Positions 1 to 64,000 of a stretch of 64,000 bases of DNA are shown here, piece after piece. The first letter of the stretch is position 1. Each line of letters starts with the position of its first letter. Source of the stretch: an uncultured archaeon (GTDB taxonomy: Archaea > Thermoplasmatota > Thermoplasmata > Thermoplasmatales > Thermoplasmataceae); assembly GCA_000965745.1 (NCBI GenBank), contig CP009479.1:1568001-1632000 (forward strand), in the 5' to 3' direction. The translations under genes and the position numbers were made by a program. The notes under the pieces were generated by a model. It was given only the letters and a program-made list of their open reading frames with translations. It was not told the origin of the DNA and made no database searches.

Positions 1-46
1 CTTGGATTAGTTTTTTTAACAACCTGAATATGTGGTCAGGGATCTG

Positions 47-667
47 ATGATTAAAGGAGTCATATTTGATCTTGACGGAACAATTCTGGATTCGGTTGAT
101 CTTCGGGTAAAAGCTTGGAGATACGCGTTCCAGATGGTTGACATCAGTGTGCCGGGCGATGAAATACGACCGCTGATCGGGCTTCCGGGGGAAAATCTCG
201 CAGGCAGGTATTACAAGTACCCTGACGAAGTTGAGAAAATGGAAGAGCAGTTCTTCAAGAGCCACCTGTCAGAAGCAAGTTTCTACTCTGATGTAGGAGA
301 CACCTTCACTTCTCTGTCTTCAAGAGACATAAATACTGTTATAGTCACATCTTCAAGGAAAGACCTGACCAAGAGGCTGGACATTCCGGTCAACAGGATC
401 GTGACAATCGACGATGTCACAAACGGTAAGCCTGATACTGAACCATATCTCAAAGCTCTTGCTTACATGAAGATTGAGCCTTCTGAGCTCATGGTCGTGG
501 GGGATTCTGAATCTGACCTGATGCCGGCCAAAAAACTGGGGGCGCTTTCTGTTATGGTTCTCCACGGCAGGGACGTTGAAAGCAAGTACGCGGACTACTA
601 CGTTGACGAGATAGGGGACGTAGTCCAGCTTATAGACAAAGTGACCGCGGTTAAATACAGCTTCTAG
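47..667 (+). CDS. HAD-superfamily hydrolase (beta-phosphoglucomutase/phosphatase-like)
   Basis: Motif I FDLDGT, motif III KPD and motif IV GDSxxD; ATG at 47 is the probable start. Confidence 0.9.
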   Translation: MIKGVIFDLDGTILDSVDLRVKAWRYAFQMVDISVPGDEIRPLIGLPGENLAGRYYKYPDEVEKMEEQFFKSHLSEASFYSDVGDTFTSLSSRDINTVIVTSSRKDLTKRLDIPVNRIVTIDDVTNGKPDTEPYLKALAYMKIEPSELMVVGDSESDLMPAKKLGALSVMVLHGRDVESKYADYYVDEIGDVVQLIDKVTAVKYSF

Positions 668-756
668 AGTCAAGCTTCTGCAGGTTAACCGCAGCAACTC
701 TTTTTTTGCCGACTCCGTTCGGGCTAAGATAATCTATCTGGAATCAATACAGTCAT

Positions 757-1053
757 ATGATATTGGCAGAAGTCACCTTCATACCAGTCGATGTTGGAAC
801 ATCCGGTTCCAGGTATGTAAAGATTGCACTGGGCATATTCAAGGATGAAGGGATAAGTTACTATCCCAACAGCATGGGGACAGTACTCGAAGATGAGAGC
901 ATGGACAGGATCCTGGACGTGATCAAAAAGGCGGAAAGCGAGATCATCAGAAATGGTGTAAAGCGACTCGAAACGGCAATCAAAATCGATCATAGGGTGG
1001 ATGTTGAAAACAGCGTATCGAGAAAACTGAAATCCATAGGCGTGGGAAATTAA
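757..1053 (+). CDS. MTH1187/YkoF-family thiamine-binding protein
   Basis: 98 aa with IPV..GTSGS..V, MGTVLE and RLETAIKIDHR pattern. Confidence 0.85.
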   Translation: MILAEVTFIPVDVGTSGSRYVKIALGIFKDEGISYYPNSMGTVLEDESMDRILDVIKKAESEIIRNGVKRLETAIKIDHRVDVENSVSRKLKSIGVGN

Positions 1054-1106
1054 GGTTTCCGTATAGAAATCGCTACAAAACGTTAATAATTAAGAATTGT
1101 TAGAAG

Positions 1107-1574
1107 GTGAGGGAAGGAGGATATAAACTGGTGTCCAAGACGGAAACTGTCACCAGGGAAGCACTCAGCCATCTGCTTATCCTGGAACAGTTAAAAAGTG
1201 GGGATAAATATCCTTATCAGATAATACAGGGAATAACTTCCAAATTCAGCTCTAACTACAAACCCAGCACAGGTGTAGTCTATCCGTCACTGTACAGGAT
1301 GCTGGAAAAAGGTTACATAGTAAAGCGCAAGAGATTCTACCACATAACTGACGAGGGGCTGAAGGTATTCACAGAACAGTATGAAGATTTTCTGGCCAGG
1401 ATTGAAGATTTTTACGAGGAAAAACAGTTTCTCAAGCAGTACCATGAATCTCTGAAAAGATTATCCAGGGTGATTTACCAGACAGACAGGAATTTCATGC
1501 ATGAATATGAGAAAAATATTGTTTCAAAGCTTAACGAGATAGCGGACAAAATCGAAAACATGGATCCCATCTAA
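1107..1574 (+). CDS. PadR-family transcriptional regulator
   Basis: YPYQI...PSTGVVYPSL...YHITDEG winged helix. Confidence 0.9.
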   Translation: MREGGYKLVSKTETVTREALSHLLILEQLKSGDKYPYQIIQGITSKFSSNYKPSTGVVYPSLYRMLEKGYIVKRKRFYHITDEGLKVFTEQYEDFLARIEDFYEEKQFLKQYHESLKRLSRVIYQTDRNFMHEYEKNIVSKLNEIADKIENMDPI

Positions 1575-1587
1575 AACTTTCTTTCAA

Positions 1588-1772
1588 CTCCAGTGGGCGA
1601 GAAATCTCATTCAGAAAGGAGGGGATGAACACGGATATTTATTTACGGCATTCAGATCTAATGGATGTCCACATGCAGACATAAGTGAAGGTGGTCGATT
1701 CAAGCCCATGGAGATTCCGCCAGCAACCGTTGAAGTGGAAACCTCCCTTCTAGAGATGGGGGAGGAGATCAC
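1588..1772 (+). mobile_element. Non-autonomous IS200/IS605 derivative (PATE/MITE-like, 185 bp) with omegaRNA-like right end
   Basis: Left end ctccagtgggcgagaaatc...aaaggaggggatg resembles the left end at 8553 and follows TTCAA; right end ...gggggaggagatcac resembles ...ggggaggatgtcac at 10268. Confidence 0.7.
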
Positions 1773-1804
1773 CCATTTAGTAAACCTATAAATATCAAGT
1801 TCAA

Positions 1805-1820
1805 CTATCGAAATCGATAG
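1805..1820. promoter_or_regulatory. Palindromic operator CTATCGA-AA-TCGATAG (probable PadR site)
   Basis: Perfect 7-bp inverted repeat between a TATA-like box (~1787-1794) and the TTG start; a degenerate copy lies at 1061-1076 upstream of padR. Confidence 0.6.
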
Positions 1821-1822
1821 AT

Positions 1823-2818
1823 TTGCCGGGCAATATTATAGAAACAAAAGATCTGACCAAGATTTACAAGGGAAATATCAGGGCAGTAGACTCACTCAAT
1901 ATTCAAATAAAGGAAGGTGAAGTTTATGGCTTGCTTGGCCCAAACGGTGCGGGAAAGAGGACTACCATCAACATGCTTATCACCAGAATATCCCCCACAT
2001 CCGGTACAGCATCCGTTGACGGCTTTGATATCGTCAAGGAATCCCTGCAGGTTAGAAAAACCATAGGTGTAGTGCCTCAGGACTTAACTGCTGATGAAGA
2101 TCTTACCGGAAGGGAGAATCTTGTCATGGTTTCACAATTCTATGATGTACCCAAGCCAACGGCAGAGGACAGGATCAGGCAGCTACTCAAGCTTGTAGAC
2201 CTTGAAGATGCGGCCGACAGATATGTAAACACTTATTCTGGCGGGATGAGAAAGAGGCTGGAGCTTATACTGGGGCTAGTGCACGACCCAAAGATACTTT
2301 TTCTTGATGAGCCAACCCTGGGGCTTGACATTCAGACCAGGACACAAATGTGGGATTACGTCAGGGAGATACAGGAAAGGCTGAATGTAACGATTATTCT
2401 AACCTCCCATTATCTGGAGGAAATAGATGCACTGGCAGATATGGTATCAATTATAGATCATGGGAAAGTGCTTATAACGGGAACACCCGAGGAGCTGAAG
2501 GAATCGCTAAAAGGGGATATTATAACAATCACACTGAAGGACGAGGCGAATGTAGAAGTGATGAAGAAAGTTCCTAATGTTGTGGAGGTCACAGAACATG
2601 GCCCCAACACGCTTCGGATAAAGGTTGTAAACGCAGACGAATCACTGCCCGATATAATCAACTACATTTCAAAGAACGGCCTTTCAACCAACAAACTGAC
2701 TGTTCAGAAGCCAACACTCGATGAAGTTTTCCTTGAGTACACGGGAAGGAACATAAGGTCAGAGGAACCTGCAGACGCCAGAAAAATGATGATGAATATG
2801 AGGAGGATGAGAAGATGA
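1823..2818 (+). CDS. DrrA-type ABC transporter ATP-binding protein
   Basis: GPNGAGK, YSGGM signature, LFLDEPT, SHY; C-terminal PTLDEVF. Confidence 0.95.
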   Translation: MPGNIIETKDLTKIYKGNIRAVDSLNIQIKEGEVYGLLGPNGAGKRTTINMLITRISPTSGTASVDGFDIVKESLQVRKTIGVVPQDLTADEDLTGRENLVMVSQFYDVPKPTAEDRIRQLLKLVDLEDAADRYVNTYSGGMRKRLELILGLVHDPKILFLDEPTLGLDIQTRTQMWDYVREIQERLNVTIILTSHYLEEIDALADMVSIIDHGKVLITGTPEELKESLKGDIITITLKDEANVEVMKKVPNVVEVTEHGPNTLRIKVVNADESLPDIINYISKNGLSTNKLTVQKPTLDEVFLEYTGRNIRSEEPADARKMMMNMRRMRR

Positions 2819-3621
2819 GTGGAATCGGGCCCTTAACCGTAAGGGAACTGAAGAAATGGTACAGGAATCCTGTCTTTTTCGTTACCGGGCTACTGCAGCC
2901 GTTTTTCTGGATCGCCCTGTTTGGAAGTGCATTTGACATCACTAAGTTCTTCCCGCAGGCAAGCGAACTTGTTCTTGGAGGGGCTCCAAACTACATAACA
3001 TACATAGTGGGAGGTGTCCTGACAATTTCCGGTTTATTCACTGCAATGTTTGCAGGGACAAATATAATTTTCGACAGGAGGCTCGGGCCAATGGGGAGGT
3101 TCCTGTCTTCCCCAATAAGGAGAAGTTCAATAGTCTTCTCAAAGGTCTTTTCATCGGTCATAAGAATACTTCCTCAGATACTGATCCTAATTGCTGCGGC
3201 GATCATCATACCCAACGGCCTCAAATTTGCGAACGGGTTTACCGTCCCTGACGCGCTGGTTCTGCTTACTGCCATAATTCTCATATCCCTGATTTTCTCG
3301 TCAATCTTCAGTGCCATCGCCATCCGGATGACCAACATGAACTCCATCTTCGGAATCGTTAACCTTGTCAATCTGCCGCTTCTATTCGTGAGCTATGCCA
3401 TGTTTTCGTCAGAAATGATGGCAGGTTGGCTTGCAGACATTGCGAAATACAATCCGGTTTCATGGTCTGCCGAGTCAATAAGAATGGTCATCATAAACGG
3501 CAGTAATATGACCATGTCACAATGGGGGCAGATAGGAGAATGGCTTGGGGGACTCGCAGTGCTTGCTGTAAGCCTGACTCTTCTTACTGCTTATCTGGCA
3601 GAGAAGGAGATTAGAGACTAG
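2815..3621 (+). CDS. ABC-2 type permease
   Basis: About six TM segments, DRRLG...LSSP and NP motif; overlaps the ATPase stop codon. Confidence 0.92.
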   Translation: MSGIGPLTVRELKKWYRNPVFFVTGLLQPFFWIALFGSAFDITKFFPQASELVLGGAPNYITYIVGGVLTISGLFTAMFAGTNIIFDRRLGPMGRFLSSPIRRSSIVFSKVFSSVIRILPQILILIAAAIIIPNGLKFANGFTVPDALVLLTAIILISLIFSSIFSAIAIRMTNMNSIFGIVNLVNLPLLFVSYAMFSSEMMAGWLADIAKYNPVSWSAESIRMVIINGSNMTMSQWGQIGEWLGGLAVLAVSLTLLTAYLAEKEIRD

Positions 3622-3647
3622 AATATCAGAAACTTCAGGTGCAGTGA

Positions 3648-4124
3648 TTGAAAGAGAGGGATTATGCCAACAGGGTCATGTTCATGCTTTCGTTCAGGGA
3701 GATGTCTGGCTATCAGCTCTCCAAGAACATACATCACCATGGGGAACAGATATCCAGCGGAACCCTGGTACCCATACTTAGAAACCTTGAATCTGCAGGT
3801 CTGATCACTTACAGGAGAAGTGGCAAACGAAAAATTTACGGCCTCACTGACAAGGGAAGGATATACACCCAATCCCTTAGAGAGATAGGCGACGAGCTCA
3901 AGAAAAAGATGTTCGTTGAGAGCGTGGATCAGAACCTGCTTTACTACGATATACTCACGAACTATGAGGACGTAGAGGCAATAAAGAAAGTCCTGGATAA
4001 GCTCGGGGATTTGCTGCTTGAGGTTATTCGAGCAGGATTCAGGTTGGAGAAGAAAAGTTCACCTGATGAACTGGACAAGCTTGAAAGGGAGATAAGATAC
4101 GTGCTGGAGACGAAGAAAACATGA
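3648..4124 (+). CDS. PadR-family transcriptional regulator
   Basis: SGYQL...SSGTLVPIL...RKIYGLTDKG. Confidence 0.88.
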   Translation: MKERDYANRVMFMLSFREMSGYQLSKNIHHHGEQISSGTLVPILRNLESAGLITYRRSGKRKIYGLTDKGRIYTQSLREIGDELKKKMFVESVDQNLLYYDILTNYEDVEAIKKVLDKLGDLLLEVIRAGFRLEKKSSPDELDKLEREIRYVLETKKT

Positions 4125-5587
4125 GTTACGGCTACCCTGAAATGAAATCTCCAAAAGTAGAGAACCATGAGGGCATAACTATCGGAATCCTGGCGTTCAT
4201 GGGGATACTCATCACTTATGTCGAGACAATGATAACGCCTGCTCTCCCTGTTTTTGTAAACGTATTCAATACAAATTATGACACGCTCTCATGGGTCCTA
4301 ACCGCTTACATAATTACAGGAACCACTGCAGCGGCCTTGTTCGGTAAGCTCGCAGACATAGTGGGCAAGAAAAAGATCTTTCTGTCTCTCGCAATAGTCT
4401 ACGCACTGGCAGTCAGTTTCGGGGGGTTCGTCAACACGATCGGCGAGCTTATTGCGGTCAGGGCAGTACAAGGCCTGGGTTTTGGGATGTTCCCCATCGC
4501 ATTTGCAGTACTTAACGATCAGGTGCCCAGGGAAAGGCTTGCCCTGGCCCAGGGCATCATCAGCTCAACATTCGCGGGCGGATCAGCAGTCGGCCTGGTG
4601 GGCGGAGCATACATAACACAGAATTTTGGCTGGGAGTGGTCCTATCACTCCGCAATACCCCTTGCTTTCGGCCTTGTCATTTTCGCCGCATTGTTCCTCA
4701 AGGATTATTCTGTCCCGAGGAAGGAAAAAATAGATTTTCTGGGAATAGGGTCACTTGCTATTGGCCTTACAACCCTGATTTTCGGCCTGTCGGAAGGCCA
4801 GTATCTTGGATGGTCATCTCCTGAAATCATTGGAATTTTTTCAGGCTCGCTGTTATCATTCATCGTGTTTGCATGGGCGGAGTCACACGTTGAGAAACCG
4901 TTCATAGACATTAATCTGCTCAAGATCAGGAATGTGTTCCTTGCGAACTTTACCGGGCTGTTTGCGCTTGCGGCCCTCTTCTTCTTGTTCTACTCAATAC
5001 CCCCGTTGCTTCAGGACCCATCTCCAGCAGGTTTTGGCCAATCAATATTCAGGTCCGGGCTGGTTCTTCTTCCAGCATCAATACTGACCATGGTTTTTGC
5101 TTCGGTTGCTGCAAAGGTAACGACAAACCGCGGGCCAAAAGTGGCAATTCTCATCGGGAGCATCATCCTTTTCTTTGCATACCTGGGGCTCCTCTTCAAT
5201 AGAGGCTCAATAGTATCAATTTCTGAGGATTCCGCAATTCTTGGCATCGGAATGTCATTCATATTTGTGGGCGTGATAAACATACTGCTAATCTCCATAC
5301 CTGTTTCAAGGTCGGGAGAGGCAACGGGAATGAACGTAGTCTTCAGGAACATAGGGATGTCAATCGCTCCGGCAATAGGCGGCGTTCTTGAAACAGTTTA
5401 CACAACCAACGTTGTGGTGGGGTATCTTCCATACAAACTGGGGCAGCTTCCTGTTGTTCCTATAATGACTTCGTTCCCATCCACAAGGGCTTTTGACTCC
5501 ATATATCTCGTGGGCATTGTGTTTCTTGTAGCCGCAATAATATTTACACTGATGATGAAAAACATCATAGTTGGAAAAGGTAGGTAA
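4121..5587 (+). CDS. MFS drug:H+ antiporter (14-TM, DHA2-like)
   Basis: GKLADIVGKK motif A, RAVQG and many TM helices. Confidence 0.92.
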   Translation: MSYGYPEMKSPKVENHEGITIGILAFMGILITYVETMITPALPVFVNVFNTNYDTLSWVLTAYIITGTTAAALFGKLADIVGKKKIFLSLAIVYALAVSFGGFVNTIGELIAVRAVQGLGFGMFPIAFAVLNDQVPRERLALAQGIISSTFAGGSAVGLVGGAYITQNFGWEWSYHSAIPLAFGLVIFAALFLKDYSVPRKEKIDFLGIGSLAIGLTTLIFGLSEGQYLGWSSPEIIGIFSGSLLSFIVFAWAESHVEKPFIDINLLKIRNVFLANFTGLFALAALFFLFYSIPPLLQDPSPAGFGQSIFRSGLVLLPASILTMVFASVAAKVTTNRGPKVAILIGSIILFFAYLGLLFNRGSIVSISEDSAILGIGMSFIFVGVINILLISIPVSRSGEATGMNVVFRNIGMSIAPAIGGVLETVYTTNVVVGYLPYKLGQLPVVPIMTSFPSTRAFDSIYLVGIVFLVAAIIFTLMMKNIIVGKGR

Positions 5588-5589
5588 AA

Positions 5590-7329
5590 ATGAAAAAAAG
5601 TATAGTATCTCTGGTTTTAGTAATGCTGGCATCCACTGCATTTTTTGGACTGGCAGGACATGCTGAAGCTGCAACTGCCCCATCCGGGACAGTTAGTGTG
5701 ACGGGCGTGTCATGGTTTTCGCCAAATTCCACAAATCAGGCAGTCCCCGGTATGGATAACATCCCGCTCTTTGTAACATTCTTCAACGCCCAGGCTCTCA
5801 CAAACGTGTCTGTGCACGTCAACCTGACTGCCTATGCAGCTGGAGTTTTCAGCTACAGTTACATCATCGGCCCGGACAAACAGGTGAATGAAGTCTACAA
5901 TTTTCCTGCACTCCCTGCTCAGAGCACAACAACGGTTGAACAGACAGTGAACATATCCGGCAACGCGCCTAATGGAATCTACGTGGAGAACCTGAGCTTC
6001 TCATACGGAAACTCCACCACAACATACTATGGGAATGCATCATTCAATCTTCCACTTGCGGGATCTGTAAACATTGTTTCACCGACCGCATATTTCGGAT
6101 CGCAGTCTTCACCTATTGCAGGAACTCCAGGAATGAGCAATGTGCCAGTGACAGTAATGCTGGAGAACACCGGGACTGCGGCTGCAACCAATGTAACTGT
6201 CTCCTACGCGCCATCAGGGAGCCTTTCCGGATTGGCACAGCATACCACAATTTCCGCTATACCTTCATTCGGCGTGATTCCGGTTACATTCATCGCGTCC
6301 GTCTCGGATAACGCCACAGTAACGCAGGCCTATAGCCAGAATCTCACAGTCTCATACTACGGAACATCCCACAAAGTTCAATTCCTGCTGCCCATAACCG
6401 GCTCATCAAAGCTGTCAATAATCAACTACTTCACAAACCCGCCCGTGATATTCCAGGATGAGAAATTCATAAGCCTCACACTTGTCACAGAGAACTCAGG
6501 AAGCTCCTTCGCAAAGAACGTATCGGTATCTTTGGCTTCCAGCAGGTTCGATGTGCTGACGAACCCTTACAACCTGTCATACTACCCTTCAGGCAGCATC
6601 CAGCATTTCACTTTCCTGATAAGCGCAAAGAACTACACCGGGATGTCGGATCTAACCGTAACCCTCGGTAAGACAACACTGGGAATATCACTCAATCTGC
6701 GTTCACATGGAAGCTTTGGAATCGCAGCAAGCATACCCGACCTTCATACAGGGGTGAATAACCAGCTTCTGTCATTCAACATAACCAATACCGGCGTCAC
6801 TACCCTTTACGACTTCTCTCTGCACCTGCTCTCCCCCAGTGTCATATCACTCCATATCCCGACTTCCAACCCACTTGCAGCACTCACTGAAACAAACGTG
6901 ACATTCGCCCAGATCAATCCGGGCCAGACTGTGACGGCGACATTCCTCGTGGATACAAGCGGCTCTGCCCAGTTTGAGACATATCCGGCGCAGCTCGCAA
7001 TAAGCTGGAGGTTGAACAACTCTGTTAGCCCGTTCTACCACACCTACAATTTCAACGAGAAAGTGACGCCTACAGGCATACAGAACCTGCAGGGTGTTTT
7101 CACATTCACTCCGTTGAACATCGCAGTTCTGGCTCTCATAGTCGCTCTCGTCATTGGCCTGGTCGCATTTGCAGGTAGGAGCAGAAAACTAAAGAAAGAA
7201 GCCGATCAGCTCAGGAAAGAAAAGAAGAGCGAGGAACTTAAGCAGCTCCCCCACAAAGACTCAAACGGAAATGATCAGCTCTCCAGAATAATCGGGAGCG
7301 CGGACGAAAATCAGAAAAGGGGCAGGTAA
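5590..7329 (+). CDS. S-layer-type (COG1361-like) surface protein
   Basis: Signal peptide, repeated N(T/S)G..A.NV.V Ig-like modules, N-glycosylation sequons, C-terminal TM and charged tail. Confidence 0.75.
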   Translation: MKKSIVSLVLVMLASTAFFGLAGHAEAATAPSGTVSVTGVSWFSPNSTNQAVPGMDNIPLFVTFFNAQALTNVSVHVNLTAYAAGVFSYSYIIGPDKQVNEVYNFPALPAQSTTTVEQTVNISGNAPNGIYVENLSFSYGNSTTTYYGNASFNLPLAGSVNIVSPTAYFGSQSSPIAGTPGMSNVPVTVMLENTGTAAATNVTVSYAPSGSLSGLAQHTTISAIPSFGVIPVTFIASVSDNATVTQAYSQNLTVSYYGTSHKVQFLLPITGSSKLSIINYFTNPPVIFQDEKFISLTLVTENSGSSFAKNVSVSLASSRFDVLTNPYNLSYYPSGSIQHFTFLISAKNYTGMSDLTVTLGKTTLGISLNLRSHGSFGIAASIPDLHTGVNNQLLSFNITNTGVTTLYDFSLHLLSPSVISLHIPTSNPLAALTETNVTFAQINPGQTVTATFLVDTSGSAQFETYPAQLAISWRLNNSVSPFYHTYNFNEKVTPTGIQNLQGVFTFTPLNIAVLALIVALVIGLVAFAGRSRKLKKEADQLRKEKKSEELKQLPHKDSNGNDQLSRIIGSADENQKRGR

Positions 7330-7374
7330 GATTTTCCTGCCAACATTTATTACGCACTGAAAATAGGGGTATAT

Positions 7375-8529
7375 ATGAGCGAGGTTCAGGGCAAGGCATC
7401 CAACGGCATGATCAGCATTGAAAGGTCAGGCAGCGAAGTAATCGCCATGGACTCTGAGGGGAGGCTTCTTTACTTCAGCAGTGGTTCCGAGACCTGGAAA
7501 CGGTCCTTGGGCAACAGGTATACACAGATCGGCTGGGAGGGTGAAAAACGGATAATCAGGAAATTGTCCGAAGAAGAAGGTGCCGGGGTTTACAGCAAAG
7601 CAATGAATTTCCTCCGGGAAGTCTCGCATGAAATAGATCAGGCAGATCTTTCCCGGGCAGTTTCATATATTCTGTCCAAGGACGAGAAATGGATGGCAGA
7701 AGACTCCAGGAAGTTTGAGGAAATCTACGGCGGGAAGTTTCCCATTATACCGCAGGATCAGAGGTTCTCAGCATATTTTCAACTGACCGCAGGCTCCACC
7801 TGGAATAACTGCACATTTGCGTCTCCTGGTGTTGAGATCTCACAGCGGGATGAGGATGACTTCATTAGCCACATAAACAGGGTCAAGGATCAGTTCGGAA
7901 AGGGTATGGAACTACGAAGGGGAGCATTCCTGGGCGATGTGTCTGCATTGAACTCTGAGCAGAAACCGCTTCTGAAGGCTATGGACATAATAAGGGAGCA
8001 GACCTCGCTTCCATTGTACACATTTGTAGAGGCGTTCTCTGTGCCAAAGAAAAAGAACATGATACATTATCAGGACATGAAAAGGCATGGGCTTTCAAGG
8101 GTTTACGTAGGAGTCCAGTCAGGGAGCGTCAGCCTGCTCAGGCACTTTGAGGCGCTCAAGAATGTATCCGAAATACTGAATCTTGTCAACAACCTCAAGA
8201 ATTCAGGAATAAGTGTTGGCCTGATTGTCCTTGCAGGCTATGGTGGATTCAAGCACTCGAACGATCATATAAACGAAACTGCTGCAATAATTTCCCAGAT
8301 GGATCTGGATGAAGGTGATATCATCTATATCTCCCCCATGGACGAGCAGGATGATCCAAGGTATGCTGCACTTGTCAAGGAGGGAACATTTGATGTAATG
8401 GACCATGAAGCAATGAAGGATCAAGCTGATATGCTTGAAAATAAGATAAAAGAGGAATTCCAAGCTTCAAACAGGATCGAGTTGAAAACACAGATCTCGA
8501 GGCACGACATAAGGGAAGGAATTTATTGA
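7375..8529 (+). CDS. Radical-SAM-fold protein with degenerate CxxxCxxC
   Basis: QLTAGSTWNNCTFA at the cluster motif; AFLGD and RVYVGVQSG are retained. Confidence 0.75.
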   Translation: MSEVQGKASNGMISIERSGSEVIAMDSEGRLLYFSSGSETWKRSLGNRYTQIGWEGEKRIIRKLSEEEGAGVYSKAMNFLREVSHEIDQADLSRAVSYILSKDEKWMAEDSRKFEEIYGGKFPIIPQDQRFSAYFQLTAGSTWNNCTFASPGVEISQRDEDDFISHINRVKDQFGKGMELRRGAFLGDVSALNSEQKPLLKAMDIIREQTSLPLYTFVEAFSVPKKKNMIHYQDMKRHGLSRVYVGVQSGSVSLLRHFEALKNVSEILNLVNNLKNSGISVGLIVLAGYGGFKHSNDHINETAAIISQMDLDEGDIIYISPMDEQDDPRYAALVKEGTFDVMDHEAMKDQADMLENKIKEEFQASNRIELKTQISRHDIREGIY

Positions 8530-8633
8530 AAGGGACTTGTTCCAGACTTTAACAAAATTGAGCGGGAAATCCCCTTCCGAAAGGGAGGGGATTAAAGCGA
8601 AATCCTTATGGTTGATAAGGAAATAGTATAACT

Positions 8634-9056
8634 ATGTCCCATGACCTCGACAGGGGGGCTCATTCGGTTTACTCCCTATATTACCACTTCATTCAGGTGG
8701 TGAAGTACCGGAGGGAAGTTTTCGTAAATGATGAGCTTGTGGATTTCCTCAAAACAAAGGTCAGGGAGATAGCGGATAGATTCAGTGTCGAGGTTGTTTC
8801 AATAGAATGCGACAGAGATCATTTCCACATGCTCTTCAAGGGAACGCCCGTTCTGAGGATCACTGAATTTGTGAATGCAGTGAAGACCATCACATCGAGG
8901 GAAATACAGAGAAGATTCCCCGAAGTGAAGAAGGTTCTGTGGAAGGGCAAAATGTGGGCGCCATCTTACTTTCTGGCGACATCGGGGCAGGTAACATTGC
9001 CTGTAATGATGAAGTATGTTGAATCGCAGGAGGCTAAGAGAACTGAAAGCGTATAG
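8634..9056 (+). CDS. tnpA: IS200-type Y1 (HUH) transposase
   Basis: HFHML HUH motif, W..SYF and catalytic YVESQ. Confidence 0.95.
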   Translation: MSHDLDRGAHSVYSLYYHFIQVVKYRREVFVNDELVDFLKTKVREIADRFSVEVVSIECDRDHFHMLFKGTPVLRITEFVNAVKTITSREIQRRFPEVKKVLWKGKMWAPSYFLATSGQVTLPVMMKYVESQEAKRTESV

Positions 9057-10248
9057 GTTCAGGCTGTACCCGTCTGCGGAGCAGGAAGAAATGCTCAACG
9101 AACAGCTGAAACTCTGCAGAGATCTATACAACGCATTCCTGCTTGAGAGGAGGTACGCATACGGGGGATCAAGGAAATCCCTCACGTACAATCATCAGCA
9201 GAACGAGATACCTGAACTGAAGAATGCTTTTGAAGAATACAAAGAGATTCACTCACAGGTACTGCAGGATGTTGCCAGAAGAGTGGACAGAGCGTACCAG
9301 AACTTCTATAGAAGAATCAGAGAGAAAAAACAGGGAATCAAAAAGAAGGCCGGATTCCCAAGACTGAAAGGGAAAGGCCAGTACAAGTCTCTCACATACC
9401 CTCAGTCAGGATTCCGCCTGATGAATAACGGTCACCTGAAACTCTCAAAGATCGGAAGAGTGAGAATGTTCATGCACCGTGATATTGAGGGCGAGATCAG
9501 GACACTCAACATCTCACGTGACAGCACAGGAAAATGGTATGCTTCATTCTCCGTGAAGCAGGAGATTGTTGCCCTTCAGCCAGAGAAGACGGGCAACAGC
9601 ATCGGGATCGATGCTGGGCTGTTGCATCTTGCAACGATGAGTGACGGTAACACTGTGAAACCTCCTCAATTCCTGAAGAAGGGAGAGAAGAGGATCAAAA
9701 AGGCACAGAGGAAACTGTCACGCAGGAAGAAAGGTTCAAACAACAGACGGAAAGCAAAGATCAATCTCTCGAAGCAACATGAAAGAGTGAAAAATCAGAG
9801 AGAGGACTTTGCACACAAGCTGTCAAGCCAGATCGTGAAGAACAACGATCTGATCGCCTTCGAGGATCTGTATGTAACAGGAATGATGAAGAACCATCAT
9901 CTGGCAAAGAGCATAGCGGATGCTTCATGGAGCACCATCGTACAGTACACAACCTACAAGGCTGGGAGTGCCGGTAAGAGTGTGGTGATGGTTGATCCAG
10001 GAAACACATCTATGGAATGCTCAAATTATGGATATAAGAAGAAAGAGCTGAAACTCTCAACAAGAGTGTTCAGGTGCGATAATTGTGGCTATGAGATCGA
10101 CAGGGATCTCAATGCAGCGATCAACATCCATAACAGAGGATTGGAAAAGGTAGGGAGGGGCACTCCCGAAGTTACGCCTGTGGAGACTGGAGTCCAACTA
10201 TCCTTCCGGATGGTTCAGCCGGTCAGGGAAGCAGGAAGCCCCGTCTGA
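9016..10248 (+). CDS. tnpB: RNA-guided endonuclease TnpB
   Basis: YRFRLYP HTH, RuvC D (GIDAG), E (FEDL) and D (DRDLNAA), C-terminal zinc ribbon. Confidence 0.95.
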   Translation: MLNRRRLRELKAYRFRLYPSAEQEEMLNEQLKLCRDLYNAFLLERRYAYGGSRKSLTYNHQQNEIPELKNAFEEYKEIHSQVLQDVARRVDRAYQNFYRRIREKKQGIKKKAGFPRLKGKGQYKSLTYPQSGFRLMNNGHLKLSKIGRVRMFMHRDIEGEIRTLNISRDSTGKWYASFSVKQEIVALQPEKTGNSIGIDAGLLHLATMSDGNTVKPPQFLKKGEKRIKKAQRKLSRRKKGSNNRRKAKINLSKQHERVKNQREDFAHKLSSQIVKNNDLIAFEDLYVTGMMKNHHLAKSIADASWSTIVQYTTYKAGSAGKSVVMVDPGNTSMECSNYGYKKKELKLSTRVFRCDNCGYEIDRDLNAAINIHNRGLEKVGRGTPEVTPVETGVQLSFRMVQPVREAGSPV

Positions 10249-10284
10249 TAGGGCGGGGAGGATGTCACTCTATCACGGTTCCTG
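10100..10284 (+). ncRNA. Predicted TnpB omegaRNA (right-end RNA plus ~16-nt flank-derived guide)
   Basis: Overlaps the tnpB 3' end, the terminal hairpin and TCAC; the 5' boundary is approximate. Confidence 0.6.
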
Positions 10285-10942
10285 AGATGCTTTTCCCTTC
10301 CATTACTTTCTCATATTCTTCCATATTGGTGCCGTCAATGACACAGACTTTCAGTTTTGACCTTTTTGCAATGTTGAGGGCGGTTATATCCATGAAAACA
10401 TTGGGGCCGGCTCCAATTGACTTGTCAACCGCGAGCTTGATAGCTTCGTCGTAGGAAAGATGATCGAATTTTCTGGCGTTTTTAACTTTCTTCGGGTCGT
10501 CACTGTAAACGCCATCGACTGAGGTTGCGTTAATCAGTGTCCTGGCGCCTATTCTCTCTGCCAGAAGCGTGGCCACAGTATCCGTCGTGTGCCCTGGCTC
10601 AGTTCCGCCCATGACAACGTGCCTGTACACCGCAACAAGTTCCGAGGCATCATTTACAGTTGTAGGTATCTTTGAGTTGACCCCTTCAAGGAATGTTGAT
10701 ACTGTGAGGGCATTCATTCTCGTAGCATTAATGCCTATCTCATCCAGTACATTGTCATTAATGTTGTACTCTTTCAATGAGGATATATAGGTTCTCGCAA
10801 GCCTCCCTCCTCCGACGACAATACCGAATTTGTCAAACTTCTCCGTATTCTTCAGCATCCTGCTGAACTTTTGTATGAACTCTAGCTCGAGGGTCTCCTT
10901 GGAGATGATCGAACCTCCGAGCGAAATTACGATAGGTTTCAT
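10265..10942 (-). CDS. pyrH: UMP kinase
   Basis: [32 protein letters not shown]. Confidence 0.97.
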
Positions 10943-10989
10943 TGAATTCTATCGATTAAGATTAAATACCATTATAAATTTTCTTAAAC

Positions 10990-12246
10990 GTGGCGTCAGA
11001 AGATCCCCAATTAAGAAAATACGAATTCAAAAAAGCATTACAGGAGCTTGGGAACCTCAAAGGACGGGGTACTGAGCTTATATCACTGTACATACCGCCA
11101 GACAAAATGATCTCTGACGTAGTCCAGTATTTGAGGGAGGAGTTTTCCACTTCATCCAATATAAAATCAAAGTCGACAAGGAAGAATGTTCTTTCAGCAA
11201 TAGAATCAATAATGTCCAGGCTTAGAGTCTATAAGTTTCCCCCCGAGACCGGCCTGGTGTTTTTCGTTGGACATGTTTCAACACGAGGGGACCAGACAGA
11301 GATGTACACAAAGATCATTGAGCCACCCGAGCCAATTCAAACCTTCATGTACAAGTGTGACTCTATTTTCCACCTGGAGCAGTTGCAGGATCAGTTAAAG
11401 GTAAAGGAGCTCTATGGCCTCATCGTTATTGACAGGAAGGAGGCTACCATTGGGTTTCTAAGCGGGACAAACATACAGCTTGTCGCAAACGAGCAATCTC
11501 TTGTTCCGAGCAAGCATCATCAGGGTGGGCAGTCATCCCGAAGATATGAGCGCCTAATAGAGAGTGCTGCCCATGAATTCTTCAAGAAAGCGGGAGAAAT
11601 TGCCAATAATTCTTTCATGCCTCTGATAAAGGATATCCAGGCGGTATTTGTCGGTGGCCCGGGGGCTACGAAGGAATATTTCTTCGATAAGGGTTACCTC
11701 AGGAATGAAATCAAGGATAAGGTCAAGGACCTGTTCGATCTCGGATACACAGATGAAACAGGGCTCAGGGAGCTTGTTGACAAAGCATCCGACTCAATCA
11801 AGGATATGCAGATTGCCCGAGAACGCGACCTCATGAACAAGTTCATGTCTGAGATAAAAAAACCAGACGGCGGACTTGGCATCTATGGAAGCCTGGCCGT
11901 AGAGCAGGCTCTGAGGCAGAAGGCAATCGACACCCTTCTTATTTCCGAGGGGCTGAGCAAGTCAAAATATGTGTATGGATGCTCAAGCTGTGGAAACGTC
12001 ATGGAAACGCAAAAAGAGTCTGATGGACAGCCGCAATGTGAGAAATGTGGCGCCTCAATGAGTCTGACCGATGAGTTGGATCTTGTGGAAGTATACTACC
12101 AGCTTTCGGAGGAATCAGGCGCAAGAGTTGAAATGATCTCCGAAGACAGCGAGGAAGGAAAACTCCTGAAAAAAGCATTTAGCGGCATAGCGGGAATTCT
12201 CAGGTACGTTCCGACAAATTCCCAGATCCCACAGAAAGCAGCCTGA
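10990..12246 (+). CDS. prf1: Peptide chain release factor aRF1
   Basis: NIKS, YKCD and GGQ motifs; zinc ribbon in domain 3. Confidence 0.98.
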
Positions 12247-12258
12247 TGAAGGCCGAAC

Positions 12259-12516
12259 TTACTGTACGGACATGCTTCTGCTGTTGTCCACTACAAAAAC
12301 GTCTTTGAATGACTTCATCGACATCAGCGGGATCATATACCTTCCCTTGGAATCTTTCTGAAAACTCTGGAGCGTAACGCTGCCGGATGTTTTGACAAGA
12401 ACCGTTCTGATCTCTCCAGAATCAGTGTCTATGACAAAATTGTCAACGATGCCGATTAGCTCACCGTCGGAAGTCATGACTTCCTTTTTAACGAGATCAG
12501 AAACAAATTTCTTCAT
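12259..12516 (-). CDS. PRC-barrel domain protein
   Basis: V.TSDGE.IG.V..FVID..SGEI pattern. Confidence 0.85.
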   Translation of the reverse strand: MKKFVSDLVKKEVMTSDGELIGIVDNFVIDTDSGEIRTVLVKTSGSVTLQSFQKDSKGRYMIPLMSMKSFKDVFVVDNSRSMSVQ

Positions 12517-12620
12517 AGGAGTCTCACGATTGATGCCAAAACCACTTCTCTTGATATAAATCTTTAGATGAAAATTAAACGCTGCCTGTATTTGAAAATA
12601 AAAAAGAATGGTTTAAGGAT

Positions 12621-14858
12621 TTACTGGTAAAGCCCCAGTTCCTCCACGGATTTCTTTCTCTCCTTCGGGCTCTTCCCGAGGGTGTCTGCTATATTCTTGT
12701 AGAACTTCAGCACTTCATCGTCTACTGAAGCCCTTATTGATTTCATGGCTTCTATGAAGTGCCTCTCGAACACAAGCGTAGCTTCTGGATCCTCACGGTA
12801 TGCGGTCATTCCCGCCTCACGGCACAGGTTCTCGAGGTCAGCTCCCACATAACCTTCTGTTCTTTCGGCTACAGCTTCAAGGTTAACATCCTCCGCAAGC
12901 GGCATGTTCTTCGTATGGACCTTCAGGATCTGTAACCTGCTTTCCTTATCCGGGGATGGAATGTATATCAGCTTGTCGAATCTCCCGGCCCTCGTTAGCG
13001 CCGGGTCCATAATATCCGGACGGTTGGTTGCAGCAATAACCACAACTCCCTGAAGGACTTCCATGCCATCAAGGGATGTAAGGAGCTGGTTCACCATTCT
13101 TTCGGTTACGCCTGAATCGCCATAGGTTCCCCTGCGGGGGGCAATAGAATCAATTTCATCAAGAAATACGATTGTGGGCGCTACCTGCTTGGCTTTCTTG
13201 AATATCTCGCGAATTGCCTTTTCGCTTTCGCCAACCCATTTGCTGAGAACCTCAGGGCCTTTTACAGATATGAAATTTGCTTTGCTCTCATTTGCAACAG
13301 CTTTCGCCAGCAGAGTCTTGCCCACTCCCGGAGGACCGTAAAGGAGGAATCCCTTTGATGCCCTTATCCCAAGCCTCTTGAAAACATCAGGCTTGATGAG
13401 GGGCAGTTCTACAGTTTCCCTCAGCTCTCTCTTGACGTCCTCGAGCCCTCCTACATCTGCCCAAGTTATGCTTGGTACCTCGATGGTAACCTCTCTCAGG
13501 CTGCTTGGCTCAATAGTCTTTAGCGCCTCCCTGAAATCTTCTGCGGTAACCTGCATTTTTTCAAGAACTTCAGTTGGAATGGGCTTGTCAAGGTCGATCT
13601 CCGGAAGGTATCTTCTCAGGGCATTCATAGCACTCTCCCTGGCGAGCGCTGCGAGATCTGCACCTACGAAACCATATGTGTAGTTGGCAATATCCTCGAG
13701 AAATTCATTCTTCTCCTCTTCTTCCATGCCAAGGGGCATTCCTCTGGCATGGATCGAAAGGATCTCTTTCCTGCCGTATCTGTCTGGTACTCCTATGTTG
13801 ATCTCCCTGTCAAACCTTCCCGGCCTTCTCAACGCGGGATCGACGGCGTCTATCCTGTTTGATGCACCTATAACTATGACGTGTCCCCTCTCTTTGAGGC
13901 CGTCCATCAGAGTGAGAAGCTGGGCGACTACTCTCCTTTCGACTTCTCCCTGTACTTCCTCCCTCTTGGGGGCGATTGAATCAATCTCATCAATGAATAT
14001 GATTGATGGTTCCGAGTCTTCGGCTTTCATGAAGATTTCCCTGAGCTTCTGTTCACTCTGCCCGTAGTATTTGCTCATTATTTCAGGGCCATTTATTGAG
14101 AAGAAATTTGCTCCCGACTCGTTGGCAACAGCCCTGGCGATCAGGGTCTTACCTGTGCCTGGAGGGCCATGGAGAAGAACTCCCTTTGGTGGCCTTATCC
14201 CGAGCCTTTCAAACAGTTCAGGATGCTTAAGCGGAAGCTCAATAATCTCCCTGACTTTGCTTAATTGGTCAGATAAACCACCAATGTCTTCATAACTTAT
14301 CCTGGATACTTCCTCAAGAACCTCAGATGCTGGCTCTTCCCGTATCTCAATCTTTGTCTCTTCCCCCACCTCTACAGGTATTTTGCTGGGGGTGGTCTTA
14401 ATAACCTTGAACAGTAGTCCTGAATGCCCTGCCAGTGTAAGGCCCGGGACACTGATGTTATCGGCCTCGAGCATGGGCCTCCTGATGAGGGCTTTCTGCA
14501 CAAATTCATCAATGCCCTCTCCGAATTTCAACCTCTGGTCTTTTCTGATAATGGGTGCAAGAACAACCTTTTTGGCCTCTTCTGCTCTCACCTTTCTTAC
14601 TTTAACCTTATCTCCTATTGAACATCCACAGTTGTTTCTGAGAACACTATCGATTCTCACAATACCTTTGTTCTCGTCTTCGGGCCTTGCCCTATAGACT
14701 CTTCCGACGGTTTTTTTGGTTTTTTCGATCTCAACAACGTCCCCTATTTCTGCGCCAATTGCAAGCCTGGAATCTTCATCGAGACGCACTCTTGACATTC
14801 CGGGGTCAGTTGAATTAGCCTCAGAAACCCTGAGGATAATTCCGTCATTATGTTGCAT
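12621..14858 (-). CDS. cdc48: CDC48/VCP-like AAA ATPase (VAT)
   Basis: N domain plus two AAA modules ([20 protein letters not shown]); C-terminal LYQ. Confidence 0.97.
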
Positions 14859-15572
14859 GGTTCCCCTATTTCGTAATGAGTATTAAAAATTTTATTTTAT
14901 TTCACATTGCGAAGTACCTTGATATCCCGCTGTACCACAACATTTAAATCCAATATTCCGCCATCCCAACTCACACGGTAAATCTACCGAAACTGTTAAT
15001 AATTTTATTGATTGGCGTCTCACATTTCACAAAATATCAGACAGATGTCGAACGTTATTAACATGGAGAGGATTTTGTGATATGCCCGAAAAACATATCC
15101 TGCTGATTATGGAAGAGATAGACAACATATTTTGTTTCGGGCTTGTATAACAAATCTATCCCAGCTGCAACGTTCTTCTCTTGTATAGAAAGGTTGGTCT
15201 TTCGAGGCGGCACTCAAAGCGCATGCAACGGGGAACAGGAGCAATCTGCGCATCTGATCCTGCGAACGGCATTATTGCGCATGAACTGGTCATGGGAACT
15301 CTGTGATATTATGCCCCATCCCCTGGTTTACCACACGTGAAACAGAGAGGACATTGTATCAGTGGAGTAAATCCCGGGATGTGAGCGCGTCCGGTCCGTG
15401 AGGGACCAGGATTATGGCACGGTCTTGGAAGCGAAAATCGTAGTTTACAATATTATGGTCTTTGGGAATCAAATATGCCACTGGTCAATAAGAAGGTCAT
15501 ACGTACTGCGGCCTGAGGGATGAATGCACGCCGTACGTAATACTTTTAATTGACTTATTTATTCTATAGGCT

Positions 15573-16202
15573 GTGACTGATGCTTCGGAGACTCTCTGGG
15601 ATAAGGTATACTCTGAAAAGCCGCATACCTTGCACGGTTGGTACGAGCCGAGTCCAACAAGATCTATAGAGCTGATTCAGGAACTATCCGTTCCACTTGA
15701 CTCAGTTATGGCAGATGTTGGCTGCGGCCAGTCTAACTTCATTTCCGATCTCATTCAGCATGGTTTCAGGCAGATATATGCAATAGACGTGAGTTCTACA
15801 GCTATGGAAAACCTCCGAGGAGCCCTCGGAAAAGATAGCTTGGAGGTAAAATTCATTTCGGCAGATGTGTCAACCAAAAATTTCCCCTCACTTGATAAGA
15901 AAGTTGATGTCTGGCACGATCGTACTCTGCTCCACTTTTTCACCGGTGAAAAAGAAAGGAAACAGTACCGCCGGAATCTTTTGACGAATCTCAGGTCTGG
16001 TGGCTACGCCATATTCGCGGAGCATTCAAGGACCGGGCCTGAATACTGCAGCGGGCAGAAACTATTCCGTTACGAAGCGGATGATTACCGCCTGTTGCTT
16101 GGCAATGACTTTGAGCTTATCAAGGTGTTCAAGCATGATCAGCCATCGCCTTCAGGGTCTGTGAGAAACCTTACTTACGCAGTTTTCAGGAAATCATGCT
16201 GA
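15573..16202 (+). CDS. Class I SAM-dependent methyltransferase
   Basis: ADVGCG, AIDVS, WHDR..LHF, GPEYCSG. Confidence 0.88.
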   Translation: MTDASETLWDKVYSEKPHTLHGWYEPSPTRSIELIQELSVPLDSVMADVGCGQSNFISDLIQHGFRQIYAIDVSSTAMENLRGALGKDSLEVKFISADVSTKNFPSLDKKVDVWHDRTLLHFFTGEKERKQYRRNLLTNLRSGGYAIFAEHSRTGPEYCSGQKLFRYEADDYRLLLGNDFELIKVFKHDQPSPSGSVRNLTYAVFRKSC

Positions 16203-16489
16203 TTTGCCTGCAGCTTGGTGGCATAGCTGGATAGATAACGTGAATATGGGGGAAGATGGAAAATGGATAAAACAAAGCGCCCAGGATGCGATGCTGATTA
16301 ACTCAAGAGACTGGCGTCTAATCCCATGGTGGTATTGAACAAGAAAGTGGGAGGGAAGCCAAGGGAGATAATGAAAATCGTCACATGCCAAATTATGATC
16401 CCTCCAGTTTTATTAAAAAGTCTTCAGTCTCGTGCTAAAAATGTGATCGAATCGAGAGCGTTTTATGCAAGGGTGACGATCTGGGTGCC

Positions 16490-17764
16490 ATGTCCGAAAT
16501 AAGATACGATCTCGCTGTCATAGGATCGGGCATAGTTGGGCTTACATCAGCATTCTATATCAAAAAGGGCAACCCGGACCTTAAAATTGTCGTGATAGAC
16601 AAGCAGCATACATTTGCCCAGGGACAGACGGGGAGAAGCGCTGCTGCTTTCAGGGATCTATTCTCTTCGGACACAAATTACAATCTGGCTGCCTCGAGCA
16701 TAGATTTCTACAGCCACATCCAGAAGGAACTCGGGTATGACATAGGAATGAGATACACCGGCTATATGTTCCTACTCACAGAAGGCAATGAAAAACTGCC
16801 TGTTCTTGAAGAGCTGAGCAAGAAAACAAGGACAAGGACATTGGGAAGGGATGAGCTGGAAAACAATGGCAACATAAAACTTGTTCCCGACAGGGATGTA
16901 TCTGAGATTATGGGGCTGAAAGAGATCGTAGGCGGCTTCATTGGCCTTAACTGCGGAATAATTGAACCCGATCTCCTGTCCAAATATTACTATGAGGAAT
17001 TAATTCATATGGGGGTCGAATTCATGTTCAACACCCCGGTCGAGAGCATATCTCTGGAACCTTTTGACAAGCTAGATTTCCCGGGTGAGCCATTCCTCTG
17101 GCAGAAGAAGACTATTGGCTCACTTAAGACGCCAAGAGGAGATATAGTCGCAGACACCTATGTTGTTGCCACCGATGTATGGAGCTCCGAGCTGCTTGAT
17201 CCCATAGGAATCGATTGCCATATAAGGCCTAAGAAGAGGCAAGTATTCCAGGTTTCGGGGGAGGAGATTGAAAAAATGCTCTTTTCTTCCAGGTTCAGCG
17301 AGTCTGAAATATTCCCATTCACAGTCCTTCCGTCAAACAGTGTATATATGAGGCCAGCACCAAGGGAAAAGTCATTCTGGGTAGGAGTAGCCGATGACAT
17401 AGGGAGGGATTTCTCCTTTCAGGACGACCCCATGGCAGAAAGGAGGTACTACGATTACAACATCATACAGGTTATTCAGTCATACATCCCTGCATTCTCT
17501 AACTCAAGGGTAACAGGAATGTGGGCGGGCTATTACTCATACAATACTATCGACATGAATCCGTATGTTTTTCAGACCCTCAATCTGATAGTTGCAACAG
17601 GGACGAGCGGAAGTGGAATACTCAAGGGAGATTCTGTGGGAAGGACTGTGGCTGCCCTATATAACCAGGAAGAATATGTCAATCTCACTAATAATCGCAA
17701 AATAAAAACATCAGATTTGGGAGTAAGCGAAAGAAATGTTGACAGGGAACGGTTTGTTCTCTGA
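16490..17764 (+). CDS. FAD-dependent oxidoreductase (sarcosine oxidase beta/DAO family)
   Basis: VIGSGIVG, TGRSAA, WAGYY, SGSG. Confidence 0.9.
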   Translation: MSEIRYDLAVIGSGIVGLTSAFYIKKGNPDLKIVVIDKQHTFAQGQTGRSAAAFRDLFSSDTNYNLAASSIDFYSHIQKELGYDIGMRYTGYMFLLTEGNEKLPVLEELSKKTRTRTLGRDELENNGNIKLVPDRDVSEIMGLKEIVGGFIGLNCGIIEPDLLSKYYYEELIHMGVEFMFNTPVESISLEPFDKLDFPGEPFLWQKKTIGSLKTPRGDIVADTYVVATDVWSSELLDPIGIDCHIRPKKRQVFQVSGEEIEKMLFSSRFSESEIFPFTVLPSNSVYMRPAPREKSFWVGVADDIGRDFSFQDDPMAERRYYDYNIIQVIQSYIPAFSNSRVTGMWAGYYSYNTIDMNPYVFQTLNLIVATGTSGSGILKGDSVGRTVAALYNQEEYVNLTNNRKIKTSDLGVSERNVDRERFVL

Positions 17765-17787
17765 AATTTGTCCTATCGTTTATTACT

Positions 17788-17835
17788 TAGGATAATATCC
17801 TATTAGAAAATTATATTATTTAGGAAATTTCTCTG
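17788..17835. promoter_or_regulatory. Operator array upstream of thrB-metB
   Basis: Perfect palindrome TAGGATA-A-TATCCTA (17788-17802) followed by two degenerate copies at 17804 and 17821. Confidence 0.5.
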
Positions 17836-17842
17836 CAATTAA

Positions 17843-18784
17843 ATGAAGGCGATCTCATCCATAGCTTACAGCTCCTCAGCAAATCTCGGGCCGGGTTATG
17901 ACGTCCTCGCAATATCCCACAATGCTTATTATGACAGGGTGACTGTTTCCCAGGACGACAGGACCGGCGGACAGCAAATCAGGATATTGTCTGACAACAC
18001 CCCCCTTAAGACGGAGAATAATACTGCCGGCCTGGCACTTATAAATCTTTTCGAAGGTGAGGGCATAAAGGACAGTGTATCAGTTAAGATAGAGAAGGGG
18101 ATTCCGTTCGGCCTTGGCCTGGGCAGCAGCGGTGCCTCATCGGCGGCTGCTATCTTTTCCGCAAACACACTCTTCGAATTAGGCCTCTCCCTCGAAAAAA
18201 TCACATATTATGCGATGAGGGGGGAAATCGCCTCCTCTGGAAGCCCTCATGCGGACAACGTTTCAGCATCGATATACGGTGACATGGTAATAGTAAATTC
18301 TGTAGATCCGCTCAGGGTGAGGAAACTCAAAATCTCCGAGAAGTTCTCTTTCCTGACAATAATTCCACACGTATTCATTCCCAACAAAACTAAAATGGCC
18401 AGGGAAATGCTGCCGAAAACTGTTGAGATGAACAGGGTGATCCAGAACACAAGAAACCTCTCATCCCTTATGGCGGGCCTTGTATCTGGAGAAAGGGACC
18501 TGGTAAGGGGCGGAATGAATGACTGCATAGTTGAATATTCCAGGGCACCTCTGTTCCCCTTTTATAATGAGATAAAGGAGCTTGCCTTGAACTGTGAAGC
18601 AGCAGGGGTGTCAATTAGCGGTGCCGGCCCGTCAATACTCGTGGTATGTGATGAGCTTACAAACAGTGAAGATATAGAGAAGCAGACATCTGCAGTAATG
18701 GAGAAATATGGGTACAAATGGTCATCAGTCCGCTCTGATGTATGTGGAGGTGTGATCAACGAAAACGTCGACGCATATAGTTAA
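17843..18784 (+). CDS. thrB: Homoserine kinase
   Basis: SSANLGPGYD, GHMP motif PFGLGLGSSGAS, HADN, ISGAGPS. Confidence 0.95.
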   Translation: MKAISSIAYSSSANLGPGYDVLAISHNAYYDRVTVSQDDRTGGQQIRILSDNTPLKTENNTAGLALINLFEGEGIKDSVSVKIEKGIPFGLGLGSSGASSAAAIFSANTLFELGLSLEKITYYAMRGEIASSGSPHADNVSASIYGDMVIVNSVDPLRVRKLKISEKFSFLTIIPHVFIPNKTKMAREMLPKTVEMNRVIQNTRNLSSLMAGLVSGERDLVRGGMNDCIVEYSRAPLFPFYNEIKELALNCEAAGVSISGAGPSILVVCDELTNSEDIEKQTSAVMEKYGYKWSSVRSDVCGGVINENVDAYS

Positions 18785-19874
18785 TGAGAGCATTGACCCT
18801 GAGACAGGTGCACTGACCTATCCAATATACCAGACAAGCGCCTATCTGCTTCCCAAGGGGGAAAGGTACAGGTACACAAGGGAAAGCAACCCTACAGTGG
18901 AAGAGCTCTCGAGAAAAGTCTCTTTGATAGAGGGATGCCCGTCAGGCTCATCCTTTTCATCCGGAATGGGGGCAATAACAAGCACTCTTCTATCTCTCCT
19001 TGAACCGGGATCCAACCTTCTTGTTGCAAGTGACATATTTGCCAGGAGCTTCAGGTTTGCAAGCGAGTTCCTGTCCAGATGGGGGGTAAATGTGACCGTG
19101 GCTGAACCTGGGACTGAGAACATAGTTTCTGCCATCGGGGGCAGAACCGATCTTATCTTTCTTGAAGGACTGTCGAACCCGACATTGAGAGTTAATGACA
19201 TACGGGAGATCTCAAGGGCAGCAAAGGAGAATGATTCTGCGCTCTTAGTTGATTCCACTTTCACGACCCCGGTAAACCAGAAACCGTACCTGCTTGGTGC
19301 GGACCTAGTGGTTCACAGCGCTTCCAAGTTTCTCGCAGGGCACAACGATGTAATAGCCGGTGTAGTGTCAGGAAGATCTGAACTCGTAGAAAAAGTGGAT
19401 GTTATGAGGCGGACTATGGGCTCGTCTCTCGATCCGCACGCCGCATTCCTTGTTCTTAGGGGACTGAAAACACTGCGTGTAAGAATGGATGCAATCAACA
19501 AGACGGCAATGGAGATTGCAAAGTATCTCGAGGAAAACCAGAAAATTTCCCGCGTGTATTACCCGGGGCTTAAATCACACCCGGACCATGATGTTGCCCA
19601 GCAGATACTTGATGGATTCGGCGGAGTGGTTTCATTCGACATAAAAGGGGGATCAAAGGATGCCCTTGAATTTCTGTCGAAACTCAAGCTTGTAATGCCC
19701 GCAAACACTCTTGGAGGGGTAAATTCGACTATATCTCATCCCAAGACAATGTCTCACCGCGGCCTCAATGACCAGGAACGCGCAAGGGCCGGCATAAATG
19801 AAAGCATGCTGAGATTGTCAGTCGGCCTTGAGCACTACGAGGACATTGTCAGCGATCTCACCTGTGCACTTTAG
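18759..19874 (+). CDS. metB: Cystathionine gamma-synthase/lyase (PLP); apparent ACG start
   Basis: Conserved N-terminus DPETGA..PIYQTSAY..YTRESNPT lies upstream of the listed GTG; HSASKFLAGHND PLP lysine; RLSVGLE. Confidence 0.88.
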   Translation, partial: TKTSTHIVNESIDPETGALTYPIYQTSAYLLPKGERYRYTRESNPTVEELSRKVSLIEGCPSGSSFSSGMGAITSTLLSLLEPGSNLLVASDIFARSFRFASEFLSRWGVNVTVAEPGTENIVSAIGGRTDLIFLEGLSNPTLRVNDIREISRAAKENDSALLVDSTFTTPVNQKPYLLGADLVVHSASKFLAGHNDVIAGVVSGRSELVEKVDVMRRTMGSSLDPHAAFLVLRGLKTLRVRMDAINKTAMEIAKYLEENQKISRVYYPGLKSHPDHDVAQQILDGFGGVVSFDIKGGSKDALEFLSKLKLVMPANTLGGVNSTISHPKTMSHRGLNDQERARAGINESMLRLSVGLEHYEDIVSDLTCAL

Positions 19875-19883
19875 CCCGGCAGA

Positions 19884-20633
19884 TCAGACTATTAGCTCTC
19901 CATCCTCGGTAAGAAAGAACCTCACTTTCTCCTTTCCACTTTCGGTTTCAGCGTATAGCGTGACGTAATCTGCTGCGTTTGCTTCTGTCCTCGCAATTTC
20001 GCACAGATCTTTATAGTGCGAAACACCAAGTTGTGCAACGAATATAGGAACGGACTCACCCTTCCTGGCTGCTATCCTGTATCTGCTGCTGGACGAGTCA
20101 AAAGCCCTGACATAATCCCTTAGTTTTCCGGGTGCCGGGACATTGTGAAACCTCTCCACCCATTCCCTCCTTACACACAGGTTCACTTTCTTCTCAAACT
20201 TGTAAATTGTGGTCTGGCCCGAAACGGGGAGTCCAGAATAATCATTTGAAAATGTCTTCCTGTGGCACTCCTCGCAAAGTGTTATAAGATTCCTGAAAGT
20301 ATTTTTCCCGCCATCCTTCCTTGGAACTATGTGATGAACCTGGACCGCCAGATGAAGCTTGTTGTACTGATCCGCTGTGGAGAAATTGGAAAGCTCGCTT
20401 CGGCCGCATATCCTGCATGAGTAGTTATCCCTTATGAGGACAGCCTTTGAAGCCATGGGCCACTTCATCGATCTGCCTGAAGAATCGCCTGCGGGATCAA
20501 AATCAGCAACTTCAGTAATTCGTGATATGCCGGAAATTTCCTCAAGCCTGGATTCTGGAAGCTTAGGAACTTCTTTGTACGGGTTGTTCTGAATCAGTTT
20601 TTCAAGTTGAGGGTCCAAGGCGAACAATGCCAT
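19884..20633 (-). CDS. HNH endonuclease domain protein
   Basis: RDNYSCRICG...VHHIVP...GG.N...NLITLCEECH. Confidence 0.88.
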   Translation of the reverse strand: MALFALDPQLEKLIQNNPYKEVPKLPESRLEEISGISRITEVADFDPAGDSSGRSMKWPMASKAVLIRDNYSCRICGRSELSNFSTADQYNKLHLAVQVHHIVPRKDGGKNTFRNLITLCEECHRKTFSNDYSGLPVSGQTTIYKFEKKVNLCVRREWVERFHNVPAPGKLRDYVRAFDSSSSRYRIAARKGESVPIFVAQLGVSHYKDLCEIARTEANAADYVTLYAETESGKEKVRFFLTEDGELIV

Positions 20634-20638
20634 ATGAT

Positions 20639-21733
20639 CTATTCAGACAAATATTCTTCCGCTTCCTTCATGAATTCCGCATCCGGTTTTGTGTTAAAGG
20701 AGGTTACAACTTTCCCCCAGAGTGGACTTCCACCAGCGGATTCTGCAAACTCCTCGAGCATCTTCCTGTCTCTGGACATGACCACCAATGATGGTCCCGT
20801 ATCTGCAGTGTAATAGATACCCTCATTTTCCTCCCTGAATTTCTTGAGACTGTTGATCAGCTCAAGGCTAGCGGGGGTATGTATTACTGTTCCCCTGGAC
20901 ATTAGCAGTGAGTGCATCAGATACATGTCCTCTTCTGCGTGTTTCATCATGTCTTCCATGGGAAATCCCGAATCGAGCAGGTCAATTATTTTCTGGAATT
21001 TGTTGATCATCCACCTGGGGTAGAACGGTGATGAAAGTGCAATGTCATGTGCACCCTCTGTCCGAATCTCGTGAACTGCAGGAAAAGTCATGAAGCTGAA
21101 ATCTTTGAAGTCCACCGGTATATTGACCCCATGGCATCTGTCCTCCCTGATCCATGGGTATGAAAGCCAGAGGGAAAAGCCGCCCATAGCCGATCTTGTT
21201 CCGGATCCTGAGACAAGCCTCGCCAGTCTTGAGACAAAGGCATTATCTTTCACCGCCTCTTTTCCAAAGACATTGGCCGCCACAGCCCTTGCAGTAGAGG
21301 AAGCCACCGCTGCAGACTCCCCCAGCCCTTTGGCCTCGTCATAGCGCTTGATCCGCCTTATGTAGAACCTGAATGAGCCTCTTATGCCGAACAGCCCCTT
21401 GAAATAATTGACTGCCTTCCCCGCCCTGTTGATATACTTCTCACTGGTTTCGCCGTCCAGTGCCACTGAATCTATACCAGGTTCAGTCGAGTACCTGCAC
21501 GCGGTGAGCGTCCTGGAAAAGTCCGTGTTGAATGAAATAGAAGGAAAGTTTGCGATATTTACCTGTTTGTCAAAATACCCCAGGAATTTCTCAATTGCTG
21601 TAATGGGAAAGCCTTCGCCGTATGTGATTTTTCCATCTTCAAGTATGGGCTCGTATTTCTCAGGCTCCTTAAAGAGACCCTGTCCGACAAGACGGTCATA
21701 TATCTCTTCCCCTCTGTCCTTTAGCTCAACCAT
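20639..21733 (-). CDS. Thermoplasma-type mevalonate-decarboxylase homologue (bisphosphomevalonate decarboxylase or paralogue)
   Basis: EKFLGY..PSIS, KGLGESAA, ARLVSGSGTRS, YTADTGPS with the catalytic Asp. Confidence 0.8.
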   Translation of the reverse strand: MVELKDRGEEIYDRLVGQGLFKEPEKYEPILEDGKITYGEGFPITAIEKFLGYFDKQVNIANFPSISFNTDFSRTLTACRYSTEPGIDSVALDGETSEKYINRAGKAVNYFKGLFGIRGSFRFYIRRIKRYDEAKGLGESAAVASSTARAVAANVFGKEAVKDNAFVSRLARLVSGSGTRSAMGGFSLWLSYPWIREDRCHGVNIPVDFKDFSFMTFPAVHEIRTEGAHDIALSSPFYPRWMINKFQKIIDLLDSGFPMEDMMKHAEEDMYLMHSLLMSRGTVIHTPASLELINSLKKFREENEGIYYTADTGPSLVVMSRDRKMLEEFAESAGGSPLWGKVVTSFNTKPDAEFMKEAEEYLSE

Positions 21734-21739
21734 TGGAAA

Positions 21740-22354
21740 TCATCCCATTTTTTCTTTGATGTGTTTTAGTATTCTCTCACGGGTATTTAAATAATCTATG
21801 TTGTCAAATGTAGCCACGTTGAACTTTTTGCACTCCCTCAGGGAGTAGTCCATCATAACCCTGTATACGTCAAGTTGCCTGGAAAGCCTCTGCCCTGGTG
21901 ACTTGAAGTGTGTGAATTCCTGCCGTTCGTTCAATCTTTTTTCATGCAATGTTCTGTCCGAAATGAAGAGGTATACCGGAAGAATTTCGTCTAATATTTC
22001 CGAATCCAGTTGGCTGGGAACAAAGTAAAGCGATTCCACTATGAGAGGTTCCCCATTGTCAAGGCTTCTTCGCAGAATGGCTGATACCCCTCTGTTGATA
22101 ACCTCAGCCTGTGATAAAAAACCTCTTTCTATGTTTTCCCTGGTCTTCTCTCCAAACATGGACCATGACTCGTAAACACTGCTTTTCAGCACATTAAATG
22201 AATCAAAATCCGAAAATGGCCTGATAAATTCCCTAAGATAGTCTCCGGAGAGAACTATGTCTATGCCAGTGTTGCTGGCGATATATCCGGAAATGCTGCT
22301 CTTTCCTACTCCCGGTATTCCGCCAATCAGTATTGTTGGGGATTTACCCGGCAT
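21740..22354 (-). CDS. Mevalonate-3-phosphate 5-kinase (2-phosphoglycerate-kinase-like)
   Basis: LIGGIPGVGKS, LSGDYLREF; adjacent to the decarboxylase homologue. Confidence 0.8.
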   Translation of the reverse strand: MPGKSPTILIGGIPGVGKSSISGYIASNTGIDIVLSGDYLREFIRPFSDFDSFNVLKSSVYESWSMFGEKTRENIERGFLSQAEVINRGVSAILRRSLDNGEPLIVESLYFVPSQLDSEILDEILPVYLFISDRTLHEKRLNERQEFTHFKSPGQRLSRQLDVYRVMMDYSLRECKKFNVATFDNIDYLNTRERILKHIKEKMG

Positions 22355-22355
22355 C

Positions 22356-22970
22356 TCATTCAACCCCCCAAATCTTTTCAAGATCTCTTGTGTCTATAAC
22401 TTCCACTACCTGCGAGATCATGTCAAGCGACTGGAAGAATACTCTCTCAGAAAATGTGGAGGTCGCATCTGAGATCACAACGCTGTAAAAATCGTGCATT
22501 AGGGCCTCTGCAGCAGTTATGAAAACATCAACTTCAGTATAGAATCCGGCAATCATGACGGTGGTCTTGCCCATTTTCCTGATTTTCTCCGCCAATCCTG
22601 AACTGAAAAAGGCATCTTCCCTTTTCACCTCAATGGATGTGGAGTTTTTGTCCGGCAGGTATTTCTGAAATTCGTTCATGAATTTTGCATCAAGTGACGA
22701 CTTTGGGGCAGAATGTGCAGACCTGTTGAAGATCTTGCTGTCCCTGTATTCTGCCAGGTCTTCCGGGATGTCCGGGTCTTCGGCCAGATTTGCAAATATG
22801 GTCGGGATCTCGAATTTCCTGATCGCCCAGGAAAGGTAATCCATCCCCATTGTGAGTTCCATCTTGCTGAAACACTTCTCGAAGTTGTCCTCTGTGAAGT
22901 TCAGAAAAAGGATTGCGGCATGAGATGGTTCGACTATTCTTTCGATAGGGACCTTTCTCTGGAATTCCAT
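22356..22970 (-). CDS. Isochorismatase-fold protein with non-canonical catalytic residues
   Basis: K...DAF, AGFYTEVDVFITA..A..HDF..VVISDA fold motifs. Confidence 0.75.
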   Translation of the reverse strand: MEFQRKVPIERIVEPSHAAILFLNFTEDNFEKCFSKMELTMGMDYLSWAIRKFEIPTIFANLAEDPDIPEDLAEYRDSKIFNRSAHSAPKSSLDAKFMNEFQKYLPDKNSTSIEVKREDAFFSSGLAEKIRKMGKTTVMIAGFYTEVDVFITAAEALMHDFYSVVISDATSTFSERVFFQSLDMISQVVEVIDTRDLEKIWGVE

Positions 22971-23152
22971 AAGGGGTAAAGGGCAGTATTTATTTTTAAT
23001 TTAGTGCACATGGTTGCCATTTATAGGCGTAAATTCGGAGAATGCTGGGGTTGATGACTTATTATAGTCAGCGGCTCTGAAACTGGCCAATAAGCCGTTA
23101 CAACTGATATGATTGTAATTCAGAAGTTCAAGCACACGCCGTATAATTCAGC

Positions 23153-23704
23153 CTACTTGTGATATTTATCTGTTATCTCATCCATTGTAAGCCCGCTTAC
23201 AGCTGAATAATCATAATTCCTGGCATCGTATCCTTCTTCGCAAAACTCATCCTTGTGCTTGATCAGCAGCCATGCCTCCTTTCCACCAATCCCCTTTGTT
23301 CTCACGAGGGCGAAAGATCCGCGTAGTTTGCTGCCATAGAGCCGGAATTTAAGGTTCCCTTCCTCAAGGCTTCTGGCTGCAACTTCATGAGCTTCCGAGA
23401 TATCGGTGATCTCTCTTCTTACACCTTTGCTTATCTCTGTCTCCGGCCAGTACGTCCCTTCATCCCATACCATGACAGTCCCAGAACCGTACTTGCTTTC
23501 CGGTATCACTCCCTCGAAATGTCGGTAATCCATTTCGTGGTCACCGGTAACCATTGCAAGCCGTTTTACCTTGTTGTCAAGGGTGGGACCTTTGGGCACC
23601 GACCAGGAGGGCATTACTCCCCCTATTTCCAGCCTGAAGTCATAGTGCAGCGAAGTGGCTTTGTGTTTTTGGACAACAAAAACAAGTTTCTGACTCTCAC
23701 TCAA
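23153..23704 (-). CDS. Stand-alone LigD 3'-phosphoesterase (PE) domain
   Basis: FVVQKHKATSLHYDFRLE, SWSVPKGP, KRLA..TGDH, YGSG.V.VWD.G; TTG 23704 is the likely start. Confidence 0.9.
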   Translation of the reverse strand: MSESQKLVFVVQKHKATSLHYDFRLEIGGVMPSWSVPKGPTLDNKVKRLAMVTGDHEMDYRHFEGVIPESKYGSGTVMVWDEGTYWPETEISKGVRREITDISEAHEVAARSLEEGNLKFRLYGSKLRGSFALVRTKGIGGKEAWLLIKHKDEFCEEGYDARNYDYSAVSGLTMDEITDKYHK

Positions 23705-23817
23705 TGTATTTAGAAATGCAATTGAAAATATAACAGTATTCGGTTGCAAATACAACCCTGAGCTATCAGTCAATGGCTCCATTTATGGAATGGGGTTTAT
23801 TCGTTGTGGAATAGCAG

Positions 23818-25068
23818 TCAGTTCAGGTATCTGCCCCATCCGTCAGGCATCTGCCTGCCGTATTCAACCTTTTCAGCATCCAGAAATCTGGCAAAATCAT
23901 CAATGGTTATTCCAAGATGGTCGGGTATTTCGCGGTCTGATTCAAAACCCTGCTCTGCATGCACGGAATTTATCCTCAACACCTTATTCTCCTTGTCCAA
24001 TTTGGCGTCGATCCTTCCCACAAGTCTGTCTTTCCAGAGTACGGGCAGAACATATGTCCCATACTTTCTTTTTTCTTTAGGAACGAACTGTTCCAGGATA
24101 TAATCAAAATTGAACATTCTTCTGGCTCTTTCCCTTATTGTAATCAAGTTGTCGAAAGGAGACAGAAGTTTCATGGGACTATCATATTTTCCGGAATCAA
24201 TGGAATCCACCAACGGGATATCATCCGCATGAATGTACGACTGCTTCCCTCTTTTCTCGCCTTCTATTTTCACCTTAATGATTCTTGACCCCGACTCAAG
24301 ATCTTTCAGTGTGTTCTCCAAGTTCCAGTAACGACCTCTGACGAAGTACCTGACAATGTCGAAGGCAGGAGCAATGCCCAATGCCCGGATTGATTTCTGT
24401 GCAGTCTGCTGTTCCAGCTCATCCCAGTCCAGTTCATTCCTCTCTGCCCACTGAGGAAGGAATTGGTCGGTGAGTGACCACAAATTCTGGTTGCCTGCAT
24501 GCCCGGACACCATAACCTGACCCATCATATGGAGGTGGTGCAGCATTGTGGTAACCTCGTTTCCCGATGACCAGCCGTCCTCACTCTTCCTCCTGGCACC
24601 AATCCCTTTGAATTGCTTAATCTCGGCCGGACCCTCCTTGAGTTTCCTAACAACCTTTTCACTCAGCTTCCTGTGGTTTCCGATGAAATCCTCTGCATCC
24701 TTTATGTGTGACTTCCACCATCTGCCAAGTGATTTGGGGTATCCTTTCATCAGAGTGTAGAAGAGAGGGTAATCTTCAGTGAGTACAAGAACTGCGATTG
24801 GAGTCCAGTGCAGGAATGCATTCTTCTCTTCCCACATAATCTTATCCAAATCGGACCAGTTAAAGTGCCCCAATCTGCTCCAGATGGATATCAGGTGCGA
24901 TGGTGCAACTACTGTGACAGGGTCCCACTGGATGTAGGACAGATCTTTTATGAGGGCTGTAATCTGTCCTTTAAAATCGCCTTTTATTGCATCGCCGGCA
25001 AGGTGCTGTTTGGCTATGAAAAGCCTCCTTGCTTTCTCAGGAGTAAGTGTGAGGGTTTCACTATTCAT
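23818..25068 (-). CDS. YcaQ/AlkZ-like winged-helix DNA glycosylase
   Basis: IQWDP..VVAPSH...WSR, LLSPFDNL, R.YG.YVLP.L...LVGRID. Confidence 0.9.
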   Translation of the reverse strand: MNSETLTLTPEKARRLFIAKQHLAGDAIKGDFKGQITALIKDLSYIQWDPVTVVAPSHLISIWSRLGHFNWSDLDKIMWEEKNAFLHWTPIAVLVLTEDYPLFYTLMKGYPKSLGRWWKSHIKDAEDFIGNHRKLSEKVVRKLKEGPAEIKQFKGIGARRKSEDGWSSGNEVTTMLHHLHMMGQVMVSGHAGNQNLWSLTDQFLPQWAERNELDWDELEQQTAQKSIRALGIAPAFDIVRYFVRGRYWNLENTLKDLESGSRIIKVKIEGEKRGKQSYIHADDIPLVDSIDSGKYDSPMKLLSPFDNLITIRERARRMFNFDYILEQFVPKEKRKYGTYVLPVLWKDRLVGRIDAKLDKENKVLRINSVHAEQGFESDREIPDHLGITIDDFARFLDAEKVEYGRQMPDGWGRYLN

Positions 25069-25385
25069 TAGGGAGCAATCTGTTCATAATCACCTTTTAT
25101 ATATACTTACTTAATAGTAATTCAAACCTCTAACTTCTATATTGAAGCATGTGGTCGGTTGGCCTACTTGTCGACGTGATATTGTTAGCCACTCCATTCT
25201 ATACATGATTCATTTCGGCAACGGAGTTTCCAGTTGTTCTACGAAAGCGCGGCCCTTGTCGCTACCAAAGGTCCTTATCGTCCATCTCGGTAAATCTCGT
25301 GAAGATTCAACCATGACTGAATCACTCGCAAATCTAACAAGCACCGCATATGCGTAAGCTAATGTTACTGCAGTTGCCAGAGGTT

Positions 25386-26033
25386 CTACCGCGAATTCCA
25401 TCTGAAAGGTGGCAATGTGAGAGCTTTCTCGAAATCGGAACGCGAGTGTATCGGGCTGTCGGTGAAATGTGATACAATCACTCTCTCGAATGGAAGAATC
25501 AGCATTTCCCTTAGTGCCGGAATTTCTCTCTCCTTGTGCCATGGTGAGTCCCAGACTCTCAATTCTCCCCCATGTTCTGTAAGGGCGTCCCCAAACACGA
25601 TAGTTCGATGTTCCGGAAAGTATATTGGCGTTTCTGCCCGTCCTCTGGCATCATACAACGGCATAAGCCTGCCCGGAAGCTCTGTACCCGCTGTAACCGG
25701 CTTAAGGTCTGTATCTGGAACCTGGTCGCGGAAAAAGAACATTGGGCCGTAAGCTTCTACCGAATGCTGTGCAAAGAACATGTCTATGTCACGCACATGG
25801 TCGGGCATGGTGACTACAGCCATGGTTGGCGGCCTGGAATCAAGCCTATCCCAGAGTCCTATGCAATCTAGTGACGGTGCAATTGGATCAATCAATATCC
25901 TTTCACCACCTGATTCGACAAAAGTTGAGGCCACCACTTGGGGGTAATCATCATCTTTTGTCCAGAACGGATGCCTTGCACACCATATCCATAATCCGGG
26001 TAGCAATTCTTGAATGCCAACTTTTGTTTTCAC
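25386..26033 (-). CDS. Metallo-beta-lactamase-fold protein
   Basis: LIDP, T.PDHVRD, FGDAL, VSH. Confidence 0.75.
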   Translation of the reverse strand: MKTKVGIQELLPGLWIWCARHPFWTKDDDYPQVVASTFVESGGERILIDPIAPSLDCIGLWDRLDSRPPTMAVVTMPDHVRDIDMFFAQHSVEAYGPMFFFRDQVPDTDLKPVTAGTELPGRLMPLYDARGRAETPIYFPEHRTIVFGDALTEHGGELRVWDSPWHKEREIPALREMLILPFERVIVSHFTDSPIHSRSDFEKALTLPPFRWNSR

Positions 26034-26414
26034 AAGGTAATTATATCACATCAGTTATGAAATATCGTATTCAATGAAGTCAAATATTTCATTTTCCGCA
26101 ATCATAACTTGTGCCCCACCTCTCTTTCCCAAATTCTGCATCCTGAAGTTAGAAAGGGTGGATGAGGATCTAGGCCCATTCAAAGGGCTCAATTGTTTCT
26201 TGAAGGAATGGAATGAAATCTGAGTAAACTCTCTTTGTGACGTCATTAGCTGGGATTCTGCCTCAGGGCAAAAAATAACTCTACTTGTGCAATGCCACCC
26301 GAGGTTCTCACACTCTCCATTATTCGAAAATAATTATTGGATTTCAAAAATATCGTCCAATCGCATATTTGTGCCAGGGACATCGAGAATTCAGTGGATA
26401 GGTCAGGTCAGGCA

Positions 26415-27377
26415 TCACTTACCAAGCAGGAATTCCAAGTTTCTTTCTACCAACTGCTGGAAATTTTCTGGATATTCATGGGCTATTCCTGGAATTATGT
26501 CGATCCTGCAGCCTATTCCGTTGCCTTCCAACATTCTGTATAACTGCTTTGTCCCTTCTAGGCATTCCGAATCATTTTCCCCTACAATCAGGTATCCTCT
26601 TCCTTTTTCCGAACTGAAAGTCTGTACCGGGGTTTCCAGTTCAGAGGGGTTATCCAGGTAAGGCCCCATAAGAATGAATTTCTTGAATGGTATGATTTGG
26701 CCTAGGCACAATTTTGCAGCAAGTGCACCGCCCATAGAGAATCCCGCAATGATGGACTTTTCGTCATCAATGCTGTACTTTTCATGAATATACTCCAAAT
26801 GAGCCTTAATTTCAGGAATGGATATCATGAAGTCGTTCCAGACATAGGCACCTGAAAGGACCTCCTGGCTGGATTGAGGAGTCGCTACAAGCCACCCTTT
26901 ATCAGCCATGAACTTCCATTCTTCAATCGCATCCTCTGCTGATTGATTGTTTCCATGCAGGGCAATTATCAAAGGCAAGGGCTGAGATGAACCCGGGTTA
27001 TAGTCTGAAGGTTCAAGAATCTTCAACACCGGTTTACTTTTTATCCTGCATTCTTCAGCAAGATCAGAGTTCTTTTTCACTACCGCCTTGAATCTTGCAT
27101 CACCACGCAGGCTCTGAAGGTCCGGCTCTTCCTGAAGCTGTTTGGGGTCTGCCCAGTACCCGTTTTGGACTGCCTCTTCCATGAGTGCCAATGCCTCTTC
27201 CCTGTCACCCATCAGATTTTGAATGCAATAGGCATAATAGTAGAGAATCCCTTCTTTTCCGGGGTTATTGCGCAATAGCTCATTTGCTGTCGCTAAGGCT
27301 TCTCCGTATCTCTTCTGGCTGTAGAGATTCAATATCTGCTTCTCTTTTTCTTGAAATTCAGTCGATATATAAGGCAC
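26415..27377 (-). CDS. TPR-like N domain fused to alpha/beta hydrolase
   Basis: YYYAYC..DPDL.SLR.D.RF cap; ALHG, GFSMGG, G..D and HEY triad motifs. Confidence 0.8.
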   Translation of the reverse strand: MPYISTEFQEKEKQILNLYSQKRYGEALATANELLRNNPGKEGILYYYAYCIQNLMGDREEALALMEEAVQNGYWADPKQLQEEPDLQSLRGDARFKAVVKKNSDLAEECRIKSKPVLKILEPSDYNPGSSQPLPLIIALHGNNQSAEDAIEEWKFMADKGWLVATPQSSQEVLSGAYVWNDFMISIPEIKAHLEYIHEKYSIDDEKSIIAGFSMGGALAAKLCLGQIIPFKKFILMGPYLDNPSELETPVQTFSSEKGRGYLIVGENDSECLEGTKQLYRMLEGNGIGCRIDIIPGIAHEYPENFQQLVERNLEFLLGK

Positions 27378-27611
27378 CCTCTGGACTTAATTTACCTATT
27401 ATCATTAAAAGGCTTACCCCATCACTTAAGCGTCAAATCATCAGGGACTAGTCTTTGTTAGCGGGTCATTGTTAATTTATCCCATTTTGCAAGGAATAGG
27501 ATCCCGCCCAAGAGGTCCAAATCCGCTCTGACAACATTAAGGAATGTCGCCGTAAATGTTATCTCATTAACTCGCAGTGACATCCAGGATTTTGTGGATT
27601 GAGGGAGAGAG

Positions 27612-27951
27612 TTGAATCAAGGAGAAATCTGGTTAGTGAATCTTACAACAACTGTTGGTGATGAGATCACAAAAACTAGGCCTTGTGTGATTGTTAGCAG
27701 CAACGAGTTAGGAATATTGCCCTTGAAGGTAATTGCTCCAATTAGATTATGAGACGCATTATGGTTCTGTACCCTGGATCGTGGAATTGCCTCCAGACTG
27801 TGTAAATAACTTGTCCAGGAGGTCAGTGGTAGATTTATTTCAATTAAGGTCAGTTTCACAGGTGAGATTAATCCGGGAATTAGGAAAAGTGACCGACGAG
27901 GAATTTCAAAAAATCATAGAAGCTACTAAGATTATTTTTGGGATTTATTGA
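27612..27951 (+). pseudogene. Frameshifted MazF/PemK toxin, paralogue of 31907-32248
   Basis: Colinear with 31907-32248; 2-nt deletion near 27743 (APIRL* versus APITDY). Confidence 0.85.
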
Positions 27952-27993
27952 TCTATCGTTACAAACCTTGAAAAATTAACCATCTTAGGACGT

Positions 27994-28398
27994 CTATCCA
28001 ACAACCCTGAAACTGTCCCTGCTTTTGAAATCCTTATCAAATGTGGCCAATTTATCTATATGGTTACTTTCGACAACCTCTAGAATGGTGCAATCTGTGA
28101 AACTGAACTTTGTAACTTTTTGATTTCTGAACCTGTTCCAGGATGCTTCAAATGTATCGCTGCCAACATCGAGTACTGGCATCGACTCCTTGATCAAGGC
28201 CCCAGTCTTAACCGCTGAATCCAATGATTTAGAACGTACCAGAACAACAGTCACAGTCTCATCAAACACGTACTCTGATGTGATTGCAGGACCATGTTTT
28301 CCACTTACTATCTCCTCCATTATCGAAACGGCATTTTCATGATTGGAGTCCTTGTCAACAATAAATGCAACCAGCACACTTGTATCGAGGAAGATCAA
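27994..28398 (-). CDS. vapC: VapC PIN-domain toxin
   Basis: IFLDTS, VFDETV, SFTDC, TFDKDF. Confidence 0.92.
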   Translation of the reverse strand: MIFLDTSVLVAFIVDKDSNHENAVSIMEEIVSGKHGPAITSEYVFDETVTVVLVRSKSLDSAVKTGALIKESMPVLDVGSDTFEASWNRFRNQKVTKFSFTDCTILEVVESNHIDKLATFDKDFKSRDSFRVVG

Positions 28399-28670
28399 GC
28401 AGACTCACCGTAAAGGGTCTCATCAACTTCTTCACTCCATCTTACTGCCTTCTCGGTCTTGACTATTCCATTCAGGCTCAATATTCTCTCAATATGTGGC
28501 TTTCCCCGTTCTTCCAGTTTATCTAGCCATTCAGCCATTGCCTGATTGAGTGCATCTCCAACATTCCTATGCTCTTCTAAGGCTCTTTCCTTGAATTTAT
28601 TGTAAATGGCTTTGTTGATCTTTCTAACAACAAGGACATCACTTTCCCCTTTCCTTTTCCCATCATGCAT
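28395..28670 (-). CDS. Putative VapB antitoxin (RHH-like)
   Basis: Small ORF overlapping the vapC start; ends in EEVDETLYG; tandem ATGTATAAC repeat at 28671-28689. Confidence 0.75.
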   Translation of the reverse strand: MHDGKRKGESDVLVVRKINKAIYNKFKERALEEHRNVGDALNQAMAEWLDKLEERGKPHIERILSLNGIVKTEKAVRWSEEVDETLYGESA

Positions 28671-29054
28671 ATGTATAACATGTATAACAGAATATAATAC
28701 TTTATCTAATGCTTATAACCACGAGGACCATTTGACCTGCTATGCTATTCATTAAGATTTGAAATACAAACTATGAGCATTCTCAATGAGCTTTGGCCCC
28801 ATCGTGATCCATTTCTTCCTTATTTCTTTCCTTATGGCTGTCTGTTCCTGCGTTTAAATTTTAGGCTGTAACTTTGCTGTAAATAATAATTCACAATTGA
28901 TATTTAAACCGTTATTTTTTAACGCTGGACGGAGATCAAATATGTCTGCATTCCAAATACTGTGGACATAGTAACGTTGGTGGGTATGTAGGCGAAGAAT
29001 TTCGCATTGCCGCCGAAGGGGAAAGATGAATAGTACGTGCACTCTCATTTAATT

Positions 29055-29447
29055 ATGAGGAAAATGAATCTTAAGGGAATGAGAAAGAGGGATTACGCAT
29101 TTCTTGGAACATGGGCATTTTATCTCTACACTTTCAGCGTATTCTTCAACTCATGGGCCTATGGCGGTTCACCACCGTCCTACTTCGTAGGCAGATACTA
29201 CCTATTGTTTTACCCGACCTACATGGGCTATGACAGAACTGTTACTGATCCCGGGCCTTCGTTCTATCATTTGCTGCCAGCCACCATGCCCTATTACGAG
29301 AAGATATTGGTCAACTTCGAATGGAACTTATTGCATAACCCACTGGTCATACACATATTATCCATCTTAGTTGTGGCGTTTGGTGCCTATATATTTGTAA
29401 GCCTTGCCATGCAGAAAAGAAGAGTAGCTCCTGCTTCCATTAGCTGA
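29055..29447 (+). CDS. Hypothetical two-TM membrane protein
   Basis: Two hydrophobic segments; start uncertain. Confidence 0.5.
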   Translation: MRKMNLKGMRKRDYAFLGTWAFYLYTFSVFFNSWAYGGSPPSYFVGRYYLLFYPTYMGYDRTVTDPGPSFYHLLPATMPYYEKILVNFEWNLLHNPLVIHILSILVVAFGAYIFVSLAMQKRRVAPASIS

Positions 29448-30088
29448 TACTTATGCTTTTTGAATTAGGCAGATTGGGACGAAACATCCATTTAAATTTG
29501 TCTTTAAACGTTATTTACCGTTATTTACGATTATTCACTGAAAAATTTACTTCCAAAGGTAAACCAAGTTTCTCCCACAGTACAAATTTAGTGAAGGATA
29601 CATTCACCACATTCATCGAAAATTCAGTATGTTTCATATATCACAGGAAGCTCTGAAAGACGATAAAGATGCCCATTGAAGATATACAAGGAGTCACACG
29701 TTCAGGAATGCAGGAGGGCGTTCATTTATTTGATTTCAGGAGAACTATTTTATTTTGGGTTCACAAAAAACATAGATGCTATAGTTTTCTACTTTTTCGA
29801 TAGTGATCCTGTTTAACAGAGGTTCGTAAAGCCGTATGATATATCAAACGAGACTTAATATAGAAATAGGAATATTTACATGTATTGTCCCGTAAAAAAG
29901 TTCATAACGTCAAAGAATTTATGGGCGAGGATTGCGCAAGCGAGACTTACGTAAAGGAATATAAAAAATCAATTAGCTTTGTGAGACCTCGTTATTTTGA
30001 CAGACTACTGTCTTTTGTTGTGAATACTTTCTTCATATTTTCCATAATATCTGTGGTACTTTCCCATTCTTTTGAACGAGGCACTATT

Positions 30089-30319
30089 TCATCCTTCCTT
30101 TCTGATTCTCCTGATCTTTATCATATAAAATAGGCCAGTGAAGCCTATGAACATAAGAACATAGAAAATAATAGCGCCCTCTAATGGGGCATCTCTGTGC
30201 AAGTACTCTGCCGCATAGTAAACAACTATTGCAAGAGGTACAGATACTATCCCGCCAAATATGAAACCCAAATAACCAAGCCTTATACTTTTTCTATGAG
30301 GGGCATCGCTATCTGTCAT
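30089..30319 (-). CDS. Small two-TM membrane protein
   Basis: Two TM helices and a basic tail. Confidence 0.55.
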   Translation of the reverse strand: MTDSDAPHRKSIRLGYLGFIFGGIVSVPLAIVVYYAAEYLHRDAPLEGAIIFYVLMFIGFTGLFYMIKIRRIRKEG

Positions 30320-30521
30320 CGAAATAGTTATTATTATAGATATTTAAAATATGGCTTCTTTCTTGCTCTGTTTAACAATTCTTCCAATTGCCTGCCTGTA
30401 ACCGGATTATCTCCCATTTTCCTGTTTTTTCTGATCAGTTCATTGCTTTAACCACCTTTTTCGCTCCCTGATTAATATAGTCATATATCCAGAGCCTCTG
30501 GTACCCCTCCGTCTCCAGGCC

Positions 30522-30939
30522 TTGCATAAAGAGTTCATGAAAGATACCCTGAACACATTACTCAGAAAATACACCAGATATCCGCTGATGATCATCGATG
30601 AGATTGGTTGTCTGCCGCTGAATCGCGAAGAGTCGAATCTCCTGTTCCAGCTTGTCTCGTACAGGTATGAAAAGTGCTCAACAATATTCACCTCAAACAA
30701 GTCCTTCTATGAGTGGGGTGAGGTCATGGGTGACCAGGTCATGGCATCAGCCATCCTGGACAGGATACTGCATCACTGCACAGTGCTGAACATCAAGGGT
30801 GAGTCATACAAAGGCTCAAGGACCGGAGGAAGGGCAATCCTCCGCTGAATAAGGAGAAGTGAAAGGAAAATGGAAAGCATAAATATGGGTGGACAGATTT
30901 CGTTTGCCGATTTTGGACAATTTTCAGTTGGCGTTTACA
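30522..30939 (+). mobile_element. istB: IS21-family remnant: istB C-terminal fragment and right end
   Basis: LMIIDEIG, LFQLVSYRYE, TSNK...W, AILDRILHH, GESY; repeated tggaca..tt terminal motifs ending in TACA at 30939. Confidence 0.85.
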
Positions 30940-31259
30940 AGTTGTCACCAAAAGCCCAAAAAAATTACTGTTTATCGAAATGCTTGCTCAGGTTGGCAAT
31001 TCTCGATTTAAGCCAAATGTAGTCCTTGTTCTCAATGCAACCTGCATCTTCAAGCTTATGTGCCATGGTAATCAGTTGAGGCTCAATATCGTTCCATGAC
31101 TTTCTAATCTCCTGTTTTACTTTCTGCTGCTCTTACGTTTCCTTTGTTACAGGCTTTTCCTTTGCCATAAAAGATAATTTACAATCGATATATAAACCAT
31201 TATTTCACTGGGTTGGACAAATTATCGAGAAGTTCGCATAATAATTTGCTTCCCAATTT

Positions 31260-31286
31260 GTATTACACGTATTACATGTATTACAA
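31260..31286. repeat. Three tandem GTATTACA(N) repeats with 9-bp period
   Basis: gtattacac gtattacat gtattacaa. Confidence 0.8.
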
Positions 31287-31395
31287 CAAAAATATACTTG
31301 AAGGGTTAACCCAAGATTCTCCTAATTAAATTTCTAAGAGAAAGATACTCTTCCTCAACTCGACCTATTTTGAATACTTTTAATATACTCCCCCT

Positions 31396-31457
31396 TAAAT
31401 GTAGGATACCATTGCGGAGGTTGTCGAGCTAGGTCAAAGGCGATGGATTTAGGGTCC
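31396..31457 (+). repeat. att-like direct repeat: upstream leader plus 5' half of tRNA-Leu
   Basis: 61/62 identical to 32486-32547; weaker similarity extends to ~31358. Confidence 0.9.
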
Positions 31458-31672
31458 GACTTACTTCTGGAAGTATTTCTGACCAATTTGTCCAGCGATT
31501 ATGACACCACAATGAGTATTGAACCGAAGCGAAAAGTTTGTGAAAAATTTGCCCTTAAGAACTTAGAAAGTAACTTTCTCTTAAACAGTAATTTTAACAA
31601 TCCCCTGTAAAGATAGTTCAGCAGATTTTATGAACACCAAAAAGTATGTATATTTAATACACATAATTATGC

Positions 31673-31897
31673 GTGTCAACTCAAAGACTCAATGTAACTG
31701 TGCCTGATGACGTATCCGACATTCTTAAGACTAAGAAGAATAAGTCAGAGTTTCTGGCTGAGGCTGTCAGGGAGAAAGCTATCAATGATAAGAAAAAGGA
31801 AATTATGGAGAAAGCACGAAAACTAAGGAAATACTATGATTCTGACGTGGATCTGACTTCTCTGAACTCTCTGGATTCTCAGGATTTTGTGGATTGA
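31673..31897 (+). CDS. RHH-type antitoxin
   Basis: RLNVTVPDDV...NKSEFLAEAV; acidic tail; directly upstream of the toxin. Confidence 0.8.
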   Translation: MSTQRLNVTVPDDVSDILKTKKNKSEFLAEAVREKAINDKKKEIMEKARKLRKYYDSDVDLTSLNSLDSQDFVD

Positions 31898-31906
31898 GGG
31901 AAAGAG

Positions 31907-32248
31907 TTGAAACAAGGAGAAATCTGGTTGGTGAATCTCTCGCCAACAGTTGGTGCTGAAATTACCAAAACAAGGCCTTGTGTGATTACAAGCAGCAACG
32001 AGATCGGAATTCTACCATTGAAGGTAATCGCACCCATAACAGATTATAAAACACATTATGATTCGGTGCCTTGGATGGTAGAGTTATCTCCTGATGGGCT
32101 TAACAACTTATCCAAGAGATCTGTTGTGGATTTATTCCAATTGAGATCAGTATCTCAGGCAAGGTTAATTAGAAACATTGGTTTAGTGATGGATGAGGAA
32201 TTTCAACAGATCTTGGATGCCATAAAGATAGTTTTTGGGATTTATTGA
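31907..32248 (+). CDS. mazF: MazF/PemK-family toxin
   Basis: GEIWLVNLSPTVGAEI.KTRPCV, APIT, QLRSVS..RL. Confidence 0.92.
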   Translation: MKQGEIWLVNLSPTVGAEITKTRPCVITSSNEIGILPLKVIAPITDYKTHYDSVPWMVELSPDGLNNLSKRSVVDLFQLRSVSQARLIRNIGLVMDEEFQQILDAIKIVFGIY

Positions 32249-32503
32249 TCTATATCTTTTGGAATACAGATCTTAATTTTCGAACACGATTTCCATCACT
32301 TCTTTCAACTTTTGTGTGACTCTTACCCCTTTCTCCGTTATTCCTATCATATTCTTCATTGGGTGTGAACTGTTATCTTTCCTTGATGTTATCATATTCC
32401 AATTCTCACCCAATTCAATAATAGAATATGCCTGATGACTATTTACTACTTCAACCAATTTTGAATATCTTTATTATACTCACCGTAAATGTAGGATACC
32501 ATT

Positions 32504-32588
32504 GCGGAGGTTGTCGAGCTAGGTTAAAGGCGATGGATTTAGGGTCCATTCCCGTAGGGGTTCGCCGGTTCGAATCCGGCCCTCCGCA
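32504..32588 (+). tRNA. tRNA-Leu (anticodon TAG)
   Basis: GCGGAGG/CCTCCGC acceptor stem, ATGGA-TTTAGGG-TCCAT anticodon arm, long variable arm, GGTTCGAATCC. Confidence 0.97.
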
Positions 32589-32761
32589 CTTTTATTGATA
32601 TTAGCGGTTTTGTGAAAGGTCTGGGTGTTGTTGATAACATCAAAATTTGCTATGTAATTTTCAACCGGGGTCTCAAAGTATCGGCTCAAATTCAGGCCTA
32701 ACCGCTTACCCCGTTCTATCAGGCTTTCATCAACCAACAAGGTCAATTTTCTTTTCATCAT
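32519..32761 (-). pseudogene. Probable int(N) fragment of a tRNA-splitting (SSV/pTN3-type) integrase
   Basis: RHH-like N-terminus (KLTLLVD..LIE..K.LGLNLSRYFE) reading in frame antisense through the tRNA 3' half. Confidence 0.6.
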
Positions 32762-32914
32762 AGTAAATATATATAAGTATAGAAATTATATTAAATTTTG
32801 GAGGCTATTCGTGTAATATGCAAGTTCATGCATTAGTCCAACTATGGTGACCTGTTGGGAGAATTATCGTCAAATGCATTCTCCCTTTATCCTTCCCTTT
32901 GTTTATGCCCTCCA

Positions 32915-33451
32915 TCAGATCACTTCCAGAGGTATGTCGACCGTCACAATTTGGTTTTGAGAAGGAATATGATAAATAGAGATATCCCAAGCCGGGGTGA
33001 ATGAAATGTACATCTGCATGGTAATGTTCCCGCTTTTAACGTATGTTTGAGAGTTGAATACAAGTTCAATCATGGTCTGATTTACTTGATGAACCTGGAA
33101 AGATGTTGACGAAGTACCATCTGGGAATCTAAGAGTAGCATTGTTGATGTAGAACGAAGAGTCAGTGTAGGGACTGGATAGAATCTGCCTAGTCTTTTGA
33201 ATAGATACACCCACTGCAAAGCTGGAAGATGTGCCAATAGGTATGTTCGGGGCTTTTCCGGTCAAATTGTACGTGGAACTCATGTGCCCATTCGTGAACT
33301 CAACTTGCTCATATGCCACTCCTCTATTTTTGTAGTCGCTCTGCGCAAGGGTGTGAGGTGGCGCGAAAATAGAAAAGAGGGTGTAGCCCAAAAATACTAC
33401 TACTAAAGCAATTACCACAAAAACTGCCTTTTTATGTCTCATTCTGATCAT
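32915..33451 (-). CDS. Membrane-anchored extracellular protein
   Basis: N-terminal TM followed by an S/T-rich beta-like domain with sequons. Confidence 0.65.
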   Translation of the reverse strand: MIRMRHKKAVFVVIALVVVFLGYTLFSIFAPPHTLAQSDYKNRGVAYEQVEFTNGHMSSTYNLTGKAPNIPIGTSSSFAVGVSIQKTRQILSSPYTDSSFYINNATLRFPDGTSSTSFQVHQVNQTMIELVFNSQTYVKSGNITMQMYISFTPAWDISIYHIPSQNQIVTVDIPLEVI

Positions 33452-33630
33452 GCATAGAGCCCCATGTTAAAATCTATAGTACTACTCCCTTCATACAGCG
33501 GTGCATGGTTGTATCCCTCTGTGATGGTGACTGTCGATGAATATGTGAAATATTCTATTGCGTAGCTCGAAGGATAGTAATTGAATTAGTTTGTGTTTGT
33601 GTCTATGCCGAAAATCATTGAATATTTTGT

Positions 33631-34003
33631 ATGTGGGATTATGAGGTCCGTGTAATAGACGGTCGAAAGAATATTGGGCGACTCATAGCCGTTGGGTCAA
33701 AACGAATAACCTCACGCAACATTGACTTCGGGAATGTCGTTATAGCCAATACGGAAGGAAGCATTACTTACTCCGCTATTAAGTGGCTTTCGATGAACAG
33801 CATCCCTGTTGTATCTCTGGATTGGGATGGAGAGATAATAAGCATAAAAGATCCTCCTTATCTGGAAGGAATCAAGAGATTAAGGCAGTATGATGCCTAT
33901 CTGAATAATCGTATTGAGGTGGGCAGGGATATAATAACTGGAAAATAAAACCACACCAAAGACTTCCTCTTATGGCTAAAGGACAGATACGAGATGCGCT
34001 TAA
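33631..34003 (+). pseudogene. cas1: Truncated solo Cas1 (N-terminal domain)
   Basis: VVI...GSIT..AIKWL....IPVV.LDWDG, QY.AY; in-frame TAA at 33946 followed by NHTKDFLLWLKDRY. Confidence 0.65.
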
Positions 34004-34049
34004 AAAGATAATTTACTTAAGTTATGTTATTAGATAATATTGTCATTCA

Positions 34050-34889
34050 TTGGTGATTAAGTTGAAGGAGAGAACTATTGTGATAACCGGGGCAAGTGAC
34101 GGAATAGGCCGTGCTGCAGCAACACACCTAAAATCTAGCGGTGCTAATGTTATAATAACTGGAAGATCCAGAGAAAAGACTAAAGCTGTGGCTGAAGAAC
34201 TAAAAGTGCCTTATTACATAGCAGACTACTCAAGTTTGGCTGAAGTGCGGCAGCTTGGATCAGACTTAAAAGGGGATTACTCTACAATCGATGTTCTCGC
34301 GAACAATGCAGGAGGAATTATGGGTTCCCAGAGAACTGTCACAGATGACGGCTATGACAGAGCAATCCAGGTGAACCATCTTGCTGGATTTCTGCTTACA
34401 AACATCTTATTGGACACTCTTTGTGCTTCAAAGGCAAGTGTGATCAACACATCCAGTGCTGCTCAGCAATTTTCAGGGCTTACAGACTTAAGTGATCTGA
34501 AACTTGATATTGGCTATAGCAGCATGGGAGCATATGGCAAGAGTAAACTAATGAACGTTCTCTTTACTAAGGAGCTCCACAGACGTTACAATTCTCTAGG
34601 AATTTCGGCAGCTGCGTTCCATCCGGGGGTTGTAAGAACAAATTTTGGGGAAGAGTTCGGAGGCAGGACCAAACTCCTCTATTCAGGACCCATAAAGTAT
34701 GTATTGAAGACACCTGAGAAGGGTGCAGATACATTGATCTGGCTAGCAACATCTCAACCAGGTAAAGACTGGATCCCAGGGGAATATTACAGCAAGAGGC
34801 ACATAAAGCGCCCCAATAGGCAGGCTGAAGATGCTGAAAACGCAAAGATCCTTTGGGAAGCTTCATCAAAGGCAACTGGATTGCCCTGA
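34050..34889 (+). CDS. Short-chain dehydrogenase/reductase
   Basis: TGASDGIG, NNAG, YGKSK, HPGVVRT. Confidence 0.93.
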   Translation: MVIKLKERTIVITGASDGIGRAAATHLKSSGANVIITGRSREKTKAVAEELKVPYYIADYSSLAEVRQLGSDLKGDYSTIDVLANNAGGIMGSQRTVTDDGYDRAIQVNHLAGFLLTNILLDTLCASKASVINTSSAAQQFSGLTDLSDLKLDIGYSSMGAYGKSKLMNVLFTKELHRRYNSLGISAAAFHPGVVRTNFGEEFGGRTKLLYSGPIKYVLKTPEKGADTLIWLATSQPGKDWIPGEYYSKRHIKRPNRQAEDAENAKILWEASSKATGLP

Positions 34890-35085
34890 GATTCAACTAT
34901 TTGGTTCCTATCTTAAACTGGGTAGGCTACTTTTCTTGAGTATTCAGATTAAGTTCTAATCAGTTTCAGGGAATTTTGCATAGGTTCACCTGTAAAATTA
35001 GTGAGAATTGGGTCCAAATATCGCCAGCAATGAATAAGTTGCGATAAAGGTATGAATTAAATGAGTGCAAATTATGCCTTTAATG

Positions 35086-35922
35086 TCATCGTTTGTAGAA
35101 AATCATCTCTTTGTGATCAATGTCGTATGAAACGATGTATCTCTTCAGGAAGTCATGACCTATCAAACCATCATGTATTATGTCCTGAAAGATCACTTTT
35201 GGTTTTTCCTGCATTAAATCTGGGTACCCATCTAGTGCAATTGCTCCCTTCATCTCCGCAAGAAATCGCTCGTAATCATGTCCTGTTTCGTCTGTTCCCT
35301 TGAATGATTCAACATTCGGGTCATCGTGGGTTACTCCCAATTCAGCCATTAGCTTTGAGTTGAGTATTAGCAGATCTGATCCGGTGTCAACTTCAAATTT
35401 TCCCAGTCTTCCGCTTGGGAGCTTTATTTTGACATATAATGAAACTGAGGGTCCATTGTATTCAATTTCAACTGGAACTCTAGTTCCATGATCAAATTGA
35501 CTTTCTCTGGCAGTGGTATCGGTAATTTCGAGAAAAGGACCAGAATAGTTCATTGTTAAGACACTTCCTTTGAAAAATCCTATGGAAAGGATACCCTTAA
35601 TTTCTTCCAGAACAGGGGGAAAACTTGAGGTGTCAAATATACCAACTTCAAGGTTTTCTCTCACTAAGTTACCTGCCTCAATGGATGGTACCTTAACCAG
35701 TGGTAATTCCAGTTCTTGGCCAGACATCCTCTTCCCAATCATTGTTCCAACTTTTTTCAGGGATAGTTCTTCCACGAAATCTCTGGACAGAACCGTTGGA
35801 CCTATTCCAGTGTCCATCAGAAATTTGACCTCATTTCCGTTGACTTTAACGGGGATTTGCATTATGTGGTTGCCAATTATCGAAAAGGGTATTTTTTCCA
35901 TATGTGAGAAATATACGCTCAT
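35086..35922 (-). CDS. Tandem retropepsin-like aspartyl protease
   Basis: Two DTG motifs (FLMDTG, FEVDTG) with GILSIGFF and GLIGHDFL. Confidence 0.85.
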   Translation of the reverse strand: MSVYFSHMEKIPFSIIGNHIMQIPVKVNGNEVKFLMDTGIGPTVLSRDFVEELSLKKVGTMIGKRMSGQELELPLVKVPSIEAGNLVRENLEVGIFDTSSFPPVLEEIKGILSIGFFKGSVLTMNYSGPFLEITDTTARESQFDHGTRVPVEIEYNGPSVSLYVKIKLPSGRLGKFEVDTGSDLLILNSKLMAELGVTHDDPNVESFKGTDETGHDYERFLAEMKGAIALDGYPDLMQEKPKVIFQDIIHDGLIGHDFLKRYIVSYDIDHKEMIFYKR

Positions 35923-36137
35923 ATTATACTTATATTGGCACTCCTGGAGGCTGGTGCTATATGACTATGTTTTTTGATCTGAAGTTCTGTTACCAGAATT
36001 TCTCAGAACCTTGAATTTTCAAAAAAATTTTAGAATGAATTAGGCAAATTCTTAAACAAAACTGTGGGCTCAGCTAAACCACTACCAATCCTGGCTTATT
36101 ATCTTGATAATGGGGATGGGTTTAGAGTCAAACCATC

Positions 36138-36554
36138 TCATTTTGTAATAGGTATCCTTTTGATTTCCTTTATGCCTTCAAAATCCGGATCATCTGTTAT
36201 AATTTCAGATATATTCCGCTCAATTGCACAGGATAAGTGAATTGAATCTCGTGGATTAAGATTGTATTTTTCACGGATAACCTGGCTTCTTCTAATTATC
36301 TCATCGTCAACCGATATAAATCTTAGGAAGGGAAAATTCAGGAACTTCTTGCCGACTTCAATAGCATCTGTTTTTCCCAGGGTTAGTTCAACAACATAGG
36401 AGACCTCGTCCCAAGTTAAGGTCGAGGCATATGCCTGTATATCTTTTCCCTCTATTTTGGAGAGAATTTCTCTTGCTGTTTCAGATTCTTTCAGTTCATT
36501 GTAAAGAACAGGGTATAAGAAAACGTTAGAATCAATGTAAAATGTTCCTTTCAT
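36138..36554 (-). CDS. vapC: VapC PIN-domain toxin
   Basis: YIDSNV, WDEV, PRDSIH, TDDPDF. Confidence 0.92.
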   Translation of the reverse strand: MKGTFYIDSNVFLYPVLYNELKESETAREILSKIEGKDIQAYASTLTWDEVSYVVELTLGKTDAIEVGKKFLNFPFLRFISVDDEIIRRSQVIREKYNLNPRDSIHLSCAIERNISEIITDDPDFEGIKEIKRIPITK

Positions 36555-36572
36555 ATTGTTCCTCTGTTATTT

Positions 36573-37829
36573 GGTCATGTGCACCAAGTGCTGTAAATTA
36601 AAGAGGGACTCCCCCACCGTGCAACTCCTCCATTCTCAAATACTTTCGCCCAGTGATCCACTCCTCATTCACGTCCATCAACACCGCTCCTGCCAACCTG
36701 ATCAACGCTTTCTCAGATGGAAACGCACCCACTTTCTTTGTACGACGCTTGATCTCGTAATTGAGACGCTCCATCATGTTTGTTGTTCTTATCCTGCGCC
36801 AGTGCTGCTGTGGACAGGACTGATAGTTGTACAGTGAATCCGACCATCGCTCGTACATCTCAGCAGCCCTGTCCATTCCATGATCCATCAATGCCTGCTG
36901 TGCCAGAGGCATGAGTGAAGGATTCTCAAGTGATTCCTTCACTATGAGTGATACTGACCCCCATCTTTTCTTTGGAATCTTCTTCATCAGGTTCCTGATG
37001 AAATGCACATGGCAGAACTGCCATGATGCACCCGGAAAAGATCGGAGTACAGCCTCCCTGATTCCCTTATGGCCATCTGATATCACCAGCTCTAAGCCTC
37101 TCAGACCGCGATCCTTAAGATCATCGAAGAATGATTCGTAGTCGATTTCTGTCTCAGAGTCATAAAGCCTTGCTCCCAGGATTTCCCTGTATCCATCCTC
37201 TCTCACGCCAGCAGCAATGTACAGCGCCATGCTTTTGTACCTTGAATCCTGGCGTACCTTGATGTATGTGGCATCCACATACATGTACCTGATCTCCTTT
37301 TCTATGGGACGCTCAAGGAATTCCTTCACCTTTTGATCCAGATCGGAGGAGAGTGATGAGACATAGGACGGGGATACTTTTCGTATCCCAAGGGTCTCAA
37401 CAATGCTCTTCACTCTCCTTGTTGAGACACCCTGTATGTACGATTCCAGGATTGCTGATTCAACTGCTCTCTCGACTCTGCTGTACCGGTTAAATACCTG
37501 AGTTTCGAATGGAAACTCACGTATCTGGGGCTTCTCCAGAGTGAGATCGCCGTCCGATGTCTTCAGTGATCTCTTCCTCTTGCCATTCCTGTGTGCTTTC
37601 CTCTGATCAGATCTCTCGTACCATTTCGCCCTGATCTGATCCATAGCTTCCCTGTCCATGACTTCGTTCAGAAACCATTCGATCAGCTGTTTCTTCCCTT
37701 CCTGATTGTCATTCAGGAAATTGCTTATTAATTCCTCTACCATGTTCAACTGGTCCTGCATCTTTTGGTCCTCCTAATTCCAAATTTTGCGGGACCTCTT
37801 TAAAATTACATCACTTTATGCACACGATC
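36573..37829 (-). mobile_element. IS256-family element
   Basis: Imperfect ~28-bp terminal IRs; 8-bp TSD TGTTATTT at 36565-36572 and 37830-37837. Confidence 0.93.
36598..37761 (-). CDS. IS256 transposase (Mutator-like DDE)
   Basis: YVDATY, ISDGHKG, WQFCHVH, TTNMMERLN.EIKRRT. Confidence 0.96.
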   Translation of the reverse strand: MQDQLNMVEELISNFLNDNQEGKKQLIEWFLNEVMDREAMDQIRAKWYERSDQRKAHRNGKRKRSLKTSDGDLTLEKPQIREFPFETQVFNRYSRVERAVESAILESYIQGVSTRRVKSIVETLGIRKVSPSYVSSLSSDLDQKVKEFLERPIEKEIRYMYVDATYIKVRQDSRYKSMALYIAAGVREDGYREILGARLYDSETEIDYESFFDDLKDRGLRGLELVISDGHKGIREAVLRSFPGASWQFCHVHFIRNLMKKIPKKRWGSVSLIVKESLENPSLMPLAQQALMDHGMDRAAEMYERWSDSLYNYQSCPQQHWRRIRTTNMMERLNYEIKRRTKKVGAFPSEKALIRLAGAVLMDVNEEWITGRKYLRMEELHGGGVPL

Positions 37830-38050
37830 TGTTATTTTCTTTATATCAATTCTTTTGGTGAGCTTCTTTGAATAAGTTGTGCAATAATAGTCCACATATG
37901 ATACGGATTCTGGCTTGATTTTCTTTATTATAACTGAATCATCAATAACATCAACGATAACCTCAGAGTATTCCTTGATCCCGATCTTATCTCTGATATC
38001 TTTTGGTACGACTACCTGGCCCTTAGGTCCAACAGTGGTCTTCTTTCCAT
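37830..38050 (-). pseudogene. AbrB/MazE-type antitoxin of the vapC at 36138, disrupted
   Basis: Frame KKTTVGPKGQVVVPKDIRDKIGI...; ATG at 38050 is 1 nt out of frame; IS256 cuts off the last ~10 codons. Confidence 0.85.
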
Positions 38051-38521
38051 ATAATAGTTATATGTATAACTTTTATATATACACCGTTTATTCGAAAAAG
38101 TCACTCATTATCAATCTCTGAAATGACCCTCAACAAATCATGTCTAAGAACAATTGATGACTAAGCCTTTATTTTATGGATTTGGGCAAGATTTCTGCAA
38201 CCGATACTGCTGTTGAAATAACTATGAAAACACTGGTAAATCCTCTATTATTCTTCATCCTGGCACAGCCCGTTCCCGGCACTTAATGATGCACTCATCT
38301 GTATTATTCCATTAGCAATTGAAAAATGTTTTCATGAACCTTGTGGGTGAATTTTCAGCTGCAGTCGGGAGATGTATACTAGTTATATCGGGCTTTGAAC
38401 AACATGTTAAGAGGCCCCGGTGCACAATCCGGATCGTATAATAATGAGCAACCCGTATGGATACGCAGGGACGGGATGGATTTTGTCTTTCACGACAGGC
38501 CTGCCCCGGAGGTTTTGTAAT

Positions 38522-38962
38522 ATGGCAATTGAAAGAAGATCGAGAGTGGTTTGGGAAGGAGACCTGCTCAAGGGAAATGGAAACATTGAGTTCCAGTCAA
38601 GCGGGTTGCACAGCACGCCTGTCACATGGGCATCAAGAACTGAGGATCCGAACGGAAAGACCAGTCCAGAGGAGCTCATGGCCGCAGCACACGCAGCATG
38701 TTTCTCCATGGCACTCTCAGCTACGCTTGCACGGTCAAAGCATCCGCCAAAAAGCCTTGATGTAAGTGCAAAATGCACCCTAGACAAGAAGGATGAGGGC
38801 TTCAGGATAACAGACATGCACCTCACTCCTCTTGTTGGCGAAGTTGATGGTATGTCAGAGGATGAATTCATAAAGGCAGCCAATGAAGCAAAGGAAGGTT
38901 GCCCAGTGTCCAATGCATTGAAGAATAATGTGAATATCCACCTTGACGCCCGGCTGAAGTAA
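38522..38962 (+). CDS. osmC: OsmC-family peroxiredoxin
   Basis: W.G.L..G.G, TSPEELMAAAHAACFSMAL, CPVSNAL. Confidence 0.93.
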   Translation: MAIERRSRVVWEGDLLKGNGNIEFQSSGLHSTPVTWASRTEDPNGKTSPEELMAAAHAACFSMALSATLARSKHPPKSLDVSAKCTLDKKDEGFRITDMHLTPLVGEVDGMSEDEFIKAANEAKEGCPVSNALKNNVNIHLDARLK

Positions 38963-38991
38963 AACAGCCTTTGAATACATCACTGTTCAGA

Positions 38992-39432
38992 TCACGGCTG
39001 TGAGTTCCTGTACCTCTGTGGCTCCCCCTTCCTGCCCATTGCAGTGAGAATAACTGTGTGCAGGAGAGCAACAACGGAAAAAACGAACGGAATTCCTGCA
39101 AGCAGACCCGTGAAGTTGAGGTAATACATGCCGCCAGCCTTCTGCTGGCTTAACGGGAACAATACGGCGATAAGGACCCATGATACAGCAACAAGAATGC
39201 CAAGGGATAAAATCCTGGCATTTTTCCATTTTTCTGTAATTCCTAACAGTCCATATGAAAAGAGAAATCCTGCACCAACTGAAAGTCCAGTAACAAGGGC
39301 ACCAAGAACTCCATAGTGTGAAGCGTAAGTTGATGCTGCATACGCAAATAGAACAGCAACCCCCAGGACAGGAAACATTGAAGCCAGGAAAATTCGAGCC
39401 TGTTTCCTGGTAATTTTCTGGGTGTACACATA
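38992..39432 (-). CDS. Four-TM membrane protein
   Basis: Hydrophobic helices; start uncertain. Confidence 0.55.
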   Translation of the reverse strand, partial: YVYTQKITRKQARIFLASMFPVLGVAVLFAYAASTYASHYGVLGALVTGLSVGAGFLFSYGLLGITEKWKNARILSLGILVAVSWVLIAVLFPLSQQKAGGMYYLNFTGLLAGIPFVFSVVALLHTVILTAMGRKGEPQRYRNSQP

Positions 39433-40125
39433 CATGCAACAGCTGTTATTATTTAAATTGAGGCGTGGCGGTTCCCAGAGATGATTTTCTAAAAGTCTCA
39501 CAGAAAAAGGGGCCTGTAACCACGGGGTATCAGGCTGATACAATTCAGAAATCACTGTTCGTTCAGTTTGGCGATCCGGCTTCCCTTGACCCAGCCGCCT
39601 CTGATGTATTCATAATCCTGCCAGTGATCGCTGTAGGAACAGTTGGCAAACCGGGACTCTGTCTTTTCTCTTCTGATTAATATGTGAATATCTCCCTTTT
39701 CAACCTCATCCTCATCGCCTTGGTGTGGAAGAAATGGAGTTCCAGGGTCCTGTCATCCTCTTCCGAAGCCTCTGACTACATCTGCCCCTTTGTTGGCAAC
39801 ATCACCGACAATTTCTCCGGATTATTCTGCTATGCCTTCCTTTTTCTTCTTATCTTTCCCTTCTTCCATGCATTTTCCCCTTTAACACATTTGTAAGCAC
39901 TCTTGCATCCTTTACCCATAGCATCCCACAAGTGGGACCTGATAATCAGCACCCTATTGCGATACAATCCAGTTTCAGTCTGACTACTCTGGATTTGTTC
40001 CGTTAAATCTTCCAAATCATTTCAGGTCAGAATCAGGATCGTCAAGTGTCCATCATCACTGTCAGGTTCAAACCCGGACTGTTGATCCTGTCTGGGCGGA
40101 GGATTGGATCGCCACACCAAAACAC

Positions 40126-41385
40126 TCATGTGGCTTCATTTGCTGGCCGCTCCTTGTGTACTCTCCCATCTAGCTTCCACAGGCTTCTCATCGATGCAAA
40201 AACAAACGTGAAAAGAACCATAAGAATCCCCGAGATTATGAAGTCAACCATTATGCCATAAAGAGCTATAACTGCTGCTCCGGCTGCAATTGCAACCGGG
40301 CTGATTGAGGAAAGGGCACCGTCAATCGCAAAGTAACGGCCCCTCATATTGGGCGGAACAATGTTGTGTGCAGTAGTAAGCCAGACGTTCACAGATATGC
40401 CGAAACATAGCCCAACGATGAAAGTGAAAAGAATAGCTGTATAAATTCCGGGGACTATGCCCATCGCGAGAATGCACAACCCTGGTATTCCTCCAAATAG
40501 AACCACGTTTATTTTGCCTGAATATTTCAGAAGGTTCAGCCTTCCGCCAATGAGCGAACCACTCACATCTCCTGCAGCCAGTGCAGACAATATAAGACCA
40601 TAAACCAGGGATGTAGCATTGATCCCAACTGCAACGTAAATCACGTAATAGGTTATGATCATGTCCATGAAGAAGTTGAAGAAAGTGGCCGAAACTGTTA
40701 GCAGGAAAAAGCCTTTTCTTGCTACCAGCCATCTGAACCCTTCCTTGAGGTCTTCCAGCATGGAGGGTTTCTTTTCCTGTCCGGATGGGTGTGTAGCTGT
40801 TTTACTTTTCAAGAATGGCAGCAGGATGAAGGCAGCAAACAGTGCAGAGGCAAGATACGCCCCGGCGCTGAAAAGGAACCCAGATAGAACCCCGAGGGCT
40901 ACTATCAATCCTCCGGCAAGCGCATTTGAAATTGATTCCAGGCTGCTTCTGAGGGCCCGATAAATGCCGTTGGATTTTGCAATCGTGCCACTTGTTACAA
41001 CATCGGGCAAGGCAGAAAGTCCCGCCGACCTCGTGATCTCCCTGCTTGCTCCCCATACGACTGCCAGCATGAGCACCGCTGCCATGTCAAAGGAAAAAAA
41101 GAGCACGTTGAATGACAAAATCAAGAAGACTGCAAAACCTGCCACTCCGGAAACTGCAAGAAGCATGCCCTTGTTTAGGCGATCCACCAATGTGCCAACC
41201 GGAAGTGAAACAAGAAGTGCAGCAAGCGTCTCCAATATTGCAACAAGGCCAACTGCAACTGCAGATCCTGTGAAGGAAAAAACATACCATGTAAGGCATA
41301 CCTGGGCTACACTGAAAGCGGAAATGAACGTGGAACTCTGCCCAAGGAGCCCAAGAAACTGGGTATTATGCTTTGACTCATTCAT
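40126..41385 (-). CDS. MFS transporter (DHA3/macrolide-efflux-like)
   Basis: GTLVDRLNK, LKEGFRW, VPPNMRGR. Confidence 0.9.
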   Translation of the reverse strand: MNESKHNTQFLGLLGQSSTFISAFSVAQVCLTWYVFSFTGSAVAVGLVAILETLAALLVSLPVGTLVDRLNKGMLLAVSGVAGFAVFLILSFNVLFFSFDMAAVLMLAVVWGASREITRSAGLSALPDVVTSGTIAKSNGIYRALRSSLESISNALAGGLIVALGVLSGFLFSAGAYLASALFAAFILLPFLKSKTATHPSGQEKKPSMLEDLKEGFRWLVARKGFFLLTVSATFFNFFMDMIITYYVIYVAVGINATSLVYGLILSALAAGDVSGSLIGGRLNLLKYSGKINVVLFGGIPGLCILAMGIVPGIYTAILFTFIVGLCFGISVNVWLTTAHNIVPPNMRGRYFAIDGALSSISPVAIAAGAAVIALYGIMVDFIISGILMVLFTFVFASMRSLWKLDGRVHKERPANEAT

Positions 41386-41546
41386 AAAAACTTCACTTGA
41401 ATTTTATTACAGGGCATTTTTGAGGGATTCTTGTAGGTATTTGTAAGGCTAAGATCCTGATGTCATCCAATGAACTGCCCAGACCCTGCTAAGGTGTCGG
41501 AGTATTTAACTGCTGCACATCCAGGCTGCAAGGTGACCGCTACACA

Positions 41547-41838
41547 ATGAACCTTCCAGGCGCAACAACTACCAATTACGCATCCTTTATAACTGAAGCC
41601 CCTACTTTCAATAACGTTAAATCAAATCCCAAAATTCAGCTCCGTTTCTTTCACGAACATTCAGATGGAATATGATAACAGTGGAACTATTTACAGTGTT
41701 ATGGGTTCAACTCCATTGGGCTCAGCAGAATGGGTTCAGTTCAAAATGATGCAGGACGGCAATGATTTGAATATACAGAACTCATTCACAAGCTCTGCCT
41801 CTTCAACTAAAGAAACTTGGTTAAACAGCGATTATTAA
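41547..41838 (+). pseudogene. C-terminal fragment of a G1-family (glutamic) peptidase-like secreted protein
   Basis: ASFITEAPT then, after a frameshift, QIPKFSSVSF; resembles AEWIVEAP..LP.F..V.F. Confidence 0.45.
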
Positions 41839-41952
41839 GCCCAATTTAAAATCAGATCGTAATTAACTGACGGTCTGAAATTTTTCTTTTTATATCTCTG
41901 ATTGTGATATCTCTGATCGCAAAATCAATCTACTTCTATTGTTTAATAAGTA

Positions 41953-42236
41953 TGCTGGTGAAGAAGAGCATGGAGCACAAGATATTTTTGGGAATCGTTT
42001 ACGCGTCGATTGTGGTTGGTGTAGGGCTTATTCTGTACGGACTTTTCTTGTTCCAGAGTTCTATATTACTTACGTTACCCGGGATGGGAATTCCGGCACA
42101 TCCGGCAGGTCCCAATATATACCTGTATCCACTTGATGTAATTGGTATAGCTCTGACTGTAGTGGGAACAATTGTTTTAGTTCTTGGCATATTCCATCTT
42201 ATCCGTGGTCAGAAACGCCCCTCTCCCCAATATTAA
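41953..42236 (+). CDS. Small two-TM membrane protein
   Basis: Two TM helices with a Pro-rich loop. Confidence 0.55.
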
Positions 42237-42575
42237 GAAGGGCGACCACCCGTTAAGATGATCGCCCCTCTAAATAATTAGTTTGCACAAACAAAACAAA
42301 CAGGAATGTGGATTTGTGTATACTGCATATACAAATCCATTTATTTCAGCCCGATACGCATGATTGCCTCCAATATCTCTTCATTGCCTCGCTGTCAAGT
42401 TGGTACTCGAGTTCCTTGACCGCAAGCAGGCCCCTCTTTATCAGCTTCTGGTACTTGTCCATTGCATCTTGAAGGAGTTCCTGGATCTTGATCTCCGAAA
42501 TTTTCAGCCCCTTCCTTACACCATCGTAAAATACCTTTCCCGCGTTGCTCATGCAACACAATCCGGTTTGAGCAC

Positions 42576-42700
42576 GTGACCTCCTCTCCCAGCTTTCGCA
42601 GGGAACCTCCTGTTCCAACGGTTGGAGGAATCTCCACAGGCTTGAATCCCCTCGGTCCCATGCTAATCCACCTGACTTTACGGACGCAGGCACGCATGGA
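42576..42700 (-). mobile_element. Orphan IS200/IS605 right end (omegaRNA-like)
   Basis: Minus strand ggattcaagcctgtggagattcctccaaccgttgg...ggagaggaggtcac, similar to 1697-1772. Confidence 0.7.
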
Positions 42701-42979
42701 GCAATATGCTATCTGACCACTTTCACGGCCTTCAGACGTTCCCTTTGGTTCTTCCAGATCATGTTTATATATCTCTCTGGGCCATGCATGGGATGTTCCA
42801 CACCATAGCTTGATGTAGGCTTCAACTTCTGCCCGATGATTTGCTCGAGCGTTCCACCATTTATCTTCAACCCCGGGGCTTCGATCTGTGACATATAAAA
42901 TCCGGGTATGTGTGGAAACTTTTCCCGGGATATTACAGAGGATTAAGTTTATCGTCTAAGATAAATTCTATAGCGGATC

Positions 42980-44923
42980 ATGAAAATTTACAACGCCGAT
43001 TCAATTATGAAGAACGTGATCAGCGACGGTTTTAACTGTGACAAGGAGGATTTAAACCTGATTATGAGCAGCAAGGAAGAGTTTGTCACTGTTCTTGAGA
43101 GTATCATTCAGGACCCTGTGGAGCTTTTGGAAGAGAGAAGTGAGGAAATCAGCGAATCAGTATCAATTGCAGCTCTTCTTTCCGGCGCGCTGATGAAAAA
43201 TAGGAATGTTTCCCCAATAACAGAGTTCATAGACATGTATTACGACTTACTCGAGCCTGCAGAAGAGTATCTCTCCTCTATAATAGCAGATGTAGCAGGC
43301 ACTGATTACGAATGCCTGGTAGAAAAACTGGAAGCGGGGGAAGGGTCAGAACACCTCAAAATGGAGTGCCTGGATGCCCTCTCAATAATTGGGCTCAAGC
43401 ATCCAAGTACTAGAGCAGCGATCATATCGTATCTTGGAGATCTGCTCTCCGGCGGAACTCTAAACCCACATTTGAACGGGTTCGTTGTTATAGCTCTGGA
43501 GAGTCTTGTTGCAAAGGAGAAGAAGAACGCCGTCATGGAAGCTTATATTAAAGGCACTGTGGACGAACAGATCATAAAGAAGGATGAATTTATAGAACTC
43601 ATCAAAGAGGAAACACTGGAAGATAATTATCATAGACTTTACTATAATCCGGAAGAGATACTTTCAGAGAAAGGCATTCAATCTCTTATAAAACGGGAGA
43701 GTGGATATGATGATGAATCGTTGAGGGAATTAATCGCTGAGGAGTTGTGGGGTTCATACCTTAATGCGGGTAGGAATGATCCTTGTCCATGCGGGAGTGA
43801 TAAGAAATTCAAGAAATGCTGCCTTCCCTATGTCAGGTCTTTTAAAAACTCAGAAACAGCGGTGGACACACTTCGCTATCTTATAGATCAGGAAATCGAG
43901 GATCGCCTTGAAAACGCGAACCTTGAGAAGGAATTGGATGCATCATACCGAAACATTTCAAACTCAGATAGCGCAGACAGGGACTTCTTGCTGGATTATG
44001 CTGTTCATGACCTGGACAGAGAAGGGAATGGGTCCATGTTAAACGAATTTTCAGAGAAAGAATCTATCAAGTTAGAGCCTGATGAAACTGAACTTATCAA
44101 ATCCTGGGCAGGTGAATCTTATTCGCTTCTGCGTGTAAAGGGCATTAGGAGAGGTCTTGGTGTTGTTGCTGAAGATCTGTTCTTTGGAGGGGGGAAGGAA
44201 GAATTTATTGTCAGCCCATCAATTTCTGTGAGGGTATCCAATCAGAAATTCATTTTTTTTAGACCGTACCATGTAAGAGGGATAATTCTGGTGTCCGGGC
44301 CGCTTCTTCGCCTTTCCGATATTCCGGCGAAAAGTTTGATCAAAGCCATACTTGAATTGTACAAGGGAAACGCTCCGGATGATAATGCGATTGAAAAGGT
44401 CATTAATGGTAATTTCCAAGGCGGCAAAGATTTCAGGGATTTCATGAAGAAGAGGTCACTGGAGGTAATGGATTCAGCGTTCGAAATTCATGATATGGTA
44501 AAAAGGACTGTACATGTAACAGCAGAGGGGGATGAGTTGTCCCCGACCAGATCCATTGTTTATGTCAGGGACCCGGAAAGTGCAGTAAAAACCTTACTGT
44601 CTGATGATGATTTTGATCACTCGCTTGAACATAACGAAGATAAAGATATGCTTGTATGGTTTGGTTCGGATCTTCAGGCTGATATTGAACCTGATGATGC
44701 TTCTGGAAGCGATGGCGCCATCAGGGAAGTGATTGAGGATAGTGCCCAGGATAAGGATGGAGAATCCAGGGGCATAAGGGGAACAATCTTCCTGATGAAC
44801 AATGCAATGGGTATTGAATGCATGTCCAAGAGAAGACACGATGCCCTGATACAACGGATAAAGAATCTGTTAGGGGATAATATTGATGAGGTAAAGGACC
44901 TCAATATAAACCCTTTCGGATAA
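42980..44923 (+). CDS. SEC-C motif protein with helical (DUF1186-like) N domain
   Basis: [18 protein letters not shown] in the middle of a very acidic protein. Confidence 0.8.
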
Positions 44924-45359
44924 TATCCAGTAAGCCTGCTATTGAAACATTACGCATCAGCTGGAACCGGGTGCAATCTATTCGGTCTTGCATGGGTTGG
45001 ATGTAGCCAACCTTCTTTGATCGACGTTCCGTTGCTGGCGTCAGGAGACCATCGTTGTTAATGATTCAGTAATTTTAGTGTTGAAGAGACCGGAAGTGTG
45101 AACGAAGTGCTTCTATGAAAAAAGTTCCTTTGAAATTCTGTTTATCTCTCCTCATTGTTGGTTTTATCGTCTCTTCATAATCAGTCGCCCTAACTGGCCC
45201 TTTTGCATTCTGGGACATTGAACTGACTTTCACGTCTGCCAGTTTACCAATGTTATCAGGTAACCCTTCCCTTCCTGACAGCATATATCCAATATCCAAC
45301 GATATTAAGATGTTAGGAAGCTTGCCTGATCACACTGTCCTGCAGAAATGTTGCGGGTA

Positions 45360-45695
45360 TCATACTTCAGGCCGGGATTCGCTGGCAATATTGGTTTTGA
45401 TCCTTACCACGAAGTGCTCCGCCACATTCTCAACCCTCGACAGCAACCTGCGTGCTTCGGGCTCGAACACTGCCACCTCAAAATTCTCGCCTGCAAATTC
45501 CTTCACACTGTCCATGGAATCAAAGAAATTTACCACCATGAATTTCGACTCCTTATCTCCGTCTTTGCGCATTACCTGTGTCCCAAGATATCCATTAATC
45601 TTATTGAGGCTAGGCAGTACCGTCTCCCGGAGAACCTTCTCATACTCACCCGCATCTTCCAGCTCAGTCCACCCAGTCCATGTTCTTGCTATCAT
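45360..45695 (-). CDS. Antibiotic-biosynthesis-monooxygenase-like protein
   Basis: MIARTW.G, GYLG, F.S.DSV..FAG. Confidence 0.8.
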   Translation of the reverse strand: MIARTWTGWTELEDAGEYEKVLRETVLPSLNKINGYLGTQVMRKDGDKESKFMVVNFFDSMDSVKEFAGENFEVAVFEPEARRLLSRVENVAEHFVVRIKTNIASESRPEV

Positions 45696-45957
45696 CCTGT
45701 CCTCCTCAACCAGTTAAGTGAGAAAACAGTTATTATTTTGTATGCCAGCCCTTCAACCACAAAAAAGGCACGATCTCATTCAAAGGTAAGTGTGTCTGAT
45801 AAGGCACTATTTTGCCAGGGATTTTCCCCGCAGATGACAATAGGATATAAACGAGGACCAAATAGCAGGGTGCATTTGAGATCATCGCAAAGAATCACTT
45901 CAACCGATGAAATGATTAAGAGATGGTTAAGGAGTAATGGACAACAAAGGTGGAAAA

Positions 45958-46887
45958 ATGGCAAAAAATGAGTGGACAGCGGAAAACATCCCTTCACAGC
46001 AGGGAAAAATTATACTGATAACCGGTGCGAACAGCGGTCTCGGCCTCGAGGCAACAAGGGTGCTGAGCGCCAAGGACGCCCATGTCATAATGGCAGTTCG
46101 CAATATGAACAAGGGGAAGGAGGCAGCATCAAAAATAAGGGAGGAGTATCCGAAATCGCAACTGGAGCTGATGCATCTTGACCTTGCCGACTTTGACTCA
46201 ATTCGCAAATTCTCGGAAGAATTCCATTCAAAACATTCTAAACTTGATGTTTTGATAAACAACGCAGGCGTTATGTCTCCACCCAGGAGGGAAGCCACAA
46301 AACAGAATTTCGAGCTTCAGTTCGGCACAAATCATCTGGGGCATTTTCTTCTGACTGGATTATTGCTTAATGTCCTCAAAAATACGCACAATTCAAGGAT
46401 TACTGTTCAGAGCAGTCTTGTCCACAAAACGAAATTCTACAAGGCCGACATACATTTTGACGATTTGAACTGGGAGAATAGCTACAATAAAAACCAGTCC
46501 TACTCGCAGAGCAAGCTGGCAAATCTGCTGTTTGCCTATGAGCTTGACCGGAGACTTAAGAGGCACAACATTCAGACCATTGTAACCGCAGCACACCCAG
46601 GCTACTCAAGCACAAACCTTCAAAAGAACTTCGGATTTTTTGTATCGTTGATAGGAAACTCACTCATCGCCCAGAGTGCCAGGATTGGTGCATTGCCAAT
46701 TCTGAGAGCTTCTACTGAAGAGGGCCTGAAGGGATCAGAATATTTCGGCCCTACAAGGATGGGTGAAACCAGGGGTTACCCTGAAAAGGTGCAATCCAGT
46801 GACAAGTCTTACAATGAAGATCTTGCCAGGAAACTGTGGGATATATCGGAAAAGCTCACTGGAATAAGTTACAATTTTGAAGAATGA
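45958..46887 (+). CDS. SDR oxidoreductase (retinol-dehydrogenase-like)
   Basis: TGANSGLG, NNAGVM, NHLGHF, YSQSK. Confidence 0.93.
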   Translation: MAKNEWTAENIPSQQGKIILITGANSGLGLEATRVLSAKDAHVIMAVRNMNKGKEAASKIREEYPKSQLELMHLDLADFDSIRKFSEEFHSKHSKLDVLINNAGVMSPPRREATKQNFELQFGTNHLGHFLLTGLLLNVLKNTHNSRITVQSSLVHKTKFYKADIHFDDLNWENSYNKNQSYSQSKLANLLFAYELDRRLKRHNIQTIVTAAHPGYSSTNLQKNFGFFVSLIGNSLIAQSARIGALPILRASTEEGLKGSEYFGPTRMGETRGYPEKVQSSDKSYNEDLARKLWDISEKLTGISYNFEE

Positions 46888-47315
46888 TGAAGCAGAAGGT
46901 CAGGGTTTCTTCATAATTTTTTTCAAACGTTATTCGACACCTTACACTGAAAATATCATTTCCAGTATCAATCCTAAATTCTCCTTCAGTACCGCCGGCC
47001 GGACTGACAATATCGGGATAAAAAACTATCCTGAAGTGAGTAGGGGGTTTCTTCCTTCCTTGAGGTAGGGAACTACGTTATAATGTCAAAAAATCAATTT
47101 ACACTTAAAATTGGAAATGTACGGTTCGTTTACGGCATCGAAAATTGGAAGTATCCGCCAGGAAGAAATGAAAGGTAATGTGAGGAAATACAGATACATC
47201 TCAAACTCTGACACCCTTTGGAAGAGCCGACAATTCCGCAACCGCAAATATTGTCAAATTCCCGGGCTCAACTGTAAGTACCACAATCTTTATGAGATGA
47301 AATACTGAATAAATC

Positions 47316-47999
47316 ATGGATAACAGTACTCCGGTCCTTCTTGTCATTGATATGACGAACGATTTTGTTTTTGAAGATTTCAACAAGAATCTGGCATTGA
47401 AGAGAGCTAAGGGCCTTATACCCGGAATAAGGGAACTGCAGGAACTCTTCCTGAAGAAAGGATTCCCGGTGATATTCCTGAGTGACAGGCATCTCGAATC
47501 TGATTTCGAGTTAAAAAAATGGGGGCCACACTCCATGAAAGGAACAGAGGGCTCACAGATAGTCGACGGTCTCCTGACGAAAGGCATCCTGACTTTTGAA
47601 AGGGACTGGGAACAGGAAGACCTTAAGAAAGCAAGAGGGAAAGAACCTCCACTTTATGAAGTTGAAAAAGGCTCATACAGTGGCTTCACTGACAACGGAG
47701 GCATTCCTACAGCATTGTCATCCCTCCTGAACAAACTCGGGATAGGCCCGGGCAGCAGTTTATACATTACGGGGCTCCACGCAAACTGTTGCGACAAGCA
47801 TACCGCAGCAGATGCCTGGTTCAGAGGCTATGAGCCGGTCATGGTAAGTGATTGCGTTGACTCATTTGACAACACGGAGGGTGTTCTTGGGATGGGAACC
47901 ACTGAAGCCTTGGCATATGAAAAATACTGGTATGATGCCAGAATAATGACATCAGACGAGGTCAAGAAGCATTTGGCGGGACTGCCTGTGAAAGCTTGA
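47316..47999 (+). CDS. Isochorismatase/nicotinamidase-family cysteine hydrolase
   Basis: VIDMTNDF, D.H...D.E..WG.H, K..YSGF, GLHANCC. Confidence 0.9.
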   Translation: MDNSTPVLLVIDMTNDFVFEDFNKNLALKRAKGLIPGIRELQELFLKKGFPVIFLSDRHLESDFELKKWGPHSMKGTEGSQIVDGLLTKGILTFERDWEQEDLKKARGKEPPLYEVEKGSYSGFTDNGGIPTALSSLLNKLGIGPGSSLYITGLHANCCDKHTAADAWFRGYEPVMVSDCVDSFDNTEGVLGMGTTEALAYEKYWYDARIMTSDEVKKHLAGLPVKA

Positions 48000-48002
48000 G
48001 TC

Positions 48003-48794
48003 TCAGCTCGGTGATACAAACTTCTCTTCAGCTGGATACACAATAGTTCCAGGCTCGTTGGTGAAATTGCTCCTTACGTGGAATGTAACCCGGTTCTCCA
48101 TAGCCAGGCTCACCGCCTTGTGATGAATCACCCTTGCGCCTGTTTGAGCCATAAGGAGCAGTTTTCCTGCGGACATCCTGTCAAGAAGCCTGGCATCAGG
48201 ATCTACCTTGGGGTCTCCGGTCATTACGCCAGGCACATCCTTGAATATCTCAACTCTCTTGGCCCCCAGCGCAGCCGCGAGAGCTATTGCCGTAATGTCA
48301 CTTCCACCTCTCCCGAGTGTTGTAACCTCGCCGGTGATAGCCCTTCCCTGAAATCCGGCCACAACGGGAGTCTTACCTTCGGACAGCACCTCGACAATCC
48401 TCCTTCCGTCAAGATTCACTATCGAGCCCTTTCCGTGGTTGTCACTTGTCAATATTCCAGCCTGGCTCCCGGTCATTGGGAAAGCGGTTACACCATTCGC
48501 GGTCAGATAGCTGGAAAGGACAACGGTACTGATGATTTCCCCACATGACATGAGCAAATCAACGTCACGCGAAGGAACTTTCACGGTCTCGAGAAGCGAA
48601 AGAAGGGTGTCGGTGGAGTAGGGGTCTCCCGTTCTACCCATGGCAGAAGCGACCACCACGACATCCAGATTGTTTGCCAGATGCTCCCTTATATGCTTGA
48701 ATGCCCACCTTCTCCCCTCAGGGGTTGAGATTGAGGTGCCTCCGAATTTCAACACAGCTATGTTCATTCTTGCCATCTCCATTGAATTAGACAC
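48003..48794 (-). CDS. Aspartate kinase, catalytic domain only
   Basis: KFGGTS, TTLGRGGSD, KDVPGVMTGDPK; ends after EPGT. Confidence 0.9.
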   Translation of the reverse strand: MSNSMEMARMNIAVLKFGGTSISTPEGRRWAFKHIREHLANNLDVVVVASAMGRTGDPYSTDTLLSLLETVKVPSRDVDLLMSCGEIISTVVLSSYLTANGVTAFPMTGSQAGILTSDNHGKGSIVNLDGRRIVEVLSEGKTPVVAGFQGRAITGEVTTLGRGGSDITAIALAAALGAKRVEIFKDVPGVMTGDPKVDPDARLLDRMSAGKLLLMAQTGARVIHHKAVSLAMENRVTFHVRSNFTNEPGTIVYPAEEKFVSPS

Positions 48795-49833
48795 TCGCAG
48801 ATTCCTTTCTGCTGGAGGTGAGTAGCTCGGCTATTTGTACGGCGTTCCATGCAGCACCCTTCAGCACATTGTCGGCAACAATGAACATAAGGACCGTGGT
48901 TGGATCATCGAGATCCTGCCGGATTCTGCCAACAAAGGTCTCCCCACTGCCTTCCGAGTATCTGGGATGGGGGTAGATTCCATTCTCGGGATCATCCATT
49001 ACGGTTATGCCGGGTGAAGCCGCCAGAATTCCTCTAACCTGATCTGCGGAGACCTTGTCCTTGAACTTTACAGCCACAGTCTCGGAGTGCCCATACATGA
49101 CCGGGACACGAACTGCAGTAACACTCATTTTGAGGTCCGGAGACCCAAGGATCTTTCTGCTTTCCAGTAGAAGTTTCATTTCCTCCCGGGTGTAACCGTT
49201 CTCGAGAAAGTAATCACATTTCGGGACAGCATTGAATGCAAAAGGAACCTCACTTCCTCCAGCCCTGCTTCTCGAACGACCATCAAGTACGGAGTTTGTT
49301 TCTTCCAAAAGCCTGTCTATTCCTTTCTGGCCCATTCCACTCACTGACTGGTAAGTTGAAACAAAAACATGCTCGATTCCAAGTTTCATCAGCGGCTTAA
49401 GCGCCACTACAAGCTGAATAGTGGAGCAGTTTGGATTTGCTATTATTCCACTGTTTTCAAAAGCCTTCTCCGGGTTGACTTCCGGGACAACAAGCGGAAT
49501 TTCATCTTTCATCCTGTGCGCACTGCTGTTGTCGATTACTAGCGAACCATGTGCCACCGCTATGTCAGAGAATTCAAGGCTAGCGTCAGATCCGGCACTG
49601 AAGAGTGATATGTCAACCCCTTCAAAGGAACCTTCCGTGACAGCTTCAACTTCAACTTCTTTCTCGTTGTAATAAAGGGTTTTTCCTGCTGATTTTCCGG
49701 TTGCCAGGAGTCTAATTCCTGTAATCGGGAAGTTGCGTCTCTCAAGCGTTTTCAGCATAGCCCTCCCAACCAGGCCTGTGGCGCCAAGTATTGCCACAGT
49801 ATAGGATTCCTTCTCCATGACATCCGGTTTCAT
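48787..49833 (-). CDS. asd: Aspartate-semialdehyde dehydrogenase (bacterial type)
   Basis: GATGLVG, DNSS.HR, ANPNCST, YQSVSG.G, RVPV..GH, DN..KGAA.NAVQIAE. Confidence 0.96.
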   Translation of the reverse strand: MKPDVMEKESYTVAILGATGLVGRAMLKTLERRNFPITGIRLLATGKSAGKTLYYNEKEVEVEAVTEGSFEGVDISLFSAGSDASLEFSDIAVAHGSLVIDNSSAHRMKDEIPLVVPEVNPEKAFENSGIIANPNCSTIQLVVALKPLMKLGIEHVFVSTYQSVSGMGQKGIDRLLEETNSVLDGRSRSRAGGSEVPFAFNAVPKCDYFLENGYTREEMKLLLESRKILGSPDLKMSVTAVRVPVMYGHSETVAVKFKDKVSADQVRGILAASPGITVMDDPENGIYPHPRYSEGSGETFVGRIRQDLDDPTTVLMFIVADNVLKGAAWNAVQIAELLTSSRKESASV

Positions 49834-49960
49834 GGAGAGCGTTAATTTCGAGGGAGACTTATACTTAACGGATAAAAATATTACTCCCATTCATCCAGCA
49901 ACTGTAAACAAGCAAAGGTGGAGTGTGTCTCCAGATTTGCATATTTACACATGCTATGGA

Positions 49961-51496
49961 TCATGAGACAGTGACATCACTGTGTCTTTCCACATCCACA
50001 CCGGTTGCAGGAGCCGAGGCGTTATAGAGGCTCAAGTTAGTAGTGATCCACATGAGCGGGAGCAGTGCTGCCCAGGCTGCTATGCTGAACTCCACCTGCT
50101 GTGTGATCCCGAACTCAGGCCACAGAAGTACCCTGAAAGTAGAAGAAATGTACAGAATTACAACAGGTATCATGCCGAGCATAAGGGCGAGATACTCATC
50201 AACAAGCTTTTTTGCTGCTCCAGAGTAATGGGACCTCGCTATTCCGAACAATACCCCTGAGATGAACAGGGAGATGTTCATGGCTGCAAAAATCTGAGCG
50301 TTGTAGAAGGCAGCTGATGCAAAAGCAGGTATGAACCACATTACTCCAATAATGCTGGCGAGAGCGATCAGAAATGCGGGAATAGTTTTTTTCCCATTGA
50401 AATTCAGAAACTGTGAGTATATTATTACATCCGCATACCCGACGAGAACCATCCCAATGCCGGTTCCGAAAAAGAAGAATATATTGCCTATCTGGCCCAT
50501 GTATATTCCTATTACTTCATACAGAGGAAGAAGTACTGTGACGACAGAAACTGTCACATAAGATTCACGAAGCTTGTTCAGGCCGGATATCCTGTTCAGG
50601 AACCCGACTCTGACATTCTTTCCAAAATAACGGGTGAGAAGGATGTATGTTGCAAGGAGCAGGATCAGGCTTTCCAGCAGGAGAGGTATCATGGCAACAG
50701 TGAGTATCAGCGCAGTCATGGTTGGAAAAAGTGATATGCACCCCTCGCACTGGCAGCTTAATGCTCCCGCGACACCATACAGCGTGCTATGCAACCCTTT
50801 ATGATTTCCGCCTTTTGTAAGGCGGTTGAATATTCCGTTGTAGTTTTCTGTAAGAAGTATGGCTATGATGGTAAACAAAACTATACTGGCTGGGCTGACC
50901 ATTATAACAAAAAAGGGGGTATAGAAGGCGAAGCCACCCTGAAACAGGAATGGAATTCCTTCAAACTGGGTGTCGAAAACGCTCCCGATCTGTACAAAAG
51001 TCAAGGGAAAATTTCCGGGTTGAACAGCAAAAATCAGGAGCTTTGAGACAAAGAACATGAAAAGGGTTGCAAGCACGAATATTATGATCTTCCTGGCATT
51101 GTCCCGTTCTCCTCTTACGGCAATGTACCAAGTGGCTGCGAATGCCAGAAACGAGATTGATGGCATTGGAAGGAGGTAAGGGTAACGGACAGAGGATAAA
51201 ACAATTCCAAGGTATGACAGGAAAGTCATTGGCAATAAATAGAATCCAAGCTTGGGAACACGACGGTACAGGATATGAGAGATAGCAGGGGCTAAAACAG
51301 GGAAGGCGATTATGATGAACTTCTCTTGCCCAAATCCGTAGTTGAATACCAGCTTTCCTTCTTGAACCGCAGAAACAAAAAATACAAGAATGGATATGGA
51401 AGATGCCAGAATGAGGAGAGCCTGGTGTTTTTTCCAGGTCTCACCTTTACCTGATTCCGGATCGAGGGTTGAGGCAGCCAACTTAACTCTGTTCAT
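49961..51496 (-). CDS. Multi-pass membrane protein with CQCEGC motif
   Basis: About 14 TM segments, LSCQCEGC; co-oriented with the cupredoxin gene. Confidence 0.7.
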   Translation of the reverse strand: MNRVKLAASTLDPESGKGETWKKHQALLILASSISILVFFVSAVQEGKLVFNYGFGQEKFIIIAFPVLAPAISHILYRRVPKLGFYLLPMTFLSYLGIVLSSVRYPYLLPMPSISFLAFAATWYIAVRGERDNARKIIIFVLATLFMFFVSKLLIFAVQPGNFPLTFVQIGSVFDTQFEGIPFLFQGGFAFYTPFFVIMVSPASIVLFTIIAILLTENYNGIFNRLTKGGNHKGLHSTLYGVAGALSCQCEGCISLFPTMTALILTVAMIPLLLESLILLLATYILLTRYFGKNVRVGFLNRISGLNKLRESYVTVSVVTVLLPLYEVIGIYMGQIGNIFFFFGTGIGMVLVGYADVIIYSQFLNFNGKKTIPAFLIALASIIGVMWFIPAFASAAFYNAQIFAAMNISLFISGVLFGIARSHYSGAAKKLVDEYLALMLGMIPVVILYISSTFRVLLWPEFGITQQVEFSIAAWAALLPLMWITTNLSLYNASAPATGVDVERHSDVTVS

Positions 51497-51506
51497 TCCC
51501 GGACTT

Positions 51507-52175
51507 TCAGGAAACTACAACTGTTCCTGTCATCCATCCGGCTGTTGCCATAGCGCCGCTCCAGCCGTTACTCCCTGATCCGCAAGGAGCCTGGCATTGC
51601 CAGTGGTAAGTTCCTGCCCCGTTAATGTACAGATTGGCATGAACTACAGATGATGGTGGAATCGGAATGTTGAGGTTCAGGCCGGAGACCGTGAATGTAT
51701 GCGCAACATTGTCCAGCTGAATGCCCCTTACAGCTTGCCCGCCAGAAACGTTTATCGAAGCTCCGCTTGGAGAACTGGAATTCACATTCGTGTTATTGAC
51801 TACTGTTATGACGTTTCCGACAGTGCCGCTAACATTGTAGTAGATAACGCCATTCGAACCTGCTCCCGGAGGCCCCAGCGGAAACGCCGGGCCATCATCA
51901 TAGTTTATTATTGTGAGGCTTATTCGCTGGTTCTGCGGAAAATAGAGCACCGATGACGACTGCAGTGTGCCATTGGATAATACATAGAAGGAAGGTTGAT
52001 CGCCTGTGGACTTGTTGAACTGGTTGTTCGTGGTAATCACGAGCGTAATCTTGTCTGTGCTCGCAGCAGGACTTGATTTGCCATGGACGTAAGAAAGGTT
52101 ATACGATATCCCGAAAGCTGAAACTGCAACTATTGCAACAACAGCCACTATAAACAATCTATTGCTTATTGCCAT
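51507..52175 (-). CDS. Sulfocyanin/rusticyanin-like membrane-anchored cupredoxin
   Basis: AHTFTV...G.Y.WQCQAPCG...M...GWM.G.V.V. Confidence 0.75.
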   Translation of the reverse strand: MAISNRLFIVAVVAIVAVSAFGISYNLSYVHGKSSPAASTDKITLVITTNNQFNKSTGDQPSFYVLSNGTLQSSSVLYFPQNQRISLTIINYDDGPAFPLGPPGAGSNGVIYYNVSGTVGNVITVVNNTNVNSSSPSGASINVSGGQAVRGIQLDNVAHTFTVSGLNLNIPIPPSSVVHANLYINGAGTYHWQCQAPCGSGSNGWSGAMATAGWMTGTVVVS

Positions 52176-52439
52176 GTTAAACACTATCTACGTGCGATAG
52201 TGCGGTTTACTATAAATTTATTTCCAGAAACAGCTACAAAAACTATACATAGGTACAACATCCACACATACTGAATTGTGAGTAAGTACGATTGTGCAAG
52301 TTCTTCCCGAGTTTCTGCTCTTTCTGTTCGGGATTTATTTTACGGATTTTAGTTCGAGAGAAAAATTCTGAAAAAGTTATCAGTACTTATTTTTCATACA
52401 TGTTGACCTACATTTAACGGCTATTATAAAAGATTAAAA

Positions 52440-55055
52440 ATGTTCAAGAACAACATTATTGTAATTTTGGTAGTATTTTTAGTAATAGCCAGTTCCCTTA
52501 CGCTCCTGTTCACTTCGGGGAATAGCCAGGCTAAAAATTTCCAGAGTGAGCCGCTCATGACACCCTCTGTATCGTGGAGCGGGAACCTTATAATCTATGC
52601 TGATGGAACCGTAAACCTCCTCTCCGCCCCTATAGTCAAGAGTGGGGATTATTATAACCTTACAGGTGACATAAACGGGAGCATATCGATTCAAAGGCAA
52701 GGGGCCATATTCAACGGCCAGGGCTTCAACGTGACGAATTACCAGTCAACTTCTCCTGTTCAGCTTAGTGAAGCGGATTACATCACTGTCGAGAACACCA
52801 ATGTTACAACTATGTGGGCTTCTGGAATTGACCTGTACCAGTCAAGCCATGACACAATTTTCAACAATACCGTAACCGGAATGTCTGCGGGAATATTCGT
52901 GTATGCCCCGTATGACGGCATATACAATAACACGGTGAACATGGTGCTGACTGATCCTTACTTTAGCGGAATTCCAACCGGTATAGTCACCCATTCGAGC
53001 TACACAACAATAACCGGAAATAGCATCTACATCCCGTCCTCTTCGGATGGTGTAGTGTCAGATGCCCAGCACGGCCTCATTTCAAGCAATATCATCAACA
53101 TCTCAGGCGAAAATTCGAGAGCAATATTTCTGTCAAACGGATACAATATTGTAGAAAACAACAGCATCATCGCCACGGGAATCTCATCATACGGTGCATA
53201 TTTTTCACCCACCTCCCAGTTCAACACAGTCCAGCACAACCTGGTAAATGTAAACGGTAACAGGTCATATGCAATTTCCTCTGCAGACGGGTTTAACAAT
53301 ATCTCATTCAACACGATCTCAGTAAACGGATACTGGTCGTACGGAATTGGCATCGCATCATCCGGAACAGGTTCATCCTACGTTTTCAGCAATGACCTGT
53401 CAGTATCCGGCTCCAACTCTATCGGAGTATACAGCAATAGCTATAATGCATCAATCCGGTCAAACACAATAACTGTGAGTGGAAACTCAACATACGGAAT
53501 CGGCAGTTACGCCCTCGGAAACATTATGGACAACACAGTGACTGTCAGCGGTACACGTGTGTACGGATTGTATTCCTCACAGAATGACAGGCAGATCTCA
53601 GGCAACATCGTAACGGTGAATGGAAACTCTTCATTCGGGCTTTATCTGGAAGGGAGCAACTACCTGACAGTGAAAGAAAACTCAGTAACGATGAATGGAA
53701 ATCACGTCAATGCCACATGGCTTGCAGGGACTTACACTACACTAGTGGGCAACACCATCAACGCAGGAAAAAACAATGGGACCGCCCTTTACATGCAGAG
53801 GTTCTCCGACAACAACAACTTCTTCAACAACTCATTCTTAAACAGTTCAGTTGGTTTCCAGAACATCATATCCAAGGGAAATACCTTCACAGGCAACAGC
53901 CTGGTGAATGACACCCTCGTGTTCAGGATAACGGGCCAGTCATCCAATCTCTACTACCACAACAATTTCATCAACTACTCAAGCTACAGCATTGCTCCGA
54001 ACTCTGTCTCAATATGGGACAACGGCTATCCATCCGGGGGCAACTACTGGTCAGGCTATGGGGGTATTGACTTCTATTCTGGCCCAGGCCAGAACATTAC
54101 AGGGCCTGATGGAATCGGCGACACTCAGTTTAACCTGACCGGAAGCAACGTAGACTACTATCCTCTGATGAAACCGTGGACGCACCCAAAGGCCATATTC
54201 ACGGAGACGGGGCTTGAACCAGGAACAACGTGGTCCGTGACATTCAGCGGGACTGTTCTATCATCTACAGGTGACACTGTGTCCTACGAGATAATGAACG
54301 CAACCAATGCATCCTATGATTATGCTGTTTCCGATATATCCGGGTATACCATCTCATTGAATGCATCCGGAACTGTCATATTCAACGGGTCGACAATAAC
54401 TGTAGAGGTTACATTCGCAAAAGTGATTCCACCACCTCCGCCCCCGCCTCCTCCTCCTGAAACTTACTCTGTCAAGTTTATTGAAAACGGCCTCCCCGAT
54501 GGAACCACATGGAGCATTACCCTGAACGGGACAACCAAGACATTCACGACATCCACAATTCCGTACGATATGGCAAACGGATCTTACAGCTACAGCACAG
54601 GGATCGTGCAGGGATACTCCCCGGCGGCTGGAACAGGCACCGTAACAGTGGATGGAACCGGTGTCACGGTCAACATACAGTTTTCCGTGGTCACTTACAG
54701 TGTCATCTTCACCAACGTGGGGCTACCTTCCGGAATGAAATGGTACGTGAATCTCAGCAGCGGCCAGTCATTCTCCTCAACAACAAGCTCAATATCCATG
54801 GACCTGGCGAACGGAACGTATTCTTACTCGGTTGACAAAGTAGGCAATTACAACCTGACTCCGGAATCAGGCAACCTGACTGTTGCTGGTGCATCCCCAT
54901 CTCCCGTGACAATCACGTTCAGCGAAAACACAACCGTACCGCCTCCTCTTGAGCAGCCCGGTGGATTATCTTTCTGGATTTACATCATAATTGGAATCGT
55001 TGCAGGAGCAGCGGCAGTTGGAATCACACTCTCAATATACTACAGGAGAAAGTAG
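52440..55055 (+). CDS. Surface glycoprotein: beta-helix (NosD-like) plus three thermopsin-type C-terminal repeats and TM anchor
   Basis: N.I...GI repeats, GGNYW, F.E.GLP.GT.W repeats, Pro10 linker at 54429-54458. Confidence 0.85.
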   Translation: MFKNNIIVILVVFLVIASSLTLLFTSGNSQAKNFQSEPLMTPSVSWSGNLIIYADGTVNLLSAPIVKSGDYYNLTGDINGSISIQRQGAIFNGQGFNVTNYQSTSPVQLSEADYITVENTNVTTMWASGIDLYQSSHDTIFNNTVTGMSAGIFVYAPYDGIYNNTVNMVLTDPYFSGIPTGIVTHSSYTTITGNSIYIPSSSDGVVSDAQHGLISSNIINISGENSRAIFLSNGYNIVENNSIIATGISSYGAYFSPTSQFNTVQHNLVNVNGNRSYAISSADGFNNISFNTISVNGYWSYGIGIASSGTGSSYVFSNDLSVSGSNSIGVYSNSYNASIRSNTITVSGNSTYGIGSYALGNIMDNTVTVSGTRVYGLYSSQNDRQISGNIVTVNGNSSFGLYLEGSNYLTVKENSVTMNGNHVNATWLAGTYTTLVGNTINAGKNNGTALYMQRFSDNNNFFNNSFLNSSVGFQNIISKGNTFTGNSLVNDTLVFRITGQSSNLYYHNNFINYSSYSIAPNSVSIWDNGYPSGGNYWSGYGGIDFYSGPGQNITGPDGIGDTQFNLTGSNVDYYPLMKPWTHPKAIFTETGLEPGTTWSVTFSGTVLSSTGDTVSYEIMNATNASYDYAVSDISGYTISLNASGTVIFNGSTITVEVTFAKVIPPPPPPPPPPETYSVKFIENGLPDGTTWSITLNGTTKTFTTSTIPYDMANGSYSYSTGIVQGYSPAAGTGTVTVDGTGVTVNIQFSVVTYSVIFTNVGLPSGMKWYVNLSSGQSFSSTTSSISMDLANGTYSYSVDKVGNYNLTPESGNLTVAGASPSPVTITFSENTTVPPPLEQPGGLSFWIYIIIGIVAGAAAVGITLSIYYRRK

Positions 55056-55133
55056 GTGTAAGATGAAAAGTAAACCAAAGAGGGAAAAAGAAAAGGAAGA
55101 CTATCGGCTGGCAACAACCATATTCTCTTTGGC

Positions 55134-56447
55134 TTAGAAGCCCGGCTCTTTGAGGTGCCAGTCTGTAAGCTTCTGGTACTCAATTCCAAGAGACACAGTT
55201 CGGGCATCGCAATTCCTCAACGAGACAACCTGGAGGCCAACAGGCAGACCCGCAGAGAATCCGCAAGGCAGCGACAGCGCAGGCATTCCAAGGTAATTGA
55301 ACTCCGCCTGGAACATGGCATATTCCGCATGGGCCGCCAGATCCATTTCATCGAACTCCTTGACTCTGGGGGCAGTTCTGGGAAGTGTTGGGGAAAGAAG
55401 TATGTCCAGTCCTTTCATCTGCCCTTTCATCCTTTCATAAAGGACATCACGCTTCCTGAGTGCCTGGATGTAATCGACTGCCTTTCGACTGAGACCCGCC
55501 TCAATCTGCTCTATGGACGTGCCCATATACATGCTTGGGTCCGATGCATACATATCCCGGTGAACAGTTGCAATCTCAGCCGTATCAATTATCTCGTGCA
55601 ATCTTGCAGATTCCTCCAGCGCATCAGACTTGAAATCCACCGTTTCGACAATCCCCTCGGATTCGAGTGCGTCTATGGAAGAGTACACCACTTTTCGCAC
55701 CTGTGGATCGGTCTCATCAAGATAGTCACTGATTATGCCCGCTTTCATGGGTACCCTCGGGGGAGGCACATCCATTGGACTGCCCATGGCTTCCATAACA
55801 AGGGGTATATCTTCGGCATACCTCACCATCGGGCCAACATGATCAAGGGACCATGACTCGGGAAACACTCCGACCACTGGAACGGAGCCATAGGTAGGTT
55901 TAAGGCCGGTAACCCCGCACATCGCAGCTGGAATTCTGATGGAGCCGCCAGTGTCTGAGCCAAGCGCAAAAACTGCCATTCCTGCTGCAAGTGCAGCTGC
56001 TGATCCTCCGCTTGAGCCACCGGGAATTCTATTTGCATCATACGGGTTTACAGTGGGAGGGCTTTCCATTCCGAGCGCGAACTCATGCGTGTTGGTTTTC
56101 CCAAGAATGTAGGCGCCTGCCTTGACAAGCCTGTTAACAACTTCCGCACTTGTTTCTGGAATGTTGGATGAAAATCTGCTGTTGCCATAGGTGGTCCGTA
56201 TTCCCTTTGTATCTATCAGATCCTTGGCTGAGACCGGTATGCCGTGCAACGGGCCCGAAAATTTGCTCTCCCTTGCAAGAGAAGATAATCTCTCCGCGTC
56301 CTCCCCGGCATTCCGGCTCAGCGTTGTATAGCTTTTTATTGCCCCGTCAAGCTTATCAATATTCGAAACCAGGGCCTCGTAAAATTCACTTGGGATGAGG
56401 TCTCCGCTTTTTATTTCTGCTGCTGCCTGTTTAACACTCTTGATCAT
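55134..56447 (-). CDS. Amidase-signature family amidase
   Basis: KDLI, GKTNTHEF, GGSSGGSAAA, GSDTGGSIR. Confidence 0.93.
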   Translation of the reverse strand: MIKSVKQAAAEIKSGDLIPSEFYEALVSNIDKLDGAIKSYTTLSRNAGEDAERLSSLARESKFSGPLHGIPVSAKDLIDTKGIRTTYGNSRFSSNIPETSAEVVNRLVKAGAYILGKTNTHEFALGMESPPTVNPYDANRIPGGSSGGSAAALAAGMAVFALGSDTGGSIRIPAAMCGVTGLKPTYGSVPVVGVFPESWSLDHVGPMVRYAEDIPLVMEAMGSPMDVPPPRVPMKAGIISDYLDETDPQVRKVVYSSIDALESEGIVETVDFKSDALEESARLHEIIDTAEIATVHRDMYASDPSMYMGTSIEQIEAGLSRKAVDYIQALRKRDVLYERMKGQMKGLDILLSPTLPRTAPRVKEFDEMDLAAHAEYAMFQAEFNYLGMPALSLPCGFSAGLPVGLQVVSLRNCDARTVSLGIEYQKLTDWHLKEPGF

Positions 56448-56621
56448 CGGGTTCAGTAATAGGAAACAAAACAATGTTCTTTTATTCTTTCAACACCACC
56501 GGTTCTTGTACTGTTGTGTCGAATAACGGCAATTAAACGAGAACCGGGCCTTGCAATAACAGGATCTGTCTATTTTCTACATGACCGCTAATGAAGTTTT
56601 TTATACATTCCGAACATCATA

Positions 56622-56641
56622 AATTTAGGTAAGCCTAAATT
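56622..56641. promoter_or_regulatory. DtxR/MntR/IdeR-type operator
   Basis: AATTTAGG-TAAG-CCTAAATT palindrome ~15 nt downstream of a TATA-like box, upstream of the ZIP gene. Confidence 0.7.
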
Positions 56642-56673
56642 ACATTGGGCTAACCTCGGGAAAAACTGATAGA

Positions 56674-57495
56674 ATGCTGAATTACACTGCACTCCTGGTA
56701 CTAGGGGCCATTGCCGGATTTACGATATACTTTGGTCTGGCTTTCTCCAAGGTCAGTGTTATGAAAGCCCAGTCCAGGCTTATGATGAGTGCAGTAGCAG
56801 CAGGGATCCTCACTTTTTTGATATTTGATGTCCTGCAGGGATCATGGTCAGTTGTTGAAGACTCTTTCATCACCTCAATTTCAGCAGGGACTTCACTTAA
56901 TAATCCAATACTTTATCTCGCAGTCTTCATGATAGGGCTTTCCCTTGGAAGCATCGGCCTTTCCGCATACGAAAGGGTGTTCATAGCCTCAATGGCCAGG
57001 AAATCCTCCAAACACGATGAAAACACCATTCTAGGCAACAGCTCTTACAGGCTTGCACTGATGATCGCCATAGGCATAGGTGCTCACAACTTCGGAGAAG
57101 GGCTCGCCATTGGCCAGTCATACTCATCGGGGGCCATCGCCCTGGCACTCGTTCTGGTTATTGGATTTGGTCTTCACAACTCCACTGAGGGGTTTGGGAT
57201 ATGCGGGCCGCTTGTCCGTGAATCAGGCACTCCACGCACAAGCTTCCTGATACTTGCAGGACTGATTGGTGGAGGGCCCACTTTTCTTGGGACGGTTATA
57301 GGATCTTTCTGGGTTTCAGAAATAGCCAAGGTGCTGTTTCTTTCCTTTGCAGCCGGTGCCCTGATATACGTGACATTCACCATGTACAGGTCAATAGCCT
57401 CACAGATGTCCGGCAACAGGATATTTGTCGGTCTGTTTATTGGCGTGGCACTGGGATTCCTTACAGATCTTGTTGTTACTATTGGCGGGGTTTGA
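56674..57495 (+). CDS. ZIP-family metal transporter
   Basis: HNFGEG and HNSTEG motifs. Confidence 0.92.
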   Translation: MLNYTALLVLGAIAGFTIYFGLAFSKVSVMKAQSRLMMSAVAAGILTFLIFDVLQGSWSVVEDSFITSISAGTSLNNPILYLAVFMIGLSLGSIGLSAYERVFIASMARKSSKHDENTILGNSSYRLALMIAIGIGAHNFGEGLAIGQSYSSGAIALALVLVIGFGLHNSTEGFGICGPLVRESGTPRTSFLILAGLIGGGPTFLGTVIGSFWVSEIAKVLFLSFAAGALIYVTFTMYRSIASQMSGNRIFVGLFIGVALGFLTDLVVTIGGV

Positions 57496-57550
57496 TCCTG
57501 CCGGGCCTTAACTAAACCGTTTAGTTGTAGGAACCAATAGAGTCATCGTT

Positions 57551-58318
57551 ATGGAAAGCACCCTTGAAGATCAGCTTAAGAATTTTTTCCAGCTCATAAA
57601 GGAAGGCAGGACGGAAGAGATTTACAGCATACTGTCGGAGAATCCCGTGATTGACTCCCCTGTGGCCGGGAGATTCGAGGGAAACGATTCTGTTAATGAG
57701 TACCTCCTGCAGAAGAAGAAGTGGCTCGATGATTATAACGCAACAGTCGATCCATTCTCAACCATAGTAACAAACGAAGCAATAGTGGTTGAATATAACT
57801 TCTTCATCTCAGTGGAAGGAAAAACTAAGGACCTCCCGGTCGCAATTGTGGGCATGATCGAAAGGGATTCTGTGAAGGAGATCAGGATCTATTACAGTAC
57901 CTGGCCACTTTATGGAAAGCACTCGGGACGCAGGCCAATTCTCGAAGAGAATCCAGGGCTGTTTATGCCTGATATTGTGAGAGATTACATGAACGCAATA
58001 TCTGGAACGGACGCCGAGGCTGTTGTCAAACTCTTCACGGAATCGGGTTACATTCGGGAGCCCAGCGGATCTGAGTTCACCCATATAGGCGAGAAAGGCC
58101 TGCGTGGATTTTACAGCTCCGCGATTTCAGGAGGCGGAATCCCGCTCAAGCACTGCACCTGCTTCACCGATGGCACAAGGACTGCTGTGGAATACAACTT
58201 TAGTGAATGGAACGGTGTGAAATTTCCGCCAGAAGCTGGAATTGCTGTGTACGTGACCGGAAATGAAGGCAGGTTGCTCGCAGCAAGGATATATGACGAC
58301 GCTGATCCATCGCGGTAG
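57551..58318 (+). CDS. Tandem SnoaL/NTF2-like protein
   Basis: Two repeated domains ending in IRIYY and ARIYDD. Confidence 0.75.
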   Translation: MESTLEDQLKNFFQLIKEGRTEEIYSILSENPVIDSPVAGRFEGNDSVNEYLLQKKKWLDDYNATVDPFSTIVTNEAIVVEYNFFISVEGKTKDLPVAIVGMIERDSVKEIRIYYSTWPLYGKHSGRRPILEENPGLFMPDIVRDYMNAISGTDAEAVVKLFTESGYIREPSGSEFTHIGEKGLRGFYSSAISGGGIPLKHCTCFTDGTRTAVEYNFSEWNGVKFPPEAGIAVYVTGNEGRLLAARIYDDADPSR

Positions 58319-58447
58319 GGACATTCGCACAAAGTGCGAAATAAACGGCCATTGCCCTATATCTAGTATTATACGTGCCGGGTGGCCTGTGATATCCTGG
58401 CTGTTCCAACACAATTATATATCGATTATCAGCTATTCTTTCCTATC

Positions 58448-59284
58448 ATGGCGTTTACTGGCCTGAAAGCCGGCTGGAGTCTGGCTAAGTCTGTAAGGGC
58501 TCTTGTATCTGGGGACAGGAGTCTGCTAATTTATCCAGTCATATCCGGCATAATAGGTGTGGTTCTCTTTGGGTTAACCTTCCTTGGATCCCTTTTCATA
58601 CCGATTGATTTCCCTGTTCACTGGAAGATCATCGTCGGCGTGGCTATCTCTTACGTTGTTACAGGATTTGTTTCCACTTATTTTCTTGTCGCGATGCTGA
58701 TATCGTTCAAGTCTTACGAAGCAGGGGACAGGATCGGCATGGGTGAAGCACTTGCCAGGACACGCCCTTATACGGTTAGAATTCTCGAATGGGCAATCTT
58801 CTACACAATACTCGTAATGATCCTGAGGGCCATAGAATCCAGGTTTCGTGGCATATCTCAAATCGTTGTGGCAGGTGTTGGCTCCCTCGGAATAACTATC
58901 GCAACTTTCTTCGCCGTTCCTGCCATTCTCGAGAAGAAAGTCGGCCCTATTGATGCTGTGAAGGAAAGCCTGGGCACCATAAGGAGAACTGTGGGTCCTG
59001 TTTTCGGTGGAGTAGTGTATATTGACCTCTACACCCTCATATTCACACTGGGAGGTATGCTCCTGGCACTCGCCGGCGGAATATTCATGCCAAACCTTGT
59101 TCTGAAGGTGATCCTGATAGGGACCGGCGTCGCAATAATGGTCCTGGGGATGGTCCTCAATTTTACATACTTCAACATCCTGAAGCTGCTTCTTTATGAC
59201 TATTTCAACGGTGAGAAACTTCCTGAAGGTATTGATGAAACCCTGGTCCAGCAGGCAATAAAAAGAAGGGGAAATTTGCTCTAA
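58448..59284 (+). CDS. DUF6159-like membrane protein
   Basis: GW.LAK.S, FFAVPAI.E..GP.DA.K.S pattern. Confidence 0.7.
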   Translation: MAFTGLKAGWSLAKSVRALVSGDRSLLIYPVISGIIGVVLFGLTFLGSLFIPIDFPVHWKIIVGVAISYVVTGFVSTYFLVAMLISFKSYEAGDRIGMGEALARTRPYTVRILEWAIFYTILVMILRAIESRFRGISQIVVAGVGSLGITIATFFAVPAILEKKVGPIDAVKESLGTIRRTVGPVFGGVVYIDLYTLIFTLGGMLLALAGGIFMPNLVLKVILIGTGVAIMVLGMVLNFTYFNILKLLLYDYFNGEKLPEGIDETLVQQAIKRRGNLL

Positions 59285-59334
59285 TCTGAAAACAGGGCGC
59301 CATCCGTTTCAATCACTTCCAGGCCCGATTGCCA

Positions 59335-59889
59335 CTACTCCAGCAGCCCTATGAGTTCGTCAGCTTCCTGGCGCGTCAGTTCCTTCATGTCCTTGCTAAG
59401 GGTCTGGTTAAGGAAGCGATCTGTAACTGCCCTCCTTTCCTCAGTATTCTGAAGCTCGTTCAGCACTTCGATCTGGTCTATGGTCATGGGGGCATCCAGC
59501 TTTTCCCCCTCGCTCGGGGGCCTCATTGACTTCAGGACAGCTATGAGTTCAGATGCCTCGCTGGAGGAAAGAGAATTTATGGATCTCTTATCCCTCACCT
59601 TAAGGAAGTAGTTCGTATAGTCCCTTCTCTGGGGAGTGTCCTGCAGCTGGTCAATAAAGATCAGTTGTTTTGGTGTCAGATATCTGTCGATCAGAACCTT
59701 TGCTGAAACTCTCTTCAATTCATCTATCAATTGCGACGCCTCCTTCATCGAGAGCCCCTCAATTTCCTCTTTCCCGGTTTTCAGAAGGTACTCACTCACA
59801 TGATCCTTTGCTGCCAGTGACTCTTTCGCAAGCGTGGATATAATGTCGATCTGCCCGTCTGTTGGCGCCATTCTTTTTACCATAACCAT
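59335..59889 (-). CDS. Protein of three tandem ~55-aa T..Q...I..L...L(S/T)..EA.ELI..L modules
   Basis: Internal triplication visible in the translation. Confidence 0.75.
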   Translation of the reverse strand: MVMVKRMAPTDGQIDIISTLAKESLAAKDHVSEYLLKTGKEEIEGLSMKEASQLIDELKRVSAKVLIDRYLTPKQLIFIDQLQDTPQRRDYTNYFLKVRDKRSINSLSSSEASELIAVLKSMRPPSEGEKLDAPMTIDQIEVLNELQNTEERRAVTDRFLNQTLSKDMKELTRQEADELIGLLE

Positions 59890-60073
59890 CTAAACCCCCC
59901 CTTTGGCACATATTGTGGCAGGCATCACACTTGACGATCAGAACATGAATATCCCGATCCTTCCGCATGGACTGCTGCCATGTTAATCATGGATATGCAA
60001 CTATTCTACCTTTACCGCTCAATAAGTAGGTATGGGGTGAGGGTGGCCTGATCTTAACAGGAACGCGCAAGTA

Positions 60074-60122
60074 TTTTATACAGTCAGTTAATCGGCAGGG
60101 AGTGTCATGGTTTGCCATGACA
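60074..60122 (+). promoter_or_regulatory. leu operon promoter: TATA-like TTTTATA and palindrome TGTCATGG-TTTG-CCATGACA
   Basis: TATA at 60074-60080; perfect 8-bp inverted repeat at 60103-60122 at the expected start site. Confidence 0.55.
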
Positions 60123-60147
60123 GATTAGCCATCGGGTGAAGGAAGAA

Positions 60148-60216
60148 ATGTTGACCTTGGTATTGCATGAAGTACTTTTGTTGAACGAGTCAACGCTCTC
60201 ACCCGTGGTTCTGTAA
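60148..60216 (+). CDS. Leucine-rich leader peptide MLTLVLHEVLLLNESTLSPVVL
   Basis: 8 Leu and 4 Val in 22 codons; GGGTGA SD at 60134-60139; ends 21 nt before the leuA GTG. Confidence 0.7.
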   Translation: MLTLVLHEVLLLNESTLSPVVL

Positions 60217-60237
60217 AGAGAATTTTTGGGTGATAGT

Positions 60238-61473
60238 GTGTTTTCTGAAAGTGATAGTGTAAACTATGTTTTATCGAAGGGGCCGGTTCAGAACGTATTC
60301 CGTACGGGTGAATTCCACGACTGGGGGATGGACCTTAAGGATGTGGCAGGGAGGATCAAAATTCTTGACACGACCCTGAGGGATGGCGAGCAGTCTCCCG
60401 GGGTTTCAATATCCGTTCATGAGAAGATCAGAATCGCCAGCCTTCTTGAAAGTGCAGGGGTAGACGTTATAGAAGCAGGCTTTCCCATTGCGTCGGATGC
60501 TGAGAAACATGCAGTTTCCCAGATAAACTCGGTCATCAGCAAATCCGAGGTGTGCGGTCTTGCTAGATGCACAGGGAAAGATATTGAGGCTGTAATGGGA
60601 ACAGGTGTGAAGAGGGTGCATCTTTTCATCGCCACTTCTGACATTCACATGAGGCATAAGCTGAAGATGGACAGAAGCCAGGTTATTGAAAGCATATCAA
60701 AGTCTGTTGACTCTGTTGCATCCAGGGGCGTAAAAGTGGAATTTTCCTGCGAAGACGCAACAAGATCAAATATGGATTTTCTCAAGGAAGCTTTCAAGAC
60801 GGCAAGGGACAGTGGTGCATCAGTCCTCAATATACCAGACACCGTTGGGGCCCTCTCTCCAACGGCCATGATGCATATCGTGAAAGAAATAAGGGGCGCG
60901 ACTTCCACGGAGATAAGCGTCCATTGCCACAATGACTTTGGACTTGCAACCGCAAACACCCTCTTCGGCATAATGGGCGGTGCAACACAGGCTCACGTAA
61001 CCGTAAACGGCATCGGAGAAAGAGCTGGAAACGCATCACTGGAAGAGGTAGTCGTGGGAATCGAGTCATTCCTGTCATCAGGCACCGGCATGAGCAAGGA
61101 GAAGCTCTGGGAACTCTCGAAGGAAGTTTCATCCGTAACGGGCATGGCAGTTCAGCAGAACAAGGCAATTGTAGGTGAGAACGCGTATGCCCACGAGGCC
61201 GGAATACACGTTCATGGGATTGTGAACGAGGTGTCCACCTATGAGCCCATAGATCCTGCGGTGGTTGGAACCGAACGCAGGATAGTTGTTGGGAAGCATT
61301 CCGGGGTAAACTCGATCCGTTGGATTATGGAACGCAATGGAATAGAAGCTGACCTGGAGACTGCCAGGGAAATTCTCCGGGAAGTGAAAAAGATCCGTGA
61401 AGGTGGAACAAGAGTGGACGAGGAAAAAGTTGTCGAAATGTTCCAGGAATACACTAAGATAGGAGGAAACTGA
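60238..61473 (+). CDS. leuA: 2-isopropylmalate synthase (short form, no regulatory domain)
   Basis: DTTLRDGEQ, HCHND.G, GIGERAGN, HEAGIH, GKHSG; GGGTGA-4nt-GTG start. Confidence 0.85.
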   Translation: MFSESDSVNYVLSKGPVQNVFRTGEFHDWGMDLKDVAGRIKILDTTLRDGEQSPGVSISVHEKIRIASLLESAGVDVIEAGFPIASDAEKHAVSQINSVISKSEVCGLARCTGKDIEAVMGTGVKRVHLFIATSDIHMRHKLKMDRSQVIESISKSVDSVASRGVKVEFSCEDATRSNMDFLKEAFKTARDSGASVLNIPDTVGALSPTAMMHIVKEIRGATSTEISVHCHNDFGLATANTLFGIMGGATQAHVTVNGIGERAGNASLEEVVVGIESFLSSGTGMSKEKLWELSKEVSSVTGMAVQQNKAIVGENAYAHEAGIHVHGIVNEVSTYEPIDPAVVGTERRIVVGKHSGVNSIRWIMERNGIEADLETAREILREVKKIREGGTRVDEEKVVEMFQEYTKIGGN

Positions 61474-61486
61474 AATGGGTGATCGT

Positions 61487-62755
61487 ATGGTTCAAACAGG
61501 AAAAACGGCAGTAGAAAAAGTGTTTTCGAAAAAATCGGGGAGAGATGTCAGGGCAGGGAGCATCATAGAGGCGGAAGTTGACTATGTAATGGTGAATGAC
61601 ATAACAGGCCCACCGGCAATGGATGCATTTTCACAGCTGGGAGTGGAGCCTAAAAAGGATAAAATTGTGCTGATACCCGATCATTTTGTCCCGAGCAAGG
61701 ATATAGCCTCTGCCACGCAGTCAAAGAAAATGCGTGATTTTGCATGGAAATATGAGATGCCAAATTATTTTGAAGTCGGCAGGGGCGGAGTGTGCCACCA
61801 GGTAATGATGGAGAAGGGTTTTGCCACTCCCGGTGCTCTCATAGCCGGGGCGGATTCCCACACCTGCACCTATGGGGGACTTGGAGCAATATCCGTGGGG
61901 ATCGGGAGCACAGAAGCAGGCGTAATTTTCGGAACCGGAAAAATGTGGTTCAAGGTGCCCGAAACTGTGAGGTTCGATATAGATGGCCCACTAGATGAAT
62001 CAGTCGAAGGGAAGGACGTGATTCTCAGTGTCATTTCACGCATAGGCCTTGAGGGCGGCAGGTACAAATGTCTCGAGTACCGGGGCTCAGCAATTCAGCA
62101 GCTGGGAATATCTGACAGGATGACCATTGCGAACATGTCATCCGAAGCAGGCGCTAAGTGTGCCTTCATACCTCCTGACCGAAAAACGGAAGCTTATCTG
62201 GAGGGAAGGGCAAGGAACAGTTGGGAATTCATGGATTCCGACATGGATGCAACATACGAACAGATAATTCGCATAGATGCATCAGAGCTCGAACCTGTGG
62301 TATCAATGCCCGGGTCCCCCGCAAATGTGAAGCCTGTATCTGAAGTTGACAGTGAAATAGACCAGGCTTACATCGGGTCATGCACCAACGGCAGGATAGA
62401 GGATATAAGAAGGGCAGCAGCGGTACTGAAGGGCAGGAAAGTACACCCGAGAACAAGGTTGATTGTTGTCCCTTCCAGCCAGCAGGTATTTGAGGATGCA
62501 GTATCGGAAGGGCTTGTAAAGATAATATCTGAAGCAGGAGGGTATGTCTCGGGGCCTACCTGCGGTGCATGCCTCGGAGGTTACATGGGCGTACTCGGCC
62601 CCGGTGAGAAATGCATATCGAGCACGAACAGGAATTTTCTGGGAAGGATGGGGGACAAGGACTCAAGCGTCTATCTCTCTAATCCTTCTGTCGTTGCTGC
62701 AAGTGCAGTTGCAGGCAGGATAATCTCCCCCTCGGAGGTGCTCAAGGTTGCCTGA
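61487..62755 (+). CDS. leuC: 3-isopropylmalate dehydratase large subunit
   Basis: GADSHTCTYG, GSCTNGR, CGACLG, STNRNF.GRMG; GGGTGA-4nt-ATG start. Confidence 0.92.
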   Translation: MVQTGKTAVEKVFSKKSGRDVRAGSIIEAEVDYVMVNDITGPPAMDAFSQLGVEPKKDKIVLIPDHFVPSKDIASATQSKKMRDFAWKYEMPNYFEVGRGGVCHQVMMEKGFATPGALIAGADSHTCTYGGLGAISVGIGSTEAGVIFGTGKMWFKVPETVRFDIDGPLDESVEGKDVILSVISRIGLEGGRYKCLEYRGSAIQQLGISDRMTIANMSSEAGAKCAFIPPDRKTEAYLEGRARNSWEFMDSDMDATYEQIIRIDASELEPVVSMPGSPANVKPVSEVDSEIDQAYIGSCTNGRIEDIRRAAAVLKGRKVHPRTRLIVVPSSQQVFEDAVSEGLVKIISEAGGYVSGPTCGACLGGYMGVLGPGEKCISSTNRNFLGRMGDKDSSVYLSNPSVVAASAVAGRIISPSEVLKVA

Positions 62756-63251
62756 ACACAGAATTAGGGGAAAAGTCTGGATTCTTGGCGACAACGTCGA
62801 CACTGACCAGATCATACCGGCGAGGTACCTGGTAACTGCAGAGCCCGAAAAACTTGCGCCACACTTCATGGAAAATACGATCCCGGGTCTTGCATCGTCC
62901 ATATCCCGCGGCGACATAATTGTAGCCGGCAGGAATTTTGGGTGTGGCTCAAGCAGGGAACATGCCGTGAGGGCCATTCAGGGGTGTGGCGTCAGCCTGG
63001 TAATTGCTAAGAGCTTTGCACGGATATTCTTCAGAAATTCCATTAACCTGGGGCTTCCGGTTATTGAAGCTGATATATCTGTTGTTGAAGGGGCTGAAGT
63101 ATCCGTTGACATGGAAAAAGGGACCATTGCGCATGGTCCGGAAACGACTAAGTTCGAGAAATACCCGGAATTCCTGAAAAAGATAGTGGATAGTGGGAGC
63201 ATCATAAACTATGCCAAGGAGGAGTTGTTACGCCAGCAGTCGCAGTCATAG
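62748..63251 (+). CDS. leuD: 3-isopropylmalate dehydratase small subunit
   Basis: DTDQIIPARYLV, NFGCGSSREHA, SFARIF.RN. Confidence 0.92.
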   Translation: MPEHRIRGKVWILGDNVDTDQIIPARYLVTAEPEKLAPHFMENTIPGLASSISRGDIIVAGRNFGCGSSREHAVRAIQGCGVSLVIAKSFARIFFRNSINLGLPVIEADISVVEGAEVSVDMEKGTIAHGPETTKFEKYPEFLKKIVDSGSIINYAKEELLRQQSQS

Positions 63252-64000
63252 AGGGGGACGGGATTGGCCGTGAGGTGATACCGGCAGCAACTGAATGCAT
63301 AGATCACATCACAGGCGGATCGATTGAATATGTGAAATACGGAGCATCTTCTGAGAGGTATATCCGGGAAAGCACTCTGATAACGGAAAATGAAATGGAA
63401 GAGCTCAGAAAAATGGATGCAATTTTATTCGGGGCGATCGGGGACCCGAGGGTGAAACCCGGAATAATGGAAAGAGGTGTAATTCTCAGGCTAAGAAGAG
63501 AACTTGGCCTTTTTCTGAACCTGCGCCCCGCAAGGTCCCTGCCTTTTTCCAAATTTGACATGAATATTGCCATTGCAAGGGAAAACACTGAAGAGTTTTA
63601 CATGGGTTTCGGGGGAAAGATTGACGAAGGCGGGTCGAAATTCCTGCATAGAAGCAATGCATGGTCCGGTGAGCTAGAAGTTTCAGGCAGTTCTGACGAC
63701 GATTTGTACTTCAATCTCGGGGTAATGAGCAGAAAAAACCTGGAAAGATTTTTCAGAAAGGCCCTGTCATTCAAGCAAGCAAATGAGGGCAAGGGTGTAA
63801 CTGTAGTGGACAAGGCAAATGCTGTAACCGGCCTTTACGAGATCTGGAGGGAAGTGGCCGGAGAAGAACTTGCAAAAGCTGGCATAAAGCCTCATTTCAT
63901 GTATGGGGATGCAGTCGCATATGATCTTGTCATGGACCCTTCAAAATTTGGACTCATCATGGCTTCCAACCTCTATGGGGATATCCTGTCAGATCTCTGT
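63230..64000 (+). CDS. leuB: 3-isopropylmalate dehydrogenase (partial, runs off the window; apparent ACG start)
   Basis: VAVIEGDGIGREV, FGAIGDP, NLRPAR, RENTE, VDKANA, SNLYGDILSDL. Confidence 0.9.

Follow-up and report, generated by a model that had tools for sequence, protein, structure and literature searches.

Can an archaeal ribosome act as a leucine sensor by reading a short ORF ahead of the leucine biosynthesis genes? The amino-acid operons of archaea are thought to be controlled mainly by DNA-binding regulators, and archaeal Ribo-seq papers report upstream ORFs (uORFs) merely as candidates, with no function assigned (PMC7261190, PMC10117724, PMC11456600). The question is raised by the region upstream of leuA in a complete archaeal genome of 2.23 Mb, from which a stretch of 64,000 nucleotides (the window, to which positions refer unless stated otherwise) was analysed. 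The 3ʹ end of the 16S rRNA of the same genome carries the usual anti-Shine-Dalgarno (anti-SD) sequence. An initial annotation of the window had interpreted this region as a candidate leucine-sensing leader peptide that controls leuA, probably by translational attenuation.

The leader is followed on the forward strand by a four-gene operon encoding a leuA-type synthase, leuC, leuD and leuB. The first gene (60238-61473) encodes a short-form 2-isopropylmalate synthase with domains PF00682 and PF22617, in which the allosteric leucine-binding domain (PF08502) is absent. It is followed by leuC, the large subunit of isopropylmalate dehydratase (61475-62755; PF00330, IPMI_arch above cut-off), leuD, the small subunit (62748-63251; LEUD_arch above cut-off), and leuB, isopropylmalate dehydrogenase (63275-64000; PF00180), which runs past the window edge and ends at genome position 1632300. 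LeuA itself scored below every NCBIfam cut-off, with LEU1_arch as the best model; its assignment to leucine therefore rests on the operon, on the approximately 50% identity to the long-form LeuA proteins of the class, which do have PF08502, and on the leader itself. For a LeuA without the allosteric domain, control of synthesis could be the main leucine feedback. The repetition of the leuA SD-to-start spacing at leuC, pointed out in the initial annotation, held as sequence (GGGTGA 61477-61482, 4 nt, ATG 61487), yet the ATG at 61475 has a GGAGG of its own.

An orthologous leuA is present in 18 of the 103 genomes of the family, in six genera, so the leu operon is patchy within the family; with two additional contigs, 20 loci were available for comparison. 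In all 20, an N-terminal extension of 31-43 residues ahead of the catalytic domain was stop-free and in frame, an SD occupied the equivalent position before the in-frame leuA start, and substitutions within the extension were commonest at third codon positions. GTG 60238 is thus the likely leuA start. The later starts chosen by some gene callers (ATG 60328 or GTG 60343) were rejected, as neither is preceded by a canonical SD and no locus has a stop in the extension. This amounts to an annotation correction: gene callers often put the LeuA start about 30 codons too late, and overlook the leader. We also noticed a 5-bp hairpin with a purine-rich tetraloop within LeuA codons 8-12 (60259-60272), kept in the five leaders closest to each other (that of the window included), the conservation of which may be at the protein level. 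On the other side of the leader, a divergent gene of 184 aa (59335-59889, minus strand) has short internal repeats and no Pfam match; it adjoins the leader in one relative and not in another.

The uORF (60148-60216, forward strand) has the same length in five of five close relatives. It comprises 22 codons, of which eight encode Leu (five of them TTG, with a Leu run at codons 10-12) and four encode Val. The probability of at least eight Leu in 21 codons was P = 3.5e-4, and that of TTG for five of the eight Leu codons was P = 2e-4. Its own SD, GGGTGA (60134-60139), lies 8 nt 5ʹ of the ATG, compared with a genome mode of 4-6 nt. These coordinates and this composition confirmed the initial annotation. 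A BRE/TATA promoter is located at 60069-60082 on the same strand (TATA box 60075-60082), with an invariant TTTATAC in all five close leaders; transcription is predicted to start at 60104-60107.

The predicted transcript begins with an 8-bp RNA hairpin (60103-60122, forward strand), for which 97.5% of cells were paired in the five leaders. The hairpin buries an out-of-frame AUG at 60107 (a 10-codon ORF ending at 60139) and is restricted to the subgroup of leaders with an SD-led uORF. The fixed spacing of this palindrome suggested a DNA operator; this is disfavoured, because no second perfect copy was found in the genome, hence no regulon of copies, and three of the four changes in the hairpin are G-U wobbles. 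We likewise rejected the possibility that translation starts leaderless at ATG 60107 and feeds into the Leu ORF, as that ATG is in frame in just one of the five close leaders.

A bacterial-type promoter and terminator scan of the leader returned nothing, no Rfam match was obtained at E up to 10, none reached the gathering score in 11 loci, and the uORF peptide had no Pfam match. In a blind genome-wide uORF scan the uORF ranked about 29th of 257, i.e. it was not singled out, and the fold of the whole region was unremarkable (z = -1.36). The case therefore rests on conservation and on the match between the codons and the product of the operon.

A uORF with a Leu cluster precedes leuA in all 18 family genomes having the gene and in both additional contigs. 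Across the 20 loci it is 15-24 codons long, ends 21-42 nt 5ʹ of the leuA start, and contains two to four clustered Leu codons at positions 9-17. A strict filter required a TATA- or SD-led ORF of 8-40 codons with three Leu within five. It was passed by 15 of the 20 leaders, by none of 18 synthase paralogues and, in the same genome, by 39 of 2033 genes (1.9%); in the five leaders that failed, there is a Leu pair, the cluster is spread out or the contig is cut. Fourteen uORFs start 30-31 nt past the first base of the TATA box, which is the leaderless position, and one further leader is cut by the contig end. In the five closest leaders the uORF is SD-led behind a leader of 41-44 nt, and that of the window starts 73 nt from the TATA box.

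Although these five leaders differ by 15-20 substitutions in the first 14 uORF codons, the length, the frame and the Leu pair at codons 11-12 are retained with synonymous swaps and without any stop or frameshift. Under random substitution, only 4-8% of the trials for each sequence retained both the frame and the Leu pair. Synonymous changes, two-base ones included, have left Leu in place, and the Leu-Leu pair of the putative sensor (Leu codons 10-12, 60175-60183, forward strand) aligns family-wide while passing between TTG, TTA and CTT. The alignment, in which the stop codon of the genus g3 uORFs corresponds to a Ser codon in the uORF of the window, shows that the family leaders are one ancestral element. 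The position of the stop is free with respect to the downstream pairing segment described below (it can precede that segment, fall within it or lie in the loop), while the distance from the Leu cluster to the anti-SD stem on its 3ʹ side is held at 7-11 nt. This indicates that the conserved feature is a stall site and not termination of the uORF. It should be noted that all conservation and covariation counts include related sequences, which are not independent events.

Such conservation bears on the idea that the uORF encodes a small hydrophobic peptide acting in trans, or that the arrangement arose by chance. The peptide is indeed hydrophobic; however, its sequence and length (15-24 aa) are unconserved outside the Leu cluster, it lacks a Pfam match, and the position before leuA is conserved together with covarying helices, so this explanation is highly unlikely. 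A metagenome scan yielded only distant LeuA relatives, about 50% identical, and two of the 75 had a Leu uORF. Leu-run uORFs precede leuA-like genes on two unassigned metagenome contigs, L054 (about 285 nt 5ʹ of the catalytic start) and L031 (about 240 nt).

The secondary structure of the leader can be described by three segments on the forward strand. Segment A (60120-60159) includes the uORF SD, spacer and first codons; segment B (60189-60212) carries the anti-SD at 60199-60205; and segment C (60219-60239) consists of a U5 tract (60223-60227), the leuA SD (60228-60233) and the start. Sequence comparison shows that B can pair alternatively with A, i.e. the uORF start region, or with C. The B:C helices (60193-60197 with 60235-60239, 60199-60205 with 60227-60233, and 60207-60212 with 60219-60224) correspond to the predicted OFF state, and A, as the anti-anti-SD, to the ON state. 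The A:B helices pair 60128-60131 with 60206-60209, 60133-60139 with 60199-60205, 60141-60142 with 60196-60197, and 60149-60155 with 60189-60195, with a duplex energy of -30.6 kcal/mol. The outer A:B helix leaves a loop of about 26-33 nt that contains the Leu run (in the genome of the window and in relative G098).

Both folds had been anticipated in the initial annotation. The pairing of 60193-60212 with 60219-60239, in which the loop contains the uORF stop and the stem contains the leuA SD, held, as did the alternative pairs 60133-60139 with 60199-60205 and 60150-60155 with 60189-60194, which turned out to be parts of a longer helix. A third partner at 60304-60311 was also proposed; it is present in the sequence, but it lies within the coding sequence and is lost in four of five relatives, and we rejected it as a part of the system.

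Pair-by-pair examination of 12 representative leaders found both duplexes available in every one. In genera g3 and g20, 89% of A:B cells were paired, against 30-48% for slid controls, and four of 13 pairs covaried, with eight cells changed on both sides; none of 500 shuffles matched this. The B:C helix was paired in 100% of cells in the same genera, with one double change, and little variation is expected of an SD. In G098 the A:B duplex forms a near-perfect 27-bp helix, and a single substitution in B is accompanied by matching ones in both the uORF SD and the leuA SD. Of the start regions of 483 SD-led genes, none pairs with B as well as A does. Just three of these 483 ribosome-binding-site windows, a set which may include leuA's own, equal that of leuA in pairing with B. 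For the leader of the window, A:B and B:C are near-equal in energy, and which of them is the minimum depends on where transcription is assumed to start. Thus the comparison of leuA upstream regions proposed in the initial annotation was passed: the Leu-rich uORF, the two exclusive helices and compensatory changes are conserved in every family member with the gene.

A two-state RNA could also be switched by a protein or another ligand, or could constitutively damp or couple leuA translation, with the Leu codons being a by-product of U-rich pairing. The Leu cluster is indeed U-rich and partly paired in the inner helix, and a protein has been proposed for the actinobacterial LEU element (PMC1262725). 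Against this, Leu is kept through synonymous and even two-base changes with the frame open in all leaders, the ilv and aro leaders described below are rich in their own amino acids, and the GC-rich relatives in the class use runs of CTG, CTT and CTC. We consider this explanation very unlikely.

The effect of a ribosome on the competition between A:B and B:C was modelled. The archaeal footprint determined by Ribo-seq in Haloferax is 27 nt, with 12 nt before and 15 nt after the P site (PMC7261190). Each leader was folded at equilibrium with a 27-nt footprint as a hard mask. With a ribosome initiating on the uORF, the predicted cost of opening the leuA SD was 6.2-13.7 kcal/mol in 19 of the 20 leaders; with the ribosome on a cluster Leu codon (the first one in most loci), the cost fell to 0.9-5.0 kcal/mol, and it was 5.7-12.0 kcal/mol at the same codon when A was scrambled (19 of 20 in each case). 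The sole misfit was G011, with 8.4 kcal/mol at its first Leu. The trend was the same at 50 C and under other masks. These results agree with the logic claimed in the initial annotation, for which such constrained folding had been suggested, namely that a stall at Leu opens the leuA SD.

The shape of the predicted response differed between the subgroups. In the leaderless group the cost was high over codons 2-10, dipped at codons 12-14 and then rose. The ON window is narrow, two or three codons, and at the last cluster Leu the model reverts to B:C in most leaders. In the subgroup of the window the SD is predicted to be open from about codon 4 on, so that the contrast there is between initiation and elongation and not between Leu and neighbouring codons. 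The model disregards ribosome bulk and sterics, kinetics and queuing, and pairing around the ribosome is assumed. When applied to the ilvB leaders and to most class-level leuA leaders, it gave no clear SD switch.

Direct masking, as in the mycobacterial poly-Cys leaders, could be considered instead, the anti-SD being physically covered by a ribosome that stalls at Leu17 or Leu22. Both residues are invariant in the five close leaders, and a ribosome placed there opens the SD in the model. However, Leu17 and Leu22 lie in the doubly paired segment B, so that an RNA constraint explains their invariance, and in 15 of the 20 leaders the anti-SD and the sequence 3ʹ of it are free of Leu codons of the uORF, which in 12 of these 15 ends before the anti-SD. 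Direct masking is therefore, in our view, very unlikely. With the conserved Leu cluster upstream of the anti-SD, the stalled ribosome probably frees the SD by A:B closure and not by covering the anti-SD.

The favoured model of A:B closure would work as follows. When leucine is plentiful, ribosomes would load repeatedly on the uORF, and an initiating or early-elongating ribosome would cover A. B would then fold onto the leuA SD (OFF), a fold that would keep the uORF start open for the next ribosome. When Leu-tRNA is scarce, the ribosome would pause on the Leu cluster, roughly one footprint beyond the start, with A clear of its rear and B just ahead; A:B would close around the parked ribosome, blocking reloading and freeing the leuA SD (ON). 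Since B is transcribed before C, A:B would be favoured in the parked state. More speculatively, the untranslated U4 tracts beside the SD could, in the OFF state, let the termination factor aCPSF1 end the transcript, and control would then extend to leuC, leuD and leuB; failing this, the three genes would follow leuA by translational coupling.

We regard leucine-dependent, ribosome-mediated control of leuA as very likely, with the reservation that the leucine response, translation of the uORF and the transcription start are inferred and there are no expression data. The specific translational mechanism, with the ribosome inside the A:B loop, is predicted by the model and inferred from sequence comparison and folding, again without expression data, and we favour it by a modest margin only. 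The initial interpretation as a Leu-sensing translational attenuator was thus supported, leucine responsiveness remaining an inference, and was refined with regard to the route of SD release, the third partner and the U tracts.

The U tracts deserve separate consideration. The initial annotation had found no U-rich terminator, which held for the bacterial type; two conserved U4-5 tracts flanking the SD, matching the published aCPSF1 signal, were overlooked, and a transcriptional output is therefore not excluded. The second tract (60241-60244, forward strand) is conserved, directly 3ʹ of the B:C stem, and forms Phe codon 2 of LeuA. Of the 20 leaders, 19 have a U4 tract (U4-6) just 5ʹ of the SD and 18 have one just 3ʹ of it, the two flanking tracts falling within about 22 nt; only one of 483 SD-led genes of the same genome has U4 tracts on both sides of its SD. 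The minimal aCPSF1 element is two U4 tracts in at least 18 nt, with no hairpin required (PMC8716108), and aCPSF1 is encoded in the genome. The tracts may make the OFF state polar on leuC, leuD and leuB or may even be the primary switch, which the sequence alone cannot decide.

In its strongest form, this alternative keeps the leucine-sensing uORF and makes transcription termination the main output, with the U4-6 tracts as an aCPSF1/FttA signal shielded by the stalled ribosome or its fold and with SD pairing as secondary. It would account for the paired tracts, rare elsewhere in the genome and fitting the minimal element, and for the upstream tract being kept even where it is in an unpaired loop and in the GC-rich class relatives. 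The ilvB leaders combine a hairpin and a U tract without strong SD pairing, and termination would control the whole operon directly. On the other hand, B:C is fully paired in g3 and g20 and always includes the SD core, one leader (G011) is missing the upstream tract, and B:C would be a poor antiterminator, as it masks neither the downstream tract nor, in g3 and g20, the upstream one. We consider termination as the main output unlikely and retain the translational model, with release of the SD by A:B closure.

In comparison to known systems, the enterobacterial leu attenuator (leuL, and likewise trpL, hisL, pheL and ilvL/ivbL) shares a short leader ORF with codons for the end product before a biosynthetic operon, and mutually exclusive helices set by ribosome position (summarized in 10.1101/834739); the archaeal case is computational only. 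In contrast to leuL, the archaeal leader has three segments instead of four, with no fourth segment conserved; its OFF fold buries an SD, and there is no intrinsic hairpin-plus-U terminator and no antiterminator. In the prediction, a stalled ribosome lets a helix form around it instead of blocking segment 1. The promoter is archaeal, the uORFs are mostly leaderless as judged by the TATA spacing, and Rfam gives no match.

The actinobacterial LEU element (Seliverstov et al. 2005, PMC1262725) is similar in having a Leu-run leader before leuA, alternative structures, an SD in a stem and no terminator. In LEU, however, it is the Leu run that forms the pairs with the SD, and a pseudoknot has been proposed, whereas the archaeal anti-SD is separate, lies 3ʹ of the Leu cluster in all family leaders examined, starting 7-11 nt after it, and competes with the uORF 5ʹ region. 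The class-level long-form leuA leaders look closer to LEU, as their Leu codons overlap the anti-SD. Mutation of Leu codons in the LEU element reportedly does not behave as attenuation predicts (PMC1262725). In the mycobacterial leaderless sORF attenuators with poly-Cys tracts (Canestrari et al., 10.1101/834739), stalling frees a downstream SD, as predicted for the archaeal leader, several operons are controlled alike, and the default sequestration of the downstream SD has a predicted counterpart in B:C. Their leaderless uORFs are paralleled by inference only: 14 relatives have a TATA spacing of 30-31 nt that points to leaderless initiation, whereas the uORF of the window is SD-led behind its 41-44-nt leader. 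They differ in sensing Cys and not Leu and in that the anti-SD is the codon tract itself, subject to direct masking, whereas the archaeal sensor tract is not the anti-SD.

The leuA-Halobacteria RNA motif (Rfam RF03001) is a curated conserved RNA of 53 positions named for archaeal leuA, and is the likeliest place for archaeal prior art; its Leu uORF content is undetermined. Its covariance model gave no match in the genome and none in 10 related loci, with Haloferax volcanii matching as positive control, and no usable halobacterial leuA leader locus was found in plasmid records. The claim that such a leader is essentially uncharacterised in archaea met no contradiction, as no report of archaeal leader-peptide attenuation was found in the literature searched, motif names included, most subscription papers being outside its scope. 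Inferred from sequence and folding, the leader probably behaves like bacterial leader-peptide attenuation, most like the translational actinobacterial versions, while failing a defining feature of each. Its predicted in-loop geometry is unmatched among the attenuators described in the literature searched.

Other operons also carry leader ORFs with cognate codons. Upstream of ilvB-ilvC, a leaderless uORF of 23-24 codons with an Ile/Val/Leu tail occurs in five genomes (four of four in the genus, and G098); in the same genome as the window it has 24 codons (L161:182-256, genome 304281-304355) and is followed by a conserved hairpin, a U tract and an SD. SD sequestration in the ilvB leader is weak in the model, so termination is possible as its mode. 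Two genomes of the same genus, G001 and G003 (95% and 88% complete), keep ilvB with its leader, and the query used found no orthologous leuA in them. In genera g3, g19 and g20 (L170-L182), ilvB has a distinct leader with an ORF of 6-10 codons, mostly SD-led, about 100-160 nt 5ʹ of the start; its single Ile codon lies right before the stop within a nearly invariant 22-nt motif, which may be a one-codon Ile sensor or a protein-binding site.

The chorismate mutase-DAHP synthase (aro) operon is preceded by a 42-47-codon uORF with a Phe/Tyr-rich tail in four of four genomes of this genus only (L162:95-235, genome about 1233094-1233234), ending just before the chorismate mutase SD; in other genera the aro operon starts leaderless. 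No cognate uORF was found before trpB, argG or hom, and hisG was not found in the same genome, which is 99% complete. The trp and arg operons are leaderless (genome, after trpB 2202832 and argG 2035380).

Among 24 long-form leuA loci from other families of the class, 20 (L129, L131, L132, L134-L143, L145-L151) have SD-led uORFs that terminate in Leu runs. These uORFs have 19-22 codons, with up to nine Leu in two runs, about 230-250 nt 5ʹ of the LeuA catalytic start; at L136 the last Leu run pairs with the SD region of the uORF itself. At three others of the 24 (L130, L133 and L144), the uORF before the leuA-like gene has a run of Ile codons in place of the Leu run, which suggests that they could be citramalate synthases under isoleucine control.

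A bolder reading would be that Thermoplasmata gauge Leu, Ile/Val and Phe/Tyr by ribosome-read leader ORFs, with the in-loop geometry of the leu leader combined with aCPSF1 termination at the U tracts to enforce the OFF state over the operon; at present we lean slightly against accepting it in full. As the leader is conserved, short and mutable, it offers a way to test whether archaeal ribosomes sense amino acids, and whether conditional gene control makes use of transcription-translation coupling and of aCPSF1 termination.
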